Of a stretch of 32,000 bases of DNA, positions 1 through 32,000 are shown piece after piece. The stretch's first letter is position 1; every line of letters begins with the position of its first letter. The notes beneath the pieces were generated by a model. That model was not told the origin of the DNA. It ran no database searches and saw nothing but the letters and a program-made list of their open reading frames with translations. This DNA is from Cylindrospermopsis raciborskii Cr2010 (lineage in GTDB: Bacteria; Cyanobacteriota; Cyanobacteriia; Cyanobacteriales; Nostocaceae): assembly GCF_003367075.2 (NCBI RefSeq), contig NZ_CP065936.1, positions 1,500,001 to 1,532,000 of the forward strand, given 5' to 3'. The position numbers and the translations under genes were made by a program.

Positions 1-122
1 GTTTCATCGTAGTCTCAAGATGATTCTTGAGAGGTTTGTCTACTCCACAAGCTATCTCGGTAGAGCTTACCTGGGAGTTATTTAGTCCAGGGGGACGCAC
101 TATTACCGTCATTCGCAGTTAG
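1..122 (+). other. 3'-terminal remnant (or divergent end) of a third NTPase/PD-(D/E)XK-nuclease paralog
   Basis: Codons 84-119 (SPGGRTITVIRS), the stop at 120-122 and the ~80 bp that follow match the 3' ends and downstream spacers of the full-length copies (2161-2202, 3858-3906). Upstream of ~84 the similarity fades, and the same frame has TGA at 21-23. It is therefore probably a remnant rather than an intact gene end. Confidence 0.4.
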
Positions 123-202
123 TCGCGAAGCACTGGGTACGCGAAATCGCCATTGTTGTTTAAATCATTAATGTTAGGTTTCCTAGCGTCAACCCAACCT
201 AC
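123..202 (+). repeat. Spacer repeat module R0 (tcgcgaagcactgggta..cgccattgttgtttaaatcattaatgtt.ggtttc...caacccaacctac)
   Basis: Aligns by eye with 2203-2280 and partly with 3907-3943, in each case directly after the stop codon of an NTPase-nuclease gene. It ends in a degenerate version of the gttgggttt...aacccaac hairpin. Confidence 0.7.
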
Positions 203-210
203 AAACTTAA

Positions 211-465
<255 letters not shown>

Positions 466-492
466 TAATTTAATAACCAATACTGGTAAATG

Positions 493-524
493 AAAAGCTC
501 CTCACCTGGTGGGGGGCTTTTTTT
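493..524 (+). terminator. Rho-independent terminator downstream of the psbA fragment
   Basis: aaaagctcctc-acctggt-ggggggcttttttt: a GC-rich stem (with G-U pairs) of ~7-9 bp and a short loop, followed by a run of 7 T. Confidence 0.6.
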
Positions 525-608
525 ATGGCGTATTATTTGAGTAATGCCATGAGTTGAGGGTGTTGGGTGCTGGTTTCAATGAAGATCCCTTATGAGCTGG
601 TCTATAGA

Positions 609-657
609 GGTTCTAGAATAAAATCGGTAAGGTTATTTTTAAAAACTCCTTCTCACC
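609..657 (+). promoter_or_regulatory. Conserved leader upstream of NTPase-nuclease copy 1, with a candidate -10 TAGAAT at 614-619
   Basis: ggttctagaataaa..g.taaggttattttt..aaaa.ctcc..caccATG is shared with 2313-2358. TAGAAT lies 36-39 nt upstream of each ATG. I found no convincing conserved -35. Confidence 0.3.
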
Positions 658-2202
658 ATGCCCAAACACTTTAATACTGCTGGTCCTTGCCAATCTGATA
701 TCCACTATATGCTCTCCCCAACGGTTCGACTACCGGATTTGAAAGCACTAATTGATGGTCGCAATTACTTTATCATTCATGCGCCGCGACAAGTAGGCAA
801 AACCACCGCTATGATAGCTCTAGCTCAAGAATTGACTGATAGTGGGGAATACACCGCCGTCATGCTCTCTGTGGAAGTAGGATCGGGATTTTCCCATAAT
901 CCCCAGCAAGCGGAGCAGGTTATTTTACAAGAATGGAAACAGGCAATTAAGTTTTACTTACCCAAAGAACTACAACCATCCTATTGGCCAGAGGGTGAAA
1001 CAGACTCAGGAATAGGCAAAACTTTAAGTGAGTGGTCTACCCAATCTCCAAGACCTCTTGTAATCTTTTTAGATGAAATAGATTCCCTGACAGATGAAGC
1101 TTTAATCTTTATTTTAAGACAATTACGTTCGGGTTTTCCCCGTCGTCCCCGGGCGTTTCCCCATTCGGTGGGGTTGATTGGTATGCGGGATGTGCGGGAC
1201 TATAAGGTTAAATCCGGTGGAAGTGAAAGACTTAATACTTCCAGTCCTTTCAATATCAAGGCTGAGTCTTTAACCCTCAGTAATTTTACTTTATCAGAAG
1301 TAGAAGAACTTTACTTACAACATACACAAGCTACAGGACAGGTGTTTACCCCGGAAGCCATCCATCAGGCATTTTATTTGACCGATGGACAACCGTGGTT
1401 AGTCAACGCCCTAGCTCGTCAAGCTACCCAGGTTTTGGTGAAAGACATTACCCAACCCATTACTGCTGAAGTCATTAACCGAGCCAAAGAAATTCTCATT
1501 CAGCGCCAGGATACTCATTTAGACAGCTTAGCAGAAAGATTACGGGAAGAGCGGGTCAAAACCATTATTGAACCAATTTTAGCAGGTGAAGATTTACCTG
1601 ATGTACCCCAGGATGATATTCGTTACGTCCTGGATTTAGGACTGTGTCGAGACCGAGGACAGGGTTTGGAAATTGCCAATCCAATTTATCGGGAAGTTCT
1701 ACCCTTGGTGTTAAGTTACACAACCAGAGCTTCCATTGGAGTTATTGAACCTCGTTGGTTAAATGAACAGGGGGAGCTATTACCCGATGAATTATTGGAA
1801 GCATTTCTGGAGTTTTGGCGACAACATGGGGAACCACTACTCAAAAGTGCGCCCTATCATGAAATCGCTCCCCATTTAGTGTTAATGGCATTTTTACATC
1901 GGGTGGTAAATGGTGGTGGTACGTTAGAACGGGAATATGCCATTGGTTCTGGAAGGATGGATATTTGTTTACGCTATGGCAAAGTGGTGATGGGCATAGA
2001 GTTAAAGGTGCGGAAAGAAAAGTTAGATCCCTTAACCAAGGGTTTGACCCAACTGGATAAATACTTGGGTGGGCTAGGATTGGATACAGGTTGGTTAGTG
2101 ATTTTTGATCGCCGTGCGGGATTACCACCCATGGGCGAGAGAATTAGTACGGAAGAGGTCATTAGTCCAGGGGGACGAACCATTACCGTTATTCGTAGTT
2201 AG
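658..2202 (+). CDS. P-loop NTPase (AAA/ORC-like) fused to a C-terminal PD-(D/E)XK-type nuclease domain, tandem copy 1
   Basis: 514-aa ORF. Walker A is HAPRQVGKTT and Walker B is LVIFLDEID. The C-terminus has TLEREY...GRMDICLRYGKVVMGIELKV (E...D-x13-ExK). The N-terminal FNTAGPC..IHYM signature is typical of a cyanobacterial 'AAA-like ATPase' family. Confidence 0.85.
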   Translation: MPKHFNTAGPCQSDIHYMLSPTVRLPDLKALIDGRNYFIIHAPRQVGKTTAMIALAQELTDSGEYTAVMLSVEVGSGFSHNPQQAEQVILQEWKQAIKFYLPKELQPSYWPEGETDSGIGKTLSEWSTQSPRPLVIFLDEIDSLTDEALIFILRQLRSGFPRRPRAFPHSVGLIGMRDVRDYKVKSGGSERLNTSSPFNIKAESLTLSNFTLSEVEELYLQHTQATGQVFTPEAIHQAFYLTDGQPWLVNALARQATQVLVKDITQPITAEVINRAKEILIQRQDTHLDSLAERLREERVKTIIEPILAGEDLPDVPQDDIRYVLDLGLCRDRGQGLEIANPIYREVLPLVLSYTTRASIGVIEPRWLNEQGELLPDELLEAFLEFWRQHGEPLLKSAPYHEIAPHLVLMAFLHRVVNGGGTLEREYAIGSGRMDICLRYGKVVMGIELKVRKEKLDPLTKGLTQLDKYLGGLGLDTGWLVIFDRRAGLPPMGERISTEEVISPGGRTITVIRS

Positions 2203-2307
2203 TCGCGAAGCACTGGGTATGCGTCGCCATTGTTGTTTAAATCATTAATGTTGGGTTTCATACTTCAACCCAACCTACGTTCATCTTATATTTAATTCCA
2301 CCCACCT
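2203..2307 (+). repeat. Spacer repeat module R1, whose right part (2250-2307) equals the right half of the MITE-like element
   Basis: 2203-2249 matches 123-170. 2250-2307 (gttgggtttcatacttcaacccaacctacgttcatcttatatttaattccacccacc) is near-identical to 25900-25957 and to the reverse complement of 17554-17611. Confidence 0.75.
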
Positions 2308-2312
2308 ACTTA

Positions 2313-2358
2313 GGTTCTAGAATAAAGTTGTTAAGGTTATTTTTTCAAAACCTCCACC
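2313..2358 (+). promoter_or_regulatory. Conserved leader upstream of NTPase-nuclease copy 2, with a candidate -10 TAGAAT at 2318-2323
   Basis: Same conserved leader as 609-657. Confidence 0.3.
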
Positions 2359-3906
2359 ATGCCCAAACACTTTAACACTGCTGGACCATGTAAAGCTAAC
2401 ATCCACTATATGCTCTCCCCCACCGCTCGCTTACCGGAGTTAAAAGCGCTAATTGATGGAGAAAATTACTTTATCATTCATGCGCCGCGACAAGTAGGCA
2501 AAACCACCGCTATGATAGCCCTCGCTCAAGAATTGACTGATAGTGGGGAATACACCGCCGTAATGCTCTCTGTGGAAGTAGGATCAGGATTTTCCCATAA
2601 TCCCCAGCAAGCGGAGCAGGTTATTTTACAAGAATGGAAACAGGCAATTAAGTTTTACTTACCCAAAGAACTACAACCATCCTATTGGCCAGAGAGTGAA
2701 ACAGACTCAGGAATAGGCAAAACTTTAAGTGAGTGGTCTACCCAATCTCCAAGACCTCTTGTAATCTTTTTAGATGAAATAGATTCCCTAACAGATGAAG
2801 CTTTAATCTTTATTTTAAGACAATTACGTTCAGGTTTTCCCCGTCGTCCCCGGGCGTTTCCCCATTCGGTGGGGTTGATTGGTATGCGGGATGTGCGGGA
2901 CTATAAGGTTAAATCCGGTGGAAGTAAAAGACTTAATACTTCCAGTCCTTTCAATATCAAGGCTGAGTCTTTAACCCTCAGTAATTTTACTTTATCAGAA
3001 GTAGAAGAACTTTACTTACAACATACGCAAGCTACGGGACAGGTGTTTACCCCGGAAGCCATCCATCAGGCATTTTATTTGACCGATGGACAACCGTGGT
3101 TAGTTAACGCCCTAGCTCGTCAAGCTACTCAGGTTTTAGTGAAAGATATCACCCAACCCATTACTGCTGAAGTGATTAACCAAGCCAAGGAAATTCTGAT
3201 TCGACGCCAGGATACCCATTTAGATAGCTTGGCAGAAAGATTACGGGAAGATAGGGTCAGGGACATTATTCAACCTATGTTAGCTGGTGAAGACTTAGCT
3301 GATACGCCAGAAGATAACTTACGATACGTGTTAGATCTGGGTTTATGCCGTCGCGATCGCGGGGGTGGACTGGAAATTGCTAACCCTATTTATCGAGAGA
3401 TTTTACCTAAAGCTTTAGCCTCCGTGGCGATCGCCTCTTTAACTTCGGTGGAACCCAACTGGTTAAACCCTGATGGCACACTCAACCCTCAAATCCTATT
3501 AGACTCTTTTTTGGAATTTTGGCGACAACATGGGGAACCACTGCTCAAAAGTGCGCCCTACCATGAGATTGCTCCCCATTTGGTATTAATGGCATTTTTG
3601 CATCGGGTAGTGAATGGTGGTGGTACGTTAGAACGAGAATATGCCATTGGTTCTGGGAGGATGGATATTTGTTTACGCTATGGCAAAGTAGTGATGGGCA
3701 TAGAGTTAAAGGTGCGGAAGGAAAAGTTAGATCCGTTAACCAAGGGTTTAACCCAACTGGATAAATACCTGGATGGGTTAGGATTAGATACAGGTTGGTT
3801 AGTGATTTTTGATCGCCGTGCGGGGTTACCACCCATGGGAGAGAGAATGAGTACGGAGGAAGCTATTAGTCCGGGGGGACGAACCATTACTGTCATTCGC
3901 AGTTAG
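2359..3906 (+). CDS. P-loop NTPase fused to a PD-(D/E)XK-type nuclease domain, tandem copy 2
   Basis: 515-aa ORF with the same motifs as copy 1. It is near-identical to copy 1 except at aa 12-35 and aa ~275-385. Confidence 0.85.
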   Translation: MPKHFNTAGPCKANIHYMLSPTARLPELKALIDGENYFIIHAPRQVGKTTAMIALAQELTDSGEYTAVMLSVEVGSGFSHNPQQAEQVILQEWKQAIKFYLPKELQPSYWPESETDSGIGKTLSEWSTQSPRPLVIFLDEIDSLTDEALIFILRQLRSGFPRRPRAFPHSVGLIGMRDVRDYKVKSGGSKRLNTSSPFNIKAESLTLSNFTLSEVEELYLQHTQATGQVFTPEAIHQAFYLTDGQPWLVNALARQATQVLVKDITQPITAEVINQAKEILIRRQDTHLDSLAERLREDRVRDIIQPMLAGEDLADTPEDNLRYVLDLGLCRRDRGGGLEIANPIYREILPKALASVAIASLTSVEPNWLNPDGTLNPQILLDSFLEFWRQHGEPLLKSAPYHEIAPHLVLMAFLHRVVNGGGTLEREYAIGSGRMDICLRYGKVVMGIELKVRKEKLDPLTKGLTQLDKYLDGLGLDTGWLVIFDRRAGLPPMGERMSTEEAISPGGRTITVIRS

Positions 3907-3943
3907 GGCGATTGCCATTGTTGTTTAAATAATTAATGTTGGA
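3907..3943 (+). repeat. Truncated spacer repeat module R2
   Basis: ggcgattgccattgttgtttaaataattaatgttgga matches the central part of R0/R1 and then breaks off. Confidence 0.55.
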
Positions 3944-3990
3944 TCTTCCCCCCATATCTAGGGACAGGGGCTAGATCGCCCCATTTATGC

Positions 3991-5007
3991 TTATCTACCA
4001 AAAACAGTGCTGAGAGAACGAGCTATATTTTGTGGTTGCATAGCATCTATTGCTGCAGTTGGTTCATAACCACAATGCACCATACAATCGGCACATTTAG
4101 GATTACCACTAGCGCGCCCATACTTACTCCAATCGGTTTGGTCTAGCAACTCTTGGAAAGTTTGATAATAACCTTCGTTTAATAGGTAACAGGGTTTTTG
4201 CCATCCCAAAACACTGTAACTGGGACTACCCCAAGGAGTACATTCATAGTCCTTCTCACCAATGAGAAAATCCAAAAACAGGGGGTTGTGATTGAAGTTC
4301 CAGTTTTTCTTTCCTGATTGATAGGGGGCGAGAATTTCTCGGAATAATGCTCTAGTTTGTTCCCTTTGTAAAAAGTGATCTTGGTCTGGAGCCCATTCAT
4401 AACTGTAACCGGGAGAAATCATCATCCCATCAACTTTCAAGGTTTCTAGAAAATCAAAGAACCCTTGCATTTCTTCTACATTACAACCGGTGAAAATAGT
4501 GGTGTTGGTTGTAACGCGAAAACCTTGGGATTTAGCAGCACGAATTGCCGCTACAGCAACATCAAACACTCCTTTTCTATCTACACAGTGATCATGCCAC
4601 TCTTTCATTCCATCTAAATGAACACTAAAGGTAAGATAGGGAGATGGTTTGAACTTATGCAGGCTCTTTTCTAAAAGCAATCCGTTGGTACATAAGTATA
4701 CGTATTTTTTACGATCTACTAAACCCTGGACAATTTGATCAATTTGTGGGTGTAATAGGGGTTCTCCTCCCGGAATGGAAACTACTGGTGCACCACATTC
4801 TTCCACTGCTGCAAAACACTGCTCTGGTGACAAGTTTTGTTTAAGAACTTCCGTGGGATGCTGGATTTTTCCACACCCTGAACAGGCTAAGTTACAACGA
4901 AACAGTGGTTCTAACATCAAAACTAAAGGGAAGCGTTTTTTTCCTGATAGACGTTGTTTGAATAGGTACTTCCCAATATCCATCGCTTGTTGCAGATTAA
5001 TTGCCAT
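3991..5007 (-). CDS. hpnH: Adenosyl-hopene transferase, hopanoid-biosynthesis radical SAM protein HpnH
   Basis: 338 aa. The radical-SAM Cys triad is in [16 protein letters not shown]. Long stretches match HpnH as I remember it ([49 protein letters not shown]). Confidence 0.85.
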
Positions 5008-5018
5008 ACAAAACCCCT

Positions 5019-6005
5019 CTAGTATTTTACATAACCATTAGACACAAACCAACGGACAGCATCTTGGAGTGCTACCCGAACAGAAGACTGGGGTAGTCCT
5101 AAGATGCGGATGGCCTTGGAAGCATTATAATACATTGGTTGCTGTGCCATGCGAACTCCGTCTATAGGAACTGTGGGGGTTTTTCCTAAAGGTGCCAAAA
5201 CCTTCTCTTCTATCCAAGCTACACTTAATGGGATAAAAGATGGTAGGGACAATTGTGGTGCTTTGATTCCTGTGATTTCTGATAGTGTGTCTAGCAGTTG
5301 TTTTAAACTCAGATTTTCATTCCCTAAAATATAGCGATCGCCTGTTTTTCCTTTTTCTAGGGCCAGTAAATGTCCTTGAGCTACATCTCGCACATCAATA
5401 AAGTTTAAACCTGTGTTTACGTAAGCTGGCATTTGCTGGCGCAAAAATCTGAGAATAATATCTCCTGTGGGTGTGGGTTTAATGTCTAAAGGACCTATGG
5501 GACTGCTAGGATTGACTATTACTATGTCTTGACCTTCTTGAACAGCTGTTTTTGCCACCTGCTCTGCTAGAAATTTGGACTTTTTATAATCTCCTACTAG
5601 TTTGTTTAAGGGACTTTGGTGAGTCTCATCTACAATTTCTCCTGACTTTCCCACTCCTATAGCTGCTACAGAGCTGGTATAAACTGTCCGTTCAATTCCC
5701 GCTTTTTGAGCTGATCTTAAAAGATTGCGCGTCCCCTCTACATTATGATGATATAATAAGTGACGGTCTTTTTGCCACAGGGAATAATGAGCTGCTAGGT
5801 GAAACAGGTAATGACAACCCCGCATCTGCTCCCAGATTCCTGGGTCATTCAGATCCCCTATCACCATGTCTATTTCTAAACCCTTTAAGTTTTCTAGGCG
5901 GCTATTTTTACGTACTAGTGCTGTTACTTTATATTCCGATTGCAGTAAACATCTAACTACGTGAGCACCTACAAAACCCGTACCACCAGTGACAAAAGCC
6001 CGCAT
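5019..6005 (-). CDS. hpnA: Hopanoid-associated NAD-dependent sugar epimerase/dehydratase (HpnA-like, SDR family)
   Basis: 328 aa with an N-terminal Rossmann motif VTGGTGFVG and a YxxxK (YKKSK). It lies 11 bp upstream of hpnH on the same strand. Confidence 0.7.
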
Positions 6006-6057
6006 GTTATCCCCCCTCTATCTCGTCAATTTTGTATCTCTAGTTTGGATGTTAATC

Positions 6058-6258
6058 TTAGGGATCTTCAGGAAAAACCCATTTGGGTGGTTCCATTATC
6101 TTTTTCCGCAGTCTCTCCTCAGCTATTTCTAACATTTTATCGAGGGGGGTGTCCTGAATGAATTTTGTTGTGGCTGCTCTATACTCAGTATGGGGACATT
6201 TATCTCCTAGTACACAGCCATTAACACAGGCTTCGGCGCAATTAATTGTTGGTTCCAT
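6058..6258 (-). CDS. Small Cys-rich conserved hypothetical protein (66 aa)
   Basis: The ORF MEPTINCAEACVNGCVLGDKCPH... carries a CxxxCxxxCxxxxxC cluster followed by an amphipathic charged tail. The overlapping + strand ORFs look like junk. No family was recognized. Confidence 0.5.
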   Translation of the reverse strand: MEPTINCAEACVNGCVLGDKCPHTEYRAATTKFIQDTPLDKMLEIAEERLRKKIMEPPKWVFPEDP

Positions 6259-6269
6259 AGTTAGTTTTT

Positions 6270-7652
6270 ATGACAAAGTTATTATCTCATGCTGGGACGA
6301 TCGCCGCTATAGCTACTGCTGTTGTTCCCCAACAGGGTAGTGTGGGTATTGTGCGGGTTTCGGGTGACCAAGCAATGGCGATCGCCCATACTTTATTTTA
6401 TACTCCAGGGAAACAGATTTGGGAAAGTCACCGGATTTTGTATGGGTTTGTGCGTCAACCTGAAACCAAACAGGTTGTAGATGAAGCTTTATTACTGATT
6501 ATGAAAGCACCTCGGTCTTTCACTAGGGAAGACGTGGTAGAATTTCATTGTCATGGGGGAATCATACCAGTACAACAGGTATTACAGCTGTGTTTAGAAA
6601 ATGGTGCAAGATTAGCTCAACCGGGGGAATTTACCCTGAGAGCTTTTTTAAATGGTAGATTGGATTTAACCCAAGCTGAGAGCATAGCTGATTTAGTGGG
6701 TGCTAAATCTCCTCAAGCAGCACAAACAGCATTAGCGGGTTTGCGGGGGAAATTGGCTCGACCGATTAGATCCCTACGTAATCAGTGCTTGGATATTTTA
6801 GCGGAGATAGAAGCTAGAATTGACTTTGAAGAGGACTTACCCCCTCTAGACCAGGAAAGAATAATTACTCAAATAAATCAAATTAGTGTGAAAATTGCTA
6901 GGTTATTGAGCACTAAAGAGAAAGGTGAATTATTAAGAAGCGGTTTAAAAGTTGCTATTGTTGGTCGTCCCAATGTGGGAAAATCTAGTTTGTTAAATGC
7001 TTGGAGTCAATGCGATCGCGCTATAGTGACTGATTTACCGGGTACCACCCGGGATATAGTAGAGTCCCAGTTAGTGGTGGGGGGAATACCCATTCAAGTT
7101 TTGGATACTGCGGGAATTAGGGAAACAGTAGATCAGGTGGAAAAAATTGGGGTTGAGCGTTCCCGTCAAGCTGCTAACAGTGCGGATTTAGTATTATTGA
7201 CCATTGATGCTACAGCGGGTTGGCAAAGTGGAGATGAGGAAATTTATCAACAAGTAAAACACCGTCCATTGATCCTAGTTATCAACAAAATTGATCTAGT
7301 GGAAGATTTAGGGGGTATATGTAGTCCAAACATAGAGAAAGCGGTGAAAACTGCTGCTGCTCAAAACCGAGGAATTGAAGATTTAGAGCAAGCGATTCTA
7401 GAAGTAGTACAAACTCAAAAGATTGTAGCTGGGGATCTAGACCTAGCTATTAATCAAAGACAAGCAGCAGCTCTAATCAAAGCTCAAATAGATCTAGTAC
7501 AAGTGCAGAAAACCATTGTAGACCAATTACCCCTGGATTTTTGGACAATTGATTTAAGAGGAGCAATTCACGCACTGGGAGAAATTACCGGAGAAGAAGT
7601 AACCGAATCATTATTGGACCGCATCTTTAGTAGGTTCTGTATTGGGAAATAG
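6270..7652 (+). CDS. mnmE: tRNA uridine-5-carboxymethylaminomethyl modification GTPase MnmE (TrmE)
   Basis: 460 aa. TIAAIATA...[10 protein letters not shown] is at the N-terminus. The G-domain has [13 protein letters not shown] and NKID. The C-terminal CIGK tetrapeptide is characteristic of MnmE. Confidence 0.93.
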
Positions 7653-7994
7653 AGGATAAGGAGAGTTTTTATCCCAATCAGCATTATCTAACTTAGCACC
7701 CTGTAAATTAGCTTGGCGTAAATTTGTATAAAAGAGCATAGCGCCCCGCAGATCTGCACCTTCTAAGTTCGCATCACTTAGGTCAGCATAGCTTAAATCG
7801 CATCCGCGCAAATTAGCCCTACTTAGATTGGCACTGCTCAAATCGGCATAACTTAAATCAGAACCCTTTAAATCCAGATTATGCAAATCAGCTTCCCTTA
7901 GTTGTGCATTTTGGAAATATCTGATTCCCCCCGTGTAACTTTTCACCAGTTCGTCAGGACTATTGATTGGACGTGGAGTACTTACTTCGGACAT
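7611..7994 (-). CDS. Pentapeptide-repeat protein
   Basis: 127 aa with tandem A(D/N)Lxx repeats ([51 protein letters not shown]...). Confidence 0.85.
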
Positions 7995-8059
7995 ATAAAA
8001 GCCTCACATTTATAACTTTATGAAGATTTTGGTTTAATTTATTAATTTTTGGGGATGTT

Positions 8060-8077
8060 TCCTCACAAGTTCCTCAA
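8060..8077 (+). promoter_or_regulatory. 18-bp box TCCTCACAAGTTCCTCAA (TCCTCA-N5-TCCTCA) upstream of pflA
   Basis: Exact 18/18 identity with 26584-26601 upstream of nifJ, in the same orientation relative to the downstream operon, followed in both cases by nTTTT. The two hexamers are 11 bp apart. Confidence 0.45.
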
Positions 8078-8443
8078 ATTTTCCCAGTAGTCTTAAGGTA
8101 AATCAAAAATCAATCAGGAGAATTTAGAATTTCTGATTGTTGACTACCTTATAATCGCAATTTTATCACATTCACGACAACTTAGGGGGTGCAAAATGTA
8201 TCAACACTTAGAAATACCGGTAGGCGATTCAAATCTCTCTATGTCCTGTATACGGAATAACTCATGTACATCATCATATACTAAAACATTTAATTCAGTT
8301 GACTTTGGCTCAAAAATGGTCACTGGCAATTGTTTTCCCACAGGTAAAACACAAACAAATGCTAATGTATAATTTTGCCTACTTAATATGAAAGAAAACA
8401 GATCTTTGAATTCACCAATCTATCTAATTGTATTATATATCCC

Positions 8444-9214
8444 ATGAATGCCAGAACTTCTCAAAGTCTCAATCATTCGGGTTCTCAAATATTAGGTCAC
8501 ATTCACTCACTAGAAACCTGTGGTACGGTGGATGGTCCAGGTATAAGATTTGTCGTTTTCACCCAAGGCTGTTTATTAAGATGTTTGTATTGTCACAATC
8601 CTGACACCCGTGACATGAAAACAGGAAAAGAAATAACTGTAGGAGAACTAGTCACAGAAATAGAAAAATATAGGTCCTACATGAAATTTACTGGTGGGGG
8701 AGTTACCATTAGTGGTGGTGAACCCCTATTACAACCGGAATTTGTCCGAGAGGTTTTTCGTCAGTGTCAAAAATTAAACATTCATACTGCCTTAGATACT
8801 TCTGGATTTCCCGATTTAACCACCTCCAAGTCCGTACTAGAATTTGTAGACCTAGTTTTATTAGACATCAAGTCTTTTGATCCTAACACCTATCTTCATG
8901 TTACGGGAGTTTCCATCGAACCAACCTTGAGATTTGCCGAATATTTACAGGAGATTAATAAGCCAACATGGGTAAGATTTGTTCTAGTTCCCCATGTGAC
9001 AGATGGTAATGAAAACGTCCATCAACTAGCAAAGTTTGTATCCCAATTAAACAATGTGGAAAAAGTAGAAATTTTACCTTTTCACAAATTAGGTGAATAC
9101 AAATGGCATGAACTAGGATATCACTATGAACTTGGGAATACTATTCCTCCTAGTCTGGAAGAAATAGAGAAAGTCAAAGATATTTTCAAGCACTATGGAG
9201 TTAAGGTGGAATGA
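8444..9214 (+). CDS. pflA: Pyruvate formate-lyase activating enzyme (glycyl-radical activase, radical SAM)
   Basis: 256 aa. GPGIRFVVFTQGCLLRCLYCHNPDT carries the CxxxCxxC cluster and the family's N-terminal signature. The gene is adjacent to pflB. Confidence 0.92.
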   Translation: MNARTSQSLNHSGSQILGHIHSLETCGTVDGPGIRFVVFTQGCLLRCLYCHNPDTRDMKTGKEITVGELVTEIEKYRSYMKFTGGGVTISGGEPLLQPEFVREVFRQCQKLNIHTALDTSGFPDLTTSKSVLEFVDLVLLDIKSFDPNTYLHVTGVSIEPTLRFAEYLQEINKPTWVRFVLVPHVTDGNENVHQLAKFVSQLNNVEKVEILPFHKLGEYKWHELGYHYELGNTIPPSLEEIEKVKDIFKHYGVKVE

Positions 9215-9310
9215 ATCGGATTTTTAAAAACAAATCAAGTAACTGACACCCAATTTTCCATACCTAAGTTGACAACCTATATAGCTCATAAATTTACTAA
9301 AATTACCACC

Positions 9311-11929
9311 ATGTATACAACCCAAAAAACTACAAACCCAGTCAAAACTTCAGAAGATCTACAAATTCTCATTCAAGAGGTTAAAACAGCTCAAGCCAAA
9401 TATGCCGAATATACCCAAGAACGGGTAGATCACATTTTTAAACAAGCTGCTCGTGCTGCTAATGCGGGGAGAATACCCCTGGCCAAAATGGCAGTAGAAG
9501 AGACAGGAATGGGGGTTGTAGAAGATAAAGTAATTAAGAACCACTTTGCCTCCGAATATATCTACAACAAATACAAAAATGAAAAAACCTGTGGCATTAT
9601 CGAAGATGATAAACAGTTTGGAATTCAGCGAATTGCCGAACCTGTGGGCATATTAGCAGGGATTGTACCCACTACCAACCCCACCTCAACTGCTATTTTT
9701 AAAGCCTTACTGGCTCTTAAAACCCGTAATGGGATAATCTTTTCACCCCATCCTCGTGCCAAAAAATGCACAATTGAAGCGGCCAAAATAGTTCTGGATG
9801 CTGCAGTAGCAGCTGGAGCTCCTGCAGGAATTATTGGATGGATTGATGAACCAACAGTAGCATTATCACAACAGTTAATGCAGCATCCACAGATAAATTT
9901 AATTCTAGCCACTGGTGGACCTGCAATGGTTCGTGCAGCTTATTCTTCAGGTCATGCTTCCTTGGGTGTGGGTTCGGGTAATACCCCAGCAGTAATTGAT
10001 GAAACTGCCCATATTAAAATGGCAGTCTCTTCAATTTTGATTAGCAAGACTTTTGACAATGGCATGATTTGTGCTAGTGAGCAATCCGTAATAGTTTTAG
10101 ATGATGTTTACGAAGATGTGCGACAAGAATTTTTTAGCCGTGGTGCTTACTTCTTAAATGACCTAGAAAAGCAAAAGATTAGAGATTTAATTTTCATTAA
10201 TGGTCGGTTAAATCCAGAAATAGTTGGTCAATCTGTGGCCAAATTGGCTCAAATGTCTGGACTAGATATAGCTAAAGAAGCTAAAGTTTTAATTGCAGAA
10301 GTAGATGAAGTGGGCACCCAGGAACCATTATCTTATGAGAAACTTTCCCCCATTTTAGCTATGTACCGAGCCAAAAATTTTCTGGAAGCTGTAACTATAG
10401 CTGAAAAATTAATTGAGTTTGCTGGAATGGGACACACCTCTGTCCTTTATACAGCACCAGAAAGACGAGATAGAATTACGGAGTTTGAAAATACCCTGCG
10501 CACTAGTCGAGTGTTAGTTAATACGCCTTCATCTCAAGGTGCAATTGGTGATTTATATAACTTTCGTCTTGATCCCTCCCTTACTTTAGGGTGTGGTAGT
10601 TGGGGAAACAATTCCGTTAGTGATAATGTTGGTCCCCGTCACCTGATCAACATCAAAACTGTAACGGAAAGACGGGAGAACATGTTATGGTTTCGAGTTC
10701 CCCCAAAAGTATATTTCAAATATGGTTGTTTACCAGTTGCACTAGGGGACTTAAGAGGGAAAAGTCGGGCTTTGATTATTACAGATCAACCATTATTTGA
10801 ATTGGGAATCGCAACTAAAGTCAGCAGCGTACTGGAAGAAATTGGCATTAAGACCCAGGTGTTTTGTGATGTGGAACCTGATCCATCTTTAACTACGATT
10901 CATAAAGGACTAGCTCAAACTAATGGTTTTCAACCAGATGTAATTATTGCAGTTGGTGGTGGTTCCCCAATGGATGCAGCTAAGGTGATCTGGTTAATGT
11001 ATGAACATCCAGAAACGGAATTTGATGGGTTAGCGATGCGGTTTATGGATATTCGCAAACGAGTATACGAACTACCTAGCTTGGGACAAAAAGCCATATT
11101 TGTCGCCATTCCAACCACATCAGGAACCGGTTCAGAAGTGACACCATTTGCAGTGGTGACGGATGATCGAACGGGGATCAAATACCCTTTAGCTGATTAT
11201 GCACTAACTCCTAGTATGGCAATTGTGGATCCGGAATTAGTGCTAAATATGCCTAAGTCACTAACAGCTTATGGTGGAATTGACGCGCTGACTCATGCTC
11301 TTGAATCCTATGTTTCTATCTGCGCTTCTGAATACACTAAGGGATTGGCTTTAGAAGCAATTCGACTACTGTTTAAATACTTACCATCTGCATATAAAAA
11401 TGGAGTTAAAGATACTAAAGCTAGAGAAAAAGTTCATTATGCAGCTACAATAGCTGGCATGTCGTTTGCAAATGCTTTTTTGGGTATATGTCATTCCCTT
11501 GCCCATCAACTAGGTGCCCGATTCCATGTTCCCCATGGGTTGGCTAATGCTTTGATGATTTCCCATGTGATTCGCTACAATGCAACCGATGCACCTTTTA
11601 AACAGGCTATTTTTCCCCAATATGAATATCCAAATGCCAAGTGGCGCTATGCCAAAATTGCAGACCACTTACATTTGGGAGGTGCTACGGAAGATGAGAA
11701 GGTAGATCTATTAATTGCTGCTGTGGAAAAACTGAAACAGGATGTGGAGATTCCAGCAACTATTAAGGATGTGATTAAAACCGATGAAAAAACTTTCTAC
11801 GAGAAATTAGAAATAATGGCTGAGCAAGCATTTGATGATCAATGTACAGGTGCTAATCCCCGTTATCCACTGATTAGTGATTTACAGGATTTGTATATCA
11901 AGGCCTATTGGGGAAATTTGGGTCAATAA
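9311..11929 (+). CDS. adhE: Bifunctional acetaldehyde-CoA dehydrogenase / alcohol dehydrogenase AdhE
   Basis: About 872 aa counted from the ATG at 9311; the track ORF starts at a TTG at 9269. Long near-identities to E. coli AdhE as remembered include IPLAKMAV, EDKVIKNHFASEYIYN, GIVPTTNPTSTAIFK, LTLGCGSWGGN-like, GGGSPMDAAK and DDQCTGANPRYPLIS. Confidence 0.93.
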   Translation: MYTTQKTTNPVKTSEDLQILIQEVKTAQAKYAEYTQERVDHIFKQAARAANAGRIPLAKMAVEETGMGVVEDKVIKNHFASEYIYNKYKNEKTCGIIEDDKQFGIQRIAEPVGILAGIVPTTNPTSTAIFKALLALKTRNGIIFSPHPRAKKCTIEAAKIVLDAAVAAGAPAGIIGWIDEPTVALSQQLMQHPQINLILATGGPAMVRAAYSSGHASLGVGSGNTPAVIDETAHIKMAVSSILISKTFDNGMICASEQSVIVLDDVYEDVRQEFFSRGAYFLNDLEKQKIRDLIFINGRLNPEIVGQSVAKLAQMSGLDIAKEAKVLIAEVDEVGTQEPLSYEKLSPILAMYRAKNFLEAVTIAEKLIEFAGMGHTSVLYTAPERRDRITEFENTLRTSRVLVNTPSSQGAIGDLYNFRLDPSLTLGCGSWGNNSVSDNVGPRHLINIKTVTERRENMLWFRVPPKVYFKYGCLPVALGDLRGKSRALIITDQPLFELGIATKVSSVLEEIGIKTQVFCDVEPDPSLTTIHKGLAQTNGFQPDVIIAVGGGSPMDAAKVIWLMYEHPETEFDGLAMRFMDIRKRVYELPSLGQKAIFVAIPTTSGTGSEVTPFAVVTDDRTGIKYPLADYALTPSMAIVDPELVLNMPKSLTAYGGIDALTHALESYVSICASEYTKGLALEAIRLLFKYLPSAYKNGVKDTKAREKVHYAATIAGMSFANAFLGICHSLAHQLGARFHVPHGLANALMISHVIRYNATDAPFKQAIFPQYEYPNAKWRYAKIADHLHLGGATEDEKVDLLIAAVEKLKQDVEIPATIKDVIKTDEKTFYEKLEIMAEQAFDDQCTGANPRYPLISDLQDLYIKAYWGNLGQ

Positions 11930-11969
11930 ATAAAGAAGGGAAATGGGGAATATGTGAGAATTGAATTAG

Positions 11970-14264
11970 ATGACATTGGAGGTAATTATGATAGCAAATG
12001 TAGAACATTCAACGCAAAATATATCCGACAGTAATTTACATCCACAGTGGCAAGATTTTTGTGGTGGTAACTGGGATGAACAAATTAATGTTCGGGATTT
12101 TATTCAATGTAATTATCAACCCTATACGGGAGATGATAGCTTTTTAACTGCTCCAACTGAACGCACTCAGAAATTATGGACTATGGTCTGTGATTTGATG
12201 AAATTAGAGCGAGAAAAAGGAATCTTAGATGCTGATACTAAAGTGCCATCAAATATTGTTTCTCATGCTCCCGGTTATATTGATTCTCATCTAGAGCAGA
12301 TTGTGGGGTTACAAACGGAAAAACCCCTAAAACGAGCTATTATGCCTTTTGGTGGTATTCGGGTGGTAAAAAACTCCTTAGAATCCTACGGTTATCACCT
12401 TGATGCTCAAACGGAAGAAACATTCACAAAATATCGTAAAACCCATAATGATGGTGTTTTTGACGGTTACACCCAAGAAATGAAATTGGCTAGACATTCT
12501 GGGATTATTACTGGATTACCAGATGCTTATGGGAGAGGAAGAATTATTGGTGATTATCGTCGGGTAGCATTGTATGGAGTTGATCGGTTAATTCTGGATA
12601 AAAAAGAACAGTTAGCCTCATTAGAATCAGATGATATGCTAGAGTCTACAATTAGACTACATGAGGAACTTGTTGAGCAAATTCGAGCCTTAACAGAATT
12701 GAAAGTTATGGCTAATAGCCACGGATTTGATATTAGTTTACCTGCTGCTAGTGCTAAGGAAGCTGTACAGTGGACATACTTTGCTTATTTGGGTGCTGTT
12801 AAAGAACAAAATGGTGCAGCTATGTCCTTGGGTAGGGTTTCTACATTCCTAGATATCTACTTTCATCGCGATTTAAAAAATGGGATTCTGACAGAATCTG
12901 AAGCTCAGGAAATCATCGATCATTTTGTAATTAAACTGCGCATGGTAAGGTTTTTAAGAACGCCTGAATATAATCAATTATTCTCCGGTGATCCCACCTG
13001 GGTAACAGAATGTATTGGTGGAATGGGTGAAGATGGTAGGACTCTGGTGACAAAAAGTAGTTTCCGATTTCTCCACACCTTATCTAATTTAGGCACTGCA
13101 CCAGAACCAAATTTAACTATCTTGTGGTCACAGGATTTGCCGATTAATTTTAAACATTTTTGCACCAAGGTATCTATTAACAGCAGTTCCATTCAGTACG
13201 AAAATGATGATCTCATGCGCCCAGAATATGGGGATGATTATGGCATTGCTTGCTGTGTTTCTGCCATGAAAATTGGTAAACAAATGCAATTTTTTGGAGC
13301 TCGTGCCAACTTAGCTAAGGCTTTATTATATGCTATTAATGGTGGTAAAGATGAAAAAACTGGGCAGTTAATTGTTGCAGGTTTTGATGCCATTACTTCA
13401 GAATATTTGGATTACTCAGAAGTAGTAGATAAGTTTGATAAAATTATGAACTGGTTGGCTAGGTTATATGTAAACACGCTCAATGTGATTCACTATATGC
13501 ACGATAAATACTGTTATGAACGTTTGGAAATGGCGTTACATGATCGTGATATTTATCGAACCTTGGCTTGTGGAATTGCTGGCTTATCCGTAGTAGTAGA
13601 TTCCCTTTCAGCAATTAAATATGCCAAAGTCAAGGTAATTCGAGATGAAAAAGGCTTGGCAATAGATTATGCTATTGAGGGGAATTATCCTCAGTTTGGT
13701 AATAATGACCATCAAGTTGACGAAATAGCTGTCAATCTTGTTCGCAGTTTTATGGATAAACTGCGTCAACAAAAAACCTATCGTCAAGCAGTACCAACCC
13801 AATCAATTTTAACAATTACCTCCAATGTGGTTTATGGCAAAATAACTGGTAACACCCCTGATGGGAGAAAAGCTGGCGAACCTTTTGCTCCCGGAGCAAA
13901 TCCCCTACATGGTAGAGATACAAAAGGAGCGATCGCATCTTTAGAATCCGTAGCCAAACTTCCTTATCAACACGCTCAAGATGGAATTTCTTACACTTTT
14001 TCTATTGTTCCCAATGCTTTAGGTAAAAATTCCCAAGACAAAATTAATAATCTACGAGGAATGCTGGATGCTTATTTCTATAATGGTGGTCATCATATCA
14101 ATGTCAACGTTCTAGACCAAGATATACTTGTTGATGCTATGGAACATCCAGAAAAATATCCTCAACTGACAATTCGTGTTTCTGGATATGCTGTAAATTT
14201 CATTAAGTTAACTCGGGAACAGCAATTAGATGTGATTAAACGGACATTCCACAAAAGCATTTAA
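11970..14264 (+). CDS. pflB: Formate C-acetyltransferase (pyruvate formate-lyase) PflB
   Basis: 764 aa. An alternative start ATG at 11988 is preceded by GGAGG. The glycyl-radical motif is TIRVSGYAV, the active-site Cys pair is in IACCVS, and [16 protein letters not shown] is present. Similarity to E. coli PflB is very high throughout. Confidence 0.95.
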
Positions 14265-14297
14265 CATCCAACAATTCTGATAAAAAAGGTAAAAACT

Positions 14298-14744
14298 ATG
14301 GGAACCGCAATAGTCATTGGTTATGGTAACGAATTATTTGGTGATGACGGAATAGGACCACTAATAGCCAAAGTGATACAAAGGTGGCGTTTACCATGCG
14401 TCCAATCACTTGCGGTTCACCAGTTAACACCTGAACTAGCTGAACCCATAGCTAATTCTCGATTAGCAATTTTTGTGGACACTTGTATTAATTCCCTGTA
14501 TAATCAGGTTCAGGTACAATCACTATTACCATCACCGCTGAATTACACTCACACCCATAGCAGTGATCCACAATCTCTACTAACTTTATCTCAATTTCTC
14601 TATGGTAATTGTCCTTCCGCGTGGTTAGTCATAGTCCCAGGAGAAAAATTTCAATTGGGTGACCCTATTTCACCCCTGGGAAAAAAGGCCATAGGGATCG
14701 CCCTCAATAAAATCACTCAAAAACTAGACACATTAGTTCATTGA
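14298..14744 (+). CDS. Hydrogenase maturation endopeptidase (HoxW/HupW/HybD family)
   Basis: 148 aa. The N-terminal VIGYGNELFGDDGIG signature is present. Candidate metal ligands are D in IFVDTC and H in HTHSSDP. Confidence 0.75.
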   Translation: MGTAIVIGYGNELFGDDGIGPLIAKVIQRWRLPCVQSLAVHQLTPELAEPIANSRLAIFVDTCINSLYNQVQVQSLLPSPLNYTHTHSSDPQSLLTLSQFLYGNCPSAWLVIVPGEKFQLGDPISPLGKKAIGIALNKITQKLDTLVH

Positions 14745-14780
14745 TTGAGGTAAGTACATGTTAAAAAACAAGGAGCAGTC

Positions 14781-17549
14781 ATGGAAACATCTATACCCTT
14801 GAGATTAGATAAAGCATCTGATATATTGCGCACTGAGAAAACTAGTGCACTGGATGGGATCTTTGCACCCCAAACCGTAGCAGTTATTGGTGCAAGTGAA
14901 AAACCTGGGAGTGTGGGTAGAACCTTGTTATGGAACTTAATTACCAATCCATTCAATGGTACAGTTTTCCCCATTAATCCCCATCGTCACAGTGTATTGG
15001 GTATAAAAGCCTATCCAACAATTTTTGATATTTCCGAAAAAATTGACCTAGCTGTAATTGCTACTCCTGCACCCACAGTGCCAAAAATTATTGCCGACTG
15101 CGTGCAAGCTGGAATCAAAGGAGCAATTATTATTTCTGCTGGTTTTAAGGAAGCAGGTGAAAAAGGAATTGCTTTAGAGAAAGAAATATTATCTGTAGCA
15201 CAGGGAGGAAAGATCAGAATTATTGGACCAAACTGTTTAGGAATGATGAATCCCATTTCTGGTTTAAACGCCACCTTTGCTAGTAAAATGGCCCAACCAG
15301 GGAGTGTGGGTTTTCTGAGTCAAAGTGGTGCATTATGCACATCAATTTTGGACTGGAGTTTACAGGAAAATGTAGGTTTTAGCGCCTTTGTTTCCCTAGG
15401 TTCAATGTTAGATATTAGTTGGGGAGACTTAATTTATTATCTAGGAGACGATCCCCACACTAAAAGTATAGTTATTTATATGGAATCTATTGGTAATGCT
15501 CGTTCTTTTTTATCAGCAGCACGGGAAGTAGCATTAACCAAACCAATTATAGTAATTAAAGCAGGTCGTACAGCAGCAGCAGCAAAAGCAGCAGCTTCCC
15601 ATACGGGTTCATTAGCAGGAAGTGATGCGGTTTTAGATGCAGCATTTAAAAGATGTGGAGTATTAAGGGTTAATAGTATTTCTGATTTATTTGATATGTC
15701 AGAAGTATTAGCAAAACAACCTTATCCTCAAGGTCCTAGATTAACCATTCTCACCAATGCGGGTGGACCGGGAGTATTAGCGACGGACTCATTGATAGAA
15801 AGTGGGGGAGAACTAGCAGCAATTTCTCCCCAAACTATGGAAAATTTAAATCATATATTACCTCCCCAATGGAGTCATAATAACCCCATAGATATTTTGG
15901 GAGATGCGGATCCACAACGTTATACAAAAGCCTTAGAAATTGCCAGTAAGGATACCAATAGTGATGGTTTATTAGTAATTTTGACTCCTCAAGCTATGAC
16001 TGATCCCACCAAGATTGCTGAGGAATTAAAGCCCTATTCTCAAATGCAGGACAAACCTATTTTAGCCAGTTGGATGGGTGGAGAGGATATTGCAGAAGGG
16101 CAAAAAATTCTCAACCTTGAGGGGATTCCCACATATTCCTATCCTGATACTGCTGCTAGGATATTTAGTTATATGTGGCGCTATAGTTATAACTTAAAGG
16201 GTATTTATGAAACCCCCGTATTACCCGCATTGGAATGTGATAGTAATACTCGCAATTGTGGTTTAGTGACAACTATTATTGCAGAAGCTAGAAAAGCGGG
16301 AAGAACAATTTTAACTGAATTTGAATCCAAGGAAATTTTAGCAGCTTATGGCATTCCAGTAGTGGGAGGAACCATTGCCAAAAGTGCACAAGAAGCGATA
16401 GAATGGGCGGAAAAAATTGGCTATCCTGTAGTATTAAAATTGTATTCCCATACAATTACCCATAAAACGGATGTGGGGGGAGTTCAGTTAAATTTAAGAA
16501 ATGCTGAATCAGTAAAAAAAGCCTATCATTTTATAGAAACCTCAGTTTTAGAAAAAGCTAGACCAGAGGATTTTTTAGGTGTAACCGTACAACCCATGGT
16601 CAAAACTAATGGGTATGAATTAATTATTGGTAGTAGTCTGGATCCCCAATTTGGTCCAGTATTATTATTTGGCACCGGAGGACAATTGGTAGAAGTCTTT
16701 CAAGATAGTTCTATTGCTCTACCACCCCTAAATACCACCCTAGCACGTCGGATGATGGAGCAGACTAAAATTTATCAAGCTTTAAGGGGGGTCAGGGGTA
16801 GACAAAGTATTGATATGCAAGCTTTAGAGGAACTGTTAGTAGTCTTTAGTCATTTGGTAGTAGAACAACCGTGGATTAAAGAAATAGATATTAATCCTTT
16901 ATTAGCAATTCCCCCCACACCCGATCATCCAGGTGGTTTAATCGCATTAGATGGCAGAATAGTATTACATCCAGCTGAGATGGAAGAGCAGCAATTACCT
17001 AAATTAGCAATTCGTCCCTATCCCCATCAATATGTGTCCAATTGGAGATTGAAAAATGGTAGGGAGGTGATTATTCGTCCTATTCGTCCTGAGGATGAAC
17101 CATTGATGGTCAAATTTCATCACACATTATCGGAAGAAACTATTTATTTTCGTTATTTTCATCTAATCAAATTAAGTCAAAGAGTTACCCATGAAAGACT
17201 GACCAGGATCTGTTTTATTGATTATGACCGGGAAATGGCCTTAATTGCTGAACAGGAAGACCCACATACTCAACAGAAGGAAATTTTAGCAGTAGGAAGA
17301 TTAAGTAAATTACATGGTAGTAATAGTGCGGAATTTGCCATGCTGGTCACTGATGGTTACCAGCGCAACGGGTTAGGTACAGAAATTCTCACAAGGTTAA
17401 TGGAAATAGCCAAGAATGAGAAAATATCTGTGATTTTTGCTGAGATCCTAGCAGAAAATATAGCCATGCAGAAGGTATGTCAAAACTTGGGTTTTGAGAT
17501 TTTTCCAACTGAGGATGGAACTATCTTGAAAGCAGAAATCTATCTATAA
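14781..17549 (+). CDS. ADP-forming acetyl-CoA synthetase-like (CoA-binding + ATP-grasp) fused to a C-terminal GNAT acetyltransferase (Acd/Pat-type)
   Basis: 922 aa. The CoA-binding N-terminus is [14 protein letters not shown]. The phosphohistidine-loop motif is [11 protein letters not shown]. An ATP-grasp region is present (GYPVVLKL...HKTDVGGV). The C-terminal GNAT motif is [10 protein letters not shown]. Confidence 0.8.
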
Positions 17550-17550
17550 C

Positions 17551-17660
17551 TGGGTGGGTAGAATTAAATATAAGATGAACGTAGGTTGGGTTGAAGTATG
17601 AAACCCAACGCCCGCATGGGTCTCGTTCCTCCACCCATCCTACAAATAATTGTGCCTCCC
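17551..17660 (-). mobile_element. MITE-like dispersed repeat, full-length copy M1 (inverted relative to M2)
   Basis: The reverse complement aligns end to end with 25848-25960. The first 28 nt are identical, as is the core acccatgcggg.gttgggtttcatacttcaacccaacctacgtt.atcttatatttaattc. It has imperfect terminal inverted repeats (GGGAGGCACAATTA... / ...TAATTCTACCCACCCA) and two internal hairpins. It starts 1-2 nt after the acd stop codon. Confidence 0.6.
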
Positions 17661-17871
17661 TAATTACTAAGATCTGACATCGAGGTTGGAAATTGAGGAG
17701 CTCGCTTTTGGGATTTATTTTGATTTACGGAACTAATCCCAGATTTAATAAAGTTCACAAATACTTGTTCAACTTTTTCATATTCCTCCAATTTTAGAGA
17801 TGGCGATGGTGCCCCAACTACCTGAACCATTTTTTTAAAAACTATAAGGAATCAGGGCTAAGAGGTGTTCA

Positions 17872-18912
17872 TCATCTAATCCTCACAAATCCAGATTTTT
17901 CAATTAATTCCTGACCCTCATTGGTTAAAAGCCAGTTGGCGTATGCTTCTCCCACCTGTTGATCTATTTGATTATTCTGCTTAGTTATAACAAACAAATT
18001 TCGGGTTATGGGATAGTTACCATTGCGAAAATCTTCAATGTTTAACCGGTTGCGCTCTTTAGGACAGTTGAAGCGAGGAACCTCTGGTTTTTGATAGGGC
18101 GCTATAAATTTTCCACTAACTCTACCCACTGGTAAGGATTTGACCCCACATTGGGGAACAACCTCGGGTGCAGAACCATAGTAAATTCCCCCGGGAGTAG
18201 CATCTATTTTCCTCAGAGCTTCCGTTGTCGTACCAATATAAATTACCTGAGCGCCAAAGTTCTCCTTATTTAGGATATTTTCCACAAAAAACTCCACTGT
18301 ACCGCCAGCTTGTTTATCACGAGAGATGGGCTTAATCCCTAAATTAGGACCCCCTACCTGTTGCCAATTGGTAATTTTACCGGTATAAATATCTTTGATT
18401 TGAACAATGGTTAGTCCAGGAATATTCAAACTATGATTAACTGCGATCGCAATGCCATCAATTCCCACAGGAATCTCTCGCAGACTAAAACCTTTTTGTT
18501 GAGCTTTGACATTTTCTTCTGGTTTTAATGGACGGGAAGACTGAGAAAAAGTTAGTTGATTATCTATCAACATTCGAATACCTGTTCCTGAACCTGGACT
18601 CTGATTTACAGGTTGGGTGTAGCGCAGGATAAACTGGGGGCAATTCCGCTGCAAAATACTATCAGCAATTGTACGCACGGGTGCCCAGGTTGTACTTCCA
18701 CCATAGCTATATGTTCCTTCTAGTGAGTTTGATATATCACAAGTGTTAAAAACCTTGAAAATATTAAATTTTTGGGCTGAGTTTTGATTATTAGTTTGAT
18801 GGTTCACAATTTGTCCCCACCGTTCCATTAGAAACCATGAACCTCCAAAAATTAGGGTGGTGGTAGCAACTAGAGATAGCAGATTAATTAAGGTTTGGTT
18901 TTTTTGAGTCAT
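17872..18912 (-). CDS. PstS-family (PBP_like_2) periplasmic substrate-binding protein with an N-terminal membrane anchor
   Basis: 346 aa with an N-terminal hydrophobic helix. YGGSTTWAP and SPGSGTGIRML are motifs typical of phosphate-binding-protein-like domains. No permease or ATPase partner lies adjacent. Confidence 0.7.
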   Translation of the reverse strand: MTQKNQTLINLLSLVATTTLIFGGSWFLMERWGQIVNHQTNNQNSAQKFNIFKVFNTCDISNSLEGTYSYGGSTTWAPVRTIADSILQRNCPQFILRYTQPVNQSPGSGTGIRMLIDNQLTFSQSSRPLKPEENVKAQQKGFSLREIPVGIDGIAIAVNHSLNIPGLTIVQIKDIYTGKITNWQQVGGPNLGIKPISRDKQAGGTVEFFVENILNKENFGAQVIYIGTTTEALRKIDATPGGIYYGSAPEVVPQCGVKSLPVGRVSGKFIAPYQKPEVPRFNCPKERNRLNIEDFRNGNYPITRNLFVITKQNNQIDQQVGEAYANWLLTNEGQELIEKSGFVRIR

Positions 18913-18940
18913 AAGTAGTTTTTTACCCTTTTTAAGTTCT

Positions 18941-20293
18941 TCAAAGAATTGTTGATAGAATTTTATGAATCAGACTAAATAAGGTAATTGCGCCAATACA
19001 AATCAATGCAGAGGCTATACCTAACACAACCACTATTTGAATATCTAACCCCCCTGGCAATAAAGCAATCAAGAATATGACTAAAAAACTAATTAATAGA
19101 ATAAGTAACAGGTCTTTTACCGCTAACCACCCCTGACTTTGCACCACCACTAAACTGCTTACCATCACTAGGGAAATAGCCAGTCTAATTATCGGTGTCT
19201 CGACTAAAAGACCAACCGCAATTACAATTAATGCTCCCTCAAAACCAGTAACGGCGCCTCTCAATAGCAATTCCCCAAATGAAAACTTTTTAACCATTAG
19301 GCCTTTAAAAGGGAGATTCGATGGCTGGGGTTGATCAGGTATGGTTATGGAAGGTATTAAAGCTGATAATACCTCTGTAGCTGAACTAAAACGTTCATTA
19401 ATAGCAGGCATCAGCATTTTATCTAGTATACCACTTAGATGGGGACTAATTTTTACCTCCTGTCGCCATCGCCACTGATTGATCTGGGGATCAAATAACT
19501 CTGTGGCTTCTTTTCCAGTGAGTAGAGTTAGAATTGTTACCCCAAGTGCATATATGTCTGTAGAAGGAAACACCTGACCTCTGGTTGTCTGTTCTGGCGC
19601 AGCAAAGCCTGGAGTATAAATAGCAGTGGAAGCACTAGATACTTTAGCACTAGTGACTTGTTTAACAGAGCCAAAATCTAACAAAAATAGTCTACCATCT
19701 TGTCGGCGCATAATATTAGATGGTTTAATATCTCTATGAATAATACCTCTATCGTGGATAAATTGTAGGACGGGTAAAATTTCTTTGAGAATAACCAAGA
19801 CCTCTGTTTCGGAAAAATTGCCTCGATGCTGTAGTTCCTCTTCAAGATTTTTTCCGTCAATATATTCTTGTACCAGATAAAAAAACTGATCTTGTCTTCC
19901 CGGTTGCAAGCTAGGAACCACTACGGGAAAGAACGCAAATAAATAGGGAATTTGGTCATGGTTCATACCAACATCGGCTAGAACCGTTGCTTCTCTTTCA
20001 AATAACTCTTGTGCTAGATCTAACTGAGCCGCATTCAAGCTTGTGGACGGTTGAAATTGTTTAACTACACAATTTGGTATTCCCGGGATACGGCGATCCC
20101 GTGCCAAAAATGCTGCTCCGAATCCTCCTATTCCCAGTAATTTTACAGGCAGATAGCGACCATCTAATAACAGTGGCATACCACAACTAACACAGTATTT
20201 TTGTTGGGTAGCTTGCAGGGTAGTAATGTTGTCTAAGTCCGGGAAGTAATTTTGCGGACGTGGACAGTGAGGACGAGTGCAGTAGACTTCCAT
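18941..20293 (-). CDS. Ser/Thr protein kinase with an N-terminal 4-Cys zinc-ribbon prefix and a C-terminal multi-pass membrane region
   Basis: 450 aa. The Cys prefix is CTRPHC...CVSCG. The Hanks kinase motifs are the Gly loop LGIGGFGAAF, VVKQF, HRDIKPSN, DFG and APE. The last ~110 aa are hydrophobic (3-4 predicted TM helices). Confidence 0.85.
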   Translation of the reverse strand: MEVYCTRPHCPRPQNYFPDLDNITTLQATQQKYCVSCGMPLLLDGRYLPVKLLGIGGFGAAFLARDRRIPGIPNCVVKQFQPSTSLNAAQLDLAQELFEREATVLADVGMNHDQIPYLFAFFPVVVPSLQPGRQDQFFYLVQEYIDGKNLEEELQHRGNFSETEVLVILKEILPVLQFIHDRGIIHRDIKPSNIMRRQDGRLFLLDFGSVKQVTSAKVSSASTAIYTPGFAAPEQTTRGQVFPSTDIYALGVTILTLLTGKEATELFDPQINQWRWRQEVKISPHLSGILDKMLMPAINERFSSATEVLSALIPSITIPDQPQPSNLPFKGLMVKKFSFGELLLRGAVTGFEGALIVIAVGLLVETPIIRLAISLVMVSSLVVVQSQGWLAVKDLLLILLISFLVIFLIALLPGGLDIQIVVVLGIASALICIGAITLFSLIHKILSTIL

Positions 20294-20427
20294 ATCATTA
20301 GTTATAAGGTATTCATAGGCGTAAAAATAATACTAATCACTTGACATTATAGCTGCTTGCAGGTTTAAATTACCGAGAGAGTTATCAAACTTTACCTATT
20401 TCCGGCAAAAAATACCGCTAATTCAAA

Positions 20428-20445
20428 TTTAAGCTGTAGCTTAAA
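20428..20445. promoter_or_regulatory. 18-bp palindrome TTTAAGCT-GT-AGCTTAAA flanked by a TTCAAATTTA direct repeat (20422-20431, 20450-20459)
   Basis: Perfect 8+2+8 dyad in the divergent kinase / ABC-ATPase intergenic region. The operator-like role is not demonstrated. Confidence 0.25.
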
Positions 20446-20472
20446 CTACTTCAAATTTAGAATTGCTGGGGG

Positions 20473-20501
20473 TTGACTGGCAAATTTCACCATGATATAC
20501 T
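20473..20501 (+). promoter_or_regulatory. Candidate sigma70-type promoter TTGACT-N17-TATACT (a second -10-like TATAAT lies at 20509-20514)
   Basis: Near-consensus hexamers with 17-nt spacing, ~100 nt upstream of the GTG start at 20599. Confidence 0.35.
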
Positions 20502-20598
20502 CGTGTGCTATAATGATAAAATCTGTGCCCCCATATAATTGACTCCGCTCATTAACGTCTGATATTTCCCAAAGACTAACTCAAAAATTAAAATCACT

Positions 20599-21384
20599 GT
20601 GGTAACTAATATAAAAATTCCCCAACTCCCCCTATTATCAGCAACTGGACTTTGTAAAAGTTTTGGTGGAATTCAAGCTGTAAAAAATGCCAATATTGAG
20701 GTTAACCAGGGTAGTATTACCGGACTCATAGGTCCTAATGGCGCTGGTAAAACAACTCTGTTTAATTTACTATCCAATTTCATCCGTCCAGATCAAGGGA
20801 GAGTAATTTTTAACGGGGAACCAATTCATAACTTACAACCCTTTCAAATCGCTCAGCAAGGTCTAACTCGCACCTTTCAAGTGGCTAAAACCCTTTCCCG
20901 TTTATCAGTCCTAGAAAACATGTTGTTAGCAGGACAAAAACAAACGGGTGAGAATTTTTGGCGGGTGCAATTCGAGCATCATATAGTCCTCAGACAAGAA
21001 AAACAAATCACCCAAAGAGCAATGTCTTTGTTGACATCCGTCGGTTTAGCACACAAAGCTCATGATTATGCAGGTAGTCTATCCGGTGGACAGCGAAAAT
21101 TATTAGAAATGGGAAGGGCCTTAATGACAAACCCTAAACTAATACTATTAGATGAACCAGCAGCTGGAGTAAACCCTAAACTAATAGATGATATATGCGA
21201 TCGCATTATTAAGTGGAATCGGGAAGAAAAACTAACTTTTTTAATTATTGAACATAACATGGATGTGATTATGTCCCTATGTGACCGTGTTTGGGTACTA
21301 GCAGAAGGTCAAAATTTAGCCGTTGGCACTCCCGTAGAAATTCAGACCAACCCCCAAGTTTTGGAAGCATATTTGGGATGCTAA
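20599..21384 (+). CDS. ABC transporter ATP-binding protein, LivG/NatA (branched-chain/neutral amino acid) type, orphan
   Basis: 261 aa with a GTG start. It has Walker A GPNGAGKTT, the signature LSGGQRK and Walker B LILLDEP. The C-terminal QVLEAYLG is typical of LivG-like ATPases. No permease or binding-protein genes are adjacent. Confidence 0.85.
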   Translation: MVTNIKIPQLPLLSATGLCKSFGGIQAVKNANIEVNQGSITGLIGPNGAGKTTLFNLLSNFIRPDQGRVIFNGEPIHNLQPFQIAQQGLTRTFQVAKTLSRLSVLENMLLAGQKQTGENFWRVQFEHHIVLRQEKQITQRAMSLLTSVGLAHKAHDYAGSLSGGQRKLLEMGRALMTNPKLILLDEPAAGVNPKLIDDICDRIIKWNREEKLTFLIIEHNMDVIMSLCDRVWVLAEGQNLAVGTPVEIQTNPQVLEAYLGC

Positions 21385-21433
21385 CAAACTAAGTTTTCTT
21401 TCCTCACAACTGCGATCGCTAAGTAGGGAGAAT

Positions 21434-22753
21434 TTAAAAGGAAATAACCTCTTCAAAAACATTTGTTTTGAAGTCATCAACCAGGATAGAAATTAGTTTA
21501 TTTAGACTTGTTTGTTTGACATGTTCCAAAATTTGTGCCGTGTCTTTAAAATCCGGACTAATGTGAAATTTTTGCTCTGATATGTTGTCGTCTTCTGGGT
21601 ATCCTTTCAAAATATTACAGTGAATTAAAGATAAACAAAGATTATTCAGCTTATTACTTTCAAAAGTAGGAAGCTCCTGACTAAAAATATCCAATATTTC
21701 AGAGATATTCATTAATATGTCACGTTTTGAAATCAAAGTATCAACAAATATTTCTAGACTGTATTTGTCCTCAATTGTGATTCTAGGTTTGCCACTGGCC
21801 AATAAGCTCTGATAGCGTTCGGGTGTGTGTAAATCTTCATTTAATATATCTGAGAGTATAACCACCCCATTGGGAATAGAGTTTCTAAAAACCAGTAGTG
21901 TGTTTGATGGTGGAAGAGTTCCCACACACAATTCTGTATTTGCACAAATAAATTGCAAGAATTCTGCAAATCTCATAAAGCCTACCATTTCTGGTTTGAA
22001 TTCTGGTATGGCATATTTGAATGCTTCCCTGACCGTAGAAAGAGGAATTCCATGACCATACATTTGTCTTCTGGATTCTGGGTCTTGACCAAACCAACTA
22101 ATAATTTTTTGACCATGAGAAAAAATCGTTTTCTTATCTGCTTGATGAATGGTTTGAATATTGTTTGCCATCCTAACCACCAAAGGATGATTTATGCCAA
22201 CGCCTAACCCTTTATTATTGCCAAAGGTTGTATTTTTAGGATCTGTGTTGATATCTTCTGGAGAATATTCTTCAGGAAGTTCTAGTTTTATAAAGTAATC
22301 ACATACTGATTTAAAAATATCATTGGCTGAATTCTCGTAAGCACAACCAATAACTTGCTTACCATACTCATGTAATTTCTTTGCTAGAGAAGCAAAACCT
22401 CCATCTCCGGATACAATTACGTACACTTCAATGTGGGGAAAACGAATAGTTATATCCATGGTATCAACTACTAGTTGAATATCAGCAGCATTTTTTTTGT
22501 GATAACGTGCGAATCCAAAAATTTGAATTGGGTCTATACCTAATTCGTTAATTTCTCCTCTGAGTAAACTTAATCTATGGTCACTCCAATTTGCATAAGC
22601 TCTCTGTAAACAGATTTTATTAACAATATCTACCTCTAGAATTTGGCGATATATCTGCTTTAATGATAATTCCTTAATAAAGTCTTTAGAAAAGCTATAG
22701 CCCTTAGTGAGGTTTTCAATGTCATAAAATATGGCTGTGTTAAATATCGACAT
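21434..22753 (-). CDS. NYN-domain (LabA-like, PIN-related) predicted RNase with a LOTUS/OST-HTH-like middle region and an unassigned C-terminal ~150 aa
   Basis: 439 aa. The acidic NYN residues are present in IFYDIEN, NAADIQLVVD and VSGDGGF. aa ~215-290 (GIPLSTVREAFKYAIPEFKPEMVGFMRFAEFLQFI) resemble OST-HTH. The gene is visibly more AT-rich than its neighbours. Confidence 0.7.
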   Translation of the reverse strand: MSIFNTAIFYDIENLTKGYSFSKDFIKELSLKQIYRQILEVDIVNKICLQRAYANWSDHRLSLLRGEINELGIDPIQIFGFARYHKKNAADIQLVVDTMDITIRFPHIEVYVIVSGDGGFASLAKKLHEYGKQVIGCAYENSANDIFKSVCDYFIKLELPEEYSPEDINTDPKNTTFGNNKGLGVGINHPLVVRMANNIQTIHQADKKTIFSHGQKIISWFGQDPESRRQMYGHGIPLSTVREAFKYAIPEFKPEMVGFMRFAEFLQFICANTELCVGTLPPSNTLLVFRNSIPNGVVILSDILNEDLHTPERYQSLLASGKPRITIEDKYSLEIFVDTLISKRDILMNISEILDIFSQELPTFESNKLNNLCLSLIHCNILKGYPEDDNISEQKFHISPDFKDTAQILEHVKQTSLNKLISILVDDFKTNVFEEVISF

Positions 22754-23012
22754 ATAATTTTACCTTTGTAAACTACAGTAAGCCTAAATATTTATTGTGA
22801 AAGGATTTGACGAGTCTTGTCTCAAGGGGTGCAACTATTCCCGTTTATGGCAATATTTAAGGGGAGCGATCGCATGGTTACATTGACATATTGGGGACAA
22901 AATGTCAATATATAGAAAGTTGGTTAGAACCGCCGTGGGATGCTTCATCTCTGGCTTATAAAGACAAGAGTTTTGGCGATTCCCTATTTCTCCGTAAGTT
23001 AACTACTATTCT

Positions 23013-23678
23013 ATGAATTATCAAACAGTTAAGGAACAATTACAAGCGTTAATTGAATCACTACGTGAGTCACTGACTAAACAGAACGGTGGTCAGCCCA
23101 TGGGTGCCCCAATTACTAATATAAAGATAGAGGAGAATCAAGCATTCCGAATGGAGGAGTTGACGGTTGAACTAGAAAGACTGAATCCCAATCCTCAACC
23201 CCTGCGCAATGCTATTAATCTACTTAATGGAGCTTGGAAGTTAGAATACTCCACAGCTAGGGAAATTAGGGTTTTAGATTCTCTCCCCCTGGGACTACAG
23301 GTAGGTCAGGTATTTCAGGTGATTAACGTAGCACAAGCAGAATTTTTCAATCTTGCTGAGGTGAAACACCCATGGAAAATTGTCTGTGGTGGTGTTAAGG
23401 TAACAGCTAGATTTGAAGCAGATTTGGATGACTCCGGGTTACCTAATCAACGTATTAATGTCTATTTTGATAAACGTTATTTAGCCATTGATGAAGTTTT
23501 GGGTATTAGCACTCCCATGCTTAACCCATTAAACGTTGCACCTGCTAATAATCCTAAAGGAAGAGTTCCCAGTCTGGATATCACTTACCTGGATGAGAAT
23601 TTCCGAATTGGTAGGGGAGGTGATCAAGGTCTGTTTATTTTACACAAGGTCAATGATATCCACAATATTAATTTTTGA
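23013..23678 (+). CDS. PAP/fibrillin-family (plastoglobule lipid-associated) protein
   Basis: 221 aa. LERLNPNPQP...LNGAWKLEYST...GQVFQVI...DITYLDENFRIGRGGDQGLFILHKV matches the fibrillin family pattern. Confidence 0.75.
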   Translation: MNYQTVKEQLQALIESLRESLTKQNGGQPMGAPITNIKIEENQAFRMEELTVELERLNPNPQPLRNAINLLNGAWKLEYSTAREIRVLDSLPLGLQVGQVFQVINVAQAEFFNLAEVKHPWKIVCGGVKVTARFEADLDDSGLPNQRINVYFDKRYLAIDEVLGISTPMLNPLNVAPANNPKGRVPSLDITYLDENFRIGRGGDQGLFILHKVNDIHNINF

Positions 23679-23685
23679 CCTGTTG

Positions 23686-25725
23686 TTAAGCAAGATCTTG
23701 TAATTTCCTTTGCAGTTTTTCCCAGGTCGTACCCACTAAATTGGGTACCACAATGTGGGCACTCCCTACCTTTTCCGGTGATCCTATTCCTACTACCCAC
23801 ATACCTGCAGCTAGGGCTGCGTCTATACCTGATGCTCCATCTTCAAATACTACACATTGTCGTGGAATAACTCCTAATTGTTGAGCTGCAAATAAAAACA
23901 AATCAGGTGCTGGTTTTGGTTTGCTTACATTATAACCATCTGTAATAGAATCGATTTCTTCCCCAATTCCTAGTTTCTCTACAAGTAATCGAGCATTTTT
24001 GCTGGAGGAACCTAAAGCTATTTTTAAACCCACCCGACGTAGATCATTTATTAGGTACTTGACCCCTGGGAGTAAATTGTCAGGGGTAATATTTTGGATG
24101 AGTTGAATATAATATCTGTTCCTCCGCTCCATTATCTCCCTTAATTGCGATTCTGAATATTGGCGATCGCCTATTATGGAAGTTAAAAAATCCCAATCGG
24201 AGATTCCTCGGAGACTTTCATTAATTTCCCGGTTAAAAGGTATTTTTTCTTCATTGGCTAATTTTTGCCAAGACTGGTAGTGATATTCACAAGTGTCTAT
24301 CAACACTCCATCCAAATCAGAAATAATCCCCCCTATGGGACGAGATTTTTTTTGAGTAACTATTCCTGGGTGTAAATCAAAATTATGCCATTCACCATTC
24401 CAGTATAATTTAAACTGTAATCTTGTCCAACCTGGGGGTAAATGGGGATAAGCAACGGGTTGATCATCGATAAATTGAATACCTCCAAAAGCAAAAACTA
24501 CAGTTTGCCAAACAGCACCTGCGCTAGCGCCATGAATACCATCTATGGTACTTCCCATAATTTCTTCTAAACCTAACATTGCTGTTTGCATAAATTTTTG
24601 ATATGCTTCATCGGATCTAGCTAAGTCCGTCGCTAAAACATGGTAGCGATAATTTAGTAGATTACGAGCTATGACTGGTTGGGTAAAAATCAGAAATGGC
24701 AAGATAAAAATTTCTGTGTCCCAAGACACATGACTGTGGTAGAAAAAAGCGGAGATGGTTTTAGCTGGTATGGTGACCTTCTCATCGTAATGAGAAACAG
24801 CAGTTAGCATTTGAAAAATATTATAACGGATAGCAAAAGCTGCTTTACTATCCCCCTCAATCAAAATATCACTTTGTTGCCAAATTTGATTCCATTCTTG
24901 TTGATTAGCATTATGTAAGGTAACGTAGTCTGGAAGATAATAGAGTTTAGACTTTGCAGCTAATAGTGGATCTGGAACATCTCTTGAGGTAAATAGGGTG
25001 ATAATCTTCTCAATGGTGATGGTCTGATTTGGTGAGCACCTAAAAGTTGCACTAATACTGGGATAACTAGGAGCAGCATTGACTTGCGAATGGCCCTCTA
25101 CTCCCAAAAGATTAATTTTTCCCGCTATTCCCATATCAAGTCGACTTTGACGATTACGACTGTGTAACCAGAATCCCTGGTCCAGCTTTCCTTGATCTAG
25201 TCGTTCCCAATGATTAAATTCCCTATTTTCTGGATACCCATTAATCCCACTTTGCAATTCAATTCTCCCATCAAAGTCTAAGAAAGTTAAAGTGCAACGT
25301 TGACATAGCACATGCTGATCTGCCATGCTGGCAAATCTTTCAAGATAGATATCTATAGTTTTACCACTGGGACTGCGCCATTGTAAAGAACGACTCAGAA
25401 TTCCTTGGCGCAAATCAAGTTCCCGATTGTACTGTAGTATTGTACCTTGATCTAGACCAAAGCGATCGCCCTCAATTGTAATTACTAATGGTAGACAATC
25501 TGGACAGTTAGCCATTTCTGTGTAAAGGGGGGGAATAGGATCATAAACCCCATGAATAAAGGTAGCAGGTGAAGCACAAGGATAACCTTCTTCAAAACTA
25601 CCTCGTATCCCTAGGTAACCATTACCAATAGTGAAAATAGTTTCTCTGGTATGTAGTTGTTCTGGTCTAAAATTAGTTTCAATTAAAATCCAATCTGTGT
25701 AGATAAAATCTTGATTTTTTTCCAT
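23686..25725 (-). CDS. GH65-family phosphorylase (kojibiose/trehalose/maltose type) with a large internal deletion of the catalytic domain, fused to beta-phosphoglucomutase (HAD)
   Basis: 679 aa. A GH65 N-terminal domain is present, followed by HVSWDTEIF...NYRYH. The sequence then jumps within ~35 aa to ...DGIHGASAGAVWQ. The C-terminal HAD part has DLDGVLIDT, GSSSKNA and FEDGASGIDAALAAGM. The GH65 part is ~460 aa, against ~750-800 aa in canonical enzymes. Confidence 0.7.
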   Translation of the reverse strand: MEKNQDFIYTDWILIETNFRPEQLHTRETIFTIGNGYLGIRGSFEEGYPCASPATFIHGVYDPIPPLYTEMANCPDCLPLVITIEGDRFGLDQGTILQYNRELDLRQGILSRSLQWRSPSGKTIDIYLERFASMADQHVLCQRCTLTFLDFDGRIELQSGINGYPENREFNHWERLDQGKLDQGFWLHSRNRQSRLDMGIAGKINLLGVEGHSQVNAAPSYPSISATFRCSPNQTITIEKIITLFTSRDVPDPLLAAKSKLYYLPDYVTLHNANQQEWNQIWQQSDILIEGDSKAAFAIRYNIFQMLTAVSHYDEKVTIPAKTISAFFYHSHVSWDTEIFILPFLIFTQPVIARNLLNYRYHVLATDLARSDEAYQKFMQTAMLGLEEIMGSTIDGIHGASAGAVWQTVVFAFGGIQFIDDQPVAYPHLPPGWTRLQFKLYWNGEWHNFDLHPGIVTQKKSRPIGGIISDLDGVLIDTCEYHYQSWQKLANEEKIPFNREINESLRGISDWDFLTSIIGDRQYSESQLREIMERRNRYYIQLIQNITPDNLLPGVKYLINDLRRVGLKIALGSSSKNARLLVEKLGIGEEIDSITDGYNVSKPKPAPDLFLFAAQQLGVIPRQCVVFEDGASGIDAALAAGMWVVGIGSPEKVGSAHIVVPNLVGTTWEKLQRKLQDLA

Positions 25726-25847
25726 TTTTTAGTCAAAAATTGCTTTTTTAGGATCATTATCTTCAGGAGCAATAAAATTCAAACAATGAACGTTTTTGCT
25801 AACAAAATGACTGATAAGCTGAATATATAGAAGCTTTCTATTTAAGT

Positions 25848-25960
25848 GGGGAGGCACAATTATTTGTAGGATGGGTTAGCGGTAGGTAACCCATGCGGGT
25901 GTTGGGTTTCATACTTCAACCCAACCTACGTTGATCTTATATTTAATTCCGCTCACCCAC
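25848..25960 (+). mobile_element. MITE-like dispersed repeat, full-length copy M2
   Basis: See M1. It contains the hairpins atgggt...acccat and gttgggtt-tcatacttc-aacccaac. The central loop segment differs between the copies. Confidence 0.6.
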
Positions 25961-26230
25961 TTACATTGACTCAATGTAAATAAATTACTAAAGTAATTGC
26001 ATCTGACTCAAGTATGAAAATATTACTTCCTGAAATAATTCTTGAAGTATAAGCTTGAGGATTGTGACCTTTGATATAATTTGCCAGAGTGGCTAAAAAA
26101 AACCAAAAAACATAGTATTCTACATATCATCACAATTGTTTTCCTATTAAATCAAGACTTCTCTTGAATGGCTAAATCTTTCACCTAAGAATTTAGACCA
26201 ATATCCGACCAAAATAATATCAGGGTTATT

Positions 26231-26488
26231 ATGAACTACTCCACTTCTTCCACTAGTAATTTCGAAAGTCCCATTACCCCAGAAGAACTCAATCACATAC
26301 TTACTGCTATTTCTAATGGTAGATATTCTTGGGCTTGTGTCCTTATTTTAAGATCTATGGGTTATAACCCGCTTCACTATATACCTCAGCGTACCTATAG
26401 TCGAATCGCTAAAGAAAACAACTCAGTAGTCACCACAGCTATTTCCACCCCACAAGAAGTATTGGAGACCATCAATAGTCATTCTTAA
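26231..26488 (+). CDS. HetP-family (HetP-like) small protein
   Basis: 85 aa. [49 protein letters not shown] resembles the conserved N-terminal domain of Anabaena HetP and its short paralogs, as I remember them. This was not verified by alignment. Confidence 0.5.
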
Positions 26489-26583
26489 CAACCTCCGGTA
26501 AAAACCTATGAAATCTTTTGGTGCGAAACCCCTATATAATCTGCTTGGGCGATCGCACTAATTTTACATTAAATTACTCTCTA

Positions 26584-26601
26584 TCCTCACAAGTTCCTCA
26601 A
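26584..26601 (+). promoter_or_regulatory. 18-bp box TCCTCACAAGTTCCTCAA upstream of nifJ (second copy)
   Basis: Exact repeat of 8060-8077. It lies 114 nt upstream of the nifJ ATG. A TATAAT lies at 26535-26540. Confidence 0.45.
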
Positions 26602-26715
26602 CTTTTTCTTATATCCTAAAAGGGAATCTGGGAATATTAATGCCTACACGGTATTACATATATCTATTAAGCACGTATGTTTACTAAAGTCAATAATCAA
26701 TTAGGTTAGGGAATT

Positions 26716-29700
26716 ATGCCCGAAAATAAAGGTAAAAATCAAATCCACGGCATAATAGATGGTAACGAAGCAGTTGCTAGAGTTACTTATCCACTGAATG
26801 AGGTGATTGCCATCTATCCAATTACACCATCTTCACCCATGGCCGAATCCTCCGATGGATGGATGAGTGATAACCGACCAAATGTTTGGGGGATTGTTCC
26901 CACGGTGGTACAGTTACAAAGTGAAGGTGGTGTTGCGGGTGCTGTACATGGAGCTTTACAAACCGGTTCCCTGACCACCACATTTACTGCTTCCCAGGGA
27001 TTAATGCTAATGATCCCCAATATGTATAAAATTGCTGGTGAACTTACCTCCACCGTATTCCACGTCGCAGCGCGATCGCTCGCAGCGCAAGCATTATCAA
27101 TTTTTGGGGATCATAGCGATGTCATGGCTACCAGAAGCACTGGTTTTGCCATGTTATGTGCAGCATCAGTGCAGGAAGCACAGGATTTGGCAGTGATTTC
27201 TACCCGCACCAGTTTAGAGTCTCGCATACCGTTTCTACACTTTTTTGATGGTTTTCGCACTTCCCACGAGGTAAATAAAATAGAAATCCTCACCAATGAG
27301 GAGTTAAAAAGTTTCATTCCCATAGAGTTAGTTATAGCCCATCGTAAAAGAGCTTTAACACCTGATAATCCAGTATTAAGGGGAACTGCCCAAAATCCTG
27401 ATGTTTACTTTCAAGCAAGGGAAACAGTGAATCCATTTTACTTAGCTTGTCCGGACATTACCCAAAGAGTAATGGATGAGTTTGGTCAAATGACAGGTCG
27501 TCAATATCAACTGTTTGAATACCATGGGGATCCACAAGCTGAGAGAATAATTGTCCTCATGGGTTCAGGTTGTGAAACAGTCCATGAAACAGTGGACTAT
27601 CTCAATCAACAGGGAGAAAAAGTGGGTGTGGTTAAAGTAAGACTATATAGACCTTTTGACACCCAGAGGTTTATTGATGCTCTACCAGAGACCACCCTAA
27701 GTATGGCAGTTTTAGATAGAACTAAGGAACCGGGAGCAATTGGTGAACCTCTATATATAGATGTTGTTACAGCATTAAGAGAAGCCCAACTCCATAAAAT
27801 TCAGGTGGTAGGTGGTAGATATGGGTTATCATCAAAAGAATTTACACCTGCTATGGTAAAAGCTGTGTTTGACCATTTACTTCCCAGAGTCCCAAATCAG
27901 AATATATCTAATAATACATATCCTAAGAATCATTTTACTGTTGGTATCAGGGATGATGTGACCCATAGTAGTTTAGAATATGATCCTGAATTTAACATTG
28001 AAGCGGATAGTATTGTGAGAGCCATATTCTATGGTTTAGGTGCTGATGGTACAGTTGGTGCGAACAAAAACTCAATTAAAATTATTGGCGAGGAAACTGA
28101 CAATTATGCCCAGGGTTACTTTGTCTATGATTCTAAAAAATCTGGCTCAGTTACCGTTTCTCATTTACGATTTGGTTCTCAACCAATTCGTGCCACTTAT
28201 TTAATCACCAAGGCTAATTTCCTAGCTTGTCATCAATGGGAATTTGTGGAAAAATTTCCCCTGTTGAAAGACCTTGTTCCCGGTGGCACATTTCTCCTCA
28301 ATTCCCCGTATAACCCAGAAGAAGTATGGGATAAATTACCCACCTCTTTGCAAGCAGAAATTATCAATAAACAAATCAAATTCTATGTAATTAATGCCTA
28401 CAAAGTTGCCAGAGAATCAGGTATGGGTGGATATATTAACACCGTCATGCAGGTCTGTTTCTTTGCTGTTTCTGGTGTTTTGCCTAGGGAAGAAGCCATA
28501 GAAAAGATTAAAAAATCCATTCGCAAAACCTACGGTAAAAAGGGTGAAGAAATTGTGGCTATGAATATACAAGCAGTGGATAAAACCCTAGACAATTTAC
28601 ACCAAATTACCCCAAAAGCAGCATTAGCTACCTCCCCCCTAGAATCACCTATCCCCGATCATGCACCCATATTCGTTAAAGATGTGTTAAGCAAAATGAT
28701 GGCTCGAGAAGGGGATGATTTACCAGTTAGTTGTTTACCTGTGGATGGTACATATCCCACGGGAACATCAAAATGGGAAAAACGCAACATTGCCCAGGAA
28801 ATACCAGTTTGGGATCCCCAAGTTTGTATTCAATGTGGTAAATGTGTCATGGTGTGTCCTCATGGGGTAATTAGAAGTAAGGTTTATCAACCTGAAGAAC
28901 TGGTAAATGCACCTCCTACTTTCAAAACCGCTAATGCTAAAGAACACCATTGGCATGAATTGAAATTTACCATTCAGGTTGCAGCAGAAGACTGTACAGG
29001 TTGTGCTTTGTGCGTTGATGTGTGTCCAGCCAAAAATAAAGCCCAACCTAAGAAAAAAGCTATCAATATGGCACAGCAAAGACCATTAAGAGAACAGGAA
29101 CGGGAAAATTGGGATTTCTTCTTGAATTTACCAAATCCAGATCGGAGGACTCTAAATTTGCACCATATCAATCAACAACAAATGCAGGAACCCCTATTTG
29201 AGTTCTCAGGTGCTTGTGCAGGATGTGGTGAAACACCTTATATTAAATTAGTGAGTCAATTATTTGGCGATCGCATGGTTGTGGCCAATGCGACGGGTTG
29301 TTCATCTATCTATGGTGGTAATTTACCCACCACACCTTGGACAAAAAACTCCCAGGGAAGAGGTCCAGCTTGGTCTAATAGTCTATTTGAAGATAATGCG
29401 GAATTTGGTCTAGGTTTTCGGGTTTCTATAAATAAACAACAGGAAACAGCAGCTTATTTACTGCAACAATTAGCATCCCATATAGGGGAAAATTTAGTTA
29501 GTGAAATTCTCAACTGTGAACAAAAAACCGAAGCGGATATTTACGAACAAAGAGAACGGGTGTCAGTTCTCAAACAAAGACTGGAGGAACTAGGGGAATC
29601 TGAAATCAGCAACCAGATCAAAAATCTCCAATCCCTAGCTGACTACCTGGTGAAAAAGAGTGTGTGGATTATTGGAGGTGACGGTTGGGCCTATGATATT

Positions 29701-30318
29701 GGTTACGGTGGATTAGATCATGTTATTGCTAGTGGAACTAATGTAAATATTTTAGTATTAGACACAGAAGTTTATTCTAATACTGGTGGACAAATGTCCA
29801 AATCTACCCCCAAAGGTGCAGTAGCTAAATTTGCTGCGGGAGGTAAAGCAGCAGCTAAAAAAGATCTAGGTTTAATGGCCATGAACTATGGTAATGTTTA
29901 CGTTGCTAGTGTGGCCATGGGAGCAAGAGATGAACACACATTAAGGGCATTTTTAGAAGCAGAAGCTTACGATGGACCATCCCTAATTATTGCCTACAGT
30001 CATTGTATTGCTCATGGTATTAATATGAGTACAGCCATGCAAAATCAAAAAGCTGCTGTGGATTCAGGAAGATGGTTATTATATCGTTATCATCCTGAAC
30101 GATTGCTACAGGGATTAAACCCTCTACAGCTTGATTCTCGCCACCCCAGAATACCTGTAGAAAATTCCATGTATATGGAAAATAGGTTCAAAATGCTCAC
30201 CAAAATTAATCCTGGAAGAGCTAAGGATTTACTCCAATCCGCTCAAGAAGATGTGAATACTCGCTGGCAAATGTATCAGTATTTAGCTGCTAGAAAATTC
30301 TCAGAACAACAAGAATAA
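26716..30318 (+). CDS. nifJ: Pyruvate:ferredoxin (flavodoxin) oxidoreductase
   Basis: 1200 aa, the typical single-chain PFOR length. It has two ferredoxin-type clusters (CIQCGKCVMVCP, CTGCALCVDVCP) and the TPP-binding region GGDGWAYDIGYGGLDH. The N-terminal IDGNEAVA...YPITPSS is also present. Confidence 0.95.
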   Translation: MPENKGKNQIHGIIDGNEAVARVTYPLNEVIAIYPITPSSPMAESSDGWMSDNRPNVWGIVPTVVQLQSEGGVAGAVHGALQTGSLTTTFTASQGLMLMIPNMYKIAGELTSTVFHVAARSLAAQALSIFGDHSDVMATRSTGFAMLCAASVQEAQDLAVISTRTSLESRIPFLHFFDGFRTSHEVNKIEILTNEELKSFIPIELVIAHRKRALTPDNPVLRGTAQNPDVYFQARETVNPFYLACPDITQRVMDEFGQMTGRQYQLFEYHGDPQAERIIVLMGSGCETVHETVDYLNQQGEKVGVVKVRLYRPFDTQRFIDALPETTLSMAVLDRTKEPGAIGEPLYIDVVTALREAQLHKIQVVGGRYGLSSKEFTPAMVKAVFDHLLPRVPNQNISNNTYPKNHFTVGIRDDVTHSSLEYDPEFNIEADSIVRAIFYGLGADGTVGANKNSIKIIGEETDNYAQGYFVYDSKKSGSVTVSHLRFGSQPIRATYLITKANFLACHQWEFVEKFPLLKDLVPGGTFLLNSPYNPEEVWDKLPTSLQAEIINKQIKFYVINAYKVARESGMGGYINTVMQVCFFAVSGVLPREEAIEKIKKSIRKTYGKKGEEIVAMNIQAVDKTLDNLHQITPKAALATSPLESPIPDHAPIFVKDVLSKMMAREGDDLPVSCLPVDGTYPTGTSKWEKRNIAQEIPVWDPQVCIQCGKCVMVCPHGVIRSKVYQPEELVNAPPTFKTANAKEHHWHELKFTIQVAAEDCTGCALCVDVCPAKNKAQPKKKAINMAQQRPLREQERENWDFFLNLPNPDRRTLNLHHINQQQMQEPLFEFSGACAGCGETPYIKLVSQLFGDRMVVANATGCSSIYGGNLPTTPWTKNSQGRGPAWSNSLFEDNAEFGLGFRVSINKQQETAAYLLQQLASHIGENLVSEILNCEQKTEADIYEQRERVSVLKQRLEELGESEISNQIKNLQSLADYLVKKSVWIIGGDGWAYDIGYGGLDHVIASGTNVNILVLDTEVYSNTGGQMSKSTPKGAVAKFAAGGKAAAKKDLGLMAMNYGNVYVASVAMGARDEHTLRAFLEAEAYDGPSLIIAYSHCIAHGINMSTAMQNQKAAVDSGRWLLYRYHPERLLQGLNPLQLDSRHPRIPVENSMYMENRFKMLTKINPGRAKDLLQSAQEDVNTRWQMYQYLAARKFSEQQE

Positions 30319-30330
30319 CACATACCCATT

Positions 30331-31377
30331 ATGAACCTGACTACCAACTATTTAGGAATGGAATTAAAATCACCCCTTGTACCTTCTGCTTCTCCTCTTT
30401 CTCAAGAGGTGGATAACATCAAATTGATGGAAGATGCGGGTGCGGGTGCTGTGGTGATGCACTCACTATTTGAAGAACAGTTGACTTTGGAAAAATATGA
30501 ACTCCATCATCATCTTACCTATGGAACAGAAAGTTTTGCAGAAGCGTTGACCTATTTTCCTGAACCAGCAGATTTTCGCGTTGGACCACAAGAATATTTA
30601 GAACATATTCGCACAGCTAAGGAGCAAGTCAATATTCCCATCATTGCCAGTTTAAACGGTTTCTCTCCTGGTGGGTGGACAGAATATGGCCAACTGATGC
30701 AGCAAGCAGGAGCATCTGCACTGGAATTAAATATCTACTATGTTCCTACCAATCCAGATTTAACCAGTGCGGAAGTAGAACAGAATTATATTGATATTCT
30801 CCAGTCAGTCAAAAAATCGGTGACAATTCCCGTTTCCGTCAAACTCAGTCCCTATTTTACTAATACTGCTAATATGGCAAAACGTTTAGACCGTACTGGA
30901 GCTGATGGACTGGTCTTATTTAATCGGTTTTATCAACCTGACATTAATTTAGAAACCCTAGAGGTTGAACCCCAGGTTCTTTTAAGTACGCCCCAAGCCA
31001 TGCGGTTACCCCTGCGCTGGATAGCGATCCTCTATGGTCATATTCATGGTAGTCTTGCTGCAACTAGTGGTATTCACAATGCTCAGGATATCATTAAAAT
31101 GCTTATGGTGGGTGCAAGTACAACTATGCTCTGCTCTGTAATTTTGCGAAATGGAATTAATTACCTTAAATCATTACAGGAGGATGTGATTAAATGGATG
31201 GAGACCCACGAATACGAATCCGTTAGACAAATGCAAGGTACCATGAGTCAGCTCAACTGTCCTGATCCTACCGCTTTTGAAAGGGCTCAATATATGAAAG
31301 TTTTGCAAAGTTATCAACCGGGATCGGAAAAAAAAGATACAAATCTCAACGCAGATAAGTTAATTGGTCACAGATAA
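30331..31377 (+). CDS. Dihydroorotate-dehydrogenase-like FMN TIM-barrel protein (non-canonical; the catalytic Cys/Ser motif is absent)
   Basis: 348 aa with DHOD class-1-like architecture (VSVKLSPY, LVLFNR, SGIHNAQDIIKMLMVGAS). ELNIYYVPTN stands where ELN(I/L)SCPN is expected. The gene starts 12 nt after the nifJ stop. Confidence 0.7.
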   Translation: MNLTTNYLGMELKSPLVPSASPLSQEVDNIKLMEDAGAGAVVMHSLFEEQLTLEKYELHHHLTYGTESFAEALTYFPEPADFRVGPQEYLEHIRTAKEQVNIPIIASLNGFSPGGWTEYGQLMQQAGASALELNIYYVPTNPDLTSAEVEQNYIDILQSVKKSVTIPVSVKLSPYFTNTANMAKRLDRTGADGLVLFNRFYQPDINLETLEVEPQVLLSTPQAMRLPLRWIAILYGHIHGSLAATSGIHNAQDIIKMLMVGASTTMLCSVILRNGINYLKSLQEDVIKWMETHEYESVRQMQGTMSQLNCPDPTAFERAQYMKVLQSYQPGSEKKDTNLNADKLIGHR

Positions 31378-31416
31378 TAAGTCACTGGTATTAAGAAATT
31401 TAAGGTAGTTAGTAAT

Positions 31417-32000
31417 ATGAAACGCATTGGTATCCTCACAAGTGGTGGAGACTGTCCGGGGTTAAATTGTGTGATTCGCGCAGTCGTAAGTCACGCCATA
31501 CTAACATATAATTGGGAAGTGGTTGGCATTCCTTATGCTACCCAAGGGTTACAGCAAAGACAAACTATCCCCTTAAGTATACATGGTTGGAATTTACGGG
31601 GAATAGATCCTTTATTGAATATGGGGGGAACAATTTTAGGTAGTATTAATGAGGGAGATACCCTTGCTGCTGCTGGAGAAATTTTGTCCGGTTATGAAGC
31701 TTTGGGTTTGGATGCTCTAATTGCTGTAGGTGGAGATGGAAGTTTGAAAATCATCCATGAACTGGCTACCATGGGGAATTGGCATTTAGTTGGTATTCCT
31801 AAAACCATTGATAATGATGTGGCTTTGACCGAACGTTCTATAGGTTTTGACACAGCAGTTAATACTATTGTGGATGCCATCAACTGTCTCACATTCACTG
31901 CTGCTAGTCATGATCGGGTAATGATTGTAGAGGTTATGGGACGCACTGCTGGTCATTTAGCTCTCCATTCTGGGATTGCTGGTGGTGCGGATGTAATCTT
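31417..32000 (+). CDS. pfkA: ATP-dependent 6-phosphofructokinase, 5' partial (runs off the window)
   Basis: MKRIGILTSGGDCPGLN..., IAVGGDGS, GIPKTIDND and VMGRTAGHLAL are canonical PfkA motifs. The frame is open to the window end. It is absent from the ORF track only because there is no stop in the window. Confidence 0.9.
   Translation, partial: MKRIGILTSGGDCPGLNCVIRAVVSHAILTYNWEVVGIPYATQGLQQRQTIPLSIHGWNLRGIDPLLNMGGTILGSINEGDTLAAAGEILSGYEALGLDALIAVGGDGSLKIIHELATMGNWHLVGIPKTIDNDVALTERSIGFDTAVNTIVDAINCLTFTAASHDRVMIVEVMGRTAGHLALHSGIAGGADVI

Follow-up and report, generated by a model that had tools for sequence, protein, structure and literature searches.

Near the start of the 32,000-nucleotide stretch of Cylindrospermopsis raciborskii DNA analysed here (the window), two head-to-tail genes lie on the + strand, copy 1 at 658..2202 (514 aa), encoding a CyrO-family protein with AAA+, winged-helix-like and PD-(D/E)XK parts, and copy 2 at 2359..3906 (515 aa), encoding a second member of the family. 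ORF calling yielded the same paralogs, with ATGs 1701 bp apart, as a first-pass annotation of this DNA. The copy 1 protein has an exact match in C. raciborskii CP073250.1 and that of copy 2 in C. raciborskii G7 (CP195152.1), where the tandem pair is present too, and the pair is kept at one locus in three strains. The GC content of the family genes is higher than that of the surrounding genome, as also found for the gene in PMC3922686.

Upstream of the pair is the 3′-end relic of a third family copy, its last 13 codons plus stop, at 82..122 (+; translation SPGGRTITVIRS before the stop). This remnant, already suspected, is real and starts at 82; it matches the 3′ ends of further copies at 90–98% identity. 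Strain G7 (L082) carries it too; CP073250.1 (L081) does not. The region 3′ of the relic (123..267, +) runs into a psbA upstream region, and window positions 82-267 match L085(-) 10753-10568 at 97% identity; at that site in L085, psbA comes after a family gene. There follows a psbA (D1) 3′ fragment (279..465, +; last 55 codons and stop at 298-465). In L084 the family gene P0008 is immediately preceded by a 360-aa Photo_RC gene, whose 3′ end shares 96% identity with this fragment; scanned against Pfam by itself, the 55-aa piece gave no match. The terminator-like hairpin and T-run of this fragment (498..516, +) are colinear with the psbA–family junction in L084. A conserved stretch just ahead of copy 1 (606..657, +), 87% identical to 2312-2349, lies in a 91% match to the upstream region of P0008. 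The spacer between the copies (2203..2358, +) is made up of a shared motif at 2226-2252, a 64-nt dispersed repeat at 2249-2312 and the copy 2 upstream region at 2312-2358. The motif, GCCATTGTTGTTTAAATCATTAATGTT, occurs three times in the window against none expected by chance, the other occurrences being at 149-175 and, in the region downstream of copy 2 (3907..3982, +), at 3914-3940, followed there by a terminator-like hairpin at 3967-3982.

Both Walker motifs named in the first-pass annotation are present in copy 1, Walker A (HAPRQVGKTT) at aa 41-50 (778..807, +) and Walker B (LVIFLDEID) at aa 134-142 (1057..1083, +), with G47, K48, T49, T50, D139 and E140 invariant across 86 homologues. The full-length AF2 model (pLDDT 86, pTM 0.82) has AAA+ ATPases with a winged helix as its top PDB folds: Foldseek ranked the archaeal AAA+ proteins 2fna and 2qen best (E 2.6e-10 and 9.2e-10), with ORC/Cdc6, RuvB and RFC next, the top set having E values of 1e-10 to 1e-7 over ~380 columns. 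Motif conservation and the fold model place a PD-(D/E)XK-type nuclease domain at the C-terminus (1810..2199, + in copy 1), with motif residues E426 (1933-1935), D435 (1960-1962) and E448-x-K450 (1999-2007, all +) that are 90–100% conserved in the 86 homologues. The E...D...ExK arrangement described earlier is present, its spacing being D435-x12-E448-x-K450 and not x13. The model of this domain (pLDDT 89) shows an a-b-b-b-a-b core, for which the best folds, EcoT38I, DdmD nuclease, BamHI and FokI, are marginal (best E = 1.3e-3, TM ~0.45). Pfam matches of the domain to NucS_C and PDDEXK_9 were sub-threshold, the latter in 6 of the 86 members, and the ATPase_2 model was touched by two. The initially proposed fusion of an NTPase with a PD-(D/E)XK nuclease is borne out by the AF2 model, the AAA+ folds, the conserved motif and the marginal restriction-enzyme folds, and the predictions support a family protein that starts with an AAA+ ATPase of the ORC/Cdc6-RFC-RuvB/archaeal type (base and lid), continues with a winged-helix-like module and ends in a PD-(D/E)XK-type nuclease whose E...D...ExK site is intact.

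Aligned as proteins, the two copies differ at 46 columns: six fall in aa 12-35, two in aa 36-274 (positions 113 and 190), 35, including one codon indel, in aa 275-383, and three in aa 385-514, which reproduces the block-wise counts first made by hand. DNA identity along the gene is 81% at nt 1-105, 97.8% at 106-822, 87.9% at 823-888, 58.7% at 889-1152 and 91.9% at 1153-1548. That such a mosaic is not uniform divergence after duplication, as originally argued, is confirmed by the uneven distribution of synonymous differences across segments (chi-square p = 2e-25) and by four runs without differences of 93–108 nt, all longer than the 99.9th percentile (88 nt) of permutations in which the differences were placed at random 10,000 times. 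The dS of the pair is ~0.09 in the ATPase tract and 0.41 in the nuclease, and is saturated in the variable block (pS above 0.75). The ATPase tract (gene nt 106-822), at 763..1479 (+) in copy 1 and 2464-3180 (+) in copy 2, has been homogenised recently; the nuclease part reflects older exchange or common descent, with strong purifying selection, and the aa 297-384 blocks are drawn from two different ancient, conserved module types.

Comparison across the family distinguishes two variable modules. V1 (aa 61-135; 838..1062, + in copy 1) has the top family entropy and consists of two helices inserted between strand 2 and the strand that bears Walker B (model helices 82-100 and 119-129), with four main types in Cylindrospermopsis. 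It is nearly identical between copies 1 and 2; since aa 76-135 are the most variable region of the family and yet hardly differ in this pair, the sharp localisation of differences reflects which segments chanced to be exchanged here. V2, by contrast, is of type 1 in copy 1 (aa 297-384; 1546..1809, +) and of type 3 in copy 2 (aa 297-385; 3247..3513, +), the two being 58.7% identical in DNA and 63% in amino acids; in copy 1 it is modelled as a winged-helix-like unit, a long helix and a loop (elements H298-309, H318-327, E330-332, E337-339). The V2 of copy 1 is 100% identical in amino acids to those of P0001 and P0003, and that of copy 2 to that of P0023, with 93–95% identity to P0005 and P0032. 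P0023, however, shares only 80% identity with copy 2 in the ATPase segment, while P0006, which shares a genome with copy 1, is identical to that copy apart from a 77%-identical ATPase segment. In Cylindrospermopsis, 11 of the 12 combinations of V1 and V2 types were found, and distances in V1 correlate little with those in V2 (r = 0.17) as against those in the middle segment (0.73). Judged from these sequences, V1 and V2 occur as a few discrete old types under purifying selection, reassorted almost freely across Cylindrospermopsis.

Gene conversion, one of the two causes of the mosaic offered in the first-pass annotation, is thus borne out by tract-wise dS, identity runs and blocks matching other paralogs, and the block mosaic is a product of recombination and gene conversion between the numerous paralogs that the genome carries. 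The other cause, in which a hypervariable specificity segment located between ATPase lid and nuclease would be under positive (diversifying) selection, is quite improbable. It would fit the concentration of the pair's amino acid differences in aa 297-384, the family's highest pN/pS (0.6–0.72) in that block and in aa 80-125, and the upkeep of several discrete types side by side, which could reflect selection for diversity. Nonetheless, windowed pN/pS among 13 paralogs (20-codon windows) peaks at 0.72 and reaches 1 nowhere, values within each block type are mostly 0.04–0.19, the blocks of copies 1 and 2 recur unchanged in P0001 and P0003 and in P0023 respectively, and V1 is almost identical in the pair. 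Moreover, the saturated synonymous sites indicate that the block is old rather than fast-evolving. As a cause of the pair's pattern, diversifying selection is largely refuted by the saturated dS, low pN/pS and identical blocks elsewhere. The first-pass annotation had also paired two signs that would speak against its reading, elevated dS in the block and a conserved single-copy housekeeping family: the first was found, whereas the family is clearly multi-copy.

The CyrO family runs to thousands of proteins, found in cyanobacteria, myxobacteria and further phyla, with members in Pseudanabaena, Prochlorothrix, myxobacteria and Desulfobacterales; each family search gave >8000 close matches, and there are 5180 clusters at 50% identity. 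Cylindrospermopsis and Pseudanabaena members are 70% identical, and identity to those of myxobacteria is 47–50%. Conservation this strong is unusual in an immune sensor, a point against a conflict role. At least 12 copies are present in one Cylindrospermopsis genome, among them an array of at least eight genes whose spacers are of two unrelated types, both unlike this window's, and tandem arrays also occur in Pseudanabaena, Synechococcales and Desulfobacteraceae. The family already bears the name CyrO: proteins so named (P0009, P0029, P0036) are 76–86% identical to copy 1 along their entire ~515 aa, and NCBI calls two of them (P0009, P0029) 'polyketide biosynthesis operon protein CyrO'. In C. 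raciborskii AWT205 and CS-505 the cyr cluster has a family member at its 3′ end, and a regulatory role was proposed for CyrO from weak AAA and WD-repeat similarity (PMC2885083, PMC3922686). That CyrO is a transcriptional or chaperone-like regulator of cylindrospermopsin biosynthesis is nonetheless scarcely credible, since the gene is retained in the non-toxic CS-509 and is absent from or unlinked to the cyr clusters of other producers (PMC3922686, PMC5834425), and since copy number, the long array and occurrence in organisms from Pseudanabaena and Prochlorothrix to myxobacteria and Desulfobacterales all tell against it; a conserved nuclease active site would be unexpected in such a regulator. 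The annotation as a cylindrospermopsin regulator was given without evidence. The cyr-linked CyrO belongs to the same protein family as the window genes, which, unlike it, do not adjoin a cyr cluster, and its published role as a putative regulator carries no mention of a nuclease domain, multi-copy arrays or mosaic structure.

Genomic neighbourhoods of the family are varied, and no conserved partner gene was found in those compared. In Pseudanabaena, a 2.67-kb unit comprising ~165 bp with a palindrome, a family gene and, ~27 bp after its stop codon, a Xer-like tyrosine recombinase gene is repeated at 82–88% identity within and between genomes, with unrelated flanks; family genes are also embedded there between a PT-DNA restriction-like HNH gene and dndCDE (dnd operon). 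Both associations, with dnd genes and with the integrase, are limited to the Pseudanabaena lineage. One family copy adjoins DISARM and NACHT genes on a plasmid and another HicAB, IS1 and a type IIG R-M gene; many copies, this pair included, lie among housekeeping genes without defence neighbours. The phage collections searched held no family copy, and PADLOC models gave no match.

On this evidence, we consider the adjacent genes to be CyrO-family ATPase-nuclease genes, mosaic by paralog exchange, for which a self-contained, mobilome-spread conflict (defence) gene is the most likely identity, held with about even confidence. Their function is most likely that of a putative stand-alone ATP-dependent DNA nuclease of the defence/mobilome class, a defence role being plausible from genomic context. 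A selfish mobile-element gene, in which ATPase and nuclease belong to the propagation or addiction machinery of an element and not to host defence, is unlikely but the strongest competitor. The protein might then select or cleave targets in concert with a tyrosine recombinase, or serve as a homing or addiction nuclease, with copy number and arrays resulting from its own spread. The recurrent Pseudanabaena unit agrees with this, as do the many family matches on very short contigs (as with repeats), the raised GC content, solo copies inserted between unrelated housekeeping genes and the existence of truncated relics, and high cross-phylum conservation suggests horizontal spread. However, neither a recombinase nor a transposase is a consistent neighbour of family genes outside Pseudanabaena, Cylindrospermopsis copies have no common termini, the pair is stable at its locus in three strains, and all array members are intact, diverged and under purifying selection, unlike decaying element copies. 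Very improbable is a housekeeping role in DNA repair or recombination, with a RuvB-like motor and a resolvase-like nuclease possibly tied functionally to psbA loci: although RuvB is among the fold matches and C. raciborskii family genes repeatedly flank psbA copies, with a psbA fragment preceding copy 1, the distribution is patchy at 1 to at least 12 copies per genome, copies occur on plasmids, and the psbA linkage, absent from the neighbourhoods outside Cylindrospermopsis, is more simply co-duplication of repeated DNA.

In the proposed mechanism, V1, which in the modelled fold sits where initiator-type AAA+ proteins carry a DNA-contacting motif, and the winged-helix-like V2 would, from their fold positions, jointly recognise a target in the DNA. 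Cutting by the nuclease would be licensed through assembly or remodelling powered by ATP binding or hydrolysis, and reassorted paralogs in arrays would offer a range of specificities. Among known systems, the archaeal SSO1545 (2fna), PAB2304 (2qen) and Pfam ATPase_2 proteins share the AAA+ base, lid and C-terminal helical/winged-helix part, although SSO1545 and PAB2304 are 13–14% identical to the family and have no nuclease domain; such ATPases are multi-copy and of unknown function. Orc1/Cdc6 proteins (2qby and 7jgr among the top folds) likewise have AAA+ followed by a winged helix, and in them both an AAA+ core insertion and the winged helix contact DNA. V1 and V2 occupy matching positions in the model, V1 probably being the counterpart of the initiator-specific motif; no sequence-level match to Orc1/Cdc6 was found, and these are, unlike the family, single-copy essential genes without a nuclease. 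PF09820 (AAA-ATPase_like) plus PF08011 (PDDEXK_9) proteins of Bacteroidota and archaea also join a P-loop ATPase to a small PD-(D/E)XK domain and have many paralogs per genome and unknown function, but a PF09820 search of the family gave no match, so by the models used they are not the same family. The type IV system McrBC follows a similar logic, an AAA+ motor coupled to a PD-(D/E)XK nuclease that acts on DNA and has no cognate methyltransferase; in fold, the family's C-terminal domain also matches McrC weakly (E = 0.11). McrB and McrC are, however, separate subunits and McrB a GTPase with its own DNA-reading domain, unlike the single-polypeptide family, for which neither PADLOC nor Pfam matched McrB or McrC. 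Finally, V1 and V2 types reassorted among tandem and dispersed paralogs recall the shuffling of target-recognition domains between hsdS paralogs of type I R-M systems, and the mosaic NLR gene clusters of plants, a likeness of evolutionary pattern between unrelated proteins in which a specificity role of V1/V2 is putative. No recombinase or inverted-repeat switch occurs in this window; like hsdS, the family carries two variable modules with conserved segments between them.

The two head-to-tail open reading frames on the plus strand of the window, at 658–2202 (copy 1, 514 aa) and 2359–3906 (copy 2, 515 aa), were borne out, as was the clustering of the amino acid differences between them reported in the first-pass annotation, whose counts match ours: the 46 differing columns of the protein alignment include six within aa 12–35, two within aa 36–274, 35 (one codon indel counted) at aa 275–383 and three within aa 385–514. 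In the DNA, the copies are 81% identical over gene nt 1–105, 97.8% over nt 106–822, 87.9% over nt 823–888, 58.7% over nt 889–1152 and 91.9% over nt 1153–1548, with four difference-free runs of 93–108 nt, longer than the 99.9th percentile for random placement (88 nt). Synonymous change is heterogeneous across the pair (p = 2e-25). Nei–Gojobori estimates of dS and dN are 0.09 and 0.004 at aa 36–274, and 0.41 and 0.010 at aa 385–515; at aa 275–384 dS is saturated (pS above 0.75) and dN is 0.26. Given this saturation and heterogeneity, the variable block must be old, not fast-evolving.

Both versions of the block recur among homologous family proteins (P numbers). That of copy 2 (aa 297–384) is 100% identical to P0023 and 93–95% identical to P0005 and P0032, that of copy 1 recurs at 100% identity in P0001 and P0003 and at about 90% in a dozen further paralogs, and a third block type is present in P0007–9 and P0029. 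P0023 agrees with copy 2 at both termini and in the block, with an ATPase segment just 80% identical, and P0006, a dispersed paralog from the genome of copy 1, is the same as copy 1 apart from an ATPase segment at 77%. It follows from these comparisons that the ATPase tract of the window pair was homogenised in this lineage, a state common to three strains. We regard segment exchange among paralogs as a highly probable explanation of the mosaic. Across the family, variability peaks at aa 76–135, not in the block first singled out, and this peak region is nearly identical between copy 1 and copy 2.

Diversifying selection on the hypervariable segment, also put forward in the first-pass annotation, is not supported, with dS saturated in the block and pN/pS below 1 everywhere checked. 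No 20-codon window reached a pN/pS of 1 across the coding sequences of 13 distinct Cylindrospermopsis and Raphidiopsis paralogs, the maxima being 0.72 at aa 110–125 and about 0.6 at aa 345–374. Inside a single module type, pN/pS was 0.04–0.19 for all pairs but one, and below 1 for every pair, so that the variable regions resolve into discrete module types, each of them conserved. Purifying selection acts on every copy. In 37 Cylindrospermopsis/Raphidiopsis proteins, four main types of the module at aa 61–135 (V1) and three of the module at aa 297–384 (V2) could be distinguished, and 11 of the 12 V1–V2 combinations occur. Pairwise V1 and V2 distances are almost uncorrelated (r = 0.17); V1 distances follow the adjacent conserved segment (r = 0.73), and those of V2 are uncoupled from all segments. 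As read from these sequence comparisons, the pattern is one of reassortment by recombination, not of diversifying point substitution, and what is new here is that two sets of conserved modules have been reassorted, in nearly every combination, across large paralog arrays.

The structural reading proposed earlier, an NTPase fused to a PD-(D/E)XK nuclease, was largely right: the ATPase site is confirmed, and a nuclease identity is likely for the C-terminal domain, from a conserved motif and marginal fold matches to its model. Pfam yielded weak P-loop matches alone for the pair (AAA_35, AAA, AAA_22, AAA_16), plus sub-threshold NucS_C and PDDEXK_9; AAA_22 and AAA_16 were matched by 86 of 86 family members and NPHP3_N, weakly, by six. 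The Walker A/B residues G47, K48, T49, T50, D139 and E140 are invariant in the 86 homologues, and invariant arginines occur at R157, R163 and R180. An AlphaFold model from the same homologues (pLDDT 86, pTM 0.82) is laid out as an AAA+ base with a two-helix insertion (V1), a lid, V2 and the C-terminal domain. Its P-loop core strands lie at 37–41, 66–71, 134–139, 170–174 and 201–206, followed by the lid helices; the V1 helices (82–100 and 119–129) sit between strand 2 and the Walker B strand, and V2 consists of a helix–helix–hairpin unit (298–339), then a long helix and loop. Foldseek matched the model to AAA+ structures with probability 1.00, the best PDB folds being the archaeal AAA+ ATPases 2fna and 2qen, then ORC/Cdc6, RuvB and RFC, over about 380 columns. 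ORC and Cdc6 thus rank among the top fold matches without a sequence match to the Orc1/Cdc6 clade, and neither single-sequence nor profile searches of PDB sequences found a solved structure related by sequence below E = 0.3. We hold the overall architecture (AAA+, winged-helix-like and PD-(D/E)XK-type) with good confidence. The segment at copy 1 aa 176–201 (window about 1183–1260; RDVRDYKxxSGGxxRLxTSSPFNIK) is nearly invariant from cyanobacteria to myxobacteria, coincides with the lowest-confidence part of the model (pLDDT 50–63) and may be a functional loop. P0242, a metagenomic representative of 993 aa, about twice the normal length and with two matched stretches, may represent two tandem copies joined into one or possess a much extended N-terminus.

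In the C-terminal domain, E426 and K450 never vary in 86 sequences from cyanobacteria to myxobacteria, and D435 and E448 reach at least 90% conservation. The model places D435 on strand 433–440 and E448/K450 on strand 443–452, and the (E)...D...(D/E)xK arrangement of the PD-(D/E)XK superfamily is present, with a spacing of D-x12-ExK in place of the x13 first noted (the sole slip in that reading). Modelled alone (pLDDT 89), the domain has an α-β-β-β-α-β core with fold matches of marginal significance to EcoT38I, the DdmD nuclease, BamHI, FokI, MspJI, Cap4 and McrC. No curated nuclease model was matched above threshold (NucS_C, 16.5–19.4 bits against a cutoff of 24; PDDEXK_9, about 12 bits against 25.5), and only six of the 86 members gave E below 0.01 for either.

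Copy 1 is 76–86% identical, at 100% query coverage and E below 1e-260, to three proteins named CyrO in their sources (P0009, P0029 and P0036), and the closest database proteins are annotated as 'AAA family ATPase', 'ATP-binding protein' or 'polyketide biosynthesis operon protein CyrO'. In the literature CyrO is a hypothetical regulator, on the basis of weak similarity; a non-toxic strain retains it, and other producers lack it (PMC2885083, PMC3922686, PMC5834425). The family is already named, and its annotation is probably wrong: described since 2008 as putatively regulating cylindrospermopsin synthesis, CyrO appears here as one copy of a multi-copy ATPase–nuclease family without relation to toxin production, which would correct a long-standing mis-annotation. 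A 2020 survey of conflict systems makes no mention of the family (PMC7159879), and nothing relevant to it was found in the literature on AAA_35 and PF14516.

Each of two homologue searches returned at least 8000 matches, and among 50%-identity representatives, searched exhaustively, 5180 clusters matched with an E-value of 1e-3 or lower and 776 with one of 1e-30 or lower. The family is represented in Nostocales, Pseudanabaena, Prochlorothrix, Synechococcales, myxobacteria, Desulfobacterales, Chloroflexota and others, and cyanobacterial megaplasmids carry it as well; no member was found in INPHARED phages or IMG/VR contigs, which were searched for a phage origin. Its members number in the thousands across cyanobacteria, myxobacteria and further phyla, and the family accounts for about 0.5% of a small Cylindrospermopsis genome. 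In C. raciborskii CP091284.1, at least eight intact family genes (512–518 aa, 79–97% identical) stand head-to-tail in locus L088 (CP091284.1:238169–249710), eight being a lower bound as the array continues past the end of that locus, and the spacers are of two unrelated types, of 41–58 bp and 63 bp. With two psbA-adjacent copies, one solo copy among housekeeping genes and the orthologue of the window pair, this genome holds at least 12 family copies. Tandem arrays of family genes were also found in other lineages. Common element termini around the Cylindrospermopsis copies were rejected, since a downstream motif occurs in a subset only and the array of at least eight genes has two other spacer types.

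Upstream of copy 1, window 82–657 is what remains of a family gene–psbA–family gene arrangement. At 97% identity, window 82–267 matches the 3′ terminal part of a family gene situated ahead of psbA elsewhere, together with the sequence following that gene. The third-copy relic recognized in the first-pass annotation is upheld, window 82–122 translating as SPGGRTITVIRS*. Directly upstream of copy 1, window 279–532 corresponds to the last 187 nt of psbA and its terminator (96% identity), and from 606 onward the window is colinear with the psbA-linked copy P0008, most of psbA and of the upstream family copy having been lost by deletion. A Pfam scan of the 55-aa psbA fragment gave nothing, and the fragment was identified through its DNA match to annotated psbA genes. 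At other C. raciborskii loci family genes interleave with complete psbA genes, as psbA–family–psbA or, in inverted orientation, family–psbA. The region is polymorphic among strains: compared with window 1–401, C. raciborskii CP073250.1 has a 237-bp segment carrying a fragment of a Uma2-like (PD-(D/E)XK) reading frame (L081:9508–9745); at this site the window and strain G7 instead carry 1.2 kb, the family relic included. The breakpoint, window 402, falls within the psbA fragment.

Downstream of the pair lie hopanoid-associated and housekeeping genes, and the pair itself is outside any defence island. Farther on, at window 8444–14264, are genes for a pyruvate formate-lyase activating enzyme, a bifunctional aldehyde/alcohol dehydrogenase and pyruvate formate-lyase (identities from Pfam annotation of the matching locus L081), which are unrelated to the finding. 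GC content is 0.43–0.46 over the family genes (window 1–4000) and 0.35–0.42 in the rest of the window, in agreement with a published remark that cyrO exceeds its flanks in GC. An Rfam scan of window 1–4100 found no RNA family, and a promoter/terminator scan did not exceed shuffle expectation save for the terminator of the psbA fragment and one hairpin after copy 2. A dispersed, MITE-like repeat of 64–90 nt, beginning with the hairpin GTTGGGTT...AACCCAAC, is present at window 2249–2312 and 25874–25963 (plus strand) and 17547–17636 (minus strand), and also at L090:17928–17991; two inverted copies flank about 8.2 kb of the window (17.6–25.9 kb). An attC-like site at this hairpin (about 2250–2275) was rejected: attC calls for RYYYAAC ... 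GTTRRRY in that order downstream of a gene, plus an IntI-type integrase, and here the boxes are in reverse order and the hairpin lies within the dispersed repeat.

Elsewhere, family genes occur in diverse surroundings. Clustering of all flanking reading frames from 80 loci revealed no conserved partner gene, histidine kinases and the like recurring just as generic families. In Pseudanabaena, a sharply bounded 2.67-kb unit (82–88% identity) recurs with unrelated flanks within and between genomes and comprises about 165 bp with a palindrome, a family gene and a gene for an Xer-like tyrosine recombinase; it behaves like a mobile unit. Its loci, in Pseudanabaena and Phormidium tenue, are L012:5834–8510, L045, L014, L008, L019 and L005, the last with a second, inverted recombinase copy upstream. 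The left edge lies about 165 bp upstream, with the palindrome GCAAATAATCATCAATTATTTGC, the 313-aa recombinase starts about 27 bp past the family-gene stop codon, and its own stop codon forms the right edge. An integron cassette was rejected, this Xer-like recombinase scoring 38 bits against an integron-integrase cutoff of 265. Also in Pseudanabaena, one to three tandem family genes with operon-like spacing stand amid dnd genes, in the order dnd-associated protein 4 and a PT-DNA restriction-like HNH gene, family gene(s), dndC–dndD–dndE, all on the same strand with gaps of 39–49 bp (L026:3928–13285, L009, L015, L016, L020). In single instances, one family copy adjoins DISARM and NACHT genes and another HicAB, IS1 and a type IIG R-M gene. 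The locus of P0006 (L083), with IS1 copies, HicAB, an integrase fragment and a type IIG R-M gene, also carries downstream of P0006 (6610–6851) what is left of the 5′ part of a gene resembling copy 2, at 96% identity to window 2350–2484.

These contexts, each lineage-restricted, seem consistent with a defence/mobilome gene class. The suggestion that the pair is a conflict or defence module was not backed by PADLOC-DB v2, in which neither protein gave a significant match (best E 0.006–0.03), the sub-significant ones (PDC-S01, LmuA) spanning the P-loop region only. With the dnd, DISARM and R-M neighbours on one side and this result on the other, we put forward a defence role tentatively, at somewhat short of even chances. 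A primarily selfish role, in which the genes would serve chiefly their own spread, has the recombinase-bearing Pseudanabaena unit to recommend it and appears unlikely.

A single polypeptide combines an intact ATPase site with a conserved nuclease-type site and has no obligatory partner. V1 and V2 probably occupy the positions at which proteins of the initiator-type AAA+ group touch DNA, and on that basis would jointly read a DNA target; ATP-dependent assembly would then license cutting, and the arrays would supply a repertoire. The fullest form of this proposal, which we consider improbable as it stands, is that CyrO arrays provide filamentous and social bacteria with an innate immune repertoire diversified by recombination: every paralog would be an ATP-dependent endonuclease complete in itself, its target read by V1 and V2 together, and gene conversion between copies, tandem or dispersed, would reassort a few conserved module types into many specificities. 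If the reassorting modules do set DNA specificity, the arrays would amount to a natural combinatorial library of ATP-dependent nucleases and an example of bacterial repertoire building via gene conversion. The idea lends itself to direct testing, since nature already supplies chimeras: between copy 1 and copy 2 essentially V2 alone differs, and between copy 1 and P0006 essentially the ATPase/V1 segment alone.

Compared with known systems, the family is a variation on the theme of ATPase–nuclease conflict genes and no new category. STAND/NLR-like NTPases (Avs, bNACHT) differ from it: Pfam and the model revealed no NACHT or NB-ARC match and no repeat domain, and the family protein, of about 515 aa, ends in the nuclease-type domain without a large C-terminal repeat sensor. 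Were the repertoire reading true, the arrays would form a bacterial parallel to the shuffling of target-recognition domains in HsdS or to the NLR clusters of plants, with the difference that in CyrO the single polypeptide also bears the motor and the nuclease.
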